NCBI GenBank assembly: GCA_051599415.1
Contig: AP039691.1
Span: 434,001 to 498,000 of the forward strand
DNA: 64,000 bases
Direction: 5' to 3'
From: Savitreella phatthalungensis
Lineage: Eukaryota
Shown here: positions 1 to 64,000 of the stretch, one piece after another
Layout: every line of letters begins with the position of its first letter
How positions within the stretch are numbered: the stretch's first letter is position 1
Translations under genes and position numbers: made by a program
Notes under the pieces: model-generated
Told to the model about the DNA's origin: nothing
The model's database searches: none
Seen by the model: only the letters and a program-made list of their open reading frames with translations

Positions 1-176
1 GGGAACTCTCGCTTGTACGCATTGCTCGTCAGCGACTCCAGCGCAGAGACGTCACGCATCGTAAACGAATCCTGCCGGTTAGCTAGCACCTGCCGCAAAT
101 TCGCGTGAGGCCGTAAAGGGTCGATTGGAATCGCATCTAGCAGTTTCTTTACCTGAGACCTCGTAGCTGTGGCCAT
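1..176 (-). CDS. 5' end of an unidentified spliced gene running off the left edge
   Basis: ATG at 176, exon 176-153, intron 152-72 (GTAAAG...CTAAC...CAG), exon 71-1 in phase: MATATRSQ|DSFTMRDVSALESLTSNAYKREFP. Confidence 0.5.
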   Translation of the reverse strand, partial: MATATRSQVKKLLDAIPIDPLRPHANLRQVLANRQDSFTMRDVSALESLTSNAYKREF

Positions 177-600
177 GTCGTGTACAAGATGGACAATATC
201 GCAGATTAGAAGTCCTGTAAATTGAGACTCGTAGCGTGTTGACTCGAAAGACGAGTACCTGGTTTGTGGAAGTGTAGTGTGCCTGTGCGGTCGTGAAGCG
301 TGATGTCACTCGATAAATCTATGGAAAGAAATTATCTAAGTCTGCCGTGTTGTGGCCATGAATGCTGCATGTGGATAATAAGCATTTTTCCACAGGAATC
401 TCAAATGCAGGCATCTGCAACCGAGACAGGCAGGCATGTCATCCGGTCCTCAAGAGCACTCCCTGTTGAGAGGAGATGCTCAGGTCATCCATGTTCAAGG
501 CATACGTCACTGGACTGTCCAATGCATCTTTGTCAGGCAAACAGTCTGTCATACATGTGATCATTATGTAATTACCTCTTGGCCATTCTTCCTTATTGCG

Positions 601-1500
601 CTAGACCTCGATAATCTCACCTGCGTGTTTGTCGTACCAACGAGTCAGATCGGCTTGGATGTGACGCATCGCAGCGCGAATGGCGTCCTTGTCTCGGATG
701 GCAGGTTGCGGTGGATTGGTAAATCGCGGCGAGGTGACTGCTCCATATGGTGAGCCATCTGCCGTTGTGTCTCGCTCGAGCGAGATTTCCTGCATACTTG
801 TGTCTTCTGCTCCGGCACCGGTACTAGCAACGGGTACACTGCCACGCATCGCAGCCACGAGAGATTCCAGATTCGTGATTCTGCTCTTGAGTCGCCGGTT
901 CTCGAGCTCGAGATTGGTATCGGCAGGCTGTGATTCTTTCGTCTTTGCCGAGCTTGTTTTCGCCTCATCTCGTAGGGCTTGCAAGTCCATCTGCAGTCCG
1001 TCCCGCTCGAGTTCCAAAGCATCGAACTTCGTTTGAAGTGAATCCAGTTGAGACGTTAAACCATCCTTGTCCTTCTGCAGCGATGAGGATGTGTCGGTAG
1101 CGGATGTTTGTTCGTTCAATGTCGATTTTTTCAGCTTCTCCGTTTCATCCTGGGCAGACTTGACGTCCTTTTCGAGCGACTTTACCTGATCCTTGGTCTT
1201 CTTTAAAGTTTCCTCGAGCTCGGTGACCTGCTTCTTGCTGACTGCTAATGCATGCTCAAGCTCAGACACGCGATTTCTCAACGTTGCAAGCTCAGCTTCA
1301 TGATCAGCGGCGGTGCTCTTCTCTGTTTGAGCGTCATCCGCAGGTGCTGATTCTGTTTTCTCCACGGACTTGTCATCCATTGTGGCAGTGTCGTCGGCAG
1401 TCGACTCTGGCTCGTCTGTGGTAGATTTCTGGCCCTTCTTCGCTTTGAGCTCTGCGGCGCGTTTCCTGGCCGCTGCGAGTTTTGCTTCCTTGTCTGCCAT
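601..1500 (-). CDS. Coiled-coil golgin, Bug1/GM130-like
   Basis: Likely ATG at 1500 (MADKEAKLAAARKRAAELK, resembling the GM130 basic N-terminus); long heptad coiled coil; hydrophobic C-terminus GEIIEV resembling a GRASP/PDZ ligand. Confidence 0.55.
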   Translation of the reverse strand: MADKEAKLAAARKRAAELKAKKGQKSTTDEPESTADDTATMDDKSVEKTESAPADDAQTEKSTAADHEAELATLRNRVSELEHALAVSKKQVTELEETLKKTKDQVKSLEKDVKSAQDETEKLKKSTLNEQTSATDTSSSLQKDKDGLTSQLDSLQTKFDALELERDGLQMDLQALRDEAKTSSAKTKESQPADTNLELENRRLKSRITNLESLVAAMRGSVPVASTGAGAEDTSMQEISLERDTTADGSPYGAVTSPRFTNPPQPAIRDKDAIRAAMRHIQADLTRWYDKHAGEIIEV

Positions 1501-2448
1501 CGGGTGATGCTTATCACAGGCAGTAATTGTGCTGTCTTGTTGTATCAGGAGATGCACCTGGTCAGTGACAAGTGTGCATATGGACGATGGCGTGGATGCG
1601 AGTGTGCATGTGTGAGTGTATGGGCGTACGCGTGTGGAATTGAAGTATGAGTGTGGAGTGAATTTGATCATGATTCACACCACGCAGACTCACCATGCAT
1701 ACGGACGATATAGAAATTACGTGCATCTGGTAACTCATACAAAACTTATCTAACATGCATTGAAGTTGAAAGTTGTGTCGAAACTGAATCTAGCCAACTT
1801 TGACATTATTTTCGAGCTAGAAGGCTTTTTGGACCTAATTTGTATATGTGAAGGTTTAAGATCCGCGGGAGTCTTTAGACACCCAATCACATGCAAATTC
1901 ATTCTCTCTATTGTATAGACGTCCATATGCAGCATACGTACAGATATATATCGTTCCAGAAAGTCAGTTCAATACATGTGAATTGAATAGAATTGAATAT
2001 AAAGTTGACTATATATATATATATAGATTGACTTATTACTGGAGATTTAATTGTGTACACACTCAATCACGCACAGACACATGCACGTGTCACAGGTCCA
2101 CAAGGGCCAACTGACTAACTCACTTTCCTCATTCATCTGAAGCGGACTTTGTCTCTGGATCTTTCAACGCAAACTTCAGACTCGCTTCAACGTGGCCGGT
2201 GTACGTTCAGTCACCTGGCTTTCAATCAGACTCGGAGCGCACGGACCTCGCTTTTCCGCTGGACTTTTCACGCGACCTAATCCCCTGAACGGCAGAATAT
2301 CTCCGAGTCGCTTAGGCGACCCTACCTACGCGCCTAATCCACCTTCTCTGCTTCCGCACATAAGGGATCTGGCTGGGCGCAGGTATTTAGAGAACGCGAC
2401 TGGCAGGGAAGTTGCCGCGCTCTTCACTGACACTCTCCTAAGTCGAGT

Positions 2449-3915
2449 ATGATCATCTCTGGCGTCAAGCACGCGTGTGCAAAGTGCATCCGTGGCCACC
2501 GGTCCAGTACTTGCAACCATCCAGACAGACCGCTCTTCGAGATCAGGAAGAAAGGGCGACCCGTTTCCCAGTGCCCACACTGTCGCGACTTGCGCAAGAT
2601 CAAGTCTTCCCACAACAAGTGTGAGTGTGGCGCCCATCCGGGAGATGAGACTGGTAATGGCACCTGCCAGTGCCATTCGGGTGCATCGTGCACATGTGCA
2701 GGTCAGCCCCAAGTTTTCCAGTATATACCGCCGGATTTGTCAAATGCCAGCACAGTCACTGGCTCGACAGACACTCCCAGTACCCCACTCGGGCCAGCGA
2801 CAAAGTCAACAACATCATCGTCAAATGCGCCAGCATCCATGCTCCACGTCTTTGATCTCGGCAAAAACTTGAACACTGGTGGCAACAACGGTATCGTTAC
2901 TAGCAACCCAATGAGTACTCCCGCTTTCGCAGCCGACTTTGCTCGCAGCTTCAGCCATTCTCATCATGGTTCGTCTGGCGCACAAACACCTGTTGAGGAC
3001 CCTATTGCAGGGTTCAATTTTGCTCTGCCTGATGCGGCACTCTTTCCATCGTTACCTGAATCCCCCTATCAGACACAACCCAATCAGTATCATGTTGCCA
3101 GAGGCCATGGACATCACCGAAGTGCATCTGGCACGCCAGAACTCTCCATGCGACCCTCGCAGAAGCGCACTTTATCACAACTCAGAGATGTTAACCCTTC
3201 ACCGACCTCACGTACCATCGGTGTCAATACTGAAGCGCTACCTGCAGGTATCTGGCCTGCAGATCCGTTCGAGGTTCCAGCGTGGCAGCAGGCACAGCGC
3301 AACGCGGAAGCTAGTGCCTGTTGTCCCAAGGTCAGAGACATGCCACTTAAGGATCTGCCCTTCGATGCTCAGAACTTGGCCGCGTCCACAGCCTATAATC
3401 ACGACGAGGATGAGGAAGACTTGCACAACGTGCCTGCGTTCTCAGTGTTCTATGGCACCGGCATCCACAAAGACAACGATTCTCCACCTGACGAGCACGA
3501 GCTGCTTGCGGCAATTGACCACGCGACTCTGCCTGAGGGTGTCCGAGCGCTCGAGCCGGATTACGACGATGCAGCCGCCGCAATGGAGTTTGACCCAGCA
3601 TTCTGGGACAAACTCATGGAGGTTCCGGGCTGCTCAATTCCTGGCGTACAGTGCAAATGCGGAGACGGCTGCTCATGTGCCGGTTGTCAGACACACACGG
3701 ACAATGCGCCACACGTTGCCGCCGCCGAGCTAGAGCGGATGGATGTCAGCACAGAATCGAATGCAAAACGTCCTGCTCGGCAGCATCCTCCTGGCTGCTG
3801 CGATACTCGTGATCTCCACAAACGCGTCAAGCAACATGTTGCACGCGAAGCGTCTGACGAGGACACTCCCGCGGATTCCTCTGACGGCACTCACAGCTGC
3901 TGCTCGGCCAAGTGA
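2449..3915 (+). CDS. Copper-fist transcription factor (Ace1/Mac1/Cuf1 family)
   Basis: N-terminal CAKCIRGHRSSTCNH...KKGRP copper-fist domain; C-terminal CKCGDGCSCAGCQTH motif. Confidence 0.9.
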   Translation: MIISGVKHACAKCIRGHRSSTCNHPDRPLFEIRKKGRPVSQCPHCRDLRKIKSSHNKCECGAHPGDETGNGTCQCHSGASCTCAGQPQVFQYIPPDLSNASTVTGSTDTPSTPLGPATKSTTSSSNAPASMLHVFDLGKNLNTGGNNGIVTSNPMSTPAFAADFARSFSHSHHGSSGAQTPVEDPIAGFNFALPDAALFPSLPESPYQTQPNQYHVARGHGHHRSASGTPELSMRPSQKRTLSQLRDVNPSPTSRTIGVNTEALPAGIWPADPFEVPAWQQAQRNAEASACCPKVRDMPLKDLPFDAQNLAASTAYNHDEDEEDLHNVPAFSVFYGTGIHKDNDSPPDEHELLAAIDHATLPEGVRALEPDYDDAAAAMEFDPAFWDKLMEVPGCSIPGVQCKCGDGCSCAGCQTHTDNAPHVAAAELERMDVSTESNAKRPARQHPPGCCDTRDLHKRVKQHVAREASDEDTPADSSDGTHSCCSAK

Positions 3916-4003
3916 CAGTACTGGCCTCGGCGGGGATACTCGAGATGAGACATGTCATGCATAGGAAATATTCTATATACATATAAGGTTGTGGTTATCT
4001 TCT

Positions 4004-4495
4004 TTAGAGTCTGCCATTGGCCTGGAATCGCGTCATCAGACCGCCGCTGGTTCCACGACGACCCTTGATCAGTCGCTGGCGCATTTGCTCATTCAGCTTC
4101 GTCTGGAATGGTTCAAGTTCCTTTTCAGTCGTCGGCGGATTCGGATAGACGAAAGGTTCCTTCATCGTGACAATCGCCGTCTTTTTCGAGATCGGTCTGT
4201 GCCACGGCAAGGTCTTCTTCAGGTGGAGATTCTTCCGCCGCTGTGCATTCGTTCCCCGCTGCAATGGCGTTAGATGGATCTGCGTCCTCACATCTGTCGT
4301 CACCAGCCCGTATAAGTTGTATAGGTAATCCCGTACGTCGAACTTGTTCATGTTCAATGGCACCCTGAACTTGGCCCTGTTTGCCGGAAGCGGAGCATCC
4401 TTGCTTCCCCGGAGTAAGGTGAACACACTCTCAGGCAACCACACCTTCTTGCTCCCCATCTTGAACGGCGCGGCAGCCCGAGCGACAGACGACAT
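4004..4495 (-). CDS. MRP20: Mitochondrial ribosomal protein uL23m
   Basis: KKVWLP...FRVPLNMNKFDVRDYLYNLYGL...PFVYP; likely ATG at 4495. Confidence 0.85.
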   Translation of the reverse strand: MSSVARAAAPFKMGSKKVWLPESVFTLLRGSKDAPLPANRAKFRVPLNMNKFDVRDYLYNLYGLVTTDVRTQIHLTPLQRGTNAQRRKNLHLKKTLPWHRPISKKTAIVTMKEPFVYPNPPTTEKELEPFQTKLNEQMRQRLIKGRRGTSGGLMTRFQANGRL

Positions 4496-4766
4496 CTCGA
4501 ACCTGTAAGAGCACCTAGATCCCTGGTTGGAAGTGTACAGCGATGCGCGATCCTTCAGCAAAGTCAGACACTTGAGCAAGTATTTGATTTTGTCCTGTGC
4601 TAGAAATTTTGATGTCTGGGTTTCCTACTTTAGCGTTGTGGCACTGACACACATGCAATATGTACGAGCCACCAACATAGAACCAAAAGGATGAAAGATG
4701 TTGCTCTGCGAAAGGGCTCGATCTACCACGTCATGTACATCATGCGATTCCTCTATGCTACTCATT

Positions 4767-5369
4767 CTAGTTTGCCAAGCAGAAAGCTTCGAGCTCGCCA
4801 TAGGCCTTGTCGAGGTCATCATTGACAACGATCTTGTCGTGTGCTCCCGGTTCATTTGCGTAAGCGAGCTCCGCCTTTGCCTGAGCCAGTCGTGCAAGAA
4901 TGGCCTCCTCCTTATCCGTAGCTCTGCCTCGGAGACGCTGCTCGAGCACTTCTTCCGAGGGCGGCGCGATAAACAGGTAGCGTGCGTTTAGTCCTGGCGA
5001 CGGTAGCGCCTTGACGAGCTTAACGCCCTGCATGTCGATGTCGAGAATACACGTCTTGTCTCCCTCCTGCTCAGACACGGCCTTGACGCCAGCAACCGTC
5101 GAGCCGTACAAGTTGCCCGAGAACTCTGCATGCTCGATAAACTCTCCGCGCTTCACGCCAGCCAGGAACTCCTCCCGGGTGATGAAATTGTAGTCGCGGC
5201 CATCGACCTCGCCAGCTCGCGGCTGACGCGTTGTAGACGAAACAGAGAACCCGAACTTATTTGGATGTGCGGCGAACAGCTTCTTCAGCAGAGTCGATTT
5301 GCCGGTGCCGCTGGGTCCAGAAACGACGATCGGCCGTCTCGTTGAAACAGACGCTGTGCTACTGCTCAT
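4767..5369 (-). CDS. GUK1: Guanylate kinase
   Basis: [10 protein letters not shown]-loop, [27 protein letters not shown] at 5369. Confidence 0.95.
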
Positions 5370-5697
5370 TCTGACTAGTCCTCGGAAGTATGCCAGAGCT
5401 GTGTGACAATTATCGATTACGCTAAGCTTGCTCAAGGCTCCTTTCTCTCTCGACACCCACGCCAAGCATTGGTGTACTCGTGCAGCACACTGTAAGTGTA
5501 TTCGAGACACAGAACAGAACCACATGGATCACGTGCAAACAATTTCCAGTAATTCACACTTCAGCTTACTTCACCATAGCCAGAGTACAAGCTACTTAAA
5601 TGCTCATTAGCACCAGCGAGAGATCATCGGCAGTACTTGCGGAGTGCAGATCAGTCCGTCTGAGGGTCATTATAGGATGATACGATCGACACAGACC

Positions 5698-6426
5698 ATG
5701 ATCTCGGGTCGTAAGGCGATGTTTCGAGTTCTGAGAAGCCCTCATGGGAGTCTTGCGTCATTTTCACGACCATTTCACAGTGCAGATTCTCCCAAGGACA
5801 TTGCAGCGGATCCGATTCTTGACGCAGCTCTCAAGCATGTTTCCGAGCATGGATTCACACTAGAAAGCATCAAGCGCGGCGCTCAAGATGCTGGCTATCT
5901 GGACGCATCACATGCTCTATATCCGGATGGTGCATTTGCGCTTGTCACGAGACACCTCGATCTTGCGCGACAGAGCCTACATCATCACGCAGAAGCTGCA
6001 TTTGCTGATGAAAAGAGCATAGGAAAGAGGATTAGGATGTTGTGCGAACTTCGGCTGCGCGCAAATGAGCCGTATATCGATCGACTGCAAGACGCGTTTG
6101 CCGTCATGGCTTTGCCTTCCAACGTTCGCGCTAGCATGCATGCGCTTCACGAGCTCTCAGATACGATGTGGCATTTGGCCGGCGACGACGCAGCTGACAT
6201 GAACTGGTACTCAAAACGCCTATCGCTATCCGGTGTTTACGCTGCGAGCGAGCTCTTCATGACACAGGACCGCAGTCAAGACTTCAACGAGACGATGGCA
6301 TTTCTGGACCGCCGACTCAGGGATGTGAGCACGTTAGGCAGGTCTTGGACGGAAATATCGACTTTTGTTGGCTTTCAACTCTGGCAGGCTCGCAATATTG
6401 CAGCTAGCAAGGGCCTTAAATTCTAG
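5698..6426 (+). CDS. COQ9: Ubiquinone biosynthesis protein Coq9
   Basis: MWHLAGDDAADMNWYSKRLSLSGVYAASELFMTQDRS signature; start codon uncertain. Confidence 0.9.
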   Translation: MISGRKAMFRVLRSPHGSLASFSRPFHSADSPKDIAADPILDAALKHVSEHGFTLESIKRGAQDAGYLDASHALYPDGAFALVTRHLDLARQSLHHHAEAAFADEKSIGKRIRMLCELRLRANEPYIDRLQDAFAVMALPSNVRASMHALHELSDTMWHLAGDDAADMNWYSKRLSLSGVYAASELFMTQDRSQDFNETMAFLDRRLRDVSTLGRSWTEISTFVGFQLWQARNIAASKGLKF

Positions 6427-6856
6427 CTCGACTGTGTCCTGCCCCACGGTGGGCTCGATGGCTTGTACACGGTCACTGTATCTATATCTAATGAATGACA
6501 GCAGAGAAGTGAAGCTTGATTCGTTGTGAGATGTCTTGTTGCAGTACAAACTGTATGGCAGATGCTGTACTCTTCTGCCATTGTTGTGCTGCTGACCTTG
6601 CTGCTGTTGCTGTTGCCGCATTTTGACTCTGATTTCCAAGTTGACCAATCGCATGCAAGCTAATTGCGTAACTCAGTCTTCAATGCTCGACTTGACTTGT
6701 CTTCCCATCGAGGACGAATCCAATCGACTGAATCCGTGGGGGTAGGCAAGCAACGCAATCGGTACCAGTACACAGCTCCTAGCAAGCTTTCATTGTCATT
6801 TTCAAAGGATCAGAGCGCTTTTGACCCCGACACGAAGCTCAAGATTCTATCTGATC

Positions 6857-8410
6857 ATGTCGTCCGATGCAAAGTGCCCAGTCACCGGCAGCGCAGTTTC
6901 TGCGCTTCCACCAGATCATCCAAAGGTCAACGGGGGCGGTGTTTGTCCAGTCACCGCAGCAACAACGGAGCATCACAACAATGTCGTTCACGAACACCCG
7001 CCTGTTCCTCAGGGATCCTCGGAGAAGGATTGTCCCGTGCTGCGCGCAGCTAAGGAATCGAACACATGCCCCGTGGTCGGCACGAATGCAGCAGCGCTGC
7101 CCCCCAATCACCCGGCACCTGAGTCTCTCGATGGGCAAGTCTGTCCTGTGACGCACGCCAGCAAGGCGCATCACCAGAACGTCGTGCACGAGCACCCCGC
7201 TGTGCCGAAGAATGCAAGCGCAAAGGACTGCCCCGTTTTGTCCGCTAACAGCGTGGCAGCCGCAAAGGCTGATGCAGAGAAGGCTGCATCTGAGCGCTGC
7301 CCGGTCACCGGATCGAAAGTCACAAGCTTGCCGCCGGACCATCCGTCTGTGGCGAATGGAGGTGTCTGCCCAGTCACCAAGGCGTCCGTCGATCATCATG
7401 AGAATGTGCAAGCCCACCCGAAGGTGCCAAAAGGCGCTTCCGCCAAAGACTGCCCGGTCTTGCAGGACAATGAGTGCCCTGTTGTCGGTACCAATGCCGC
7501 AGCTCTGCCACCAAATCATCCAACAAAGACGACCGGCACGTGTCCCGTCACAGGTGCCAAGGCTGAGCACCACAATGGCAGCGTGCACCAGCACCCTGAC
7601 GTAGCATCAACGAATGATGCAGCAGTCTGCCCCGTCACCGGTGCATCTGCAGGTAGCCATGCTAATGCAGCCCCCAGCAACGGTGCTCCAGCCCAGTGCC
7701 CTGTGACTGGTCAGTATGCCGATGGATCCCGCCCGGCAGTCCAGATCCCAGCTCACGTGGCAGCCCAGCCGATCACGTTCACCGTCCTGGGCAACCCATT
7801 CTCCACCTACACACGTACGCTGACTATGGGACTACACGAGTGTGGCATCAGCAATTTCACGCAGAGGGGCTACCTCCCGTATGCCAAGGAAGTCTACGAG
7901 CACAACCCATTCGGCCGCATCCCGGTCCTCCTCGTCGGTCATGGTGGACAGGAGTTGGCCATGCACGAAACAGAATCTATCGTGCGCTACCTCGACGCCA
8001 GCAACTCGCGCGTCCTGCGTTTCAAGCCCGAGGAGCTTTTGAAGAATCAGAAATTGGAGGAGTGGACTTCGATTGTCACATCTTATGTCTTTGGAGCTGT
8101 CGAGGGTGGTGTCGTGAAGCCAACGCTCAAGGATGCCAACGCGGACGTTTCTGCAGGGCTCGAGAAGATGCACGAGGTCCTCAAGATTGTCGAAACCAGG
8201 ATGCAGGGACCCTATCTGATGGGCATGCCAACAACCTGGCCTGACCTATTCCTTTACCCGATTCTCGCCGACCTCAAGGCATCGAAGCACGGCGCCGAAT
8301 TGCAGAAATACCCCAAGCTGGCTGCATGGACCGAGCGCATGTCCAAGCGCAAGTCAGCTCTTGCCACGAAGGAGGGCACTCTCGAGGTCCTCGGAGGACT
8401 CCCGAAGTAA
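6857..8410 (+). CDS. Glutathione S-transferase with an N-terminal Cys-Pro-Val/His-rich repeat array
   Basis: C-terminal GST fold (FSTYTRT, NPFGRIPVL, ETESIVRYL, YLMG..TWPDL, YPKLAAWTERM); 13 CPV motifs in the N-terminal half. Confidence 0.8.
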   Translation: MSSDAKCPVTGSAVSALPPDHPKVNGGGVCPVTAATTEHHNNVVHEHPPVPQGSSEKDCPVLRAAKESNTCPVVGTNAAALPPNHPAPESLDGQVCPVTHASKAHHQNVVHEHPAVPKNASAKDCPVLSANSVAAAKADAEKAASERCPVTGSKVTSLPPDHPSVANGGVCPVTKASVDHHENVQAHPKVPKGASAKDCPVLQDNECPVVGTNAAALPPNHPTKTTGTCPVTGAKAEHHNGSVHQHPDVASTNDAAVCPVTGASAGSHANAAPSNGAPAQCPVTGQYADGSRPAVQIPAHVAAQPITFTVLGNPFSTYTRTLTMGLHECGISNFTQRGYLPYAKEVYEHNPFGRIPVLLVGHGGQELAMHETESIVRYLDASNSRVLRFKPEELLKNQKLEEWTSIVTSYVFGAVEGGVVKPTLKDANADVSAGLEKMHEVLKIVETRMQGPYLMGMPTTWPDLFLYPILADLKASKHGAELQKYPKLAAWTERMSKRKSALATKEGTLEVLGGLPK

Positions 8411-8594
8411 GCTAGTCGTCATTTGCCTTCTTTAGTCATGGATTCAGTTTTCTTGTGTGCGAGAACATAGCCATCCTGATGGGTAGACCAGCTTCTGCAT
8501 CATCTTGCCTCGATCAAATGGAATGAACACAAAAATGGATCATGAGTGGCTGTGACAGGCACAAGTATTGGAAGGCGGACGCCCTTTGAGCTTC

Positions 8595-9950
8595 ATGGCT
8601 CAAGACTTCGGCGCGCTAGGACTCTCAAGCTGGCTTGTTTCCGCACTCAAGAATGTGTCCATCTACAAGCCGACTCCGATCCAGCGGTCGTGCGTGGGTC
8701 CGATTCTAGGAGGACGAGACTGTATCGGCGGAGCTCGCACTGGTAGCGGCAAGACCTGCGCATTTGCATTGCCGATCCTACAGCGACTGAGCGAAGATCC
8801 TTTCGGATGCTTTGCCTTGGTTCTTACACCGACGCGTGAGCTCGCGATCCAGATCGCCGAGCAATTCGAAGCACTCGGCACGACGATCAATCTCAGGATG
8901 GCGACCGTCGTAGGCGGGCTCGACATGCTAGAACAGTCGGCTACACTCTCTCGGCGGCCGCACATCGTGGTAGCGACACCTGGTAGGCTTGCAGATATCA
9001 TTCGGAGCAATGGCGAGGAGACAATAGGTGGTCTTCGTCGATGTAAATATCTCGTGCTAGACGAAGCAGATCGACTTCTCGATCCGTGTTTTGCGGATGC
9101 CATCGCAACTTGTGTCGCTCTGCTTCCCGAACAGCGACAGACTCTGCTCTTCACGGCAACAGTCACAGATGCCATTCGCGATCTGGCCAAGCGGACACCG
9201 AAGCCAGGCAAGCAACCTCCATTCCTGCACGAGGTCAGCGACGAAGCAGGATCTCTGACGACTCTGCCGACGACACTCTCACAATACTACCAGCTTGTAC
9301 CTGCGCACCTTCGTGAACCGTACTTGCACGAGCTCCTGTCTCTCGAGGCCAACAAAGAGAAATCGTGCGTCGTCTTCTGCAATCGCGCAGATACCTGCGA
9401 GCTTCTCAGACGCACGCTGCGCGCACTCGACCATCGCTGCACGGGTCTACATGCAAAGCTCTCCCAGCGCGAGCGTCTCGACTCACTCGGACGCTTTCGC
9501 GCTGGCGCGGCACGGATTCTAGTTTGCACAGACGTCGCATCTCGAGGACTTGATATACCCTCGGTCGAGATGGTGGTCAACTTTGACTTGCCGCGCGACC
9601 CGGACGACTACATTCATCGTGTCGGTCGAACGGCGCGTGCCGGCAGGCAGGGCGAGTCTGTGTCATTTGTGACGCAGCACGACGTCGAGCTCGTGCACGC
9701 GATCGAGGAGCGTTGCGCACTCGTTTCGGGCGCACAGGAGGCCAAGATGCAGCAGTACGAAGGGCTGGAGCACGACGCTGTCGTTGACAACCTCAAGGCC
9801 ACATCAAGGGCTCGCAGGACGGCACAAGTGGCAATGGCAGAAGAAGGTTTCGGCCTCAAACAGGACAGTCGCAAGGCGAAACTCGCAGAGAAAGCATCAA
9901 GATCCGGCAAATATTCGCATCAGAAAGCTGGCAAGAAGGCTAGCGTGTGA
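8595..9950 (+). CDS. DBP8: DEAD-box RNA helicase Dbp8
   Basis: PTPIQ, TGSGKT, PTRELA, DEAD, TAT motif III, HRVGRTAR; LSEDPFG. Confidence 0.9.
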   Translation: MAQDFGALGLSSWLVSALKNVSIYKPTPIQRSCVGPILGGRDCIGGARTGSGKTCAFALPILQRLSEDPFGCFALVLTPTRELAIQIAEQFEALGTTINLRMATVVGGLDMLEQSATLSRRPHIVVATPGRLADIIRSNGEETIGGLRRCKYLVLDEADRLLDPCFADAIATCVALLPEQRQTLLFTATVTDAIRDLAKRTPKPGKQPPFLHEVSDEAGSLTTLPTTLSQYYQLVPAHLREPYLHELLSLEANKEKSCVVFCNRADTCELLRRTLRALDHRCTGLHAKLSQRERLDSLGRFRAGAARILVCTDVASRGLDIPSVEMVVNFDLPRDPDDYIHRVGRTARAGRQGESVSFVTQHDVELVHAIEERCALVSGAQEAKMQQYEGLEHDAVVDNLKATSRARRTAQVAMAEEGFGLKQDSRKAKLAEKASRSGKYSHQKAGKKASV

Positions 9951-10228
9951 AGACATTGAGTAGTGATGTAGTGACGTATCAACGAATGAAAGAAAGACAT
10001 GATCAATACCGTTCTCGCATCGTCTTGCTGATCGCCGGGATGTCCGTGTATTTCAGATCCCAGCTGAAAATTGTGATTTTAGTGGAGATAGCGCGTGTGT
10101 CGCCTTTCAGGTGTGATCTCGACACGACTTTGACTCTCGGCACGATACTGATCTGTGGAGACAGCCCCGGGCTAGACTCAGAACTCTCCTGCATTTGAAG
10201 CCAAGGTATAGTAGATTTATCGGCGAGA

Positions 10229-10875
10229 ATGGCTCCGCGCAAGTCTGCGAAGAAAGTCGTGGAAGACGCGGCGACGACACCAGTAAAGACCGGCAACGAC
10301 CCGATCGACACGCTCGTCAACGCCATCACAACGACAGACAAGTCGACAGTTGCCGCTGGAAAGTCACCTGCCAGAGGAGAAAGTGCTGTTGGAGGAGCAA
10401 AAGCAGACTTCAGCTACGCGACAATCGTCCAGGATGTTTGGAAGGCGTACTTGCGAGAGACACCTCACAGACTAAAACTCATCGATGCTTTCTTGGTCTT
10501 TCTGATTTACGTTGGTGTGGTACAATTCGCGTACTGCGTGCTCGTCGGCAACTATCCCTTCAACGCGTTCCTTGCCGGCTTCGGCGCCACCATCGGCCAA
10601 TTTGTCCTTGCAGGTAAGCCCTGAGCTCGACTGGAGTGGTCATGCGCTTGCTCCGGGACGATGTTTGCTAACGATGTTATAGTGGGATTGCGCATTCAGT
10701 CAAACACAGCGAACCGGGGTGAATTCCCTCAGATCAGCCCAGAACGGTATGTTACCTTTGCCGCATGAGGATCGACGGGAAGACAAGCATTACTGACGCT
10801 ATGACCAGGGCTTTTGGCGATTTCCTGTTTGGCAGCGTTTTGTTGCACTTTGCCGTTGTCAACTTCTTGGGATGA
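10229..10875 (+). CDS. OST2: Oligosaccharyltransferase subunit Ost2/DAD1 (3 exons)
   Basis: Exons 10229-10613, 10683-10746, 10809-10875; introns GTAAGC..CTAAC..TAG and GTATGT..CTGAC..CAG; spliced product ends [26 protein letters not shown]. Confidence 0.95.
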
Positions 10876-11708
10876 CGAGGGATCGATCGGACGAGGATGG
10901 CTGGTGTACGAGCGGATGTGTGTTGCAACCTGAAGCATGTCCGCAAAAGGTTCACAATCCTCAGATTTCCCGCAACAGTAAACGATCGCAGATGCTTAGA
11001 CAGGGACTTACATGGAGATATTGAAAGCATGATGAAGAACCCATTTGCCAAATTTGCGAGGCGGAAAGTACGAATGGCGTGCTACACTGACACAACTCAT
11101 AGCGGTCGTATGCCTTGACTGACCGGGGTATCATTATACCAATCGAAGCTACGAGATTCCTCGATGAATCACTTTCCATCATGAACATGTGCTATGTCTA
11201 TCATGCAATCGCTGGGAGAAATGCTGTACAGAGAGAGCTATGTACTGTAGGTACTGCTACAGGCATCTGAATATGTGTGGACACATTGTCTGTCACTGAG
11301 CTCAGCAGGCGCCACGCATCACGTGTACTTTTTTGTTCGTAGAGAAATGTGGAAACTTCTTTCTTTTTTTTTGAAATTTAATTTAGATTTCAGTTCTACT
11401 AAAAGCCTAACTTAAAATTCTTTCTGATTGTCCATCATCTTAATTAAATGACTGATGGATTTGGCCAAAATGAGATTAATTGAGTTCGCCGCCAGTTGCA
11501 CGATCAGTTCTAAGGCCAGTAACCACAATTTCCTAACTCAGCCATCCTCATCGTCCTCCTCCACCACAACCACAACCACTACCACTACTCGCAACGACTG
11601 CTGTCCAGGACAACGATCATGCACTCTCAGCAGTCCCTTGGACCACTTCCACTTCATTAGACTGCCACTCACTCAAACACCTTGTTCTTCATCATCACTC
11701 ATTTAAGA

Positions 11709-12167
11709 ATGGCTCGTGAGCAGACTTTCATCGCTATCAAGCCTGACGGCGTTCAGCGTGGCCTCGTTGGCGACATCATCGGCCGGTTCGAGAAGAAGGG
11801 TTACAAGCTGGTGGCTCTTAAGCTCTGCACTCCTGGAAAGGAGCACCTCGAGAAGCACTACGAGGACCTTGCTGGTAAGCCATTTTACAACGGCCTCGTC
11901 TCCTACATGAACTCCGGACCGATCTGCGCCATGGTCTGGGAGGGCATCGACGCCGTCAAGACCGGCCGTACCCTCCTCGGTGCCACCAACCCGCTGGCTT
12001 CCGCACCAGGAACGATTCGTGGCGACTACGCCATCGCCGTCGGACGCAATGTCTGCCACGGCTCAGACTCTGTCGAGAACGCCAAGAAGGAGATTGCTCT
12101 GTGGTTTTCCGAGTCCGAGGTCCTCTCGTGGAACAACCACTCCGAGGCCTGGGTCTACGAGGACTAA
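11709..12167 (+). CDS. NDK1: Nucleoside diphosphate kinase
   Basis: [16 protein letters not shown]...[10 protein letters not shown]. Confidence 0.97.
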
Positions 12168-12351
12168 ACTCTAAGTCCCAGTCCCTCTAAGGGTCTACCT
12201 ACTCAGAAGACAGCGATCATCTAGACAGAAAAATATACATTGATGCTCGTTATGCGATCTGCGGTGCCTTTTGTAAGTATAGGGTTAAGAGACCAGGTGT
12301 CCAGAGTCGCAAAGTGATGTCGTGAAAGGTTAGATCAGGTGCCTGTGTGCT

Positions 12352-12741
12352 CTATAGCTCCCGTTGAGCTTCACGACCCCATCGCTTGCGTATCCGCTCG
12401 AAGCAGGTTCCGCAGACGGTGTGTGCCAATTTGGGCTTGCCGCATGCAGGGCAATTGTTGATATTGAGCTTGTCCTGGAGACCTTTTCCCGAGCTGCGCA
12501 TCCGAGTCTTCGAGTGTGACGTCTTCTTCTTCGGCACAGCGCGCCAGATAGATTCCCAAAGCTCCCCTAGCAATGATGCTGCAGAGGTTCCCGGCGTAAG
12601 GCTCAACCCGATCGTTCCGATTCCCTGCCATACCGCTGTCAGCACCAGCGGCAATGAGCCAGGGGCAGTCCCTCTCGACACCACGCCAATCGAATTTGTC
12701 GATACTCGAGCAATTGCACCGGCTCGTAGAGCAATCGACAT
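12352..12741 (-). CDS. MRPL32: Mitochondrial ribosomal protein bL32m
   Basis: Presequence followed by AVPKKKTSHSKTRMR...CPACGKPKLAHTVC. Confidence 0.9.
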   Translation of the reverse strand: MSIALRAGAIARVSTNSIGVVSRGTAPGSLPLVLTAVWQGIGTIGLSLTPGTSAASLLGELWESIWRAVPKKKTSHSKTRMRSSGKGLQDKLNINNCPACGKPKLAHTVCGTCFERIRKRWGREAQREL

Positions 12742-13104
12742 CCCTGAGCTCTCGTCGTGGCAGATCTACCAGACTTAAATAATGTCCTATGTTTTCTTGC
12801 GTCCACAAAATTAAAAGACTGAGATGTTGCCGGGTAATATTATCACAGAAATAGAAGCACGAGTAGTGACTCCCGAGCACCAAGATGCCGATATAGACAA
12901 ACGACTAATGACGCTTCCTTGCTCAAGGCTGTAGTAGCATATGCTAGACACTTTGGTCAGCTCCTATGAGACACACTTCTCAGACATACATGCATTGTGG
13001 ATAGAAAACATAGAACTGAATAGCTGATACACCGACCAGCTCCACTTCTTGCCGTCTCATCCTTGGCTTCACCTTCTGCTGCTTGAACAGAGCGTCATGA
13101 CGAC

Positions 13105-13611
13105 TTACTTGCTCGTCGGGGGTACAAGAGCGAAAGTGCTTTGAACGTGCCTGTTGTTGTAGACAGAAGCTGTCTCATCCCATCCTGGCACATTCTCCAT
13201 GATCTTCTTCTCGCGCGCCTGTGAAGCGAGGCGACGGCGAACATTGTCACGATCTGTCTCCGCCTGCAGAATTGGCGTCAGATGGAGACGCGACCACACG
13301 TTTTCCCTCTGCAGCTCCCGCTTCTCCTCTTGTCCCTAATTCGGTTAGCCTCTTGTGTCCAGTCTCACAGACAGTTCAGACTGTGACTTACCAAGCTCAA
13401 TTTGTAGAAGCCATATGTGCAGAAGACGCCCATGGCGAACAGGTAGTAGGATGGCCTAAATCCGCGAGCAGGTAGATTGCGCTTGTACTGGACTGGCGCG
13501 AAGCCGCCTGAGGAAAAGGTCAATATGCCGCAACGAGCGTTTCTCCAGAGATTACAACTTACCGCTAGGCGGCATATCCTGGATCGCGCCTCCAGGCAGC
13601 TGATTAGACAT
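13105..13611 (-). CDS. Complex I subunit NDUFA13/GRIM-19 (3 exons)
   Basis: Exons 13611-13563, 13507-13392, 13335-13105 with GTAAGT donors; [25 protein letters not shown]...WSRLHLTPILQAE. Confidence 0.92.
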
Positions 13612-13895
13612 AGCTGGCTGGATCTATGATCTGTATGGTTGAAAGCCCGACAACTTCTTCTTGACCGTCAATGTCCCTGTCGAGCACTACAATCGTTCGC
13701 TCGGTCAGGTCAGTCAATCATTCACCTACCTCGATCATTCGCGCTAAGCACTCAATGCAGGATTGATTACTCCAAAAGCAGAATGCACAATTTATGCTGG
13801 AGTGGACATTTGCCAGCACTCCATATGCCACAAGAAAGATCGTGTCAGCTCGATACTATCCGCTCGATGGTGCTTATTGCCGATGATGATGTTCC

Positions 13896-15206
13896 TCATG
13901 CAAAAGCTACTTCTAGAGGCAAGGTGAAAGAGCAGCAGAACATAGTTTTGCTCGGAGCGACCTTCCGTACCAAGTGATAGTCAATCTCTGCCGGAGTCAG
14001 CTTATAGCCGAGCGATGCAGAGGCTCGAGCAGCAAGATCTTCCTCCGCAGCAGAGCCTTCGCAATGTGTGAAGCTGTGAACATGCACTCGCGGCATCGTA
14101 ATGTTGGCCGTGTCGTCAATCTTCAGACCTGAGTACGCTCCTCTATACGCGCCAAGCATGTCGATCGCTGAAGCTGGCAAGTTCATAACGAAGTGCGAGA
14201 AGAACGCCGGTATGGTAATTGAACGTTCCGGCTGTGATCGTTTGACCCTTGGCAAGACTACTTCCTCGCCTCGCCGCGCATATAGTTGCTCAACTGCGTG
14301 CTTGACAAACACCAAACCGTCCATCTCTGAGGGCACGCACAGATGTGAAACTTTGTTCAGCTTGACGTTCTCTGCCAAGGATGCGTACGATTCTGGATTC
14401 AGATCATTGGCGTAGACGAGCACCTCCCGCTTTGCTGCCGGTATGGCGAAAGGCCCGACGCCCGCCATAACGTCGCACACAGCCTGCCCGGCCTTGAATA
14501 CATTACAGAGACGCTCATGTTCCGTGTGCAGCCGAGAGTTCCAGTAGACCTTTCTGAAGTCGAACCTGAACCGACAATTTTGTTCATGCTGCTCGACGTC
14601 GAAGATGGACTCGCCAGCAAGCACCTCCATGTCAAACGTGCGATATTTTGTATCGATCGTGTCCAGCTTGTTGACGACGGTACGAACGCCACCAGGCTTA
14701 TTCTTGTCGAGAATAACCTCGCCTATAAGCTGCTTGTATGGCAGAAATTGATCACGCAGATTCAAGTGAGCAATGTGCCCGACCATCGAGAATCCTGCAG
14801 GAGTCTCGTCGAGTAAATCCTCTGGCAGCACGCTGCGCAAGATCTGCTCAGCCGTCCAATTTGCATACTGCAGCTTGCCCGTATGCTTGACAATCTTGAT
14901 GTCGTTATGACGGATGTATGCCAGCACATCCTCACCCAACTTCTCTTCAAGATTCGCCTCATCTATGTCCTGTCGGAACACAATGCGGCGGCCTGTCTGG
15001 CTGGATGGCAGGGATGCAACGGGCTCGATGCCTGAGCGCCTGATCACCGCTGTGCCAGCAAGCTTCCTGAGCTCACCGACCTTCTTTGCGTCTGGGACCT
15101 CAGCAGCTATCAGCGGCACCTCTTTTACGAAGAAGTCTCGGTCCAATGCACGCATGGAACGATTCACAGGTGGAGCATCCCAAGCCGCATCGGCCGTGCT
15201 GCTCAT
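13896..15206 (-). CDS. TRM5: tRNA (guanine-37-N1)-methyltransferase
   Basis: GHIAHLNLR, VYWNSRLHTEH, DVMAGVGPFA, NDLNP, VMNLP; first ATG at 15206 (see finding on the CUG extension). Confidence 0.95.
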   Translation of the reverse strand: MSSTADAAWDAPPVNRSMRALDRDFFVKEVPLIAAEVPDAKKVGELRKLAGTAVIRRSGIEPVASLPSSQTGRRIVFRQDIDEANLEEKLGEDVLAYIRHNDIKIVKHTGKLQYANWTAEQILRSVLPEDLLDETPAGFSMVGHIAHLNLRDQFLPYKQLIGEVILDKNKPGGVRTVVNKLDTIDTKYRTFDMEVLAGESIFDVEQHEQNCRFRFDFRKVYWNSRLHTEHERLCNVFKAGQAVCDVMAGVGPFAIPAAKREVLVYANDLNPESYASLAENVKLNKVSHLCVPSEMDGLVFVKHAVEQLYARRGEEVVLPRVKRSQPERSITIPAFFSHFVMNLPASAIDMLGAYRGAYSGLKIDDTANITMPRVHVHSFTHCEGSAAEEDLAARASASLGYKLTPAEIDYHLVRKVAPSKTMFCCSFTLPLEVAFA

Positions 15207-15544
15207 TGTCCTGCAGAACCCCAGCGCAGATGCGCTTCTCCCGGACAGCGACGCAAGCACTCGCGGCACAAAGCGCGACAGGTTGATTTATCCAGCACAG
15301 ACCGACGTCCAAAGGTACTAGATTCTATATATCTCTCGAGAGCTCGACTTTGTCTTGTCGGCGCTGCATTCGAGCGGGATTTTTTTGAACATCTGCATAT
15401 GGCCCAGTATACTGTGTCTTTTTCACACTCAGGTTTCTCGAGGCAAGAATGACGAAGAAATATTAGGAAGCAGCATAGAGCCTGATGGAGCTCGTTGCTC
15501 ACAATTGTCGTGCGTATACATTCTACGTGACGCGGACAAGTATC

Positions 15545-16642
15545 CTAGTCAAATACGACCTTCTGTCCCGCAGGTTTAGCTTCCTTCTCGGCTACTTTTT
15601 TAGCCTGAGCGAGTTGCCACGAGTTATGCTGTGGGCGCAACGCTGCTTCACGCCGCTCTCTCCTGTTGCCATCGACAGGTATGATGGCATTTGCGCCTGT
15701 TGCTGTAGACTGAATGCCTCCACTGGCCCCTGAAGCTGCTGCGGCGGCAGCCGCCGCCTTTGCCTCTCTCTTCAATCGTCTCGCTTCTAACTCCTCCCAT
15801 TTCTCCCGCCGCTCCTTGACAAGATGGTTTGCTTTCTTGCCAAACTTCTGCTCGAGAATCTTCCGACGCGCTCGCTGACCACGTCGATTCTTTCGCTCTT
15901 TCTTTTGTGCTGGTCCTCGCTTGCCAGAGCCATCGCCATCGGCTGATTCGTAGCCTTCCTCGTCGGAGAACGAGCCTGGCAGGTACCCTGAGCTCAGTGC
16001 GGGCAAGAAAGCAGAAGTGTCTGGCTTGAGTGGAGCAACCTTTCTGGAAGCCTTGTTCTTCATAACATGGTCTGCTTCGTCTTCGGATGATGATTCTCCA
16101 TCGGGACTGCCGTCACTCTGCTTGTCACTCTGACTTCCACTTGTGGCCGCTGCGAGCTGAACGATGCGTGCTGTGGCATCCTTTGTGATCTTCGCTCCGA
16201 GCAGACGTGCGACAACATTCTTCATTGCGTCGAATGCATTTGCATGTGGCGAGGGATCAACATCGTCCTTGTGGATTCCTTGATCTGCCGCTAGCTCCTT
16301 GTCATGCTTCCATACAGCATACTTGGCTACCCAGCACGCGAGCTCGTCCAAGTTCACCCCCTTGGCTGCTTCAAGCTCCTCTTCGAGTCGACTGATTCGG
16401 GAAGCTCGATCCTGGTCGCCATCTTCGCCGACCGGCTCGTCTCGCACGCGCTTCAATCGCTTTGTCAGCTTCTGCATCTCCATCGTGCGGCTGGCCTTGA
16501 TAGCAGTCCGAGCGATTCGTTCTGGGCCACGTTCAGCGCGATCCGTCTGAGTGGCTGCCTTGACGGGCTCTCGCCCGGATGCATAGGCTGAAGTCTTCTC
16601 TCCGATCGTGATCTTAACATCCCCTCCCCTCTTGCGCTTCAT
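15545..16642 (-). CDS. BUD22: Bud22/SRFBP1-like ribosome biogenesis protein
   Basis: FLPALSSGY, RKNRRGQRARRKILEQKFG, HNSW, C-terminal GQKVVFD; likely ATG at 16642. Confidence 0.85.
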   Translation of the reverse strand: MKRKRGGDVKITIGEKTSAYASGREPVKAATQTDRAERGPERIARTAIKASRTMEMQKLTKRLKRVRDEPVGEDGDQDRASRISRLEEELEAAKGVNLDELACWVAKYAVWKHDKELAADQGIHKDDVDPSPHANAFDAMKNVVARLLGAKITKDATARIVQLAAATSGSQSDKQSDGSPDGESSSEDEADHVMKNKASRKVAPLKPDTSAFLPALSSGYLPGSFSDEEGYESADGDGSGKRGPAQKKERKNRRGQRARRKILEQKFGKKANHLVKERREKWEELEARRLKREAKAAAAAAAASGASGGIQSTATGANAIIPVDGNRRERREAALRPQHNSWQLAQAKKVAEKEAKPAGQKVVFD

Positions 16643-16774
16643 TCCTCTCTCCTGAAGTTTGGCGCGTATGGTGGTTATCCTAAAGAATCGAGTTTCAATC
16701 GAGTGCCTGAATTTCTGACGTCGTTGTTTGAGGGCACAAGACAGGTGTAATCGAGGAGACATCGGCGCAAGCAT

Positions 16775-17683
16775 ATGTCCTTCTCGTTTGGGTTTACAGG
16801 TGAGGACTACGATGACATTTCGATCGTCGGCCAGCCTGTGCGGCCATCGAACGGAATAGCCAGCACTGCAGTAGCAAAATCATGGTCCTTGGAAGAATTG
16901 ATGAAGTTCCTGCCACTGACATTGGCTTACGGGACAGTCTCAGGGCTTGATATTCCGCGGCGTGAGCTATGGGATCTGAAGCATCAGCTGATGGCAGAGC
17001 ATGACACGGTTGAAGAGGAAGATGCGTTGCGGTATCTTGGGTCTGACGACGTGATTGCTGGATTGTATGAGGGCGGATTCAAGACATGGGAATGCTCAGT
17101 CGACCTCGCTAGATTGCTGCAGACACAAACACCCGTTCAGACAATCCTCGAGCTCGGTTGCGGAAGTGCTTTGCCAGCATTGACGCTGCTCAAGACTGGA
17201 GGCACTAGAATTGTGCTCCAGGACTACAATGAGGCGGTGTTGCGTTACTTGACGCTTCCGAATGTATTACTCGCTTGGGCTGCATGTCGTTCGGGTGGAA
17301 ATTGGCAATCTGATGGCGAATTGAACGTGACAGACGAGATCAAGAGTGCTTTCGCGTCTGAGATGGGCGGCAGGCTAGAGTTCCTGTCTGGCGGATGGAG
17401 CTCCTACATGTCAAGCCTCGTGGGTAAGGTGGACTTGATTCTTGCGAGTGAGACAATCTACAACGAGGCAAGCTTGGCTGCCTTCTGCAGCATGCTGGAG
17501 GAGTGCTTGGCAGTACCACACGGGCAGGCACTCGTTGCAGCCAAGAAGATGTATTTTGGCGTGGGTGGCGGCATTCAGTCGTTCAAAGGCGTCCTGACTG
17601 ACCATCCGCTCGATTGTCAGACTATCTACGAAGCTAATGAAGGCGTTCGGAGAGCTATTCTGAAGATTACGAGGCGAATGTAA
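16775..17683 (+). CDS. HPM1: Histidine protein methyltransferase (METTL18 family)
   Basis: MSFSFGF, YEGGFKTWECSVDL, LELGCGSALP, QDYN, ASETIY, YFGVGGG. Confidence 0.9.
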   Translation: MSFSFGFTGEDYDDISIVGQPVRPSNGIASTAVAKSWSLEELMKFLPLTLAYGTVSGLDIPRRELWDLKHQLMAEHDTVEEEDALRYLGSDDVIAGLYEGGFKTWECSVDLARLLQTQTPVQTILELGCGSALPALTLLKTGGTRIVLQDYNEAVLRYLTLPNVLLAWAACRSGGNWQSDGELNVTDEIKSAFASEMGGRLEFLSGGWSSYMSSLVGKVDLILASETIYNEASLAAFCSMLEECLAVPHGQALVAAKKMYFGVGGGIQSFKGVLTDHPLDCQTIYEANEGVRRAILKITRRM

Positions 17684-17832
17684 GCTCAGCCGGGACAAGT
17701 TGCAGCTACAGCCCCGATGATCATGGTAAACGGGAGAGACGAAATAATGATGACGATGATGACTACGATGGCTCTACTGGTTTGCATCGAATCTTGTGAC
17801 AACTCATCGCCAGGCTGTCTGGCTGGTTGACT

Positions 17833-17883
17833 GCCTAGTTGTCCGCCTAATTGTCCGCCCAGTTGTCCGCCTAGTTGTCTGCC
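17833..17883. repeat. 12-bp tandem repeat, about 4 copies (GCCTAGTTGTCC)
   Basis: GCCTAGTTGTCC/GCCTAATTGTCC/GCCCAGTTGTCC/GCCTAGTTGTCT read directly. Confidence 0.85.
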
Positions 17884-18185
17884 GTGCCCATTCCCTGTAT
17901 CCAGCTATCGATCACCCACAGAGTGCATGATCATCAATCGAATCTTATCTGGGTTGATCAAATTATTCCAAAAACAGCTTGCAGTGCGTAAACGTACTAA
18001 TCTGCGAGCGTGTACCTGAAGACGTCCACCAAAATACTGAGCTAGCTGTCGTAGCAGCCTCAGTCAAGGCAGCCGCAGAGTATCTGAAAGGATTAAATCA
18101 GCGGCATCAACAGCAGGTTGTCTCACAGAAAGGAAACGAGAAGCATTCTCTAGCATCTACTAAATCACATCTCCAGCTTCAAGCA

Positions 18186-20498
18186 ATGCCGCACTCTCAC
18201 AGACCGACCACGAAGCACAAGCATAAGAGCTTCAAATCTGGGCATGCTTCCTCTCGCGTACTCAAGGACATTGCTAAGGGCCGTATTCAGCCGGACAAGA
18301 AATCGACAGGGGTCGTGAAGGTTCACACCAAAGCTGATAGACGCAACCTTGCCAAGCAGATCCAGAACAACAAGAAGCAGTCACTCAGGGCGCAAGGACA
18401 CATCTTCGGAGACGGTCGTGGAAGGTGCAGCCGTATCTGTGCAATTGTCCCTGTCTGTGGGGCTGATGCCCGTGCCTTCGTCATGACTCTGCGTCAGCAA
18501 TACGATCCTGATTCAGACTTAGACAACATCGTACACATTCCCAGTTTCAAGCAGCGGTTAGAGTTTCGCCTGCCGGCATCTACAACAGTCAGAGACTATC
18601 TCGATCTAGTAGCGTGCAGCGACTTTGTGATCCTGCTTGCTTCTGCCGAGGCAAATCTTGCCGAAAGTCCTCATGCTATGCGTATCTTGCGCTCACTTCA
18701 GGCCCAAGGTACTCCGACGATCGTCACAGCCTTTCAGGATCTGCACGGTGGTGTCGATAGCATGTTTCGACGCAGCGATAAGCAGGCTGCAGAGACTCGT
18801 AAGATGTGGGAGGACGACATCAAAACGCTCTTCCCAGCATCTTCGTCATTCAGCATGGAGTCGACCTCGGAGGTAGCACAGCTGGTCCGTTCGCTTTGTA
18901 CATCGACCCCGGAAAGCCCGTCGTGGCGGTACACACGCGGCTATGTGGTGGTCGAGCAAGCGACGATGACGCCAGACGGTGAATACGTTGTCGAGGGTGT
19001 CACCCGCGGCGAGCCACTCGATGTCAATCAGAGGATTTATCTTGATGGATTCGGCGATTTTGCCGTGTCGAGGATCAGCGCTGCTCCTCATGGGATCGAA
19101 GAGTCAGAAACCCTAGCTACAAGACAGGCGCCAGAAGAGGACATCCTTGACAGCGCAGATATCGATATTGAGGCTCTACCAGAACAGACGTCCCCGGAAG
19201 AACGGCTGAGAAGAGGCGTCCGGCTCGATGACCACTACTACGTTTCGGATGATGAGGACGAGGTGGCTGTCGAGAAGCGCTTACCGAAGGGCACAAGTTC
19301 ATATCAAGCAGCGTGGATCACGAATGAAACTGAGGCTCAGTCAGACGAAGAGCTTGCGGACACCGATGATAATGATGATAATGATAATGACGACGATGAT
19401 GAAGACGAAAACATGGCAGGCGATGATTTCGACACGGCTGCAGACGATGCCGAGATGGGCGAATCGGCATACGCTCCTACGACGATGGGCGGCGAAGGCG
19501 AACATGTTGATCTAAGCGAGGAAGAGAATGCACGACAGCTTGCTCGCTTCCGTGCTGAAATCGCCGACGACCAAGAGTTCCCTGACGAAGTAGACTGGGA
19601 CCCATCGATCCCAGCTCGTGACAGGTTCCGCAAATACCGCGGTCTAAAAGACTTCGGTCAGTCTGTCTGGGATCCCGAAGAGATCGAGCCAAATACGCCA
19701 AGCTGGTGGCGCAGGGTACTGCGTTTCGAGCACTACTCTACAATGCGCAATCGCTTGCTAAAGGTCAAGCCTGCACAGCCCGTTACTGCAGGCCGACGAA
19801 TCCGGCTGTACATCAAGGACGTCCCAGCACGTATCTCTACAGCTAGACAACCACTTGCTATCTGGTTCCTCCACCAATACGAGGATCGCCCGGCCGTTGT
19901 CAACCTTTCGATTCAACTCGAGCCAGATGTTGATCCAATCAAGAGCAAAGAAGAGCTGGTTGTACAGGTCGGCAGCCGTCGTTTCATGGTCAATCCAATA
20001 TTTTCGCAGCACGTCGCCACGACACGAAACGGCCTAGTGCGTTATGAGCGATTCTGTCAACCCGGCCGACGGTCCATGGCGAGCTTCACAGGACCATGTG
20101 TTCTCGATCGTGCAGGTCTGCCAGTCTTGTACTTCCGCCGCAACAGCGAGTCTACTAGTGGGGCTGGTGACCTTGAGCTCGTGGCGACAGGCAGCTTTGT
20201 CAATTGCGATCATGCGAGAATGCCAATCAAGCGCGTCCTGCTCACAGGCGAGTCCTTCAAGGTCCACAAGCGCGTCGTGACCGTTCGCTTCATGTTCAAT
20301 TCTCGCGAAGACGTGCGCTTCTTCAAGGCACTCAAGTTGCGAACGAAGGGCGGTCGAACCGGTTTCATCCGTGAGCCCCTCGGTACTCACGGATATATGA
20401 AGACAACATGGGATGGCCCACTGAAGGGTCAAGACACCATAGCAATGCCACTTTACAAGCGTATATATCCGCGCAAGGCAGACTACTTTGTAGATTAA
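18186..20498 (+). CDS. TSR1: 40S assembly factor Tsr1
   Basis: HSHR..K..HKSFKS N-terminus, FPDEVD, ARDRFRKYRGLK, EPLGTHGYMK, LYKRIYP; ATG at 18186. Confidence 0.93.
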   Translation: MPHSHRPTTKHKHKSFKSGHASSRVLKDIAKGRIQPDKKSTGVVKVHTKADRRNLAKQIQNNKKQSLRAQGHIFGDGRGRCSRICAIVPVCGADARAFVMTLRQQYDPDSDLDNIVHIPSFKQRLEFRLPASTTVRDYLDLVACSDFVILLASAEANLAESPHAMRILRSLQAQGTPTIVTAFQDLHGGVDSMFRRSDKQAAETRKMWEDDIKTLFPASSSFSMESTSEVAQLVRSLCTSTPESPSWRYTRGYVVVEQATMTPDGEYVVEGVTRGEPLDVNQRIYLDGFGDFAVSRISAAPHGIEESETLATRQAPEEDILDSADIDIEALPEQTSPEERLRRGVRLDDHYYVSDDEDEVAVEKRLPKGTSSYQAAWITNETEAQSDEELADTDDNDDNDNDDDDEDENMAGDDFDTAADDAEMGESAYAPTTMGGEGEHVDLSEEENARQLARFRAEIADDQEFPDEVDWDPSIPARDRFRKYRGLKDFGQSVWDPEEIEPNTPSWWRRVLRFEHYSTMRNRLLKVKPAQPVTAGRRIRLYIKDVPARISTARQPLAIWFLHQYEDRPAVVNLSIQLEPDVDPIKSKEELVVQVGSRRFMVNPIFSQHVATTRNGLVRYERFCQPGRRSMASFTGPCVLDRAGLPVLYFRRNSESTSGAGDLELVATGSFVNCDHARMPIKRVLLTGESFKVHKRVVTVRFMFNSREDVRFFKALKLRTKGGRTGFIREPLGTHGYMKTTWDGPLKGQDTIAMPLYKRIYPRKADYFVD

Positions 20499-20758
20499 GA
20501 TAACGTCATGTCACTGATCACTAAAGCTCTTATTGACAGCTCGCATCGATCGAAGGCTACCTGTCTCAGGAAGTGAATTAGTGCTCTTGTGTCTAATGTC
20601 TCCATCGAAGCTTGCCAAGTTTGCCCGGGTTGTAGTACCTGCCCATGTTACCCGTGGCGGGTGTCCAGGGGTGCCCACGGGTGACGTGCTTCAGCGGCTC
20701 CACAATTCATATGAAGATGAGCAACATTTTGCAGTGTCCGGACACAACTACTTCTAAA

Positions 20759-21967
20759 ATGTCTCGGAAGCTAGCGACTGAATTGGTCCATTTCGATGCG
20801 CCCGAGTCTGGCGGTGACCCGCATTTGGCCTCGATGGTACCTTTGTATCAGAGCGCGACGTTCAAGCAGCCGTCGGCCACTCAAATGGGTGAGTATGACT
20901 ACACACGTAGCGGCAACCCGACACGGTCGCAGCTCGAACGGCACATGGCAAAGATCATGCGAGCACGGCGATGCATGGCAATCAACAGTGGTATGGGCGC
21001 GATGGATGTGATCGTGAGATTGCTCAAGCCAGGAGATGAGGTGATCGCAGGTGACGACCTGTATGGCGGCACGAATCGCCTACTGAAGTACATCAGCGAC
21101 AACGGTGGTGTGAAAGTCCACCATTGCGACACGACTTCGGTAGAAGCTGTATCGAAGCTCGTCTCGGCAAAGACGACCATGCTGTTTCTTGAGACCCCGA
21201 CAAATCCGCTGCTGAAGATTGCCGATGTGCCGGCTTTGAGCGCTGCGGCGAAGAAGGCAAATCCTGATTGCATCGTCGTCGTCGACAACACAGTCATGTC
21301 GCCATTGTATCAGAGGCCACTCGAACTTGGTGCAGATATTCACTACGAGAGCGGAACGAAATATTTGAACGGTCATCACGACGTCATGTGTGGCATCATT
21401 GCGGTGAATGACCCTACACTGGAAGTCCGCCTCTTCCATGTCGTCAATGCCACAGGATCTGGTCTTGCACCTTTCGATTCGTGGCTGCTGTTGCGTGGTG
21501 TCAAGACACTAGCGATCAGGATGGAGAGACAGGCTGCGAATGCTCAAAAGGTGGCGGAATGGCTGGAGTCCAAGGGTTTCAAGGTCAACTTTCCAGGGCT
21601 GCCGTCTCATCCGCAGTATGCGCTACATAACAAACTTGCCACAGGCGCTGGCGCAGTCCTATCATTCGCAACGGGTGACCTCGCCCTCTCAGAACACATC
21701 ACAAGCGGCTGCACGCTTTGGGGAATTTCCGTGTCATTCGGTTGCTGCGATTCGCTCATCTCGATGCCTTGCCGCATGTCACATGCAAGTATCGATCCAA
21801 AGGTACGGAAGGAACGCAATCTGCCTGAAGACCTTATTCGTCTATGCGTCGGCATAGAGGATGTCGATGATCTTATTGACGATCTATCAAACAGTATTGA
21901 GGCGGCAAAGCAAGCTGTTGCGCAGGGCGCGAGCGCTGAGGGAGTCAATCATCCGACGGCAGACTGA
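20759..21967 (+). CDS. STR3: Cystathionine beta-lyase
   Basis: YDYTRSGNPTR, LETPTNP, ESGTKYLNGHHD (PLP lysine), ISVSFG, CRMSHASI. Confidence 0.9.
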   Translation: MSRKLATELVHFDAPESGGDPHLASMVPLYQSATFKQPSATQMGEYDYTRSGNPTRSQLERHMAKIMRARRCMAINSGMGAMDVIVRLLKPGDEVIAGDDLYGGTNRLLKYISDNGGVKVHHCDTTSVEAVSKLVSAKTTMLFLETPTNPLLKIADVPALSAAAKKANPDCIVVVDNTVMSPLYQRPLELGADIHYESGTKYLNGHHDVMCGIIAVNDPTLEVRLFHVVNATGSGLAPFDSWLLLRGVKTLAIRMERQAANAQKVAEWLESKGFKVNFPGLPSHPQYALHNKLATGAGAVLSFATGDLALSEHITSGCTLWGISVSFGCCDSLISMPCRMSHASIDPKVRKERNLPEDLIRLCVGIEDVDDLIDDLSNSIEAAKQAVAQGASAEGVNHPTAD

Positions 21968-22087
21968 TGTGTGCTGCAAATATAGGAATTTCCCGGTATA
22001 GCAATCGATACTCTGCATGCATTCTCAAAATGTCGTCATTCATATTTTTGGTGCCCAACCCGCCGACGCGAAGCCTGTAACACAGCA

Positions 22088-22347
22088 ATGTCGTCGGAAT
22101 CGCAACAGCGGTCAGTGGTAAGTAAGCGTTAACCACTCTCTTAGGTCGTCGCTGACAAAGCGCATGTAAGACCGATAAGATTGTGCAACCATTGAAGGAC
22201 TTTGTTGGCCAAACGAAGCAGACGCAAGACGCACCCCAAGATGAATCCACTCGAGGTTCTCAAAAAACCATCCCGGACAACGAGCAAGTAGGAGATGACA
22301 CAATCGCCACGGAACTCAACGGCGCGAGGCCCAACATTGTGAACTAA
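22088..22347 (+). CDS. Putative small hydrophilic 68-aa protein (2 exons)
   Basis: Exon 22088-22117, intron 22118-22170 (GTAAGT..CTGAC..AAG), exon 22171-22347 open to TAA. Confidence 0.45.
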
Positions 22348-22422
22348 GAGCACTGTCAGATCAAATCAGAAAGGAAGTCGTAAGGACATGAAAATAAGGC
22401 CGTTTAGAAAAGGTAATATGAT

Positions 22423-22920
22423 CTAAGCAGAGGGGATCTCGACCTCGCCAGCCTTGATGTCGTCGCCGAGCTCCTTCGGGTTGCGTCCATCGACGGTGCA
22501 GCCGACTGAGAATGCAGTGCCAAGGATCTCGAGCACGGTGCCCTGAAGGTTCTTGGCAAGCGACTTGTGGGACATCTTGCGGGCAATCTCGACAATCTCG
22601 TCCAGCTTGATGTTGCCGGAGTGCTTGATATTCTTGGTCTTCTTGCGGTCACGCGGCGGCTCCTTGAGCGCCTTGATGACGAGCGACGATGCCGAAGGAA
22701 CGACGGTGACGGCAGCCTGACGGTTCTGAATCGTCAGCTGGCACGTCACACGCAGACCCTTCCAGTCCTGTGTGGCCTTGGCGATATCTTCACCGACCTT
22801 CTTCGGTGAAAGACCAAGCGGACCGATCTTGGGGGCAAGTGCGGCGGAAGAGCCGACTTCACCACCAGTCGCGCGCAGATAGATGATCTTGATCTCGTTC
22901 GGGTCGATCTTCGGCGCCAT
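22423..22920 (-). CDS. RPL12: 60S ribosomal protein L12 (uL11)
   Basis: MAPKIDPNE...[20 protein letters not shown]. Confidence 0.97.
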
Positions 22921-23439
22921 TTTTGTTGTTCTTTGATTGAGTGAGTGACTAGACAACTACCACAACCTTGTTCAGAGGCTATTTCTTTACAGTGGATGAT
23001 GTACTGCAACAGTCTCTGAAGGTATTACTGTCGATTCGATCCACCTTGTCTTTGCCCTGGCGTACAGTGGTGAGGTGCCGTACCGTTGGCGCGTGCAATG
23101 CGTGCCTGCCTACCACAGAACCATTCCACCAATCTCGCGAACGATGCACGCATGGACAAATTCGACCCCGACCGTGGGAAAAGAATTTCGAACATACAAG
23201 CCACACTCAAACTATGGCAAATGTGCGCCACCAAATTCAATCACGTGATTGTCATGGGGCAATTTGCTAGCTGTGAGCTGTCAACAGCAGCACTCCTTCA
23301 GGCAGGGTCTTCAGGCGCACTGCCCGAATAAGCATCAATCGAACTTATCAATATCCTCTGTCTTCATTTAATCCATCATTATAGCGTAATCTAATTCTAT
23401 CCGGTTCCCCCGTATCATTGTCGTGTCCATAGATGTCCG

Positions 23440-24825
23440 TCAGCGCTGAAGCTCGGAGCCGATGACCGGGAAGAGCACCTGGCATGCTTTGCTGAGCACA
23501 CCTACAGACTGGACTGCTGTCTTTGGGTAGCTCAGTGCAGAGACCTTGCGGAATTGCAGGAGTATAGAGTAGAAGGCAACGGCAAAGAAGTGCAAAAACA
23601 GCATTGCAGGCTTTTTCGAGACGCCTGATAGGAATCCCACTGGCCCATTCAAGCACTCGCCGCCGAGTTGGAAGTAGCGGAAGCAGCCTTCCTGCAAAAT
23701 GCGCAGCCGTTCGTCATCGGCAGCAAACAGCGAGTAGAGAGCTTGCGCGAGCACGTTGATCGTGGAAGCGAGCGTTTTGCGTTGCCAGTGGAACGTGCCC
23801 ATCTGACCAAGCACGGCTTGTGTGTCGCTGAAGTCTGGCACGACGTCCTTATGGAGGAGCTTTGATAGTAGTAGCACATCGTTCAATGCCACGGTCATGC
23901 CGCCGCCGGTCAGTGGGTGGCGCATATTCATTGCGTCTCCAAACATGAGCAGACCAGGCGTCTTGTTGACCGATGGCGGCAGGAAACTGTTTGGCATAGA
24001 CCTCGGGCGCTGCTCTTCTACGGCGGCCTTGAACGACGGCTTGAGTGATTCCGGCAGGGTGGGAAGCACGTCCTCGAGCATGTAACGCTTCAGGTCTCCG
24101 TTACTGTTCGATGGCAATTGACCCTTTATGTCGACTAGAATGCGGGTGTCGTGCGTTCCAATCTGATAGACTAGCACGGGGGAAGAGCCATCGAGAATGA
24201 CATGGCCGTGATTTGGATTTGGAATGTCTGCGTCTTTAAGGACGAAGCCAACAAAGTTCGACCTGACAACGGGCTTCTTCGGGATGTATGTTGACCTGAA
24301 CTTTGAGAAACAGCCGTCCGCGACGACTGTCAATGGCGCCCAATAGTGCTCGCCACTGTTTGTCTTCACTCCAACAATGACACCGTCATGCTCATCGTCC
24401 GCAACAAGCTTTGTGACTGTCGCCTCGAGCTTTGTGACATTCTTCTCGGCAAGCGCGCGTTTCCGGAGCGACTGCACAAATTTGCCGTGATGGAAGCTGC
24501 GCCCTTCATAAGCGCGAGCCTTCTCACCATTCGATTCTGGATGGTCATCGCGAAGCGTGTATGGAATGTTGACAGACTCCCCGTGATAGATGCACTGGTA
24601 GCCTGCGACCTTGACGGCGTCGATATTCTCAAGCGCATCCCGTAGTCCGAGGTATTCCAGTGCCTTGACTCCACCTGGCTGGAGTAACTCACCAACGATT
24701 CTGTCAGGCTCGCTGAAGTCGCGCTCGATCAGCAACACGTCGCGCCCTTGACGAGCGAACGTCGTGGCCATAGCCGAGCCGAAAATGCCGGCGCCGACAA
24801 CAATGACTTCGTAGTCGCGGCGCAT
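23440..24825 (-). CDS. ERG1: Squalene epoxidase
   Basis: GAGIFG, EPDRIVGELLQPGG, GDAMNMRHPLTGGGM; probable 5'-UTR intron 24930-24827 (GTAAGC..CTGAC..CAG) ending 1 nt before the ATG. Confidence 0.96.
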   Translation of the reverse strand: MRRDYEVIVVGAGIFGSAMATTFARQGRDVLLIERDFSEPDRIVGELLQPGGVKALEYLGLRDALENIDAVKVAGYQCIYHGESVNIPYTLRDDHPESNGEKARAYEGRSFHHGKFVQSLRKRALAEKNVTKLEATVTKLVADDEHDGVIVGVKTNSGEHYWAPLTVVADGCFSKFRSTYIPKKPVVRSNFVGFVLKDADIPNPNHGHVILDGSSPVLVYQIGTHDTRILVDIKGQLPSNSNGDLKRYMLEDVLPTLPESLKPSFKAAVEEQRPRSMPNSFLPPSVNKTPGLLMFGDAMNMRHPLTGGGMTVALNDVLLLSKLLHKDVVPDFSDTQAVLGQMGTFHWQRKTLASTINVLAQALYSLFAADDERLRILQEGCFRYFQLGGECLNGPVGFLSGVSKKPAMLFLHFFAVAFYSILLQFRKVSALSYPKTAVQSVGVLSKACQVLFPVIGSELQR

Positions 24826-25401
24826 CCTGTGTTGGTGTCAGCAAGTGTCGACAGATCGTATGACTTTTTTGTGTGTTTGGGTATGTGTGCATTCGGACAA
24901 CACACACCAGGAAAGTATTCGATAGCTTACTCAATCACAATTTGTACTGACAGTGACGCACGGGGTAATGAAGTTAGTTGCAAAGCGAATAAAGTATAAT
25001 AGGTCTGGGGCTGGCCAAGCGAAAAGGGAAGAGAATGTAATGGATTATATTCGAGTAGCCAATGATCGGTCTACATAGATTTAGCAAAGCGCACTGGAAA
25101 GGAGAATCTCTGACGTGGCGTATCAGGTTCTTGACTGTTCGATTGATGCATGTGATACATACTTAACGCGGATTCACCACAGTTAGACATCCCGACGGTT
25201 CGTGCGCCCGTGGTTCTTCATGCGCACTTCACAATCAAGCAACGTACGATGAAACATAGACCTGCTAGAGTGCCAGGATTGGCGGATAGCCCTGAATGGT
25301 CCTAATGCTATCTGAACATCATCAATGTGAGTAAATTACACTGTTTCCTGCAGACAGTTCTCGTCTTCAAAGATTTGACAATGGTTAGATGACTATGATG
25401 C

Positions 25402-26451
25402 TCACTCAAACAAGATGCCTCGACCATCCTGCTCAACCTGCATCACATCTAAGCCATTGTCCTGCCATAACTTTTGAACTTGCTCTTCTGCCTGCGTGTC
25501 CTCGTGACGTATCAAAGCGAAGATGGCGTCGTACCCGCCTGCGCCTGGAACACCACACAGAAGAACCCCCGAAATTGCCTCTGTCTTGTCGAGGATCTCT
25601 GTCTGCACATCTGGCTCAACTTCAACCCCAGCAAGATCTCCAAGCTTCTTCATCAGTGGTCTGACCGGCGTGCATTGTCTGCCATCTGCGAGCTTGTCTG
25701 AGGATGTCAGCTGCTCAACCACCATCTGGTTGGCCTCATCGATTTGTGGAAATAGTGCAACAGCCTCAGTCGAAGCCAAGATCTTTTTCACCATGCCTGG
25801 CGTGGACGACCCATGTTTGCGGTCGCCCATGAGCAGCTTGTATGGGACCGAGACTGGGAGGCATGTCGCGGTCGATACGTCGTCGAGTGTGGTGAATCGC
25901 TTGTACACACAAGACCCATACACGGCCGACGCAACGTCGAATCCCGAGCCAATTTTTCCCTGTGCTGCGCAATGAGCGCGTTGTGCTAGCGCGTGAATTT
26001 CGTCCAATGATGGATTGCTCTGTTTTGCCGCATAGAGTGCCCCCACCAGCGACGTTGTCAGTGCCGCGCTAGAACCGAGTCCTGTTTTCTTCGTCTCCTT
26101 TAAGGTCTCTTTGATTTCCGAATAGTAATGCGGATCAGCTCGAACCTCGACGTTGCAGGAGAAGCCGCCCGTTGCTGCCAAAGTAGTCCTGACAGCCTCG
26201 CGGACAAATGGATTCGATCCGCCGCGGCTGAGCCTCTCGTCGTCGCTTCCAGAGGCCGACACGACCCAATGAGCGTCCGAGAACTGCGGCGACGTGACTG
26301 TTACCTGCCAATCTTCTGCTGCATCTCCCGCTATCCGGGTGACTTTGCTGTAGATTCGAGCATTCAGCGATAACACTAGCCCGCTATACCGCTCGTCGAG
26401 CACCAAGTATCCGCCCACCAGAAGCACCTTGCCCGGACATGAGCATGCCAT
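25402..26451 (-). CDS. ERG8: Phosphomevalonate kinase
   Basis: PGKVLLVGGYLVL, KTGLGSSAA, AQGKIGSGFDV, GVPGAGGYDA. Confidence 0.95.
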   Translation of the reverse strand: MACSCPGKVLLVGGYLVLDERYSGLVLSLNARIYSKVTRIAGDAAEDWQVTVTSPQFSDAHWVVSASGSDDERLSRGGSNPFVREAVRTTLAATGGFSCNVEVRADPHYYSEIKETLKETKKTGLGSSAALTTSLVGALYAAKQSNPSLDEIHALAQRAHCAAQGKIGSGFDVASAVYGSCVYKRFTTLDDVSTATCLPVSVPYKLLMGDRKHGSSTPGMVKKILASTEAVALFPQIDEANQMVVEQLTSSDKLADGRQCTPVRPLMKKLGDLAGVEVEPDVQTEILDKTEAISGVLLCGVPGAGGYDAIFALIRHEDTQAEEQVQKLWQDNGLDVMQVEQDGRGILFE

Positions 26452-26712
26452 AGGAAACCCGGGCACGTATGTGCGTGTGTGGATGCATGTGATGTTCATA
26501 TGTTAATGTCTCTAATTATTGCACATGTTGGCAGATCACGGTATGCAGGAAGCGTACATAGAAAGCAGTCTACGCAAATCATTTCAGATGAGAAAAGCTT
26601 CAATATGCTATAGCTATGCTGCGTGTTCCAATGACGCGGTCGAGTCACGCCGATGTCATGTTCTCTGGCGTGAAAGAAGATGTGTATATACAAGGAGGTC
26701 ATATATGGCCTG

Positions 26713-27183
26713 TCATAGGAATTTTGGTAGCCTCGAAATGATGGTGGCTCCTAAGCGCACGACGGACGCCGTCCATGTTTGTGCAGGGGGCATTCTTTGT
26801 CTGAGTGGTGAAAGAGTCGTTGCAAAGCCTCTCCGATCGAGCCTGTTGAGCTTTCTGGCTGTCATTGAGTTGTTCTGCGTATTCTGACCTCGTACCGGCA
26901 AACCCATGGCGTGTCTGCGTCCACGATATGTGCCGACACTGCGCAGATGAGCGATGTCCGCACGGATCTTCCGCCGCAGATCGGACTCAATACGCATTGT
27001 CGTCAAATGCTGTCCCAATCTGTTGATCTGGTCTTCTGTAAGAGTGCCAACGATGGCGTGCTGGTTTATGCTCAGGGTCGCTAGAATGCGCTCAGCAGTC
27101 GTGTGGCCAATGCCATAGAATTTAAGCATTGCATAGCGCAGTTTCTTGTGGTCTGGCAGCTGCACACCTTGAACAAGTACCAT
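26713..27183 (-). CDS. SWS2: Mitochondrial ribosomal protein uS13m
   Basis: FYGIG...YRGRRHAMGLPVRGQNTQNN. Confidence 0.9.
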   Translation of the reverse strand: MVLVQGVQLPDHKKLRYAMLKFYGIGHTTAERILATLSINQHAIVGTLTEDQINRLGQHLTTMRIESDLRRKIRADIAHLRSVGTYRGRRHAMGLPVRGQNTQNNSMTARKLNRLDRRGFATTLSPLRQRMPPAQTWTASVVRLGATIISRLPKFL

Positions 27184-27376
27184 GTCGACGCAACCTGGCC
27201 ACAAGCGTTGGCAGCAACGCTGTACTTGTGGTCGAGATGTGGTCGAGATAGATTGTAATAAGATCGAGGTTCAACTTTTACACTTCCAAAACACGTGCAA
27301 AATTGATCGATTCCCTATTCTCGTGGCACAGACATGTTCTACGAAAGCCGCGAGTGTGGCGAGACGATCCGGGTGC

Positions 27377-28978
27377 TTATCCCTGCTTCTCGAGCCTTTC
27401 AGCCTCTCGCTCCTGCTCTGCAAAGACATGAGCCATGTTCACCGCTGCTTGAGGAGAGTCCTTGCAGTAGACGAACATGCCTTGAAGCTGAGCGGGGGAA
27501 ACAGGTTGTCCCGCAGCTCGGACGCGTTGGAGGAAGCTCTGGGCCAGCACGTCGAGGTCTGTCTTGTCCGGGACAACGTCCCCGTAGAATCTTGTGAACA
27601 TGCTCTTTACTTGTTCGTCCGCTGCGTCACCCAGGTATTCGCGCATGTCGACACGACCAGGTCGGATTAGCGCAGGATCGAGCAGTTCCGGATGATTTGT
27701 GGTGAGAAAGGTCAGACGCTCTTCGCTTGACGCTACACCGTCAAGGGCGTTCAGCAGACCGCTGAAAGTGACATTGCTCCCTGCAAAACCCCGTTCTTGC
27801 GACTGTTGCCGAGCACCAGAGGCACCGGCAGTGCCCTCAAACTCCTCAGGGCGGCGTCCCCCAAACGCAGCATCTATGTCTTCGAGCAAGACAACCGCAT
27901 TCTGCGGCACGTTCTGTAGCAAATGATTGAGGCGATCATCTGTGAGTCCTCGCTCGGAGAGATTCAACACGCAGATGTCGTAGCCAAGCTCACCGGCCAG
28001 GGCATTTATGAAGCTCGTCTTGCCGGAGCCCGGAGGTCCGTGAAGAAGGTAGCCTCGTCTGTAAGGAACACCTCTTGCACGGTACCATGCTCTGGAGTTC
28101 AAGAAATCCTTGACGTCATCGAGTATCCGCTCCTTGACGCCTGGCGCAAGCACAACAGAGTCGATAGGCCGGCGTGCTCGAGGCTTGCCGAATGGTCGCC
28201 ATTCTGTCATCATTGCGGTGTAGACAGTTGTCTTGCCCTCTTTCATTTGCAGTGCCGCCCGACGAGCTTCATGCAGAAGCTCTCCGAAGACTGCGCGATC
28301 GCGATAGAGCGTCGTAAGCGTCACTGTCTCCCACGGCATGCCGCTCGACAGGTCCACCAGCTTGCCGTCGCGCTTCCGATCGACCTGGATGAGGCAGCCG
28401 TTGTATCGTAGTAAATGCTTGCCCGGACCGGGCACAAGCGCAAAACGTGTGCCATCCTGCTTTTTCACTGTCGCCTCTGTGTCTTTCTCCTTAGCGAGCT
28501 CCTGCGTCTCGACGGCAAAGTGGTGTGAGCGTAGCTTTGGACCTAGTCCATCTCGAAGCATGTACAGGATCCCACCGCCGGACCCTGTCCTTGCGACAGC
28601 CGACCTGGTACCAGCTTCAATAACTCCACCAGCCGACCCACTCTGTGCCAGGTGCTGCTGCTGTTGCCCCATCCAACCAAGAAACCACGAGTAAGACCGA
28701 TCTCTGGAAGGAATTTCGAGAGTGACGAGCATCGCCTCTTTGGCGAAGCTTGCTCCACGCTTCAACCCTCCTCGTAATATTGCCAAGCCTGCTCCGAACA
28801 CCATAACAGATAGACCTGCAGTCATAAGCTGATTATCACCCGAGGTCAGGGACGAGAGAAAGCCCCCACTTCCACCTGCTCGGACCTGCGTTCGATCGAT
28901 AGTGGAATTAGCAGCTGACACAGCATCATCTGCAGTCTGCGTAGCGATACTCCGCACTGCAGGCTCTTCGCTCGTCAT
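27377..28978 (-). CDS. BCS1: Mitochondrial AAA chaperone Bcs1
   Basis: LVPGPGKH, PWETVTLTTL, GVPYRRGYLLHGPPGSGKTS, LEDIDAAF, LIRPGRVD. Confidence 0.95.
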   Translation of the reverse strand: MTSEEPAVRSIATQTADDAVSAANSTIDRTQVRAGGSGGFLSSLTSGDNQLMTAGLSVMVFGAGLAILRGGLKRGASFAKEAMLVTLEIPSRDRSYSWFLGWMGQQQQHLAQSGSAGGVIEAGTRSAVARTGSGGGILYMLRDGLGPKLRSHHFAVETQELAKEKDTEATVKKQDGTRFALVPGPGKHLLRYNGCLIQVDRKRDGKLVDLSSGMPWETVTLTTLYRDRAVFGELLHEARRAALQMKEGKTTVYTAMMTEWRPFGKPRARRPIDSVVLAPGVKERILDDVKDFLNSRAWYRARGVPYRRGYLLHGPPGSGKTSFINALAGELGYDICVLNLSERGLTDDRLNHLLQNVPQNAVVLLEDIDAAFGGRRPEEFEGTAGASGARQQSQERGFAGSNVTFSGLLNALDGVASSEERLTFLTTNHPELLDPALIRPGRVDMREYLGDAADEQVKSMFTRFYGDVVPDKTDLDVLAQSFLQRVRAAGQPVSPAQLQGMFVYCKDSPQAAVNMAHVFAEQEREAERLEKQG

Positions 28979-29259
28979 CACAAGCGTATCTATGGCTCTC
29001 GGTAGATGCTGAAGATGACCTCAATGCTGGATAAATTAGTCGATCCCATGGGTGAATGAAAATCATGGATCCACTGCATGATCGAATCGGGAAAGTCTGC
29101 ACCAAAGTCGGTGAATGCACAGGATCGGTGACTGCCAAGTTTTGTAAAGATTGCTCATCCGTTGATTCCCTTCGCCTTCCGACAAGGATCCATTCAAGCG
29201 ACGGTCTCCGAGGCTTGGTGAAAATACAACATCAGAGAGGTGCACATTACAACTGAACC

Positions 29260-30372
29260 ATGGCTGGACCTCATCTATGGCTGCGAGACGAGCGCAAGCC
29301 GCTGGAACACAGATCTGCGTTGACGCCGACGACGGCGAAGCAGTTGCTTGATGCTGGATTCCGGATCTCTGTCGAACGGTCTGCCCCTGACAATCGAATC
29401 TTCAAGGACGCAGAGTTTGAGGAGATTGCCGGAATCGAGATGGTGGAGTCTGGTACGTGGCCGAAGGCACCAAAGGACGCCTACGTGCTCGGCCTCAAGG
29501 AACTTCCGGAAGAGACGTTCCCCCTTGAGCACAAGCATATCCAGTTCGCTCACTGCTTCAAGCAGCAAGGTGGATGGAAGGACGTCCTCCGCCGGTTTCC
29601 GCAGGGCGGCGGTACGCTGTTCGACTTGGAGTTCCTGGAGGATGACAATGGTCGTCGCGTAGCAGCGTTCGGATATCATGCTGGTTATGCCGGTGCTGCG
29701 CTTGCCGTCGAGACTTGGGCTCGACAGATCTTGAAGCCAGGAGACAAGCTAGGAGCGGTCCAGCCATACGATAATGTCGATCTGCTGAACGAGCATGTCA
29801 AGTCGCAGATGGACGAGGCTGCGAAGAAGGTTGGTCGGCAGCCTCGGATTCTCGTGATTGGAGCATTGGGCAGATGCGGTTCGGGCGCAGTTGCTCTCGC
29901 ACGCAACGTTGGAATCAGCGAGGAGAACATCATCAAGTGGGATATGGCAGAAACCGCAAAAGGAGGACCGTTTGATGAGATTGCACATTCAGACATCTTT
30001 GTCAATTGCATCTATCTAAAGGACGCGATCGCGCCGTTCGTCTCGCTTGGGCAACTAAACGGTCTGGATGACCGCAAGCTGTCGGTGGTCTGTGACGTCT
30101 CCTGCGACACCACTAACCCGAACAACCCGATCCCGGTCTACTCCGAGTATTCTTACTTCTCCAACCCTACAGTCCCCGTCAAGGGCATCAAGAACGAGCC
30201 ACAAATCGATGTCATCGCCATTGACCACCTGCCATCGTTGCTGCCACGGGAAGCAAGCGAGTCATTCTCTGGCCTGCTCCTTCCTTCGCTGCTCAAGCTA
30301 CAAGACCGAGAGAATGAGAGTGTTTGGACGAGAGCAGAAGAGCTGTTCAAGCACTGGGTGGGTCGCTTGTAG
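29260..30372 (+). CDS. LYS1: Saccharopine dehydrogenase (lysine-forming)
   Basis: LRDERKPLEHRS, GLKELP, FAHCFKQQ, GALGRCG, IDHLPSLLPREAS. Confidence 0.96.
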   Translation: MAGPHLWLRDERKPLEHRSALTPTTAKQLLDAGFRISVERSAPDNRIFKDAEFEEIAGIEMVESGTWPKAPKDAYVLGLKELPEETFPLEHKHIQFAHCFKQQGGWKDVLRRFPQGGGTLFDLEFLEDDNGRRVAAFGYHAGYAGAALAVETWARQILKPGDKLGAVQPYDNVDLLNEHVKSQMDEAAKKVGRQPRILVIGALGRCGSGAVALARNVGISEENIIKWDMAETAKGGPFDEIAHSDIFVNCIYLKDAIAPFVSLGQLNGLDDRKLSVVCDVSCDTTNPNNPIPVYSEYSYFSNPTVPVKGIKNEPQIDVIAIDHLPSLLPREASESFSGLLLPSLLKLQDRENESVWTRAEELFKHWVGRL

Positions 30373-30435
30373 ATAGACAAATGAGATTTATAGCATCTTC
30401 GTGATCAAAGAAGCCTTTACCTGAGTGTCCCAGCG

Positions 30436-31089
30436 TTAATTCGTAAGTTTCAGTAGCCTCTCTTCATCTTCCTTTGTGGCGAAGGACTCCTCGCATCCGC
30501 AGGTGGAGACGACATTGGGGTTATCGAAGACGAATCTTGACGCGAGAAGATCGTCTTGGTATGACATTTTCGAGCCGATGAGTTTCATAAGTGACTTGGC
30601 GTCAACAAGGACTTTGACGCCATCCTGTTCAACCACCTCGTCAAACTTGTCCACTCGATCCACGTACTCCAGCTTGTAAGCACCTCCTGCACAACCTTTC
30701 GCCACCACGCTCACCTTGATCAGCTTGCCTTCTGTCGACTGGATTAGGCGCAAGCGATCAAGAGCAGCTGGCAATAATGTAAGGACAGCCTTTCGAGGCC
30801 GTGGTTTTCGAGCAGTTTTCTTCGTCGGAGCAGTCGAATCTGATGTCGCCGTGCTAGAAGGCTGTGGCGCTGGTCTGGGTGGTTGCGTGGGCCAACTTGT
30901 CTCTGCTGCTGCAAACGCAGGGGATGGCTCGATATCTGCGTGCTGTAGTCTTGCGAACTCTTGAGCCGGTGCAGCAGCACTACCAAGCGCTCGTATCTGC
31001 GTGCGCACCCATGAACGTGTCGGGCCGAGCTGTGAGTGCGGCAACAACAACGCGCGCATCTTCAGACATCGTCTGCAAAGCATTGTCAT
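30436..31089 (-). CDS. ISA1: A-type Fe-S cluster assembly protein
   Basis: RKAVLTL, KGCAG, FVFDNPN..TCGCEESF; presequence from ATG at 31089. Confidence 0.85.
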   Translation of the reverse strand: MTMLCRRCLKMRALLLPHSQLGPTRSWVRTQIRALGSAAAPAQEFARLQHADIEPSPAFAAAETSWPTQPPRPAPQPSSTATSDSTAPTKKTARKPRPRKAVLTLLPAALDRLRLIQSTEGKLIKVSVVAKGCAGGAYKLEYVDRVDKFDEVVEQDGVKVLVDAKSLMKLIGSKMSYQDDLLASRFVFDNPNVVSTCGCEESFATKEDEERLLKLTN

Positions 31090-31654
31090 TGTATTTGAGA
31101 AGAGCTCGAGTATTGCCCTGCTCTCTTCTGAGTGTGTTTTGTCACCTGTTACTGACGTCGAAGTCTTGACTGTGTCAGTACTCAATTACAGGCGTGAGTT
31201 GTAGTGAGCTCAGAATAGATCATGTAATAGAAGATTATTTAACTTCCTTTATGCGGTTCTAAATTTCTGAAGCATTTTTCTAGATAGAACATATTGGACT
31301 TGCTCTACCCAATCAGCTCACTCGCATATAACCTTAGTCACCAACAAATCCAGCTCTCAGATTTAATTGGAGTACAAATTGTAAAATGTTGATTCGTACT
31401 AAAATTACAGAGCAATGACAGAACAATGACAGGCAGGGCTTAGGTAAATAAGTTTCTTTCTTGACCAATTTCATCATTGAATGCACGATCGAAGCATGCA
31501 GACCTAAAGAGTGGCGACATTCCCCTAATCCAATACATACACGAAATCATGATCTCAAACTTAGTGGCATTTCCCGTACTTCGTTTGATGCTCAAGAGAT
31601 CCTTTTGAGGACAGTCTGAAATTGTGACATGTACGAGAAATGGGCTCTACACGA

Positions 31655-32512
31655 CTAGTATGGTCTTGGAGAAGAGACTCGCTGAGCCATGTCGTAGAGC
31701 TCTGCCTCGTTACTGACGACCGGAGAGGTCGGTGCCAGTGGAGAGGAACGTGTGTAGGACACAGTGCGCGTCTGAGGGAGACCATCGGCACGGATGCTGC
31801 CTCGTGGCTGATATCCTCCAGAGTACTGCATTGGTGCTGCAGATTCCTCGTATCGCATTCTCGGCGTGTACACTGATTCAGAGTATGCGCTGCTCATCGA
31901 TGGCGAACCATCCTTGTAAGCAAAATAGCCAGCCTGACCAGCGGCCCCGTTGCTAGGCCCTGAAGCTGGACTGTACAGTGAGGGTACTGTATCTGAAGGG
32001 GAGGCTGCGGCACGACGAGTGTGCTCCTCGGGCGAGTACGATCCAGACGTTATATTGGTCGATGCTTTCCGCTGGGTATTTGCGCGCACGAAAGTATTGT
32101 TGTCGCTCGAATTTGCGTGAGGCAATCGTTTGCGGCGTGATAGGATATCAGGATCCCGGGCAAGCATCACTTTCGCCTCGCTCAAGTTTACATCGAACCT
32201 GTCGGAAACCTCACGCATTTTACGCTCTTCTTCAAGCTTCTCTGCATCGCGCCGCTCATTCAGCGGGTTGTGTCTCTCGGATGCCTTGAACGGCGTTTCT
32301 GCAGTATAGTTCTCATCCTGGTATTTGCCCCGGTTTTCGTCGCTCGGGATAAAGGAGGCTGCTGTCTGCAGGATGTGTGATCTCCGGCTTTCTAGCTTCT
32401 TCTCCTTCTTCTCTTTAGCGAGCTGCTTGTGGTACTCCTTCTCCTGCTGCTTCAATTCGCGCTCGGCCTCCGACTGACGCATGAAAGAGGATGCGCGACG
32501 AAGGAGCGACAT
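31655..32512 (-). CDS. Hypothetical protein (charged N-terminus, Ser/Pro/Tyr-rich C-terminus)
   Basis: 285-aa ATG-initiated ORF filling a gene-sized gap; no recognised domain. Confidence 0.65.
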   Translation of the reverse strand: MSLLRRASSFMRQSEAERELKQQEKEYHKQLAKEKKEKKLESRRSHILQTAASFIPSDENRGKYQDENYTAETPFKASERHNPLNERRDAEKLEEERKMREVSDRFDVNLSEAKVMLARDPDILSRRKRLPHANSSDNNTFVRANTQRKASTNITSGSYSPEEHTRRAAASPSDTVPSLYSPASGPSNGAAGQAGYFAYKDGSPSMSSAYSESVYTPRMRYEESAAPMQYSGGYQPRGSIRADGLPQTRTVSYTRSSPLAPTSPVVSNEAELYDMAQRVSSPRPY

Positions 32513-33356
32513 GCTGCGATGTTGACGATGAAAGAGCTCCGGTGACTGCGCGAATATGAAGTTGTAATCTAGTGTTAGGTTGTGCTTGGTTCAGAGCTAG
32601 CTTGCTTGGTCCAAACTGGTGGACACGGTAGCGTCGGATGAAGAGATGAGCTGATGGGTCCGTGGCGGAAGGATCCTATTATACGATCGAGTAAGATGGC
32701 ATGTGGCATGTGGGGATCAGAGAAGCTAATAATCCTTACGCGAAGACCGAGGCGAGAGCTCCCTCGTCACTACTTACAAAAGTCTGGGCCCCAGCTCACA
32801 AGATTCCTACGTCGATCAGAGACATTCTGGTCGCTGGCTATACAGACCATCGAGGTCTACACGAGCATCAGTCTACCGTTGGCTTAGTCGCTGCTTGAGC
32901 CCAGAGGCTTGTGAGACATACACGGCAGACAATATAGCGTCTCTGAGCTTGATTGCTTCAATGCGAGGTTTGTCTCACTACCTTGGGCTAGACTTCAGGG
33001 TTGAAGTACCCAGTTGAGCGCTGTCCAGATCCGGTTGCTTCATACACGGTCTGTCAGGACGCTCTGACCTCCTTTTACCCGTTGCACAGACTGTACCCGG
33101 TGGAAATTGGAGCTTTTCATCTTTTCCCATCACAGTCATGAATTTTGGCTGATTCAGGCTGGGTTGTACAGATTGGCTGGCTACTGACACTGGTCAGTGG
33201 GCAGTGCATCCACGCATTTACATCCTGTCCCTAATTTGATTGATGCATGGTTGTCTATTCGAAATAATTCACTTCCAAATCGGGTAATCATAGCCCAAGA
33301 TCTCTCGCATCAAGTTCGATTTTACTAGCGGAGCCGGGAAGAGAAGAGTACCGTAG

Positions 33357-33539
33357 TGTCAACTCATCAGCCACACCAGCCCCATTTTCTCTTCGTAACT
33401 GAACTTTCACTTTCGCTGCCGGTTCAGACTCACTTAAAACATCAGACACCACAGACTAGTTCTGTAGCCTAGTCTCATTCCTTTCCCTTTCCATTCCTCT
33501 CTCACCTGTCTGTGATCGAGCCAGTAACCAGCGCCAACA
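33357..33539 (+). repeat. 5' LTR (183 bp)
   Basis: TGTCAACTC...GCGCCAACA, identical by eye to 38370-38552. Confidence 0.97.
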
Positions 33540-33540
33540 T

Positions 33541-33590
33541 TGGTGGACCAGACAGGAATCGAACCAGCTACCTCCTGCTTGCGATGCAGG
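33541..33590 (-). other. PBS extended into a tRNA-Ala(CGC) fragment (positions 27-76 including CCA)
   Basis: Minus strand reads CCTGC-ATCGCAA-GCAGG-AGGTA-GCTGG-TTCGATT-CCTGT-CTGGTCC-A-CCA; U70 and A73 are Ala identity elements. Confidence 0.9.
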
Positions 33591-33613
33591 GTTAGGGTTA
33601 GGGTTAGGGTTAG
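33588..33613 (+). repeat. Telomeric repeat A(GGGTTA)4G
   Basis: Read directly from the sequence. Confidence 0.95.
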
Positions 33614-35187
33614 TAAATATAGCAGCGCCCGCTCCTCCACCCCCACAGGATCGACAAGGACTCCCTGCAGCCAAAACAGAAGAGTGCTACAACCTCCTTC
33701 CAGAGGGAGTCAAGAAGATCATACAAAAACACGGAACCGGAACAGTCTGTGTCTCTTGCGGAGAGGGTGGTCATCGAGCTCCCGACTGCACAACAAAGGT
33801 TAGATTACCACTTTCCGAACAAGCTGCTCTGAGAGCTTTCCTGAACATCAGGTTCCGTCCTGAGGATTTGCCCGACAACATGCGAACCATATATCAAGCC
33901 AGGTACACAAGACTCTCAAAGCCCACACCAAACCAATACGAATGGCTTTGCGATCAAACCGCAAACACAAGGCACATACGGCTAAAGTCAGAGGCAGAGC
34001 AAAAGTCCGCTAAGGTGATGCAAACTCAGCCTCAAAAGAAACGAGCCAGACAAGGAACTACAGTCGAAACCGAAATATCAGATCCCGACGAACAAGCAGA
34101 CCAAGGAGAAGGAACAGAACGCCGCAAAGCAGACGCAGTCCCAAAAGTCGGCAAGAAACGAGATCTCCAACCCATTAGAGGGAAGATGGGAGAACCTTCG
34201 TTTGACTTGAGAGAGATCCTCCAAACAACAATGGTTTCCCTACCCATGATGGACCTTTTTGCTATATCTCCCAACAGCCGCGCAGAGCTAAGGAGACTGA
34301 TCACGATCGGCAAACCAGGTAAGAAAAAGAAGGTCAAAGTAGTCAGCGTCAAAGCACAGAAGTCTGCCATCACCACGGCAGTACAACCCCCTACAACAGC
34401 CGGTTCTTTCGTCATAACTGCATACGCTTTGAGCAGTGGACGTCAAAGACAAGCATGCCGCACGGTGATCGACGCTGGCTCAGAGATTAATCTCATCACA
34501 AGCGAAACAGTCGCCACGTTGGATCTGAAAACTCAATCGTTAGACAATACGCCTTCGAAGAACTTACACATGCAAACCTCCAGCGGGGAGCGCCAAAGGC
34601 TGGTAGGATGGGTAAACGTGACTTTGGAAATAGCTGGACGACTATTATCGCCGGTATCATTTTATGTGATGGAAGCCAGCAACGCAAAAGTCGATTACGG
34701 CATTCTATTAGGCCTACCATTCCTTTTCGAACACAGAGCACAAATCTCTCTCTCCAGTGGAGCAAAGATGGGCGCAACCCTCAAACATGCTGGGAAGGTC
34801 ATAAAACTGGACGGCCCCAAATACACAACAAACAATCCCATGAAGCTCATTCCCGAAACTGTTCCTTACGACACGGACGAAGATACTGACGACAATTTCT
34901 CTATACAGGATGAGACCAGCGATTCTTCGTACGATAGTGATACAGAGAGCGAAGGATCATTGCCAGAAACAAACATGGCTCACGTACGACAAATAACTGT
35001 CAGGACAGCAGACTCCTCGGCAGAACACCAGTACACTCTGGCTTCGGACTATCAAGAAGACGGCCCATACAAGTTCGTTGCTCATTCGTTAGCCGGAAAA
35101 GATTTCACATTGCTCAATGACTCGGGAAAAGAAGAGAAAGCAGAAGTTTATGTTCTACAGAGCTCGGGAAACGGAAATCAGGAGTAG
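33613..35187 (+). CDS. Truncated gag (zinc knuckle) plus aspartic protease
   Basis: CVSCGEGGHRAPDC (CX2CX4HX4C, from 33748) in frame with VIDAGSEINLI and ILLGLPFL; no capsid domain seen. Confidence 0.85.
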   Translation, partial: VNIAAPAPPPPQDRQGLPAAKTEECYNLLPEGVKKIIQKHGTGTVCVSCGEGGHRAPDCTTKVRLPLSEQAALRAFLNIRFRPEDLPDNMRTIYQARYTRLSKPTPNQYEWLCDQTANTRHIRLKSEAEQKSAKVMQTQPQKKRARQGTTVETEISDPDEQADQGEGTERRKADAVPKVGKKRDLQPIRGKMGEPSFDLREILQTTMVSLPMMDLFAISPNSRAELRRLITIGKPGKKKKVKVVSVKAQKSAITTAVQPPTTAGSFVITAYALSSGRQRQACRTVIDAGSEINLITSETVATLDLKTQSLDNTPSKNLHMQTSSGERQRLVGWVNVTLEIAGRLLSPVSFYVMEASNAKVDYGILLGLPFLFEHRAQISLSSGAKMGATLKHAGKVIKLDGPKYTTNNPMKLIPETVPYDTDEDTDDNFSIQDETSDSSYDSDTESEGSLPETNMAHVRQITVRTADSSAEHQYTLASDYQEDGPYKFVAHSLAGKDFTLLNDSGKEEKAEVYVLQSSGNGNQE

Positions 35188-38100
35188 ACGCAGGCAAGTC
35201 TAACTCCTACCTTTCACCTTCGCCTGAACCAAAACCCACACTCCCGTACGCCACCACTCTTAACGCCTATTTAACGACCCCTACTTCAGACAGAAACTTC
35301 CCAACACAACGCAGGCCATACTATCGAACTCTCTCTCTAGAGTCGCTCCCAAGTCTCCAAGAATTGGAAACTTGGGCACAAACAGTGGGTCTAACGATCG
35401 GTCCGGGAGCACAGACCACAGAACAGCGCCGGCTTGCGATTGGCGCCTTCTGGAACTGGAAGGACCTCCACACAGACAAGGCCACAGTCCCTTTAACGGA
35501 TCTAATCGAATACAAGTTACAACTCAAGGACAATGCTATTCCACACGCGACACCATATCGAAGACGTCTAAGCCCAGAGCAAACCAATTTCTTCTACCAC
35601 ACAGTGATGGATGGGTTGTCTACCAATATGTACGAGCGCATACCGAAGGGAGAGAGCCTCTCCGCTTGGGATGCTCCCCCTGTCATCGTCCTCAAACAAG
35701 ACAAAAAGGAACAACGATTAACCTTCAACTACCAGAACGTCAAGAAGTTCGAGATATTACCGTCAGTTCACCTTCAAAGACTGGATGTTGTGCGTCAGGT
35801 AATCAGTAACCCGAAACACTCCCTCCTAGGTCATGGAGATTTACGATCAGCATACTGGTCGATCGGAGTCGCCCAAGAATCAAGACACATCCTTTCATTT
35901 TTCTGTCCAGGCATCGGACAGGTGAGACCCACAAGGGCACCCCAAGGGGTTGGCGGTTCAGGCCTCGTTCTAGCAGAAGCAGTAAACAGATTGTTCGGGC
36001 CAATACCGCCTCCAGCCGCCGAAACTTCTCTCTTCGGTCCCAACTTCCAGGCATATCAAGACGACTCTTACTGGGCACACAGCAACTTCGAAGAACACCT
36101 GAGCTTCATCCACGACCGGCTACTACCCAGGCTCAAATGGTCCAAATTCCTAACGTCATTCAAGAAATTCTCCGCCTTTATGACACAAATACAAGCCCTA
36201 GGGATTCACCACGAAGCTGGCGGCAAAATTTCCATTTTACCACAGAGGCTTGATAAGTTGCTCAGTTTCCCACCACCTCAAACCGTCTCAGAAGCACAAA
36301 CCTTTTTAGGGATGCTCGGATATTGCCATCCACACTTGAAAAACAGAGAAGAGATATTACGACCCATTCGCCAGGCGTGCCAAACGAAGCGCAGAACAAA
36401 AATGGAAATGCTCGATTGGACACCCGAAATTAGAGAATCATACGACATGATCATCGAACAATTAAAGGAAGCTCCAAAGCTTGACGGATATGACGACGAT
36501 TACCCCACCATAGCTTATACCGACGCTTCGGATCACGCCGGTGGCCTCGTGTTGACCCAAGAAATCAACGGCGAGACTAAACTTCTAGGATTCGACAGTT
36601 TCACCTTCAACACAGCAGAGAGGAACTACGGCGTATTCAAAAGAGAATTGCGAGTCATCATCTATCTTCTTTCCAAATACGCATATCTGTTTAACCGACA
36701 ACAGACCAGCCTGATATACACTGATCACCGGCCTCTGCTCGGTTTTCCTCAGGCCCACAACTTACATGTCGGGATATACGCACGCTGGGCCATCATCCTG
36801 AACGAATTCAACGTGGAATTGAGATACCTCCAAGGGACCCGCAACAGCATAGCTGACGGCCTTTCACGAACAATTTTCCCATCCCAAACGTCGAAAAGGA
36901 AAACTGATGCGATTGAAGACGCACTTTACGCCCTAGATCACGGACCGAAAGCTCGAATGATCCAAGCAGTTTCGTCACCATATCACACAGATCCATGGTA
37001 TTCCGACATTTACCATTACCTGACCACGAAAGAACTCCCCACCCCAATCGCGAACGATCGACAACGAGTCAGAAGATTCAAAGGAGACGCACAAAGATAC
37101 ACGTTAGACGAAACAGGTCACTTATGGAGACGAACCAAGAACAGCGGATCATCTCTTTGCGTCCTCTCCACCGCAGTTCCCTCGATGCTAAAGAGAGTCC
37201 ACGATGATCTCGGCCACTTCTCTTACCAACTGAACTTGAAGGAACTAACTAGACTCAAGGTTTGGTGGCCCACCTTATACTCGGATACCAAAGAATACGC
37301 GCAGACATGCGTCACCTGTTTCGAATACGACAAAGCCCTACCAAAGGCACCTCTTCAGCGCAGCCTACCGTCATTTCCATTTCATCTGCTCGGTATGGAC
37401 TATATCGTGATGCCGAGCGCGACAGTGAAGGAACGACGCTTCACATCAATCCTTCAAATCATTGACTACTTCACTCGACTGGCTATCGCATATCCAAGCC
37501 CCAGCATGAAAGCCTCAGACACCATCCAACATTTGACTGAGTTCCTACGGCACTACCCGAAACCACTACTGATTTATCACGACGCAGGGACACACTTCAC
37601 TGCGCTTGAGACACAAGACTTCCTACGTCGCAAAGACATCCGCACCATCACAGCACCATCAGGATCCTCCCAGGCAGCGGGTATGATTGAAAGAGCAAAC
37701 GGTCTACTGTTAGAAGCACTACGGAAAACAGGCGAAAACAACGGACTCCCGTGGCCGGACAATCTCGATACCGCCATACGGGCTGTGAACACTCGAGAGG
37801 TAGCCCATGGATACTCACCTTATGAACTAGCCTTCGGGCCTCTCAGCCAATTCTTAGACGAACAGGACGCACCAAACACTAACCTGACACGACTCACTTC
37901 CAACGACGACACGAATCTTTCCCACACGCTACTTCACGACGAAATGATAGACGAAGCCTTCAACGAACTCGCCAAGAAACATCCCGGACAGAAGGACCCA
38001 CTTCATCATATAAACGAAGGAGACCTAGTCTGGCTCTACACGCAACCCACAGGGACAAACAGCAAGTTACAAAAACGATGGAGAGGACCTTTCGTCGCCA

Positions 38101-38306
38101 TAAACTGCACTCCACGCACGGCACAGTTATCACAAATTTGGTCTGCGGAAACATTACCTGGAAGATACGCCATTCATGACCTGAAAACGATGACTCAGAG
38201 ACGACCAGCACACCTAGGCTCCTTCCCCATCCTAACAGGCGCGCGCACCCTTAGACCCATCAAAGCAACTTCAGCAAAGAACCTGCTCACAACGCAGCGA
38301 CAATAA
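35166..38306 (+). CDS. Pol (RT-RNase H-integrase), -1 frame
   Basis: GDLRSAYW, YQDD, YTDASD...ERNY...RELR...TDHRPL...ADGLSR, HHCC, D-D-E (MDY/HDAG/IERAN), RWRGPF; frame open from 35121. Confidence 0.93.
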   Translation, partial: GKRKSGVDAGKSNSYLSPSPEPKPTLPYATTLNAYLTTPTSDRNFPTQRRPYYRTLSLESLPSLQELETWAQTVGLTIGPGAQTTEQRRLAIGAFWNWKDLHTDKATVPLTDLIEYKLQLKDNAIPHATPYRRRLSPEQTNFFYHTVMDGLSTNMYERIPKGESLSAWDAPPVIVLKQDKKEQRLTFNYQNVKKFEILPSVHLQRLDVVRQVISNPKHSLLGHGDLRSAYWSIGVAQESRHILSFFCPGIGQVRPTRAPQGVGGSGLVLAEAVNRLFGPIPPPAAETSLFGPNFQAYQDDSYWAHSNFEEHLSFIHDRLLPRLKWSKFLTSFKKFSAFMTQIQALGIHHEAGGKISILPQRLDKLLSFPPPQTVSEAQTFLGMLGYCHPHLKNREEILRPIRQACQTKRRTKMEMLDWTPEIRESYDMIIEQLKEAPKLDGYDDDYPTIAYTDASDHAGGLVLTQEINGETKLLGFDSFTFNTAERNYGVFKRELRVIIYLLSKYAYLFNRQQTSLIYTDHRPLLGFPQAHNLHVGIYARWAIILNEFNVELRYLQGTRNSIADGLSRTIFPSQTSKRKTDAIEDALYALDHGPKARMIQAVSSPYHTDPWYSDIYHYLTTKELPTPIANDRQRVRRFKGDAQRYTLDETGHLWRRTKNSGSSLCVLSTAVPSMLKRVHDDLGHFSYQLNLKELTRLKVWWPTLYSDTKEYAQTCVTCFEYDKALPKAPLQRSLPSFPFHLLGMDYIVMPSATVKERRFTSILQIIDYFTRLAIAYPSPSMKASDTIQHLTEFLRHYPKPLLIYHDAGTHFTALETQDFLRRKDIRTITAPSGSSQAAGMIERANGLLLEALRKTGENNGLPWPDNLDTAIRAVNTREVAHGYSPYELAFGPLSQFLDEQDAPNTNLTRLTSNDDTNLSHTLLHDEMIDEAFNELAKKHPGQKDPLHHINEGDLVWLYTQPTGTNSKLQKRWRGPFVAINCTPRTAQLSQIWSAETLPGRYAIHDLKTMTQRRPAHLGSFPILTGARTLRPIKATSAKNLLTTQRQ

Positions 38307-38355
38307 GCTTTTCCTCACTGTGTGTCACGGATTCAACTCCGGACACCCTCACTTT

Positions 38356-38369
38356 GCGGGTGGGGGCGA
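38356..38369 (+). other. Polypurine tract
   Basis: GCGGGTGGGGGCGA immediately 5' of the 3' LTR. Confidence 0.75.
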
Positions 38370-38552
38370 TGTCAACTCATCAGCCACACCAGCCCCATTT
38401 TCTCTTCGTAACTGAACTTTCACTTTCGCTGCCGGTTCAGACTCACTTAAAACATCAGACACCACAGACTAGTTCTGTAGCCTAGTCTCATTCCTTTCCC
38501 TTTCCATTCCTCTCTCACCTGTCTGTGATCGAGCCAGTAACCAGCGCCAACA
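38370..38552 (+). repeat. 3' LTR (183 bp)
   Basis: Identical to 33357-33539. Confidence 0.97.
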
Positions 38553-38856
38553 GTAGGTACCCAGGTACCTTGGAAAAATGAAAGACCGCTCTAGCAATTT
38601 ACTCACCGAGCCAGCCTCTAAAGTCGTGTGAGTTCAAATGCACGATCAACTTCAAGGTCGCACACGTGATGCAATAGATACAATAGATGCCTCGCTTGAC
38701 TACCGGTATGTCTTGGCAGTATTACACAAATGATCACGCGCCTAGAGCTGGCTTGGACGGTCGATCGAGTCATCCAGACGTATTGCAGAATTGTTCTCAT
38801 TCACGTCTATCGACATGCTTGGTCGTGCGTGGAGATTGCCCTCGTGATACTCTAGA

Positions 38857-40677
38857 TTAGATCGATCGCTCGATGTCTTTTCTTGACATCTGTGCATGCG
38901 AGATCAGAGCCTCTGACCTTGAGAGAAATTGTGACAGTCGAGCTTGAATACGCAATGCAGATTCCCTGGCATGTGTCTTGCGTCGATCGATGTCATTTCG
39001 TAGGAGACGAATTGCGTCGACACCGCCCTCTCCGAGCGCCTTCGCGAGCTTCCGTTCCAGCTGACCAATCTTCGAAGCTGTACCGCGAGACAGACCGGAG
39101 ATGATGGCCTTGCTGACTCCGCAAGTCCTTCTGACTTGGCTGGTGGCGGAAATTTCAGCTGCAAGCTCTTTACCGTGTCTACCCTTGAATAGGTGCACCA
39201 CACCATTTTCCGCCTCTTCAAGCATCCGCACGAGTGTGTCTTCGGCTATTGGAAAGTTACCAGATGCAATTGCACTCTTCGCGAGATAGCCATACATGCT
39301 CACTGTCGGCTTGCACGGCCGCGGAGCCATCGACGCACCTTCTGCTCTGTCGAAAAATCCTTCGAGCACAGTGACTTGGCTGTCTACCGACAGCTCGCCC
39401 TTCGTAGCTAGATCAAACACTTCCCGCACAAAAGCATTCGGCACATGCCCCTGTTTGGCAGTACTGTCTGCGTATGACCACTTCATTAGCTCTGTCCATG
39501 TGCGTGCATCGACCTCAAGAGAGTACTGCTTCGCAAAAGCCAAGATGAGCTTCGTAGCGGCACGGGCTTGATTGTTTGCTCCGAGAGCAAGTGCCATGGC
39601 CCGCAGCGTATGTTGGGTCGGCCAGAGAGGCGAATTGCGACTTAACAAAGGTGCAGAGCTGATACTCGCATGGATCGCGTCCTCGTCGATGTCGTCAAAT
39701 TCCATTGACTCGCCATATACTTCCATGTCCAGTGCCGGCATCTCTATGCCCCAAGTCTTGCGAAGAAGCACGCGGATGCCGTCAAGATTCGAGCTTGCAG
39801 CCATCGCTAGGACTAATGCATCGATCGTCGCTGCGTTAGGCTCAACTTTTTCCTTGAGCATATTGTGATAAATGTCCAGAGCAGTGACCATGCGTGTATA
39901 GGCTCGGTCGAGTACGCGCTTCCGGCGACCACCCATACCGCCGTCCTGTCTCTTCCGCAGCAGCGGCAGCGTATCAAAGTCTGCAGGCTGTGTGGCATTT
40001 GCGACCAGGAATGAGTTGTAGCAGAAAACGTCGGGCTTGACTTCATCTGTGATGGTCAGCCTTTGCCACACCTTCTGTGCCAGTGTTGGCGACCTTGCCA
40101 GCCTTGCATGCTCAAGCAGAAGAAGCCCCGACTGATTCGAGAGCTTGCATTCCGACTCTGCCAAAAATTCCTGCAGCAATCGCATATGCCGCAGGTAGTC
40201 CCGGGTAGCCACACTTGTAACTCTCTTTGAGTCGTCTCGTCCGGCAACCAAATTGTCGATCGAGCTCGGTGCGAAGGACTCGGCAATCGCTGTGAATTGG
40301 TCGCTCGTAACGATGCTGTGCATATGTGTAGCCCTGATCGCGATCAGCGCCCTATACACCTCTGCTGGTTCGCGCGAACGCAGTGCTGCAAGGAGGCCGA
40401 GCGAAAGATCGAGCCCGCGGTCGGATTGAGCCGAATGACTGCGGTGCTCCGGTGACCACAAGTCTTCCCAAGACAACTGTCGCGTGATGCGATGTGCGGC
40501 CGGTCTACGTGAATTCAGCTTACGACCGCCGCTCGACGTTGTCCGGGGCGGGATGTCACCAACAGCCCATGCATCCGCCGGAAAGTCGTCCGTTTGAGTA
40601 GCATAGTCGCGCACAGAGATTCTCCTGATCGCACGAGGCACGACGACGCGTGTCAATGACGCCCGACAAGTCCACAT
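38857..40677 (-). CDS. Mitochondrial PPR protein, Aep2/Atp13-like
   Basis: Presequence; PPR motifs (PDVFCYNSFL, EPNAATIDALV, PTVSMYGYL); LWPTQHTL..ALGANN..FAKQYSL..TWTELMKW. Confidence 0.7.
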   Translation of the reverse strand: MWTCRASLTRVVVPRAIRRISVRDYATQTDDFPADAWAVGDIPPRTTSSGGRKLNSRRPAAHRITRQLSWEDLWSPEHRSHSAQSDRGLDLSLGLLAALRSREPAEVYRALIAIRATHMHSIVTSDQFTAIAESFAPSSIDNLVAGRDDSKRVTSVATRDYLRHMRLLQEFLAESECKLSNQSGLLLLEHARLARSPTLAQKVWQRLTITDEVKPDVFCYNSFLVANATQPADFDTLPLLRKRQDGGMGGRRKRVLDRAYTRMVTALDIYHNMLKEKVEPNAATIDALVLAMAASSNLDGIRVLLRKTWGIEMPALDMEVYGESMEFDDIDEDAIHASISSAPLLSRNSPLWPTQHTLRAMALALGANNQARAATKLILAFAKQYSLEVDARTWTELMKWSYADSTAKQGHVPNAFVREVFDLATKGELSVDSQVTVLEGFFDRAEGASMAPRPCKPTVSMYGYLAKSAIASGNFPIAEDTLVRMLEEAENGVVHLFKGRHGKELAAEISATSQVRRTCGVSKAIISGLSRGTASKIGQLERKLAKALGEGGVDAIRLLRNDIDRRKTHARESALRIQARLSQFLSRSEALISHAQMSRKDIERSI

Positions 40678-40958
40678 GAAGGATGTGCTCCGTTGTGAGT
40701 CAGTACCTTAGAGTGTCCACAATGTCGGATATTCTTGTATTCAAAAAGTTTCCCCGTACACACTGTACAAAAATCGACGGTCATCATTCATATCTTGCAT
40801 AAACCCAGCAAACATGTGGTCCAGGCAGTATTCAGCTCCCATGAGGCCACCGGCAGATCATAGAGTAGTCCACAATCGACAGTCAAGCACGTCCTTTCGA
40901 CAAAGTCAAGGCCTTGCTATCAGCGAGATGCGGTTCATATAAAGGTTAGACAAATGAT

Positions 40959-43076
40959 CTACTCAGGAGTATACGGATTCAAAAGTTGGTCTGCGAGCTC
41001 TCGCATCTTCGGTGAGAAGTGCTTGCTCATAAGACTGGCCTCGAATCCGAGTGTTGAAGAGGCGTTTGAAAGCTCGTAGTTGTCCTGTTCAGGCTTGTAT
41101 TGTCCTGCCCCGACGATGAGATCGTCAGAATCAAACAGCGTCATAAGACGCGAACTACTGCCCCGACTGCGAGCCCTTTGGACAAGCGTCGCTAAAGCGA
41201 CCGACGCTCGTTCATCTGTTGTAGACAAGCTCGCCGTGAGCAAGCGTTTGCAGAAAGCCAGGGCTCGAAGATTGCCAGGACTCTGGCGCTGAAAGAGAAC
41301 CACATCCAGACAGCGGACGTAGGTCTCCGCAAGAGTGATAGCGGTCGAATCTTCCGCGTCGCCCACCTGCTTGTCCTTCATTAGTGGCTGTAACGACTGA
41401 TCCATGCACAGCACTGTACAGAGTCGATACAACTCGTGCACAAAGGCGGTGAGATCGAGTCCTGCACTCTCCTTCGTAGTCGGCTGTCCAGCAACAAGCC
41501 GGAAAGCTGTACTGATGCAAAGAAGAATGTACTCGTCGTTCCGCAGAGCCTCCTCGCCGGTCGTGACGGCCGAATGAGCACCTGCAATCAGCTCTTTCAG
41601 GACCTCGAGAAGATCGCCGAAGAAATCAAAGTTGACAAGGTGGCTGAACTTTGCGAGGCCATGGAGTGCAGCCGCTTTGCATCGCCTAGGCCCATCTCGG
41701 AGCAAGTGGAAATAGAGAGCGAAGACCACCTTGAGGGTCTCGCCTTGAGCTTTTTCTTTGGCCTCTGTATCGACGGCTGCTGAAGCCTCGAGCATTTCCT
41801 TCTCAATTTCCTTCTGCTCACGAAGAGCCTTCCGCTCACGCTTGTTCCGGAATTCGCGTTGCTTCTTCTTCTTCCCATTGGGAGCGTCTTCAGTCTCAAC
41901 GGATCGGTCCAGGCGCTCGTGTGACGCTCGCAGGTGGAAGTCGGACAAAACACGGAATGATAGACAAATATCAATCGCTTGCGTGGGGACCTTGTACGAG
42001 CGATCTTTTATGCGCTTTGACAGCTGCTTGACAAGCTCAAGCGTGGCTTCGCCCTGCTCGTCGTCCCGGCAGATGGTCAACAGCGTCTCGTGAACACGAT
42101 CCTGCCCCTCGGACGAGCGGCAGAGTCTGTCGACCAGAATGGCTAGAAGATCGTCACGGTAGTTGAAATGTGAGTGATTGTTCAGCAGAACACAGACGCT
42201 AGACATGGCCACTTTCTCGACTTCCACATCTTTGGCAGGCAGCTTCGTCAACTCGGTAAGTCTCTGAACGAGACGATGGTACTCGTATAGTAGACCCTGC
42301 TCGAACGTACGCAGTCTGCGGACCTCCTTGGTGACCTTCTCCTTCTGCTCGGCTTCCGTGAGGGGTCGTATCCGGTAGCCAGGAATGCAATCTTTGAAGA
42401 CCGATGCTAGGGTGAGCAAGGCAAATCGCCGCGCCAGCTTGTTGTGGCTTTCGTTGTGAATCGCCCAGATGGTGCCAATCTGCGGAAAGTACTCTTCAGG
42501 ATCCTGTACGATCTTATTGGCCACTCGTGCAAGCTTCTCGAGAAGCTCCTCTAAAGTATCGTTGTCATGCTCGGCTCGTGCGGTGGAGATGGTATTCTGT
42601 TCATCGGGTTCAGCTTCATCAACGTTCTCCGGACTTGCCTCACGCGAGGCCGGGGCGATTTTGCCCTGCTTTTTAGGTGCTACAACAGACCCGTCTAGCA
42701 TCTTTACTGGTAGCAATGATCCCTCCAGCCGTTCCTTCCGTCTAGATATGTTCATATGCTTGAGCATGGCCTGTTCATTCTCCTCGTCTTCATCCACAGG
42801 AACATCGTCCTCGGACTGCTCGGAATCAGAGTCCTGTGTTTGCACAGGTTTCCGATCTGGCTTCTCCTCCTTTCGCTTAGGCTTCTTGATCGATGCCAAG
42901 CTGTCCGGATCGAGTTGTGAGAGGAACTGAGCATACTGTGCGTAGTCCTGGATGTCATCGATATCACTGCCATCGGCTTCAGCAGCGACCTGAGAAGCCT
43001 TGTCGACCTTTGGGATTGTCTTTGTCTTCTTTCTTGCCTTGCCTGCACTTACAGATGCGCCCCTACCGCGCTTCAT
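40959..43076 (-). CDS. NOC3: Nucleolar complex protein Noc3
   Basis: LPVK, VFKDCIPGYRIRPLTE, HFNYR, GLAKFSHLVNFDFFGDLL. Confidence 0.93.
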   Translation of the reverse strand: MKRGRGASVSAGKARKKTKTIPKVDKASQVAAEADGSDIDDIQDYAQYAQFLSQLDPDSLASIKKPKRKEEKPDRKPVQTQDSDSEQSEDDVPVDEDEENEQAMLKHMNISRRKERLEGSLLPVKMLDGSVVAPKKQGKIAPASREASPENVDEAEPDEQNTISTARAEHDNDTLEELLEKLARVANKIVQDPEEYFPQIGTIWAIHNESHNKLARRFALLTLASVFKDCIPGYRIRPLTEAEQKEKVTKEVRRLRTFEQGLLYEYHRLVQRLTELTKLPAKDVEVEKVAMSSVCVLLNNHSHFNYRDDLLAILVDRLCRSSEGQDRVHETLLTICRDDEQGEATLELVKQLSKRIKDRSYKVPTQAIDICLSFRVLSDFHLRASHERLDRSVETEDAPNGKKKKQREFRNKRERKALREQKEIEKEMLEASAAVDTEAKEKAQGETLKVVFALYFHLLRDGPRRCKAAALHGLAKFSHLVNFDFFGDLLEVLKELIAGAHSAVTTGEEALRNDEYILLCISTAFRLVAGQPTTKESAGLDLTAFVHELYRLCTVLCMDQSLQPLMKDKQVGDAEDSTAITLAETYVRCLDVVLFQRQSPGNLRALAFCKRLLTASLSTTDERASVALATLVQRARSRGSSSRLMTLFDSDDLIVGAGQYKPEQDNYELSNASSTLGFEASLMSKHFSPKMRELADQLLNPYTPE

Positions 43077-43323
43077 GCTGGTGAAACTCGATATTGCTCG
43101 AGATCTGTTGGCTTAACAGGCACAGATCTCCTGTTTCTATATACGTGCCTGTTCAATAAAGTTGATCCTGAATGTCTCCACACATGTGATCATCACTCAA
43201 GCGCACGAACCAGGATTGTGCACACACCACAAGACACGTACGGTCAATAGCATTGTTCTCGTTCACCGGCTTGATTCAGGCAGCTGCAGGCAGGCAGAGC
43301 TTCTATCGGAGAAACTTCTAGAC

Positions 43324-44562
43324 ATGGCTGTCGATGCCTCTGGAACAGCTCGTCTCGATCCAACGTCGCTCGTGCAATCGCTCATCAAGCGAATCTGCAG
43401 GGGCTTTTACGAGCCAAAGCATGCGATCGTCGTCGACATCATCCTCAAGCACTCAATCATGCGCGACGACCATATTGCTCTGCTCATGGGACTACAAAAC
43501 CAGGAAGTCCGAAAACTATGCGGTCGACTCAGGGAGGACCGTATCTTGACGATGCACAATAAGCTCGAAGTGAAGCCTGGGCAGACGCGGCCCATCAACC
43601 GAACATACTACTTCGTCGTCATGCGCGACGCTGTGGATGCAATCAAGTTCAAGATGCATAAGCTTGTGCGCACGGTTGAGGAGCAGTCGAAGAATGACTT
43701 TGACTCAAAGGGGTATATTTGTCCGTTCTGCAAACGCAAGTACTCTGCACTGGACGTGCTACCCTTCGTAACACCTGATGGTCAGGCTTTCGCATGTGGC
43801 GACTGCTCGACCATTCTCGAGGACGATCGGGATAGTATGGAGAATCGAGCGTCGCAGGAGCGTCTAGGTCGATTGCGCAGACAGACAGAAGGTATCATCA
43901 GTACGCTCAAGCAGATTGACGAGAGCGTTGTGCCGGTGAATGACTTTGTCACGAGCTCTGCAAACGCGATACCACCCAGCCTAGACATGCTTTACACGCC
44001 CCAATATCCGCATGGATTGCCATCATCCATCACCGGCGCCAATGGAATGGAAGCACAGCGATATGCGGTTCATGGTGGCGGACAGACCACCAGTGCGCTC
44101 GGCGTATCGGTCGACTTTGACGGAGGTGCAGCTCAGAGTGAGGAAGCAAGGCGCAGAAAGCTTCAGCAGAGCGAGATGAATCAGCTTCCCGAATGGCATC
44201 TCAAATCGACGGTGTCTGGCGACTGGATCGATCCTGCTGGACCGGCGGCGTTGGGCAAGAGACCTGGTAGCGGCGACGCAGCCGGCGATGGCAAGGCGAA
44301 CGGAATGGATGTCGACGACCTGGATGCCGAGGCGGCAGATGACGTTGCAAGCTATTACAAAATGCTCAAGGAGCAGCAGGCCAGGGAGAGACTCGAGTCT
44401 GAGGATGAGATGGATGACGATGATGGCAGTGTGTTTGAGGACGTCATGCCAACCGCTGCAGCTTCATCGCCGGCTGCTGCAGCCACACCGGCAAGCACTG
44501 CTGCTGCCACATCTCCAGGGGACGATAGTGATGAATCTGGCGAGTTTGAGGACGTAGTGTAG
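43324..44562 (+). CDS. TFA1: TFIIE large subunit
   Basis: RGFYE, DAIKFKMH, GYICPFCKRKYSALD...FACGDC zinc ribbon, LPEWH, acidic EFEDV end. Confidence 0.92.
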   Translation: MAVDASGTARLDPTSLVQSLIKRICRGFYEPKHAIVVDIILKHSIMRDDHIALLMGLQNQEVRKLCGRLREDRILTMHNKLEVKPGQTRPINRTYYFVVMRDAVDAIKFKMHKLVRTVEEQSKNDFDSKGYICPFCKRKYSALDVLPFVTPDGQAFACGDCSTILEDDRDSMENRASQERLGRLRRQTEGIISTLKQIDESVVPVNDFVTSSANAIPPSLDMLYTPQYPHGLPSSITGANGMEAQRYAVHGGGQTTSALGVSVDFDGGAAQSEEARRRKLQQSEMNQLPEWHLKSTVSGDWIDPAGPAALGKRPGSGDAAGDGKANGMDVDDLDAEAADDVASYYKMLKEQQARERLESEDEMDDDDGSVFEDVMPTAAASSPAAAATPASTAAATSPGDDSDESGEFEDVV

Positions 44563-44689
44563 TGTACTACCATGGAGTGCAGATAGCAAGTCGAGTGCTC
44601 GCTCGCAATCACGCTAGAGCACGCGACTATATATGAATGTATGACAAGACAAAAGATCGGGAGACATCAATTCTCAGTCCATAAGCATC

Positions 44690-45860
44690 ATGCCGACCGC
44701 TGAGGATCTGAGCTCTGACGTGCAGCTCAAAATCGAAGCACTCATGCTAGATATTCAGCAGGACATCATGGTCAACCGACCACCTAAACTCAAGGTGGAC
44801 CCTATATCGGACCAGGCAACTGCGGCTGGCGGTAAACGCAAGAAGACAGAGGCCATGTCTCAATACGGAACCAAGACCTTTGGTGAGACCAAGGGATCCT
44901 TTTGAAAAGACTCCGGAGGCACTGACTACATACAGCTTCACATGTCGCCATCCTCACCTATCTTTATGAGGCGCTGTCTCGTGGTTTAACGTATACCACG
45001 CGTGACGTCTTTTATCGCGACCCGGAATTGTTCGGTAGTCAGAAGGCGGTAGACGACGCCATCGTCGAGCTGTCGAACAGACTGCAGGTCCCAAGAGATG
45101 CTCTCGGTGTCTGTGCCGCTGGTAAAGGACTGGTCTGTGGGCCTGCAGTGGGTAGTGTCAGCGACAAATTGCTTGACTCGGTTGAGACGCGAATCATTAC
45201 AAGGCCAGACGACATTGTGTTTCGCAGGGAACACTTTGCACAGATCGAAGCCGTCCTGATCGTTGAAAAGGAAGCTATATTTCACCAATTGACTCAGACG
45301 CCCGTGGTTCGCTATTTAGTGCTCATCACAGGCAAGGGATGTGAGTACTGGTGATAAAGAAGTTGTGTGGCAATTCGGGGACTGACAAAGCAGATCCTGA
45401 TCTCGCGACTCAGAAGTTATGCCGCAAGCTCTACGACATGCTTCAGACGTCCAGCAGCCCAACCGTCAGAGCTACACCATTTTTCTGCCTTGTGGATTAT
45501 GACCCGCACGGTGTGGACATACTATTCAATTACAGATTCGGCAGCCGGAAAAGGCTGTTTGAGGAACAAGGTATACCGAGTCTGCGCTGGCTTGGCATGC
45601 ATTGGAGTGACGTGGTGGAAGCAAAACCCCATCAACAAGTACGTCTGATCGAAGGCGAGCGTGAAGTCCTGAAGAGGTTGCTTGAACGCCCACAAGCTAT
45701 AGAAGATGGGGCTCTGCTTGCGTGGCGAAGAGAACTCCATCGAATGCGTATGAACGATATCAAGGCCGAGATTGAGATTATTTACGACATTCTGTCCAAG
45801 CGTGGACAGACGCTGGATTCTTGGCTTGTAGGCTTGATCCAGCAGAGACGCTTTTATTAG
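44690..45860 (+). CDS. SPO11: Meiotic DSB transesterase Spo11/Rec12 (3 exons)
   Basis: Exons 44690-44882, 44936-45340, 45394-45860; RDVFYRD catalytic Tyr, IVEKEA, spliced ITGKGYPD, VDYDPHG, KAEIE. Confidence 0.93.
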
Positions 45861-46110
45861 GCTACAATGCTATGATGATGCCGTCATCCGTGCCATCTCT
45901 CTGTGTCCCGTCGGCTCACTGCATTTTCTGGTGTTCGGCGTGCATCTGCATCTGAGCTCTAGACACCATCCCCCTTCGAAATTTGCGGAGCACGGAATTA
46001 ATGCACGCCCGCGCCCGTGTGCAAGCATGATCTGGTGCAAATACAGTGTCACCCTTGAGGCAGACGTTCACTTGATCAACTGTACTGCTGACATCCAAAA
46101 GATCAAGCTG

Positions 46111-47022
46111 ATGGCAACATCGCCTGCGGCACTGAGGCTACATGTGCCTGCACGTAAGGCATTCGACAGCTATTTCCCCCTTGAAGATTACCGTCCATTG
46201 AGTCACGGATTCGACAGCGATGTGTCTCGATCGGGGACGCCGGAGGTTGGCGCTGGTGCTTCGGATGAGACAAAGACTCAGCGTCGACGGGTCAAGGACG
46301 ATGAGATGATGCAAAGTCTTCCGTTCGCGGTACCGCTCTCTACCTTGCGAGAACACTTCCGCAGAGAAGACTTCGATCCAGATGCATTCCTCGTCGCCCA
46401 CCAGCGGCATACTTCGCTCGACGAGCTGTCGAAAGAACTACGCGACACGGTCAGGCTGCTAGACGAGCGTTTGATCGGCGTCGTCGAGCGCGACTACGAA
46501 GATTTCATCGGTCTAGGAGCCATTTCATCTCGCGTGATCGATGGCGCACTGACGGACAAATTTGGCCGGAAGGCTGATGAGCCTGTGACGGCAAAGATGC
46601 AGCTAGAATATCTGCAGCGTGGTGTCAAGGGTATTGTTACGCAGGTCAAGCGGCTCGAGAGGGATTTGTCGGGCCAAGTGGCTGAAATCGATGTGGTGGT
46701 AGCGCAGCGGAAGCGCGTCAGGCGTGAAGCGCGTTCGCTACAACGGTTTCTGAGAGCTAGCAGAAGTATTGATGAGGCCGAGTACATGCTGGATCAGGAA
46801 GACGATCTGGACTCGGCAGTGGACGCCCTGAGAAATGCGCGAAGAGCACTTGCTGGGCTAGGAGAAGGCGTATGGACGCAGGTGGACGTAGACGAGCTGA
46901 GCACGAAATATACCACGGTGCGGTTAGCTGTGGAACGAGCGCTAAGGCAAGGGATTACCTCGAGTCAGGAGGCAGATGACAAGCTTCGGCTGGCACGGCT
47001 CCTTGCTCAGCTACTACCCTAA
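46111..47022 (+). CDS. COG2: COG complex subunit 2-like
   Basis: FDPDAFL..HTSLDELSKEL..LIGVVERDYEDFIGL N-terminal motif. Confidence 0.7.
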   Translation: MATSPAALRLHVPARKAFDSYFPLEDYRPLSHGFDSDVSRSGTPEVGAGASDETKTQRRRVKDDEMMQSLPFAVPLSTLREHFRREDFDPDAFLVAHQRHTSLDELSKELRDTVRLLDERLIGVVERDYEDFIGLGAISSRVIDGALTDKFGRKADEPVTAKMQLEYLQRGVKGIVTQVKRLERDLSGQVAEIDVVVAQRKRVRREARSLQRFLRASRSIDEAEYMLDQEDDLDSAVDALRNARRALAGLGEGVWTQVDVDELSTKYTTVRLAVERALRQGITSSQEADDKLRLARLLAQLLP

Positions 47023-47556
47023 ACATGAGCTTAATGACTCCTTAATGATATGCACGGTATGACGAACGAGCCAGAATGACATGAGGTGATGTCTCATGAA
47101 CGTGAAGGACACGGAAATGATATCGGCTATACGTACTTGTGCTTGACCCTACTGCGCGAGTCTTCGGATCTCGAGAAGCTAGTCAAGAGCCCTCCTAATT
47201 GAGTGTGTAACGGAAGTCAGGAGACCTGAGCGATGATGCGAATGGTAGTGCTGGTGCTTAAGCTTCAAGCTTTGGCACAGTAACTCGATCCTTATTCTAA
47301 ATTTAGGTAGATTGGCTTGTATCTAAGAAAAGATGCATTCTAGCAGGCTGTCGTGCATTGGATTCTATACCGTACCCTTAATTAGCTGCACAGAAACAAT
47401 CTTTCACTTGACTAGACTCCAGAGTCAATCTTTGCAGGTCAGGTGCACATAGAATATAGAAACGTTTGCCTTCACGACAAGGGGCATAAGCACAAACGGG
47501 AGGCCTCGGACGATCCAAAGTAGATTAGCCACTCTCGATATCCTGTATCACACATT

Positions 47557-47811
47557 ATGGAGAACTTGAATCAGAAAGAGGCCGCTCTGTTCCAGCAGCT
47601 GGTCGAGTCGAAGCAGCAGAAGGAGTACATGCGGATGTACAGCAACCTGGTGGAGCGGTGTTTCAGCGACTGCATTAACGACTTTACCTCCAAGTCGCTC
47701 TCCTCAAAGGAAGAGGGCTGTCTCGAGCGATGCGCTGAAAAGTTCCTCAAACACAGCGAGCGTGTGGGTCAACGATTCGCCGAGGAGAACGCCAACATGA
47801 TGAGCAAGTAA
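47557..47811 (+). CDS. TIM9: Small Tim chaperone Tim9
   Basis: [38 protein letters not shown] twin CX3C. Confidence 0.96.
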
Positions 47812-48306
47812 CCAACACGCGGTCCCGAAAATTCTACTAGACTTCGCTACCATATCGACCTACTCAGACGACTCCCACATTTCATATACGATCGAGATTG
47901 GCGAGGGAATTGGAAGGAACAGGCGGGACTCTAGCCTCAAGCCTGATAGACACCTTTGTATGTACAATGACGATGCATCTCCGCTCAAAAGAAGAAGCAA
48001 TCATGTCGTGTGACGCTGTAGAGCAGTCTGGCTGACCTCGACATGCTCAAGCTAAGCCCTGGTCGTGAAGTGATCTATGTTGTGTGCGCCCTTGTCCAGA
48101 CAGGCTCAGGAGATAGCCCTTCTCCCGTTTGCTGCATATCCCTGGACTCTTGCGTGTATACGCTCGACCTAAGTCAGGAAAATTCATGGGTGCAGAAGAA
48201 AATATCAGAAGTACACACAAAAAGCAACTGTCAGCAGCGTACACTCTCACGGGCGAACAGCACTTGTCTACTAATCTCCTGCTTCTCCTATCACCGGGCT
48301 ACAACG

Positions 48307-48681
48307 ATGAGACAGACATATCGAGGGATCGTTGTGAGTGCGTTGAACGCCAAGACAGTCAAGGTGCGGACGACGTCTACGGTGAAGCATCCAGTGGTGC
48401 TGAAGACGTATCAAACGCACAAGGATTTTCTGTGTCACGACGAGAGCGATGCGGTCCGTCCTGGTGACGTTGTGCGGATTGAGAGTTGCAGGCCGCTGAG
48501 CGCTCGGAAGAGGTTTGCTGTGACTGAGATTCTGAGGAGGAGCGCGATCGCACCGGATCCAACACTCATGCGCAAACAGCTCCGCGATCTTGTTCAGAAG
48601 GAGTACACCACCACTAGCAACGACAAAACGTCAACGACGGACACGCCCACAACGGCTACAGGTACAACATCACCTAGTTGA
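48307..48681 (+). CDS. MRPS17: Mitochondrial ribosomal protein uS17m
   Basis: GIVVS..KTVKVR..HP..HDE..GDVVRIESCRPLSARKRF. Confidence 0.88.
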   Translation: MRQTYRGIVVSALNAKTVKVRTTSTVKHPVVLKTYQTHKDFLCHDESDAVRPGDVVRIESCRPLSARKRFAVTEILRRSAIAPDPTLMRKQLRDLVQKEYTTTSNDKTSTTDTPTTATGTTSPS

Positions 48682-48783
48682 TGGAGGAGTGTGACTTTAT
48701 TGTCATAATGATCGTGCAATTTCTCGTTGCGAGGGAAGGATAATGTTATCACGGAAACCCTTCCTCGTTCTTGTCTATGGACT

Positions 48784-50685
48784 TCAGGCAGGGCGGTTGA
48801 CTCGAGCGCGATGGACGTTCCAGACGGTACTGCCGTTGAGGGCTGAGCGTGAGCCGCCGTTGCTGGTGGTGGCGCTGGCGGAGCTGGCCGGGGGTAGGGG
48901 AGTGCTGGAGGCCGCGGGAGCGTCCTTGGTCGGAGGTGGTGGGGACACGTTGCGTGCACTGTCTGGACCAGAACCGATAGTCCAGATTCGAACTGTGCCA
49001 TCGTCCGAGCCACTGGCCCACTCTGCGTCGACGGCAGGATTCCAGACAACGCAACCCACACTCTTGGTGTGTCCTGGCACACGCTCGATCAAAGTCTCCG
49101 ACAGACGGTGCCAGATGACGACGTCCGCATCCTCCGAGCCACTCAGTACAAACTGCTCGTCGTAACCACCGTAGCTCGATCGAATCACGAATTCGCCTTG
49201 CTTCTGTCCTTCATACCTCCGTAGCATCTTGAGGTCCGGAAGCGAGTACTCCTGCACTTCTGTTGTGTGTGCATGATGAGGTCCATCCTGTAAAGGCGAG
49301 CATGACAGGAGAATGCGGCGGGAGTCCTTTGAAATGGTGAGACAGGTCAGTTGCCAGGACGACTGCATCTGATTGACCATTTCCCGGCTCTCGAGATCGT
49401 ACACCTGGACGCGATTGTTTTCCGCCACAACTGCCAGGAATCTTCCATCCTCGGAGACCTTCAAATCGTACACCCTTCCAGGTTCCCAAGTATGCAGGAC
49501 TTCTCCCGTCATGTCATACAAGTTCATCTGGCGGTCAAGTGCGCCTGAGACAAAGCCTGTCGACCTGGCTGATTTTGGTAGGAATGCTGCGCATGAGACT
49601 GGCTGTCTGTGTGTGTGTGAGATCATGTTGAGACGGAGACCTGTGGCGATATCCCACAAGGCTATCGCGGGATCCTGCGAGCACGCAAGTAAGGTGGATT
49701 CATCTGGGGAGAAGACGACATATGTCACACCTCGCCAGATGTTGGCTTGACGATCTGCCTGCGCTTGCTCGGTCGTCCGCCTATTGAGTACGTGCAGCAC
49801 TTCCCAATCGCGCGTTGTGTAGATGATGATCGTCCCATCCGAGCTACTTGTGGCCAGAAAGGTGCCGGTTGGACTGAATTGGACGTGCCAAACCTCCTCG
49901 CGCTGATCCATGAGCTGGACGTGTGTATGTAGTGGGAACGCTGTCCTTGGACACTGGTGGCCGCTTGCCAGTAGAGAAACGGGTGTGCGGGAGACGTGGT
50001 AGAGACAGTCACGAACTTGCTCGTCACGTGCACGGTCCAGCAGGCTCTGCAGCTTACACTCTGGAATCATGCTGTTCGGGGAGATGTCTGCGGATAAACG
50101 CTTCAACAGATTTGCTCTGGATCCTCCATCCGCGCCAGGCCAGTCTGCACGCCTGCGCAGATCCTCTGCGGATGAGGACATGATCAGGCTGGATAGAAAG
50201 TGGAGACGATCGGTGCTATACTTACAAGGCGCAAGCTCGCGGCGGAGGGTCTCGAGTGCTTGTCCTGATTGACGTGCTTCTAGCTGCTCGAGAAACTTTT
50301 GTTCTCTGATGAGGAAGAGCGACTGAACAGGAGAGGCGCTGTCTGCCAGTTCGAGCTCGAGTAATCGAGCCTCTGCGCGCTGATAGTCCCCAGTGAGGAT
50401 AGCATGTTTGAAGTCGGACACGTGCTCCGACTCTACTCGAACACCAGACTCTCTTGACAGCGTCTCCTTCGCATCGTGGTAACCCATATCTCCTAGGGCT
50501 TGAATGATGAGCCTCGTCAGTTCTGTATCAGCATCATGTGGCAGGCTGGCTGCATTGTTGTTGTGAGCGTTAGAGCCAGGAGCGACTCCTGAACCGCGAC
50601 TTGAGCCTGCGCTTGAGCCTGAAGCAGAGGCCGATGCTGATCCTGAAAGCCTTTCATCTTTGATCGACGGTTTGGGCGGATGCAT
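48784..50685 (-). CDS. LisH-CTLH-WD40 protein, Gid7/WDR26-like
   Basis: LTRLIIQALGDMGY, FLIREQKFLE, EVWHVQFS, multiple WD repeats, ASGSDDGTVRIW. Confidence 0.88.
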   Translation of the reverse strand: MHPPKPSIKDERLSGSASASASGSSAGSSRGSGVAPGSNAHNNNAASLPHDADTELTRLIIQALGDMGYHDAKETLSRESGVRVESEHVSDFKHAILTGDYQRAEARLLELELADSASPVQSLFLIREQKFLEQLEARQSGQALETLRRELAPCKYSTDRLHFLSSLIMSSSAEDLRRRADWPGADGGSRANLLKRLSADISPNSMIPECKLQSLLDRARDEQVRDCLYHVSRTPVSLLASGHQCPRTAFPLHTHVQLMDQREEVWHVQFSPTGTFLATSSSDGTIIIYTTRDWEVLHVLNRRTTEQAQADRQANIWRGVTYVVFSPDESTLLACSQDPAIALWDIATGLRLNMISHTHRQPVSCAAFLPKSARSTGFVSGALDRQMNLYDMTGEVLHTWEPGRVYDLKVSEDGRFLAVVAENNRVQVYDLESREMVNQMQSSWQLTCLTISKDSRRILLSCSPLQDGPHHAHTTEVQEYSLPDLKMLRRYEGQKQGEFVIRSSYGGYDEQFVLSGSEDADVVIWHRLSETLIERVPGHTKSVGCVVWNPAVDAEWASGSDDGTVRIWTIGSGPDSARNVSPPPPTKDAPAASSTPLPPASSASATTSNGGSRSALNGSTVWNVHRARVNRPA

Positions 50686-51095
50686 GGGTGAGCGCGGTCT
50701 CTTGCGCAGGCTATCTTGATTGTCACTGTCGAAATCAGAAGGATGCGGCCGCTTGCCGTGGAGCGCCTGTGAAGCCAGAATGCGCGTTCAGACGACGTTG
50801 CGTCCTGAAGCGAAGGCGAAAGCAGTAGCAGAAAGGTTGCGCAATGACCGTTTGAACACAGATGATGTATGAGTGGTTGTAGGCGTGTGGTTTAAAAGGT
50901 GAAAAGAGTCACGCTTCTGACACACACGCGCACACAGACACACAAACGTACAGGCAGAGTACGTATAGTACGTATAGGGTTAAGCAGGTGTACTATAAGG
51001 TATTCCGTAGCTGCAGCTGTCTAGATGTACAGTACATCGGATCTTATCTCCACCCTCCTATGCACCTCGAGTATTAAATTGATTCTGATCATTGT

Positions 51096-51233
51096 ATGGA
51101 ATGGATGGACGGACGGATGGATGCACGATGATCAAATACTCAATTTATCATACATCATCCATCCAGCCATGCCATCATCCATCTAATCGATCATCCATCC
51201 ATCCATTCCATCCATCCATTCCATCCATCCATC
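51096..51233. repeat. (ATGG)n followed by complementary (CCAT)n microsatellites
   Basis: Read directly: 51096-51133 and 51153-51233. Confidence 0.85.
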
Positions 51234-52309
51234 TAGCTATCCACGTATTCGAATCATGAACTTTCAATGATCCTTGCACCCCTTCGAGATCAGAACATTC
51301 GATTCTTTTAGTGCATTCTTCCATTCACTCGATCATTCAGTCATACAGCAGATCAAGTCTAGATCAAATCAGGTCTGGTCAAATCAAGTCGAAAGGAAAA
51401 GGAGAACGATCTTTAATCGCATATATCTCCAGCATGGATCTTCAGAGCGTTTAGCATCCATTCAAGTAGGAACATCTTTGTCTTGTCTTGATTCGATCCC
51501 TGTCGCAGTCACCTCGATCTTCATCCTCATCTTCAGCCGGTGGGCGGCTCTAACAGTCGAATACGCTAGGCTTCGAATGAAGGTGCATGTGATATATTCC
51601 CAAGGTTCCCTCCCATATGCACATTGACCACCACAACAGAAGTGCTGTATGCATGATCACAGAATAGTCTTCTCTCCGATGTAAACACCAATAGAGAGTA
51701 CTCAAGGTAGCTACTCAACCAACAAGCCAGATGTATGTTTCTTTGGCTAAGGCAGTAAGGTCTCTTCCAGAGCTTCAGAATAGCTTGTTTGCCACACTTG
51801 CCGACCTGAAGCCTGGCAACCTACATCATCACAGGATACACCCAGCGGGCAACTATTTTGCTGAATCTCATGACAGTCACTGAGCGCTCCTTTTCCACAA
51901 GTCTCGAATCTTTGAATTACTTGCTGACTGCCTGACACCTATTCTTCGAGCATCATCCACTCTGCCTGGCTCAATTTTCCTACGAGTAAAGGTGATTCTG
52001 CTTCCAAGAATAGGGAAAGCTCAGCTGCGTATAATTTTAGAATCATGCATACGTACGTACGTACGTCCATGCACACAGTCGAAGCTGGTTTGAAACAAGT
52101 TCCAATGCAGGAAGAGGCAGACACAGTGTTCTACCTGTATCCTTCCTCAAGCACTCAAGACATCCTCCCTAACATACTTTCGTCCTCACACCACAAGGCT
52201 TGTTCATCTCCGCTGATAGACGTTCAGTATGTCTCGTTTGATAAGATAGTGGGCTAGACAGATGTGGGAGCTTGCAAAATAGAACGAAGCTCTTGTTCAA
52301 GTCCAGTCC

Positions 52310-53251
52310 ATGTTCAAGCCGAGAACAGTGTTTCCGGCCATTGCCCAGACAACATGGTTCCCAGGTCACATGGCTGCGGCGATGCGAGAAGTAAGACAAT
52401 TACTAAACACTACTGACCTCGTGCTCGAGGTCAGAGATGCTCGAATTCCTTTATCCTCGCGCAATCCCCACTTTGGCGGACTGCTTGCTGGAAAACCTCG
52501 CGTGCTCGTCTACAATAAAGCCGACCTGACGAGCGAGGTCGATGTCCAGACGCTTTCGAGCTGGGAGCCTGGAGCACAGGTCATCCTCCAGAATGCTAAA
52601 GACCCGAAAGCCGTGTCTCGCCTGCTTGCCACCATCAAGAGCTTTGTAAAATCAGGTCACAGCTTGAGCGTGTCTGGTGCACGTCTGCTCGTCGTAGGGA
52701 TGCCGAACGTCGGCAAGTCTACCTTGCTCAACGCTCTTCGTCACGTCTCCCTCAGAAGAGGCAAAGCAGCCAGAACAGGCGCTCAGCCAGGCATCACTCG
52801 CTCGACAAACAGCATCTTCAAAGTAATGGAAGATCCTACTGCCTACATCGTTGATACCCCGGGAATCATGGTTCCATTCGTCCCGAACGCAGAGACGATG
52901 GTCAAGCTCGGCCTGGTTGGATGCATCAAGGATGGGACGGTGGATTTAGTCGTTGTGGCGGACTATCTATTGTACAGATTGAACCTTCGAGATCCTAATG
53001 CTTACGCTGGTTGGTGTCATCCTACGAATGACATCCTCGAGCTCTTGACGGCGGTCGCGACCAAGTCCGGCAGACTAAAGCGCGGCGGAGAGCCTGACGT
53101 AGACGCTGCAGCCAGGCAGGTCGTCCAAGCGTATCGGGACGGCAAGCTAGGTTGCTGGTCGTTGGACGAGCTATACGATGATGCGCTGAAGGACAGGTTG
53201 GCTGAGGAAGCCTCGTTCGAGAGTAAAACCCAGTCCCGAAGAAAATCATGA
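52310..53251 (+). CDS. MTG1: Mitochondrial ribosome-associated GTPase
   Basis: WFPGHM, EVRDARIPLSSRN, NKAD, GMPNVGKS, DTPG. Confidence 0.93.
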   Translation: MFKPRTVFPAIAQTTWFPGHMAAAMREVRQLLNTTDLVLEVRDARIPLSSRNPHFGGLLAGKPRVLVYNKADLTSEVDVQTLSSWEPGAQVILQNAKDPKAVSRLLATIKSFVKSGHSLSVSGARLLVVGMPNVGKSTLLNALRHVSLRRGKAARTGAQPGITRSTNSIFKVMEDPTAYIVDTPGIMVPFVPNAETMVKLGLVGCIKDGTVDLVVVADYLLYRLNLRDPNAYAGWCHPTNDILELLTAVATKSGRLKRGGEPDVDAAARQVVQAYRDGKLGCWSLDELYDDALKDRLAEEASFESKTQSRRKS

Positions 53252-53851
53252 GGTGCCTTGAGAACCAAAGGAACTAAGTGGTCGTCGAGCGAACTCTTCA
53301 TTCTGCTTCCACATTGCAGGCGCCTGTTGCTCGATCGCTCCTGGAATCCCTTCGACGACCATCTCCTCTGATCCGCCTTCAAACGTCTCTAGCTTCCAGA
53401 TTTCTGTCCGCCGCTTGACTTCCTCAAGCGTGTACTCTGCTGCTCGCCATGCCAGTGTACGGTGCGGCGAAGCGACCACGATCGCTACGCTTCCCTCAGT
53501 CACATTCACTCTCCCAAGTCGATGGACACATGCGAGCGCACGCAGATCGGGAAACTTACTCAGCACCTCGGCAGCGATGTCTGCGAGCGTCTTGGAAGCG
53601 AGTGCCTCTGCAGCAGAGTAGTCGAGGTAGAGAACCTTCCTCCCATTGAAATTGTCACGCGTCGTCCCAAGAAATGAAACAACTGCACCTGCGCCTGGAT
53701 GTCTACACCGATCCACGAGCTCTTGTAAGTTCAGGGGCTCATGTGTGAGTCCTGTGAGGACCAGTGGAGCACCGACCGACATTCCACTATGCGTCATGCC
53801 GTCTTTCGCCTTTGTCTGCAAAATACAATGGTCTACTTCCCAATCGGGCAT
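53246..53851 (-). CDS. Molybdopterin synthase large subunit (MoaE/MOCS2B)
   Basis: AGAVVSFLGTTRDNF, HRLGRV, SPHR, EIWKLE; start codon uncertain. Confidence 0.9.
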   Translation of the reverse strand: MPDWEVDHCILQTKAKDGMTHSGMSVGAPLVLTGLTHEPLNLQELVDRCRHPGAGAVVSFLGTTRDNFNGRKVLYLDYSAAEALASKTLADIAAEVLSKFPDLRALACVHRLGRVNVTEGSVAIVVASPHRTLAWRAAEYTLEEVKRRTEIWKLETFEGGSEEMVVEGIPGAIEQQAPAMWKQNEEFARRPLSSFGSQGTS

Positions 53852-53944
53852 CCATAGACGAAAACAAATCCGTCACGCTTTTTTTTGCTCCTGACTAGAG
53901 GGAGCACTTGTCAGCAACAGATCTGAGGATCGCTGTAGAGGGGC

Positions 53945-55243
53945 ATGGACATTGCGCCGCATCCGCATGGGTTGCGTCCTTCTGGCAACCATGTGGATGG
54001 CGCGAACGATGGAGGTCGGTTGTTTGGTGCTCTCGATGACGGGTTGCTAGCTCACCTGGTGACGTTTGTGGATGACGCTCGCGACCACGTGCGGCTTGGC
54101 AGGACGTGCAAGCGGCTTTACGCTTTCGCTGTCCTGCAGGAGGACTACTGGAAGGACAAGTATGTGTCGGACAAGTGCGACGGCGAGTGGCGAGGTACTT
54201 GGCGGAAGACATTTTTAGGATTGCCAGACGACAGCCCGGCAGTCTCTGTCGCTGGCGTCTCCAGCGACCTCCTCTACAGACCATATCTGAACGCCCAAAT
54301 CGACCTACAACAGTACCTGCCGACGAAGCGGAGCACCCCCATCGCACGCTTCCCAGATCTCTCGCTCGAGCAATTTGCAAAGCACACCCACCATCCATTC
54401 ATCCTCGAGCGGCCTGTCAGGCAGTGGCCCGCGATCGAGCGGTGGTCAACCGATCGATTGCTCGCTGCGCATGGTGGGAAACGATTCCGTGCAGAGTGCG
54501 TTGACTGGCCGCTCGATCGGTACGTCGCTTACATGCGTAACAATACGGACGAGTCCCCACTGTACCTGTTTGACGCCCGGTTCGGTGAGAAGACTGGGAT
54601 GGACGAGGACTACACGATCCCAGCGTGCATGGCCGAGGACATCTTCCACTGCCTCGGCCATGCCAGACCTGACTACCGCTGGCTCATCGTCGGCCCAGCC
54701 CGGTCAGGCTCGACCTTCCACAAGGATCCGAATGGGACTTGTGCGTGGAACGCGGTGGTGAGTGGATCCAAGTATTGGATTATGCTGCCGCCTGACACAC
54801 AGGTGCCAGGCGTGATTGCATCAGACGATGGAGCTGAAGTGACGGCGCCATGCTCGATTGCCGAGTGGCTCATGTCGTATCATGGGGACGCTCGGCGGAC
54901 TAAGGGCTGTGTGGAAGGCGTGTGCAGTGCCGGAGAGATCCTGTATGTGCCGAGCGGGTGGTGGCACCTAGTGGTAAATCTGGAGGACTGCGTTGCCGTC
55001 ACACAGAACTTCGTGCCTGCGGCGTATACTGGGGTCGTCTGGAGGTTTTTGAGAGATCGTGCAGAGCAGGTCTCAGGGTTCCGAGGATGCAATCCGCTAG
55101 GTGAGTTCGATAAGGGTCTCAAGACATGTCATCCCGACCTGCACGCCAAATACGCGACAGCGGCCGACACTGCGTCAACTAGCGCGTGGCAATCTCTTGC
55201 AGCCGGTCCGACCTTTTCGTTCAACTTTGCTGACGACGATTGA
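53945..55243 (+). CDS. F-box-like plus JmjC domain protein (JMJD6-like)
   Basis: HPHGLRPSGN, DESPLYLFD, RPDYRWL..GPARSGSTFHKDPN, VPSGWWHLVVNL. Confidence 0.88.
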   Translation: MDIAPHPHGLRPSGNHVDGANDGGRLFGALDDGLLAHLVTFVDDARDHVRLGRTCKRLYAFAVLQEDYWKDKYVSDKCDGEWRGTWRKTFLGLPDDSPAVSVAGVSSDLLYRPYLNAQIDLQQYLPTKRSTPIARFPDLSLEQFAKHTHHPFILERPVRQWPAIERWSTDRLLAAHGGKRFRAECVDWPLDRYVAYMRNNTDESPLYLFDARFGEKTGMDEDYTIPACMAEDIFHCLGHARPDYRWLIVGPARSGSTFHKDPNGTCAWNAVVSGSKYWIMLPPDTQVPGVIASDDGAEVTAPCSIAEWLMSYHGDARRTKGCVEGVCSAGEILYVPSGWWHLVVNLEDCVAVTQNFVPAAYTGVVWRFLRDRAEQVSGFRGCNPLGEFDKGLKTCHPDLHAKYATAADTASTSAWQSLAAGPTFSFNFADDD

Positions 55244-55275
55244 AGACACCTGTTTCGATAGCATAGAAGGACTAC

Positions 55276-56265
55276 CTAGTCGGCGTATACGTACACGGGC
55301 TCTCCGTCGTTGTATGCGTGCAGGAAAGCTTCACCACTGGCGCTCAGCTGCGTGTAAGCTACGTCGGATTTGTCGAGCAAGGCGCCTGGCAGGTACCGCG
55401 CCCTCGCGAGGTCGAGCAGCTCCCGCATCAAACCCTTCCTCCGGTACACCTTACACGTCCACATTCGCGAGACACCGAGGGTGCATGCTTTCCTCGTCGA
55501 CAGGCTTTTATCGTCGGCGAGCATGAACGACGTTTTTTCTGCGACCGGCTCGCACAAGGCGAGGGCGACACACCTGCCGTTGACGCGATAGAGGAATGCC
55601 GTGTAGGGTCGTTTGGTCAGGGGTGGAAGCGTCGAAGCAAGCTCGATGTCAACGAGCTCGAGCGTTCTCGCTACCACAGCCCTCTCTCCAGCCCTCGCAA
55701 TCGCGAGCCTAACCCCATGCATCGTCCCGATCCTCCCGCTAGCAGTCACAAACACGGACGCCGTTGCTACTGCCGGCATCGTCTTGCTCGGTATCAACAC
55801 ACCCTCGAGCTGAGCTCGGTGGAAGCGATCGTGCATCGCGCAGTCGTCTGGATCAGTGCGCGTGTACGACATCCCGCACCCTTTGCAGTGCACTCTCGCC
55901 GGCAGCAGGTTCAACTTTGACTGAACCAGCGTGCTGCCTGCTGGATCTTGCTGGAGCAGATGTGTTGGGCGGGCAGCTTTCGGACGACGCGTCGGGGTGA
56001 GTGGTGTTTTCCGGCAAGTGCGTTTGCGTGTCGTCGCATTGTTGACGATCTGCCCGAGTGGCAGCGGGTCCCTGGGCCGCTCATCGTCCTCTGGCGCAGG
56101 CGAGCTCGACGGCGGTGGTGAAGGCATTCCGAAATCGCTATCAGTCGCAATCCCGAACCTCGGTGGGCTATACATTCTCGAGAGCGTTGTGTCAACACGA
56201 TTCCGCTCCGAGTAAGTCCTCTTCCGAGGCATGCTCGCCGGCAGGGAATCAAGAAGAGAGTCCAT
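55276..56265 (-). CDS. ECO1: Cohesin acetyltransferase Eco1
   Basis: QSKL PIP-like motif, CKGCGMSY..D..HDRFH zinc finger, GVSRMWT..YRRKGL, AYTQLSASG. Confidence 0.9.
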   Translation of the reverse strand: MDSLLDSLPASMPRKRTYSERNRVDTTLSRMYSPPRFGIATDSDFGMPSPPPSSSPAPEDDERPRDPLPLGQIVNNATTRKRTCRKTPLTPTRRPKAARPTHLLQQDPAGSTLVQSKLNLLPARVHCKGCGMSYTRTDPDDCAMHDRFHRAQLEGVLIPSKTMPAVATASVFVTASGRIGTMHGVRLAIARAGERAVVARTLELVDIELASTLPPLTKRPYTAFLYRVNGRCVALALCEPVAEKTSFMLADDKSLSTRKACTLGVSRMWTCKVYRRKGLMRELLDLARARYLPGALLDKSDVAYTQLSASGEAFLHAYNDGEPVYVYAD

Positions 56266-56363
56266 GGTTGACTCTGTTAGTATGCCAAGAACATACGCAG
56301 GTTGCGTCCGTCAAGAGATCGCTCGTTGATGAGGAGGTCGTAGACGTTTATAGTGGTAGATTG

Positions 56364-56487
56364 ACGCGCCGGCGCGTCTCAGGAAAAGAATGAAATTTGA
56401 GGAAGTGCATCATCGATCTGTTTTAAATGCATTTCGAATTAGCCGTTGCATTTTGTTTCTCTTTTGAAGGTCACGCGTCAGACGCGT
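56364..56487 (-). promoter_or_regulatory. MCB-like elements upstream of ECO1
   Basis: ACGCGT at 56473-56478 and 56482-56487; ACGCG/CGCGT at 56364 and 56373. Confidence 0.6.
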
Positions 56488-56602
56488 CTATTGCATGACT
56501 ATAGCCTACACGTGCACAAGAATAGAATGGAGGACATGCCGGTGGGCTGGGTAGAATGCAATTGTATCAGCCCATATGTCGTTGCCACCTTTACTTCCAA
56601 GT

Positions 56603-57874
56603 CTATAGGTCGATCTTGCGAGAGCTGTCGAGATAGTAGTCGAGGTCTTCCTTTGTGACGTTGTTTCTGCGTTGCTGGAAGTCTGCCACGAACGCCTGGA
56701 TTACTGCGATGCACTCTTTCTTCATCTCGCCCGTGAGGAGTGTGCCTGCGGTGTACTGCTGCCTCAGCTGCTCGAGCTTTTCGTCGTCGTCGAGGAAGAA
56801 GGTCAGGTACTGGTAGGGCACGTCAACATCTGGGTTGCCACCATTAGCTCTATGTTCTTCCAGGGTTGCACCGCCGCCGGAGAAGGCGTGCTTGTTGATC
56901 TTATCCTTGATCTTCTTCGGAGTGTCGTTCATGAAGATAGCAGAGGCGTCGATCGAGGCAGACATCTTTGTCCCGGGACCTTGGAGCGCAGGGAAGAAGA
57001 TCGAATGAATGAGTGCAGGTTTTGGCGTCTTCAGCCGTACGCTCACGTCCCGCGTCAGTCGGAAGTACGGATCCTGGTCGATCGCACAAGGGATCAGGCA
57101 AGGCACGTCGGTCCTCGTGCCGAATATCTGCGGGAAGGAAGAGGAGAAGGCAGGTGCGGCCTGGATCGCAACAAAGTGAGACTTTCCGATGCTGTCTGTG
57201 CCTTCAAACCCAAAAGTCGATCGGGCCTGATTCAGGGTGATGCATTTGGAGATTCTAAGGACGTTCCGGTAGAACGCGCCACCGACAAAGTCCGTATCTG
57301 CAAACATGAACGTCTTATGTGGGAGGAATCCGACGGCAATGATGTCCTTTGCGTTGTCCATCGTGAACTTATAGGTCTCCTCGAGCGTCAACGCCTGCTT
57401 GAATAGGAACTTCTCGTCGTCTGTCAACTGGATGACGAGTGGGCAGTCAAACACACGCTGCAGGTAGGCAGTGAAGACAAACGGGATCATGTGGCCAAGG
57501 TGCATCGACTCTGACGATGGTCCTCGACCTGTATACAGGTAGAACTTCTTTCCCTTTTCGTGCAGATCCAGTAGACCCTCGAGGTCGCGGTGTGAGAAGA
57601 AGGCGCCTCTACGGAGCAGGTGGTGTGGCCGCTGGCCTGTCACTCGCTCGAATCTCTGAAGTAGGGCGTCATCAATCGCTCGCGTGCCGAACTGCGCAAT
57701 CAGCTTCGTGTAGTCAATCGCGACCTGCTTTCCATCCACAACAGCGCCCTCGACCTCCCATGGCGTCACGTTCTGCTGTGTGTTACCCTCTGACAGGGTT
57801 GCAGCTGCTGGTTGAGAGTCTCCTGTGAGTGGATCTACAAGCTTGATAGCCTCTATCGGCAAAGCTTCCGCCAT
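56603..57874 (-). CDS. WRS1: Cytosolic tryptophanyl-tRNA synthetase
   Basis: [32 protein letters not shown]. Confidence 0.97.
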
Positions 57875-58137
57875 AGCTGACGAGGAGATTATCAAACGTC
57901 AACGTCGTCCTTGACCTTCGTCCTTGTGTGTGAGTGATAAAGTTGTGTATTAAATGATGCTACAAAGAAATCCGTGCATGTGCGGATGTGCACCATGGAC
58001 TGCTCGTGAAATTGAAGGTGACGTCTGAAGACTCGATTCTTATTGCAAAGCGCGTCTTCCACAGCTTAGACGCGCTCTCCTTCACACAAGCACAGGCGCA
58101 CAGACAACCCTAGGAACCCAGTCGCCTGAACAAACCG

Positions 58138-58845
58138 ATGCCGCGCCCAATCAGAAGACCAAGAACGGCAGGCACGTCTAGCGACGCGGTCTCGACGAAG
58201 GCCGTGCAGGTTGCAGACCCATCACCTGTGCGGAAGATTCGCAAGCGCGATTTTGGGAGTGAGGATGATGAGTTTGGATTTAGCAAGGTGAGCGCGATCG
58301 AATTGCCTGCAGGTGCGCCTGTACGTGAGCCCCGGAGATCACTGCGACGTGGTACGCCGCGCACGAGCACGGGTTCAAGTAGCAGCACAATCGGGCGGCT
58401 GAGGGTTCACCGAGACGACGATGATGAGGACGAGGAGGGTGGAGATGACACGATGAGCTCTGGGCGAGTCACATCAACACCGATATCACAGATGCCGACG
58501 CGCAGAACACCGGCAAGACCGCCGGCCCCTGCACCCGCCCCAACAACCAGGGAACCACTGAGAGCGAAAACAAACGAGTTGACAAATCTCCTCCCACGCA
58601 GACCCACCAAAAAGCCTGCAAAACAAGATCAACCCACCCGACCTGCGAAGAAGACGGTCACCGTGGAGGAACCAGAGCACGCTTCGGAGGATGAATCTGA
58701 TGATGGCGCGCGCGCTGTTGGTGAATTTGGGCTTGATGAAGCTGCACTAGCGCGACTGGCTGCAATTCGGGCTACGTTCGAGGAAGTGGACGCTGTAGAG
58801 CTCGAGTACGAGTCTCTGAGCTCGCAACTCCACAGCGACGTGTAA
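58138..58845 (+). CDS. Sororin-like (Sor1/CDCA5) protein
   Basis: Disordered basic protein with one FGF motif and a C-terminal IRATFEEVDAVELEYE sororin-type motif. Confidence 0.65.
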   Translation: MPRPIRRPRTAGTSSDAVSTKAVQVADPSPVRKIRKRDFGSEDDEFGFSKVSAIELPAGAPVREPRRSLRRGTPRTSTGSSSSTIGRLRVHRDDDDEDEEGGDDTMSSGRVTSTPISQMPTRRTPARPPAPAPAPTTREPLRAKTNELTNLLPRRPTKKPAKQDQPTRPAKKTVTVEEPEHASEDESDDGARAVGEFGLDEAALARLAAIRATFEEVDAVELEYESLSSQLHSDV

Positions 58846-58934
58846 TTACCAGAAACCGACAAAATTTCTTCGTTTTCCTTGTGCGTATGAACATATATCA
58901 TCCCGTAACCTGTCTCTTGGACCTCATCCTTCGA

Positions 58935-59300
58935 TCAATCCCAGCCGACCTGTCGTGTTCTGACGAGATCGCTGTCCTTGCCAGTCTGCTTGCCTGCGAG
59001 CTTGCTCTGAGATGTGGATGTCAGTAGTCATTCACCAGTGGACAAAGAAAGGTATTTTTCACATACCTCGACGACGAGAGGGTCGCTAGCAAACATGCCG
59101 TGCGTCACAGCTTGTCTCTTGACCAGCTTGAGCTGATCCTTGCCGAATGCTAGCGCCTGCTCGGCCTCGCTCGAGTTCGGGCTGAGCGACCTCGAAGCCT
59201 CAAAGTGGTCACGAGCCCGCCGGCGGGTGTACATTCTGAAGTTGTATGGTAATGGCTGGGCGGTACGCAGAATACTGCGATAGAGTGATAAGGCCGACAT
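58935..59300 (-). CDS. ISD11: LYR protein Isd11 (2 exons)
   Basis: SLYRSILR..YNFRMYTRRRARDHF..LVVE; intron 59066-59007 (GTATGT..CTGAC..CAG); exon 2 ends RQVGWD. Confidence 0.9.
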
Positions 59301-59506
59301 CAGATCGTCAATCGATGTATCGATCGAGCGCCTGAATATCTTGTGGAAGGTGTCGTGTTCAGAATTCCCCACGCAGAACTTGCGGTTAGGTGTTACCTGG
59401 CGCACGAGTGTGCACATGATGATTAAATTTGTCATTCGTGATCAGGTACATACGGACATGCGTATTCAATCGTGCATTGATGCTAATTTCCATTATCCAT
59501 AATTAT

Positions 59507-61024
59507 CTAAGGTGGCGAGAAAGGTCTTCGCCGGGTCATGGTTACGTCTAGTCGTGTAGGTTTGAGAAGAAAGCCTTCTCGCAGGACCGTTTTTGCGTGC
59601 GGATCCTGCCGACGGAACTCGAAGTTGTAGAGCAGGTTTGCCAAGACGGTCTGGAGTTCTAGCATGGCGACATTGCGGCCGACACATGCACGTGGTCCGT
59701 AACTGAACGGAATGAATTGCTTGTCTCCTGGTGCATCAGCTGCCGCCCATCGATCCGGTTTGAACTTTTCTGGGTTTGGGTAGATCGCGGGATCGTGATG
59801 CACTGTATAGGAAGGCACTGACAGGACTGTTCCCGGCGGGAATCTATGACCACAGACGTCGAGTGGCTCGGGTCCGGCTACCTCTCTCGGAAGACCCATG
59901 GCTGAAGTGGGCTGAACGCGTAGCGCCTCCCAGATACAGTATAGGAGGTGCTTGTTGTGCTGAACGTCTGCAAACGTGGCAAGAGAGTCTCCGAGTGGTT
60001 CCATCATTTCATCGATGGACTGTTGCAGCCGCGCGTACTCCTCAGGGTTTCGGCAAAGGACGTCCAAGAAATGCGTTAGAGAGTTACTAGTCGTGTCGGA
60101 CCCTGCAATCAGCTGCGTCAGGGCTTCTGCCTGGATTTCTGTCTTTGGCAGCGGTGTGCCGTCCTCGTTCCGTGCCTTGAGCAAGAATGACAAGAGGTCC
60201 TTCCGGTCGCTCTCTACGCCAATGCGCTTGTCGACAGCGGTGATGGCGATCTGGGCAAGTTTGCGGACGCTCTGGAGTCCGTCGGTGAAGAATTTGTCCC
60301 AGATCATCCAGGGTGTCCAAGGCTTGATCCAAACCATTGTACCGACTGTAGCAGACCACTCTCCGCGCTCGTTGAGAACGCGGATGCCGTCATTTGTGTC
60401 GCGTTCTGCCTCGAGAAACCCGAAAGGTGTGCCGAATGCCAGGTCGCCGATGATGTCAAAGGCGAGGTAGTTTGCCCATGGGAGGAAGTCGAAATCGGCG
60501 GCCTGACCACCTTGACGTTGGATGAGAGAGTCGAGCTTGTGGAGGAAGAGACGAATGCTCTTCTGGACATATGGCTCGAACCCTGTGACGTTTTGTGCGC
60601 TGAAGACTGATGAGACTATTTTGCGCTTGCGAGTATGATCTGCTCTGTCACGGGTGTTGAAGAGTCCGCGATGAATGCTGACAAAGGCATCATAGAAGTC
60701 TGCCTTGAGTGTGCCTGTGCCATGACCGTAGACGATAGGGATGGCGTCTGCAATAGCTATGGAGATGTGGTTTGGAGCGATTCTCACAAATCTGCCGTGT
60801 GTTTGGTGTGCTTCATGGACTGCGCGAAAGCGTCGGTGAGCCCTTGCATGGTAGAAGAGCCAGAGGTCTGAGTATCTGGCTAGCCACGGACCGGGCACCC
60901 ATTTGAGGGTATTTTGAGGTTTGGAGAATAGAGTCGTTGTGATGAGAAGAAACAGAAGGGAAAGGAGGAGGACTGCCAGTGTGGCAGGAGAGAGCGAGGT
61001 GAGAGTATGGAGAAGAAAGCCCAT
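59507..61024 (-). CDS. Cytochrome P450 of the CYP53 family (benzoate 4-monooxygenase)
   Basis: VRIAPNHISIA, FYDAFVSIHRGLFNTRDR, EALTQLIAGSDTTSN, PFSYGPRACVGRN. Confidence 0.92.
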   Translation of the reverse strand: MGFLLHTLTSLSPATLAVLLLSLLFLLITTTLFSKPQNTLKWVPGPWLARYSDLWLFYHARAHRRFRAVHEAHQTHGRFVRIAPNHISIAIADAIPIVYGHGTGTLKADFYDAFVSIHRGLFNTRDRADHTRKRKIVSSVFSAQNVTGFEPYVQKSIRLFLHKLDSLIQRQGGQAADFDFLPWANYLAFDIIGDLAFGTPFGFLEAERDTNDGIRVLNERGEWSATVGTMVWIKPWTPWMIWDKFFTDGLQSVRKLAQIAITAVDKRIGVESDRKDLLSFLLKARNEDGTPLPKTEIQAEALTQLIAGSDTTSNSLTHFLDVLCRNPEEYARLQQSIDEMMEPLGDSLATFADVQHNKHLLYCIWEALRVQPTSAMGLPREVAGPEPLDVCGHRFPPGTVLSVPSYTVHHDPAIYPNPEKFKPDRWAAADAPGDKQFIPFSYGPRACVGRNVAMLELQTVLANLLYNFEFRRQDPHAKTVLREGFLLKPTRLDVTMTRRRPFSPP

Positions 61025-61238
61025 GTTGATGATACTATCGAGTGGAACGACCCCTAGAGGTTTTGTAGACGAAGTCGAATGGAAGATGAGCTCCCAAGCG
61101 AGTCCTTCTTTCTTCTTTCTTGCTCACAGTCAGAAGGAGGACTATAGTGGATCGAGTGTTCGAGTGAAAGCGTCCAGCTGTTGAAGAAGAGCTCTAATAC
61201 ATATGTTATGGATATAGTGATTGTCTTGAAGACTGATT

Positions 61239-61735
61239 GAGTGAGGGAGAGTGAGTGAGTGAGAGTGAGGTAGAGTGAGAGTGAGTGGGTGAGTGTGAAG
61301 ATCAAGTGAGAGTGCTCATGAGTGTGAAGATGGTATGATAAGACTATTTAGATCGAATAGAAAAAGTCTCCGGAGTTGGAAATGGAGCCCCACATGTCAT
61401 GTCAGTCTGCTCTCTCTCTCACTCAACCTTGGCAATCATTCATTCATTCATTCGATCAGGCATTGATTCGATTGATTAATCATGCACTAATTATTCATTG
61501 ATGCGTTTACAGTACAGCCTCGCGTCTTTTCTTTTGACTCTCTCAATCATTCTACTCAAAATTCATTAATCGAACGATCGAACTGATTGGATGATCGGAT
61601 GAATTAGTGCAGGCGAGTCTATCTGCATTGATAGGTCATGCATCTTATTCAATCGATTCACTCATCCACTCACTCACTCACAGTCACTCACATACATACC
61701 CTGACACTCACTCACTCACTCACTCACCTACTCAC
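61239..61735. repeat. (GAGT)n, (CATT)n and (ACTC)n microsatellite tracts
   Basis: GAGT-rich 61239-61324; ACTC-rich about 61658-61735. Confidence 0.8.
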
Positions 61736-61949
61736 CCCTGATCGATGCATCACTCCAACCCACAAGGTCAAGTCTGTAGAGCAAGTGTGATAAGTGTTCA
61801 ATCGATCGATTAATCATGCACTCATTCGTCCATCCATTATACCCTCTCAGTCACTAGCTAGACAACAATCCCAATACATATGTCCTCATGACTTGACCTG
61901 TTGGAATATCCTGATACATTTCATCCTCTCCAACTCCCTCCATACCCCT

Positions 61950-64000
61950 TCACCAACCGGACATACCAATCAGTGGCTCAAGCTGCAAGTCATTGCCAAA
62001 CACTTCAGCGTTGTTGCCGAGCATGAACGCCAGCAACGAGTCCTGATTCAGATTCTGCATTCCCCAAGCGGCAGCTGCAGCCTCAGCCGTCTGTGGCTGA
62101 CCACCATGATGACTGCTAGTGCCATTTCCAGTACCTGGTCCATGACCACTGCTAGTGCCAGTTGTGTTGTTGGGACTGCGATCGCCGTTGGTGCCGGTGT
62201 GATTGCCGTTGTGGTGATGATGGTGATGGTGGTGCAGGTGAGGGTGTGCATGAGCAGCCAGACCGACATTGTAGCCTTCTGGAACGACGTAGTTCGAAAC
62301 GTAGATCTGCTGAGGCGGCGACATGGCTGTCTCTGGCCGCGGCGACGGTACAGGTGAATTGCTCCGAGGCGTCTGTGCTGACATCCGTGGACCGACCTGG
62401 GAGCGGACGTTGCTCGTATATGCGTCGCGCTGAACACCTGCGTCAGCCAGCGTTCCATAGTCCAACACTTTGCTCCTGAAATCGGCAAAGTGATCCGTTG
62501 TCTCGTACGCCAGTCTTCCCTCTGAAGAGAACCGTGTGTGGAGGTCGTAGAGCTTCCGTGCGGTCTCGATCCAGTTCGATACCATCTTCCACTTGCCCCT
62601 CGCATCCTCCAGATATCCGAGCCCCTCCCTGTGTAGCTGGAGCGCGCGCGGAGAGATCTCCGGATCAGACCATGGGAACGCTGCCAGGTACGCCATCACC
62701 GACGAAGCGGAGAAGATCGAGAAGAGCGCAAACGGCACGCACAGCGGACTCTCAGACTTGACCAACTCCCGATTGAGCGAGATGATCTGCTCTGCAGCCT
62801 CAAATGCCGTGTGCGCAGACTTCTGCCAGAATCCTTGAGGCTCGCGCCAGCCGCGCTCACCGCCTTCAGGTGGACCTTTCGGCGGATCACCTCTAGGCGG
62901 CGCAAATGTCAGGTAGCTCCGGTGGAGGAAGAGCAAGCCATTGTTGTAGACCATGTACATGAGTGCAAAGCTCGAGTGCTTCTGGCTCAGCTGGATCAGC
63001 AAGGTCTGTGGATTGAGCTGCAAGGAGCTTGGCAATCGCGCTCGCCACTGATCAAACTTGGCCTGAAGCTTGTAGAAATCGCCCTGCTCATCCCACGGAG
63101 GCCGCGTATCTGTCCTCCAAGCTCTCGAGCACGTCCATCGCGACAGCTCCGACCACAGGTCCATCAGCTCGATGTACGCCGCCATTGTCCCCGTGCATTC
63201 TGGCAGATGTGTCTCGCCCGGGTGGAGCTCCTCGTGCAGATATCGAATCGCCTCTGGCGTGCCGTAAGTAAAGTTCGTGTTGTCCTGCGGCAAGGGCACC
63301 GACACATCTGCTCTTGCGATCATCTGCGGCCGACCTAGACCGTTCGACAGCAACCTGTCCATCAGGAAACATGACCAAAAGGTCCGTCTGCGCGTCTCTG
63401 CCTCGATGAATTCCACACCGCGGGAAAACCTGGCTGGCGGGTACGCCTGCGCGTTCGCTAGACCGAGCACCTGCGCCATCCGAATCGCGATCCCAATATA
63501 AATCCACGCGCGTGCGCCCTCGCTGTTTGACCAGAGGTATGCACCGACCATGATCAGGCACTGAATCCGCGGGATACTCGGCTTGTCAATGTGCGGCATG
63601 ACGAGAGCGAGTGCTCGCCTGCAGAAATGCTCAGACGCCACCTGCTCGTCCTCAAAGTCCTTGACAATCTGGCGCGACAGTCTAGCACTGAGCGTCAGAA
63701 TCGCCAGACACACACAGGCCTCCACCTCACCTTCCCGCCACTGCTTCTCAAACGTCGGCTTGTGGAAGATGCCAAACATGTCGTTATACGAGTGCTGGAA
63801 GAACAGCTCGAGCGCCTCTGCCATGATCTCCCGGCATGGTAGATTATGAGGTCCGCCCTCGTACCGAGCTCTCTTGAAACTCGGTGTGACCCCTTCGACC
63901 GCCGATACACGCCTCTTCACGGGCTGTGGGCTGCTTCGCGCACCTTCGTCGTCCTGGATGATCGTCGGAATGATACACTGCTTGCCGCTTTGGGAGCAGT
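61950..64000 (-). CDS. Zn2Cys6 fungal transcription factor (5' end outside the window)
   Basis: Frame open to the edge with CSQSGKQC (last two cluster Cys); middle homology region AWIYIGIAIRMAQVLGL...ETRRRTFWSCFLMDR. Confidence 0.9.
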   Translation of the reverse strand, partial: CSQSGKQCIIPTIIQDDEGARSSPQPVKRRVSAVEGVTPSFKRARYEGGPHNLPCREIMAEALELFFQHSYNDMFGIFHKPTFEKQWREGEVEACVCLAILTLSARLSRQIVKDFEDEQVASEHFCRRALALVMPHIDKPSIPRIQCLIMVGAYLWSNSEGARAWIYIGIAIRMAQVLGLANAQAYPPARFSRGVEFIEAETRRRTFWSCFLMDRLLSNGLGRPQMIARADVSVPLPQDNTNFTYGTPEAIRYLHEELHPGETHLPECTGTMAAYIELMDLWSELSRWTCSRAWRTDTRPPWDEQGDFYKLQAKFDQWRARLPSSLQLNPQTLLIQLSQKHSSFALMYMVYNNGLLFLHRSYLTFAPPRGDPPKGPPEGGERGWREPQGFWQKSAHTAFEAAEQIISLNRELVKSESPLCVPFALFSIFSASSVMAYLAAFPWSDPEISPRALQLHREGLGYLEDARGKWKMVSNWIETARKLYDLHTRFSSEGRLAYETTDHFADFRSKVLDYGTLADAGVQRDAYTSNVRSQVGPRMSAQTPRSNSPVPSPRPETAMSPPQQIYVSNYVVPEGYNVGLAAHAHPHLHHHHHHHHNGNHTGTNGDRSPNNTTGTSSGHGPGTGNGTSSHHGGQPQTAEAAAAAWGMQNLNQDSLLAFMLGNNAEVFGNDLQLEPLIGMSGW

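What the first reader, a model, noticed from the sequence alone, without database searches (positions are those of the whole stretch)
6857..8410. Array of 13 Cys-Pro-Val motifs with His pairs fused to a GST: candidate multi-heme or metal sensor/sponge
Seen: four tandem units of roughly 55-75 aa, consensus CPV(T/V)G..LPP(D/N)HP..CPVT.A..HH..HP.V..CPV, plus one extra CPV. The units alternate A-B-A-B (CPVTGS..LPPDHP vs CPVVGTNAAALPPNHP), implying duplication of a two-unit block. They are continuous in frame with a GST domain. Known: Cys-Pro dipeptides (e.g. KCPVDH in yeast Hap1) are heme regulatory motifs, and GSTs bind porphyrins as ligandins. Inference: a heme-buffering or heme/redox-regulated GST. 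I do not recognise this architecture.
Basis: partly seen in the sequence, partly recalled or inferred. Interest (0 to 1): 0.72.

Follow-up and report, generated by a model that had tools for sequence, protein, structure and literature searches.

The report
Cys-Pro-Val/His repeat array fused to GST
A yeast-like fungus encodes one protein in which four copies of a conserved, uncharacterised cysteine-proline/histidine module, which looks like known heme-sensing motifs, are joined to a glutathione transferase, making it a candidate heme- or metal-capturing enzyme that nobody has yet tested.

Summary
Window 6857..8410 (+) is one uninterrupted 517-aa ORF. All 13 Cys of residues 1-290 sit in Cys-Pro-Val (0.19 expected from composition), arranged as four units of three CPV plus one extra. 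A serine-type GST closest to plant Phi class follows in frame.

New here: the repeat is not a local oddity. It is a doubled form of a ~150-aa two-unit protein family conserved across Pezizomycotina (435 clusters; N. crassa NCU08130). All members are annotated hypothetical, and each unit has three invariant Cys-Pro and four invariant His. The repeat+GST fusion recurs only in Taphrina-like fungi. Protomyces encodes the module and the GST as separate proteins.

The region has no F, W or I and AlphaFold2 gives pLDDT below 50, so no autonomous fold is predicted. The only Pfam model it touches is the heme-regulatory-motif-bearing ALAS presequence (64 of 80 family members, mostly sub-threshold).

Best reading (0.45): a disordered array of heme-regulatory-type Cys/His sites that captures labile heme next to a GST. 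Main rival (0.3): Zn, Cu or Fe-S binding. Nothing here shows ligand binding or expression. No paper names the family.

The parts
6857..8410 (+). Complete single-exon CDS, 517 aa plus stop (P0001)
   Evidence: Full-length relatives start at the same Met and align over 97-98% of the query.
6857..7735 (+). N-terminal Cys-Pro-Val/His repeat region, aa 1-293. It holds 13 CPV and 21 His, has no F, W or I, and AF2 predicts it without a confident fold.
   Evidence: composition, motif positions; pLDDT below 50 for 1-56, 69-276, 279-285 and 288-292.
6875..7039 (+). Unit 1 (aa 7-61), type CPVTGS..LPPDHP
7067..7237 (+). Unit 2 (aa 71-127), type CPVVGT..LPPNHP
7298..7459 (+). Unit 3 (aa 148-201), type CPVTGS..LPPDHP. 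Sister type of unit 1.
   Evidence: units 1 and 3 form a clade, 99/94
7475..7636 (+). Unit 4 (aa 207-260), type CPVVGT..LPPNHP. Its third CPV is CPVTGA.
7694..7735 (+). 13th CPV in the segment QCPVTGQ(Y/F)ADGSRP (aa 280-293), directly before the GST fold. It is the best conserved stretch of the N-terminal half.
   Evidence: Q280, C281, P282, V283, T284, G285, Q286, A288, D289, G290, R292 and P293 are invariant in 13 of 13 sequences, including the short Protomyces-type GSTs P0013 and P0019.
7799..7999 (+). GST N-terminal (thioredoxin-like) domain, Pfam GST_N_2 aa 315-381. Strand 1 starts at about aa 307 in the model.
   Evidence: E307-311, pLDDT 85-92.
7802..7804 (+). Codon of Ser316 in PFSTYTR, the candidate catalytic serine
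   Evidence: 'fst' aligns with 'mst' of the best-matching Phi-class GST chains. S316 is invariant in 13 of 13. That this is the catalytic Ser of Phi GSTs is recalled (see 4ri7 and 8ix7 titles, 'SER 13').
8144..8350 (+). GST C-terminal helical domain, Pfam GST_C aa 430-498
   Evidence: helices 394-425, 432-448 and 461-475, pLDDT 81-96.

Best explanation
The gene encodes a cytosolic two-part protein.

The N-terminal 293 residues form a flexible chain without a hydrophobic core. It carries 13 Cys-Pro-Val sites, each with conserved His nearby. In one unit these are C-P, H-P, C-P, H-H, H-P, C-P. I read them as heme-regulatory-motif (HRM) type sites. In that reading each Cys thiolate, exposed by the following Pro and flanked by Val, ligates ferric heme reversibly, and a neighbouring His can supply the sixth ligand.

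The array would capture or buffer several labile heme molecules. It would hold them beside, or pass them to, a serine-type Phi-like GST. That GST could act as a ligandin or be regulated by heme occupancy.

Shown: the motif array, its conservation, the fusion, the GST fold and G-site residues, and the lack of a predicted autonomous fold. Inferred: heme as the ligand, the stoichiometry, and any transfer or regulation.

The module is a doubled version of a stand-alone two-unit protein found throughout Pezizomycotina. Whatever it binds, it probably does the same there.
For: (1) Motif type. In 13 aligned Taphrina-like sequences, 124 of 126 motif cells keep Cys-Pro: 116 CPV, 6 CPI, 2 CPA, 1 SPV and 1 misaligned TGA. 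In 120 stand-alone family members, 719 of 724 Cys are in CP. The next residue is V 619, A 70, I 24, F 5, K 1. HRMs are defined as Cys-Pro with the Cys ligating Fe3+-heme, often with a distal His (PMC8808069 and PMC9329541, passages). 'Cys-Pro-Val motif' is the name used for the heme-binding motif of mitochondrial heme lyases (Steiner 1996; only its title seen, in the reference lists of PMC4158909 and PMC4033779).

(2) Candidate axial ligands. In 80 stand-alone members the invariant columns are all six C-P plus H21-P22, H42-H43, H49-P50, H105-P106, H126-H127 and H134-P135. In the window protein, 16 of 21 N-terminal His are kept in at least 85% of the relatives that cover them.

(3) The only Pfam model that the module touches is Preseq_ALAS. 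It matches 64 of 80 members at E<=0.01, best 7.4e-6. It matches 5 of 9 proteins scanned singly at E<=1, and the window protein itself only at 0.41. That ALAS region carries HRMs 1-3, which bind heme (PMC9329541, passages).

(4) Disorder, as for known HRM segments. Residues 1-290 have no F, W or I and only 8 L, 1 Y and 1 M. AF2 gives pLDDT below 50 across the repeats while the GST scores 85-95. Linkers vary in length while motifs stay fixed.

(5) Fusion and fission with one particular GST. The fusion is seen in P0002-P0011. In Protomyces the module (P0012) and the GST (P0019, which keeps two CPV) are separate proteins whose longest contig has the same length (690,853 bp). Among the other 133 hits that matched through the GST part, 1 has any CP[VI], and that one is P0019.

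(6) The GST looks intact. Ser316, cis-Pro356 and (E/D)373-S374 are conserved. The best structural matches are Phi-class GSTs with TM 0.76-0.83, including AtGSTF2 solved with non-substrate ligands.
Against: No binding, spectroscopic or expression data exist for this protein or its family. A CP dipeptide does not guarantee heme binding or function:
- In S. pombe Hhy1, mutating Cys290-Pro291 left the hemin Kd unchanged (PMC13135908, passage).
- The need for CP motifs in heme lyase has been questioned (PMC4158909, passage citing Moore 2011).
- HO-2 buffers heme without needing its HRMs (PMC8808069, figure 5 legend).

The Preseq_ALAS matches are mostly below Pfam's cut-off (19.7 vs 21 bits for P0048). 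They could reflect shared Cys-Pro/Pro/His-rich composition rather than common function, and I could not see the alignments.

Seven invariant Cys/His per about 60 aa fits transition-metal sites just as well. The stand-alone family is unusually well conserved for a disordered protein (61% mean column identity). Its AF2 model reaches pLDDT 70-77 in two segments, which could mean a ligand-stabilised mini-fold of another kind.
Confidence: 0.45

Rival explanations
1. The module binds a transition metal or cluster. Its three Cys and four His per unit would coordinate Zn(II), Cu(I) or GSH-assisted [2Fe-2S] clusters. The protein would then be a metal buffer, sensor or carrier attached to a glutathione-binding domain.
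For: Each unit has 3 invariant Cys and 4 invariant His, including HH pairs and H-P. Conservation is high for a chain with no hydrophobic core, consistent with folding around a ligand. Parts of the stand-alone model reach pLDDT 70-77. The attached domain binds GSH, which serves as a cluster ligand in monothiol glutaredoxin systems (recalled). Weak leads only: Pfam HMBD at E 0.37 on P0048 and rubredoxin at Foldseek E 8.
Against: There are no CxxC, CxC or CPxC pairs; every Cys stands alone and the Cys are 12-30 residues apart. Metal ligation does not explain the near-invariance of Pro and of a hydrophobic residue after every Cys, which is the HRM signature. No metal-binding Pfam family reached E<=0.01 in 80 members. 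No PDB sequence match to the window's N-terminal 294 aa or to the stand-alone-family profile at E<=10, and for the stand-alone model no Foldseek match at E<=0.001 and one VIA match at Z 2.1.
Confidence: 0.3
2. The module is a thiol redox or glutathionylation scaffold. The 13 exposed Cys would act as a redox sensor or sink (disulfides, S-glutathionylation), serviced or read out by the fused GST, with no bound cofactor.
For: The array has many solvent-exposed single Cys in a disordered chain fused to a GSH-dependent enzyme. HRM cysteines of HO-2 are reported to form a thiol/disulfide switch (titles in the reference list of PMC8808069).
Against: It does not explain the invariant His, the invariant Pro-Val, or the LPPxHP element. 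The stand-alone family has no GST attached. The GST has a catalytic-type Ser, not the Cys typical of deglutathionylating GSTs (class rule recalled).
Confidence: 0.1
3. The region is a functionless low-complexity N-terminal extension, or an annotation artefact that joins two genes.
For: AF2 gives pLDDT below 50. No RNA data are available. In Protomyces the two parts are separate gene models.
Against: Motifs are conserved from Taphrina-like fungi to Pezizomycotina; phmmer of P0048 against the window protein gives E 8.7e-35. The 13 CPV use 11 different codon triplets. The frame stays open in at least 7 sequences that cover all 13 sites. There is no internal Met before residue 324.
Confidence: 0.03

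Closest known systems
Heme regulatory motifs (Cys-Pro motifs) of Hap1, ALAS presequence/N-terminal extension, HO-2, and the 'Cys-Pro-Val motif' of mitochondrial heme lyases
   Same: A single Cys followed by Pro and a hydrophobic residue (here Val), with His nearby, in a disordered segment and present in several copies. Pfam's Preseq_ALAS model weakly matches 64 of 80 family members.
   Different: Thirteen copies sit in a regular three-per-unit repeat with its own conserved elements (LPPxHP, HH, HP) that are not part of the HRM definition. The array forms a whole conserved protein family rather than an appendage of a heme-related enzyme or regulator. There is no significant sequence match to heme lyase or to Hap1-type proteins. 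Heme binding is untested.
Plant Phi-class glutathione transferases (e.g. AmGSTF1, PtGSTF7, AtGSTF2)
   Same: They share the fold (Foldseek E 5e-12, TM 0.76-0.83) and have the best PDB sequence matches (E 8e-15 to 1e-7). A Ser lies at the catalytic position, and the cis-Pro and (E/D)-S G-site elements are present.
   Different: Identity is only 19-24%. The protein is fungal and its nearest GST relatives are scattered eukaryotic GSTs (Basidiobolus, Acrasis, Ceraceosorus, Ceratobasidium). None of those carries the repeat: 1 of 133 has any CP[VI].
Stand-alone two-unit CPV/His proteins of Pezizomycotina (N. crassa NCU08130, Cytospora mali VP1G_00354, Chaetomium globosum CHGG_10006 and others), all annotated hypothetical
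   Same: They carry the same module: phmmer E 8.7e-35 between P0048 and the window protein. The invariant C-P / H-P / HH pattern is the same.
   Different: They have two units and about 150 aa with no GST. The window protein has four units plus an extra CPV and a GST.
Ure2p-type architecture (disordered N-terminal region + GST fold) - recalled, not tested
   Same: A long disordered N-terminal extension on a GST fold in an ascomycete.
   Different: The Ure2p extension is Asn/Gln-rich and prion-forming, without Cys-Pro motifs (recalled). No sequence relation was seen here.

Membership tests
Heme regulatory motif (HRM/CP motif) proteins | Cys-Pro dipeptide, usually followed by a hydrophobic residue | tested here: met
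   The window protein has 13 of 13 CPV. 124 of 126 cells keep CP in relatives. 719 of 724 Cys are in CP in 120 family members.
Heme regulatory motif (HRM/CP motif) proteins | Located in a flexible, exposed segment, often with a distal His | tested here: met
   AF2 gives pLDDT below 50 over the repeats. Residues 1-290 have no F, W or I. Invariant His accompany each Cys. Disorder is a prediction, not a measurement.
Heme regulatory motif (HRM/CP motif) proteins | Reversible binding of Fe(III)-heme through the Cys thiolate | not testable with these tools
   Needs a hemin titration with UV-vis, EPR or Raman spectroscopy, plus Cys mutants.
Pfam PF09029 Preseq_ALAS | Score at or above the curated cut-off (21 bits) | tested here: not met
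   The window protein scores 11.5 bits, E 0.41. P0048 scores 19.7 bits. 64 of 80 stand-alone members match at E<=0.01, best 7.4e-6. The proteins have no ALAS catalytic domain, so this is a resemblance of motif-bearing segments, not membership.
Cytosolic GST superfamily (Phi-like, Ser-type) | Thioredoxin-like N-domain plus helical C-domain | tested here: met
   Pfam GST_N_2 33.9 bits and GST_C 35.9 bits, both above cut-off. The AF2 model has pLDDT 85-95. Foldseek TM 0.76-0.83 to Phi GSTs.
Cytosolic GST superfamily (Phi-like, Ser-type) | G-site residues: catalytic Ser near the end of strand 1, cis-Pro, and the Glu/Asp-Ser pair | tested here: met
   S316, P356 and S374 are invariant; E373 is E or D. 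S316 aligns with the Ser of 'MST' in Phi GSTs. The roles of these residues are recalled.
Cytosolic GST superfamily (Phi-like, Ser-type) | GSH-conjugating or peroxidase activity | not testable with these tools
   Needs an enzyme assay.
Mitochondrial heme lyase (PF01265) | Heme lyase catalytic domain | tested here: not met
   PF01265 is not among the Pfam hits at E<=1 for P0001 or for 8 family members.
Zinc-finger / metallothionein-type metal-binding domains | Paired ligand motifs (CxxC, CxC, CPxC) or a match to a known metal-binding family or fold | tested here: inconclusive
   The sequence has no paired Cys motifs. Pfam gave only scattered hits at E 0.045-0.73. No PDB sequence hit. Foldseek's best hit was rubredoxin at E 8.2, and VIA-wide's best was Z 2.1. 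Absence of a match does not exclude metal binding.

The most novel reading that the evidence does not exclude
The CPV/His module defines a dedicated, ascomycete-wide cytosolic heme buffer or chaperone. The stand-alone NCU08130-type protein would carry up to six hemes. The Taphrina-like fungi would have doubled it and welded it to a ligandin-type GST, creating a high-capacity heme sink or hand-off device. This would give a molecular identity to part of the labile-heme buffer, whose identity the literature calls poorly understood (PMC13722074, abstract).
Probability: 0.2. Interest if true: 0.85.

Novelty: new variant of a known kind. Interest (0 to 1): 0.62.

Why it matters
How eukaryotic cells hold and move labile heme is an open problem. 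A 2026 study in yeast states that the identity and capacity of the heme buffer remain poorly understood (PMC13722074, abstract).

This work gives that problem a concrete, testable candidate. It is a small protein family conserved across filamentous ascomycetes (N. crassa NCU08130 and hundreds of others). Its only invariant features are six Cys-Pro and eight His. A natural fusion in Taphrina-like fungi ties it to a glutathione transferase.

If the ligand proves to be a metal instead of heme, the family is still an unrecognised, widely conserved Cys/His ligand-binding module with no Pfam model and no literature. In either case the work turns a single odd ORF into a family-level hypothesis that can be tested in a model organism.

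Tried and rejected
- RNA evidence for one transcript: no RNA holder listed (5 runs listed, 0 on record as RNA).
- Paralogues in the window's own genome: no genome is held.
- Earlier findings of this scan: nothing by place or by sequence.
- PDB sequence search: the N-terminal 294 aa gave 0 hits at E<=10. The 80-sequence family profile also gave 0 hits.
- Fold searches with the stand-alone family model (mean pLDDT 62): Foldseek pdb gave 0 hits at E<=0.001 and 3 at E<=10. VIA-wide gave 1 chain of 48,161 at Z>=2, with Z 2.1. The model's confidence is too low to conclude that the fold is new.
- ESM Atlas: the N-terminal region found two clusters of ascomycete hypothetical proteins at scores 0.80 and 0.77, which are leads only. 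The 'named' search without PF09029 gave no usable hit.
- Literature: no paper holds NCU08130 or SMAC_03617, CHGG_10006, MYCTH_2308148 or Q7S4K1. 'synthase presequence' + fung* found 0 papers. Taphrina + GST found 8 papers, none relevant by title or abstract. HRM + GST + Cys-Pro found 5 unrelated papers. Supplementary tables, where such locus tags would appear in omics studies, were not searched.
- S. pombe Hhy1 (PMC13135908) was checked as a possible relative. It is a 463-aa protein with one CP and one CPC. The passages show no repeat array, and 'glutathione' occurs 0 times in its main text, so it is not the same architecture. It was not compared by sequence.
- Other fusion partners of the module ('longer' search; 16 hits among 785 candidates): apart from the GST fusions and the stand-alone four-unit proteins P0012 and P0014, only singletons appeared. 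These are a Pyrenophora AMP-binding enzyme of 1003 aa, a Boeremia multi-domain model of 1469 aa, a Cladophialophora MFS transporter of 595 aa and a Pseudopithomyces protein of 300 aa. I treat them as probable merged gene models and did not use them.
- DNA-level tandem repeat: none. Only 15-27 nt motif-level direct repeats were found.
- CCAATCG promoter motif: 10 in the window against 8.9 expected, so it is not enriched.
- Complex prediction was not used. I do not claim a protein-protein contact, and the full-length AF2 model gave no confident docking of the repeats on the GST.
Full report
**The observation.**
The + strand of the window carries one open reading frame from ATG 6857 to TAA 8408-8410, giving 517 aa. 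Residues 1-290 contain 13 Cys. Every one is followed by Pro-Val, at positions 7, 30, 59, 71, 96, 125, 148, 171, 199, 207, 229, 258 and 281. The only other Cys of the protein is C329. Shuffling the composition of residues 1-290 gives a mean of 0.19 CPV and never more than 4 in 20,000 trials. In all six frames of the 64-kb window there are 25 CPV, and 13 of them lie in this ORF's frame.

The motifs fall into four units, starting at residues 7, 71, 148 and 207. Each unit reads CPV(T/V)G - LPPxHP - CPVT.A..HH..V..HP.V - CPV. A 13th motif, CPVTGQ, follows at 281. HH pairs sit at 39-40, 105-106, 180-181 and 238-239. Pfam places GST_N_2 at 315-381 and GST_C at 430-498 in the same frame, both above their curated cut-offs.

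**The repeat is old and selected at the protein level.**
Tandem Repeats Finder reports nothing in 6700-7800. Pairwise DNA identity between units is 51-58%. The 13 CPV are written with 11 different nine-base strings.

In an alignment of 13 related sequences, 7 cover all 13 sites. Of 126 motif cells, 124 keep Cys-Pro: 116 CPV, 6 CPI and 2 CPA. The two exceptions are one SPV in P0006 and one divergent stretch in P0007. Sixteen of the 21 N-terminal His are kept in at least 85% of the sequences that cover them; H45, H100, H105, H111 and H244 vary.

**One gene, not two.**
Relatives with 54-70% identity start at the same Met and run through the repeats into the GST without a stop (P0002-P0006, plus P0009 from Taphrina deformans). 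Residues 1-290 contain a single Met, the initiator, and the next is M324, behind strand 1 and Ser316. No internal start could therefore give an intact GST. RNA could not be consulted, because no RNA run holds the locus. Gene order and density, with intron-free ORFs, fit a compact yeast-like ascomycete genome. The relatives point to the Taphrina/Protomyces group.

**What the repeat is.**
The exhaustive phmmer search and the word-index searches show that the module exists outside this architecture. A query with one small member (P0048, Cytospora mali, 153 aa) found 435 clusters at E<=0.001 among 499 candidates. I saw the best 120. All that carry a name are Pezizomycotina 'hypothetical' or 'uncharacterized' proteins of 145-206 aa, including N. 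crassa NCU08130, Sordaria SMAC_03617 and Chaetomium CHGG_10006.

These proteins are two-unit versions of the module:
- 119 of 120 have exactly six CP.
- 719 of 724 Cys are in CP.
- The next residue is V 619, A 70, I 24, F 5, K 1.
- In 80 aligned members the invariant columns are the six C-P plus H-P, H-H, H-P in each half.

P0048 matches the window protein at E 8.7e-35. Four-unit proteins without a GST also exist: P0012 from Protomyces lactucae-debilis, and P0014.

**Distribution of the fusion.**
The 'longer' search (16 hits among 785 candidates) found the GST fusion only in the Taphrina-like set. The other partners are singletons that look like merged gene models. In Protomyces the module (P0012, 289 aa) and the GST (P0019, 260 aa) are separate proteins, and their longest contigs have the same length of 690,853 bp. 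P0019 keeps two CPV and the segment QCPVTGQFADGSRP. That segment (aa 280-293 here) is invariant in 13 of 13 sequences and is the best conserved part of the N-terminal half. Among the other 133 proteins that matched through the GST part, only P0019 has any CP[VI]. The link between this module and this particular GST is thus a lineage-specific fusion or fission event.

**History of the units.**
A maximum-likelihood tree was built from 52 units, using 58 usable columns.
- Units 1 and 3 of the Taphrina-like proteins fall in one clade (99/94).
- Unit 4 forms its own clade (94/82 in the group table) near the first unit of the Pezizomycotina proteins.
- Unit 2 lies on the side of units 1 and 3.
- The deepest split is weak (40/31).

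Units 1 and 3 are clearly of one type. The tree does not show a duplication of a two-unit block, and it does not exclude one.

**Structure.**
With the 13-sequence alignment, AlphaFold2 gives pLDDT below 50 for residues 1-56, 69-276, 279-285 and 288-292, and 85-95 for the GST. The repeat region has no F, W or I, only 8 L, 1 Y and 1 M, and is rich in A, P, V, S, H and G. With 80 sequences, the stand-alone protein reaches a mean pLDDT of 62 and pTM of 0.44, with two segments at 70-77 and no residue at 90 or above. Its model has no meaningful match in PDB by Foldseek or VIA-align. I read this as a chain that has no autonomous fold and would order, if at all, around a ligand.

**The GST.**
The best PDB sequence matches are Phi-class plant GSTs, at E 8e-15 to 1e-7. 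The best structural matches are PtGSTF7, AmGSTF1 and AtGSTF2, with TM 0.76-0.83 and 19-24% identity. Ser316 in PFSTYTR aligns with the Ser of 'MST' in those enzymes. S316, P356 and S374 are invariant, and 373 is E or D. The nearest non-fused relatives are GSTs of scattered eukaryotes: Basidiobolus, Acrasis, Ceraceosorus and Ceratobasidium. It looks like a working serine-type GST.

**Mechanism.**
The signature is a lone Cys, then an invariant Pro and a hydrophobic residue, in a flexible chain with nearby His. [quoted passage not shown] The exact tripeptide is the 'Cys-Pro-Val motif' of mitochondrial heme lyases (Steiner 1996; only the title was seen, in reference lists).

The only Pfam model that the module touches is the ALAS presequence. 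It matches 64 of 80 stand-alone members at E<=0.01 (best 7.4e-6), but the window protein only at E 0.41. That ALAS segment holds HRMs 1-3 (PMC9329541, passages). I therefore favour, at 0.45, a multi-site, reversible heme-binding array beside a GST that could act as a ligandin or be regulated by heme.

**Against this reading.**
- There are no experimental data for this protein or its family.
- CP motifs are not always functional. Hhy1's C290-P291 is dispensable for hemin binding (PMC13135908, passage). The need for the heme lyase CP motifs has been questioned (PMC4158909, passage). The HO-2 HRMs are not needed for buffering (PMC8808069, legend).
- The Pfam similarity is mostly sub-threshold and I could not inspect the alignments.
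- Three Cys plus four His per unit would also suit Zn, Cu or GSH-assisted Fe-S sites, which is my main rival at 0.3.
- A pure thiol-redox scaffold (0.1) leaves the invariant His and Pro-Val unexplained.
- A functionless extension (0.03) is contradicted by the conservation.

**Context.**
The flanking genes are housekeeping genes: ribosomal L23, guanylate kinase, COQ9, a DEAD-box helicase and NDK. They give no functional hint. A copper-fist transcription factor lies about 3 kb upstream, with three genes in between.

**Novelty.**
No Pfam family, no solved structure, no named protein and no paper in the searched library covers the module or the fusion. The principle, CP-type heme motifs and GST ligandins, is known. 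A regular 13-site array, a whole conserved family built only of such sites, and its fusion to a GST are not. I rate it a new variant of a known kind. Its interest of 0.62 rests mainly on the family-level hypothesis, which is testable in N. crassa.

Noticed in passing
window 2449-3915 (+): A 488-aa ORF with an N-terminal copper-fist DNA-binding domain (Pfam PF00649, E 4.7e-20), i.e. a Cuf1/Mac1/Ace1-type copper-responsive transcription factor. It lies about 3 kb upstream of the CPV-GST gene, with three genes in between. I have no evidence of a link.
   Followed up: no
window 6645-6651 and 6720-6726 (+): Two CCAATCG boxes 75 bp apart sit in the 430-bp promoter region, 212 and 137 bp before the ATG. 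The heptamer is not enriched in the window as a whole (10 found, 8.9 expected). Whether these are CCAAT-complex (HapX/Php4-type iron regulation) sites is untested.
   Followed up: partly
window 6839-7606 (-): A 255-aa stop-free frame lies antisense to the repeat region. It is rich in Arg, Cys, Gly and Trp as read in the translation, and was not searched against any library. It is most likely a shadow of the biased codon content of the sense frame, not a gene.
   Followed up: no
P0012 and P0019 (Protomyces lactucae-debilis; longest contig of both is 690,853 bp): The four-unit CPV module and the GST (which retains two CPV motifs) are separate gene models in this species. The linker of P0012 carries a lysine-rich KKAKKQK stretch that is absent from the window protein. 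I could not check whether the two genes are adjacent or whether the model is mis-split.
   Followed up: partly
P0018 (Cladophialophora yegresii, 595 aa), P0338 (Pyrenophora seminiperda, 1003 aa), P0340 (Boeremia exigua, 1469 aa): In these singleton gene models the CPV module is joined to an MFS transporter, an AMP-binding enzyme and a multi-domain glycosidase/rhodopsin model. They are probably merged neighbouring genes. If real, they would be further fusion partners.
   Followed up: no
window 601-1671 (-): A 356-aa ORF with no Pfam family at E<=1e-5. It was not examined further.
   Followed up: no

Follow-up and report, generated by a model that had tools for sequence, protein, structure and literature searches.

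A tRNA-Ala complement and telomeric repeats at the edge of a gag deletion in a Ty3/gypsy element of Savitreella phatthalungensis

How can a retrotransposon come to carry, one nucleotide behind its 5' LTR, a long complement of a tRNA that runs on into telomeric repeats? The question is raised by a Ty3/gypsy-type element of 5,196 bp (33357-38552, + strand, as are all features below) in a stretch of 64,000 nt of S. phatthalungensis DNA, called here the 64-kb window. The element is bounded by a 5' LTR of 183 nt with TG...CA ends (33357-33539) and a 3' LTR of 183 nt (38370-38552), which in a repeat search were 100% identical to each other, and by a 4-bp target-site duplication, GTAG, read from the sequence on both sides (33353-33356 and 38553-38556). 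The claim of an earlier note on this DNA that the element integrated normally is borne out by these LTRs and the duplication. No further LTR copies were found in the 64-kb window; elsewhere in the host genome an additional, almost identical LTR is indicated, which may be a solo LTR and might be what is left of the parent.

A single T (33540) lies between the 5' LTR and the canonical 18-nt primer-binding site (PBS, 33541-33558), and a purine-rich, PPT-like tract, recognized by eye, adjoins the 3' LTR (38356-38369). The gag-protease frame (33614-35187), delimited from open reading frames, Pfam matches and relatives, is N-terminally truncated and is followed by a pol open frame of 1061 codons (35121-38306). 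Pfam searches gave the domain order PR-RT-RNase H-IN; RT, RNase H, the integrase zinc domain and the integrase core scored above the cut-offs, and the PR matches (22.7 and 20.6 bits) fell under them. In a protein search the closest relatives of pol shared 49% and 47% identity with it and had a similar length. This domain order, the direct TG...CA LTR pair, the short target duplication, the PBS and the purine-rich tract are those of Ty3/gypsy elements, while a complete gag with capsid, nucleocapsid and start codon is missing, and the element is classed as a defective member of this group.

The sequence behind the T spacer (33541-33590) is, exactly and without gaps, the reverse complement of positions 76 to 27 of a mature tRNA-Ala(CGC), its 3' 50 nt. 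The PBS, assigned from the sequence and Rfam, accounts for positions 76-59 including CCA (complement at 33541-33543). The next 32 nt (33559-33590), assigned from the Rfam tRNA match and contig ends, correspond to positions 58 to 27, that is, to the remaining T arm, the variable loop and the entire anticodon arm. The copied tRNA has A73, U70 as partner of G3, a variable loop of 5 nt, a T arm with one U51:U63 mismatch and a perfect anticodon stem of 5 bp. By textbook identity rules, the anticodon CGC, A73 and U70 mark the copied tRNA as a tRNA-Ala. Only after the searched stretch had been shortened to 33590, the truncated end of the tRNA, did the Rfam tRNA model match (24.9 bits, E = 7.6e-4, 5'-truncated, covering model positions 26-71); a search of 501 nt (33300-33800) returned no tRNA match. 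No whole tRNA gene was detected by ARAGORN in the 64-kb window. Sequence and truncated Rfam match together confirm that the leader is a 50-nt complement of a CCA-ended tRNA-Ala(CGC) starting 1 nt past the 5' LTR. The copy had also been proposed to end exactly at position 27. An end within positions 30-27 holds, and the exact base is ambiguous: since the last three bases, AGG (33588-33590), could equally belong to the repeat that follows, with which they are in register, the tRNA copy may end anywhere from position 30 to 27.

Contig ends, together with a loose end, imply a second genomic locus that exactly shares 36 nt with the leader (33544-33579, tRNA positions 73-38). According to the same contig ends, this locus diverges at the CCA, where its A-run is a T-run on the tRNA strand that looks like a Pol III terminator, and again at the 37|38 boundary, which is the canonical intron site. 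A genomic tRNA gene identical at positions 73-38 is therefore implied to exist in the host. That the template was a mature tRNA, as the earlier note had it, is supported by the CCA and by the copy running unbroken across 37|38, the latter point being drawn from the contig ends. A copy taken from a neighbouring tRNA gene was ruled out by the same CCA and continuity. A48 and U51:U63, previously taken for RT errors, both lie in the stretch common to the second locus, which suggests that they belong to the host tRNA gene itself, and the idea of RT errors at these positions is given up. The exact 36-nt stretch had 0 matches in metagenome contigs.

The AGG continues in register into a G-strand telomeric repeat of 23 nt, or 3.8 units (33591-33613), a continuity that had been claimed before and can be read directly from the sequence. 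The units are perfect, and together with AGG the tract spans 26 nt with four GGG runs; neither end shows evident subtelomeric or other foreign bases. The 64-kb window contains two copies of the 12-mer TTAGGGTTAGGG, both in this tract, compared to 0.00 expected occurrences in 100 shuffles, and no second telomeric tract is present elsewhere in the window. The sequence is equally compatible with the action of telomerase and with copying of a C-rich telomeric template. Judged by Tsr1 (51% identity), the host is a relative of Taphrina, and TTAGGG telomeres are reported for Taphrina, Saitoella and Pneumocystis (PMC7857110).

The first 230-290 codons of gag are missing, the start codon among them. 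Homology to relatives begins near 33649, and no ATG is found in the gag-protease frame upstream of the CCHC zinc knuckle (33748-33789); the protease lies at about 34453-34722. An exhaustive protein search with gag-PR yielded 93 matches, and a word-index search gave nothing at E <= 0.001 among 8,000 candidates. All four relatives aligned from the 93 matches have 230-290 additional N-terminal residues initiated by Met, and in none of the four was a repeat-encoded stretch found. Retrotrans_gag matched this additional region weakly, below the cut-off, in two of four scanned relatives (one also among the aligned four). Having neither a gag start codon nor a capsid domain, the element is unable to transpose on its own. 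Sequence and relatives' proteins support an internal deletion that took the leader and, at the Gag N-terminus, 230-290 residues, with the tRNA copy as its 5' edge; this agrees with the previous description of the leader as continuing into mid-gag, the tRNA copy being contiguous with the PBS. Scans for DNA of related elements gave 4 pattern matches in viral contigs, 210 in metagenome contigs and 40 in genome contigs, of which 0 were confirmed in each set.

A comparable arrangement was described in 2025 for defective HIV-1 proviruses under the name "deferred second-strand transfer" (Hardy et al., Commun Biol, PMC12657518). In 44 sequences drawn from nine studies, the PBS is followed at a deletion junction by 7-54 nt of tRNA(Lys-3) (PMC12657518). 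As in those proviruses, the 5' LTR and PBS are intact here, the PBS runs unbroken into the complement of the primer tRNA (32 nt beyond the PBS), the tRNA insert borders a large internal deletion on the 5' side and the product is integrated and defective (PMC12657518). The present case differs in that a fungal Ty3/gypsy element primed by tRNA-Ala, and not a lentivirus primed by tRNA-Lys3, is concerned, that the read-through ends adjoining position 26, and that the tRNA insert is separated from the downstream element sequence by 23 nt of telomeric repeat, whereas a product of deferred transfer would have the insert joined directly to the element, and the accessible text of the study mentions no such filler (PMC12657518). 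On this comparison the tRNA part matches HIV-1 deferred second-strand transfer, and what is new is the telomeric filler.

The position at which plus-strand strong-stop DNA ends is set by tRNA modifications, m1A58 and m5Um54, and once the tRNA stop is lost the plus strand runs on and loses its complementarity to the minus strand (PMC8599865). That work was experimental, in HIV-1 with tRNA-Lys3, whereas the missed and hit stops of the present element are deduced from one fossil copy.

For the repeats, the closest counterparts are short interstitial telomeric sequences, which likewise consist of few perfect TTAGGG units whose G-strand prolongs the upstream 3' end (PMC7215372; PMC2246262; PMC8537989). 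At telomerase-made interstitial repeats, in-register bases of the 3' end were reported for 31 of 40 loci and deletions were frequent (PMC7215372); here, too, three junction bases are in register and sequence was deleted along with the insertion. By analogy with those loci, telomerase priming fits both the orientation of the repeat and the three in-register nucleotides. The published cases are vertebrate chromosomal breaks verified against empty orthologous loci (PMC7215372), whereas for the present element the simplest assumption is that a replication intermediate of the retrotransposon was extended at its 3' end. In a search of largely freely accessible literature, no case of telomere repeats was found, either at the junction of a tRNA read-through or on the cDNA of a retroelement.

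The following order of events would account for the locus. Plus-strand strong-stop DNA, primed at the PPT, would copy U3-R-U5, continue into the tRNA-Ala(CGC) primer still attached to it, pass the normal 18-nt stop, A58 and A37, and end at or just before position 27. The end point of the read-through is visible in the sequence; the stop may have been caused by a block at position 26, probably m2,2G, or by the 5' end of a cleaved primer. The m2,2G26 modification was reported for 127 of 160 eukaryotic cytosolic tRNAs that encode G26 (PMC10275265). The 3' end (...GCAGG), being mismatched to the minus strand, would then be prolonged by 23 nt of TTAGGG repeat in alignment with its final three bases, most likely by telomerase acting on a G-rich 3' overhang. 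The extended end may have joined, or primed on, the minus strand within the proline-rich linker of gag, before the zinc knuckle, and in this way both the leader and the part of gag that codes for capsid would be looped out. As the minus strand would have completed the 5' LTR as usual, the molecule reaching integrase would have had two normal LTRs and would have been inserted with a 4-bp duplication, and such an insertion is indeed shown by the LTRs and the target-site duplication. The plus-strand version would have been fixed later by replication or repair.

The core of this proposal, tRNA read-through with an aberrant transfer, is considered quite likely. Telomerase extension of a stray plus-strand 3' end is the best available reading of the repeats, and the whole chain with telomerase included is judged evenly balanced between right and wrong. 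A more tentative version, leaning slightly to the doubtful side, holds that read-through of a tRNA-Ala unmethylated at A58 went as far as m2,2G26, that telomerase extended the 3' overhang of the retrotransposon intermediate and that the healed end was integrated. It counts against the proposal that it concerns a single event at one locus. Access of telomerase to the intermediate is also an assumption, since telomerase is a nuclear enzyme and reverse transcription classically takes place in particles.

The same read-through and deferred transfer could have occurred with RT or a host polymerase, not telomerase, as the maker of the repeats. Blocked at position 26, the growing strand would have jumped by AGG microhomology to a telomeric template, either C-rich RNA or a telomere's C-strand. 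After about 23 nt had been copied there, it would have changed template a second time, to gag. The 3-nt overlap suits such a microhomology-guided switch as well as it suits alignment by telomerase, and retroviral RTs are known to switch templates at strong stops by forced copy-choice. Templated insertions at DNA ends have been documented in yeast (PMC11724301). This route is nonetheless unlikely, as it requires a long C-rich telomeric template in or near the replication complex and the tract is flanked by no evident subtelomeric or foreign bases. The telomerase RNA template itself comprises about 1.5 repeats and is too short for 3.8 perfect repeats without translocation of the telomerase type.

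An origin after integration is held to be improbable to the same degree. In this case a double-strand break near the PBS of the chromosomal copy would have left a top-strand 3' end that was extended, possibly on an annealed tRNA-Ala, received repeats from telomerase and was joined to a resected gag end, the manner in which interstitial telomeric sequences originate at breaks. Short TTAGGG insertions at mended breaks, with in-register bases and deletions, are known (PMC7215372; PMC2246262), the repeat orientation suits extension of a left-hand 3' end, and 183 identical LTR bases date the insertion only loosely. Moreover, the element is the sole internal copy in the genome, and a repair step needs no separate parent. 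However, both a break just at the PBS and tRNA copying in perfect register from CCA to position 27 are required, or else a second event that struck precisely where an earlier read-through deletion had its junction, which is about 1 position in 5,000. Primer read-through, in contrast, is intrinsic to replication, with 44 proviral examples (PMC12657518), and the literature examined contained no documented tRNA-templated chromosomal repair at a PBS.

It is far less probable that the leader is a native cis-element, of a family that normally has a long tRNA-complementary leader, perhaps with telomere-like repeats, and of which the present copy is merely gag-deleted. That the DNA scans for relatives gave no confirmed match leaves room for such a family. 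In budding yeast tRNA-Ala may lack m1A58, and elements primed by a tRNA-Ala without this modification might tolerate or need a longer match. Yet the tract adjoins a truncated gag without start codon, the Gag N-termini of relatives are complete and without repeat-encoded residues, and no second copy of the leader was found in the genome, as represented by the contigs of the sample. A contiguous 50-nt complementarity that stops at a known RT-blocking position is, furthermore, what an accident predicts.

In run X1, record 8 covers 33550-38369 with 0 differences at a depth of 45.1, compared to 45.3 in the flank, and record 7 bridges LTR and PBS; in run X2, too, contigs at single-copy depth pass through the junctions of tRNA, repeat and gag, again with 0 differences. 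Both runs come from one sample, perhaps the source of the assembly itself, and their support is not independent. As every junction is bridged at single-copy depth, an assembly chimera is rejected, and an artefact that joined LTR, tRNA read and telomeric read is very improbable even with a shared source, given also that the repeat tract is short enough for single contigs to pass into unique sequence on both sides and that the tRNA copy begins at the exact place and in the orientation of a PBS. The internal part, a single unbroken contig at this depth, is the only copy in that genome, which lends no support to a propagating family with drift over several replication cycles. The locus is best explained as a one-off defective copy from an error of plus-strand synthesis, a single fossil event.

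If read-through is accepted, deferred second-strand transfer, so far described in HIV-1 proviruses, would extend to fungal Ty3/gypsy elements and the error may be general to tRNA-primed retroelements. The end beside position 26 suggests that modifications in the tRNA body other than m1A58 can limit plus-strand strong-stop DNA. The telomeric filler suggests that the end of a retroelement cDNA can be handled like a broken chromosome end, which bears on how telomerase is kept off non-telomeric 3' ends and on the origin of interstitial telomeric repeats. If true, the locus would be a natural record of telomerase action on retroelement cDNA, and interstitial telomeric repeats could be created without a chromosomal break. 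Being one fossil locus, it provides a lead and not a system; the idea is open to direct testing in yeast retrotransposition assays.

Downstream of these junctions, a GGGAAAC heptamer (35166-35172) is located in the overlap of gag-PR and pol. It is a candidate -1 frameshift site; pol lies in the -1 frame.

The window contains one LTR retrotransposon of 5,196 bp (33357-38552). In a repeat search of the window its LTRs, 183 nt each, were 100% identical; they start with TG and end with CA, and reading of the sequence gave the target duplication GTAG on both sides of the LTRs (33353-33356 and 38553-38556) and a G-rich, purine-rich tract adjoining the 3' LTR (38356-38369). Within the gag-PR frame, which extends from stop to stop over 575 codons (33460-35187), a CCHC knuckle (33748-33789) and two weak aspartyl-protease matches under the Pfam cut-offs were identified. 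The pol frame of 1,061 codons (35121-38306), which lies in the -1 frame relative to gag-PR and encodes RT, RNase H, an integrase zinc domain and the integrase core, is open and has a length like that of its nearest pol relatives, the proteins P0001 (1,030 aa, 49% identity) and P0002 (1,061 aa, 47%). In the order of its domains the element corresponds to Ty3/gypsy elements. Both frames share a 67-nt overlap (35121-35187), in which the slippery-type heptamers GGGAAAA (35124-35130) and GGGAAAC (35166-35172) are located. Slippery heptamers such as GGGAAAC promote -1 frameshifting, and the overlap, the frame and the two heptamers suggest that this occurs between gag-PR and pol. A predicted protein of 139 aa from a public collection (P0045) matches gag-PR residues 387-525 (window 34768-35184) with 100% identity and appears to be a retrotransposon fragment annotated as a gene.

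Directly inside the 5' LTR, a tRNA complement is followed by a telomeric repeat. After a spacer T (33540), bases 33541-33590 match, as reverse complement, the 3'-terminal 50 nt of a tRNA. They cover CCA, A73, a 3' acceptor strand whose position 70 is U, a T arm (loop sequence TTCGATT, one U51:U63 mismatch), a variable loop of 5 nt, and an anticodon arm with a perfect 5-bp stem and CGC in the loop. Anticodon CGC, A73 and a U70 that pairs with G3 are textbook identity elements of tRNA-Ala. When the searched stretch ended at 33590, the Rfam tRNA model gave a 5'-truncated match over model positions 26-71 (24.9 bits, E = 7.6e-4), which is under the gathering score of 29, as expected since the leader holds two thirds of a tRNA. 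No tRNA was reported by an Rfam search of the wider 501 nt, and ARAGORN detected no whole tRNA in the window.

The tRNA complement is followed on its 3' side by 23 nt of G-strand telomeric repeat (33591-33613), a motif with no other site in the 64 kb (0.00 expected, 100 shuffles). AGG at 33588-33590, directly 5' of the repeat, is in register with it. Because AGG fits both the tRNA complement and the repeat register, the end of the tRNA copy lies between positions 30 and 27, whereas the earlier note had placed it exactly at position 27; this end point and the register are read directly. With AGG, the junction tract has four GGG runs, and 33589-33609 consists of exactly four GGG runs with TTA spacers. 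Such runs can form a G-quadruplex in DNA or RNA, and judging from its sequence the junction tract could fold in this way in DNA or in the RNA leader of the element. Genes are densely packed in the window and include fungal housekeeping genes for Tsr1, Noc3, BCS1 and a mitochondrial ATPase-expression factor. The Tsr1 encoded here shares 51% identity with the Taphrina deformans protein and at most 37% with those of named Pezizomycotina, which by protein similarity places the host in the Taphrinomycotina, far from all of the named genomes listed. TTAGGG telomeres are reported for Taphrina, Pneumocystis and Saitoella, unlike the fission yeasts (PMC7857110).

Contigs of X1 and X2, two sequencing runs of one sample, were compared with the window. 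In both, a contig adjoins the leader at 33544, the base complementary to A73, and carries ahead of that point an A-rich run of 9-10 A's without CCA; read on the tRNA strand, the discriminator base is immediately followed by a T-run like that of a Pol III terminator. One contig ends at 33573 and others start at 33544 and 33550, with successive 30-nt overlaps as in other adjoining contigs. These boundaries imply that 33544-33579 (tRNA positions 73 to 38) is shared between the leader and another locus, and no differences were listed in this piece. It ends at the 37/38 boundary, the canonical intron site of eukaryotic tRNAs, and since it stops there the gene either has an intron at 37/38 or differs at position 37. 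If this reading of the contig boundaries holds, the leader derives from a mature, CCA-tailed tRNA, spliced if the gene has an intron, and A48 and U51:U63, for which the earlier note suggested RT errors or drift, are native to the host gene and no RT errors.

No in-frame ATG was found before the zinc knuckle of gag. When the 525 residues that follow the repeat served as query in an exhaustive search without profiles, 93 proteins matched at E <= 0.001, of which the gag-PR relatives P0046 (848 aa, 37% identity) and P0047 (820 aa, 32%) were the best non-self matches, aligning from residues 290 and 255, respectively. When these and two shorter relatives, P0066 and P0117, were aligned with the element, a conserved N-terminal domain of 230-290 residues from the Met was present in all four and had no counterpart in the element's gag; homology begins at DRQGLPAAK, near 33649. 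Retrotrans_gag gave weak matches under the cut-off in the N-terminal part of P0046 and of another relative, P0050. The element thus lacks its own leader and the stretch of gag that codes for the capsid. The tRNA-plus-repeat block is positioned exactly at the deletion that this comparison shows.

RTs are blocked by m2,2G, as found in the tRNA-sequencing literature, and budding-yeast tRNA-Ala may lack m1A58. In eukaryotic cytosolic tRNAs with encoded G26, m2,2G26 is reported in 127 of 160 (PMC10275265). Plus-strand strong-stop DNA is limited by m1A58, with m5Um54 as a second stop, and becomes non-complementary without the tRNA stop (PMC8599865). In the "deferred" second-strand transfer described for HIV-1, RT copies part of tRNA(Lys-3) beyond the PBS and then transfers downstream on the minus strand, and tRNA inserts of 7-54 nt that mark the deletion junction, with intact LTRs, the architecture found here, are described in 1 own and 43 GenBank sequences from 9 studies (PMC12657518). 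Retro-copied tRNA-Gly is also reported beside deleted HIV proviruses (PMC12220202). In the literature searched, no case was found of telomeric repeats on retroelement cDNA or at the junction of a tRNA read-through.

The simplest single-event account would have four steps. Plus-strand strong-stop DNA would have run through the primer to about position 27; RNase H would have removed the tRNA, so that a linear DNA end carried a 3' overhang ending in G; telomerase would have aligned on AGG and added 3.8 repeats; and the tail would have paired within gag and been extended or ligated, with the minus strand completing the 5' LTR. The large minus-strand loop, containing leader and 5' gag, would have been lost by the next replication or by repair. 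Integration would have been normal because integrase needs only two LTR ends, and normal LTRs and target duplication are indeed observed directly. In its core, the tRNA-Ala read-through with aberrant transfer, the interpretation first proposed is right and now has a published precedent; the telomerase step, its only new part, is plausible rather than proven. What caused the stop, which enzyme synthesised the repeats and how the molecule was resolved are what we infer.

The repeats could also have come from template switching onto telomeric nucleic acid, which is considered unlikely. Break repair after integration is judged improbable to the same degree. Short TTAGGG insertions are reported at repaired breaks (PMC7215372), and the 3-nt register fits the signature of those insertions.

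That the block is a native leader of the element family is very doubtful. A Gly-Leu run of the kind encoded by the repeat occurs in none of the aligned gag relatives, and neither a second leader copy nor a full-length parent was found in the genome sampled by X1 and X2. In X1, over 32500-38369, the flank contig has a depth of 45.3, the LTR-PBS bridge (a 64-nt contig, 33510-33573) a depth of 50, and a contig free of differences, which starts at 33550 and extends past 38369, a depth of 45.1; X2 yields the same pieces. The internal part of the element is thus directly observed as single-copy in the sampled genome, which speaks against a propagating family, and the locus is a one-off fossil. Extra LTR copies are present (LTR contig depth 111), at least one of them near-identical and with different flanks; loose ends lead to one further left flank and to further right flanks. 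One extra piece has 2 differences over 45 nt, and two, of roughly 80-85% similarity, differ at 16-18 positions with 3 gaps over about 100-130 nt; none continues into a PBS. These copies probably represent solo LTRs, or what is left of members of this family or a sister family, and one could be a remnant of the parent element.

X1 and X2, which may be the assembly's own source, contain 99% of the window's sampled words, a third run with the same organism label next to none; an artefact is nevertheless scarcely credible, as single contigs pass through the 26-nt tract of repeat and AGG into unique sequence on both sides, so that the junctions are read and not inferred by assembly, and the tRNA complement with telomere repeats at a truncated gag is confirmed. 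In X2, adjoining single-copy parts differ in depth by a factor of about ten: 2,398 for the left flank, 87 for the LTR-PBS bridge, 261 for the internal part and 2,219 for 38133-38369. In X1, which comes from the same sample, every depth is close to 45. X2 is perhaps not an ordinary genomic DNA library. Elsewhere in the window, simple sequence of the GAGTGA type forms an imperfect inverted repeat (61246-61728), whose arms, 31-47 nt long and 70-77% complementary, are separated by about 400 nt.
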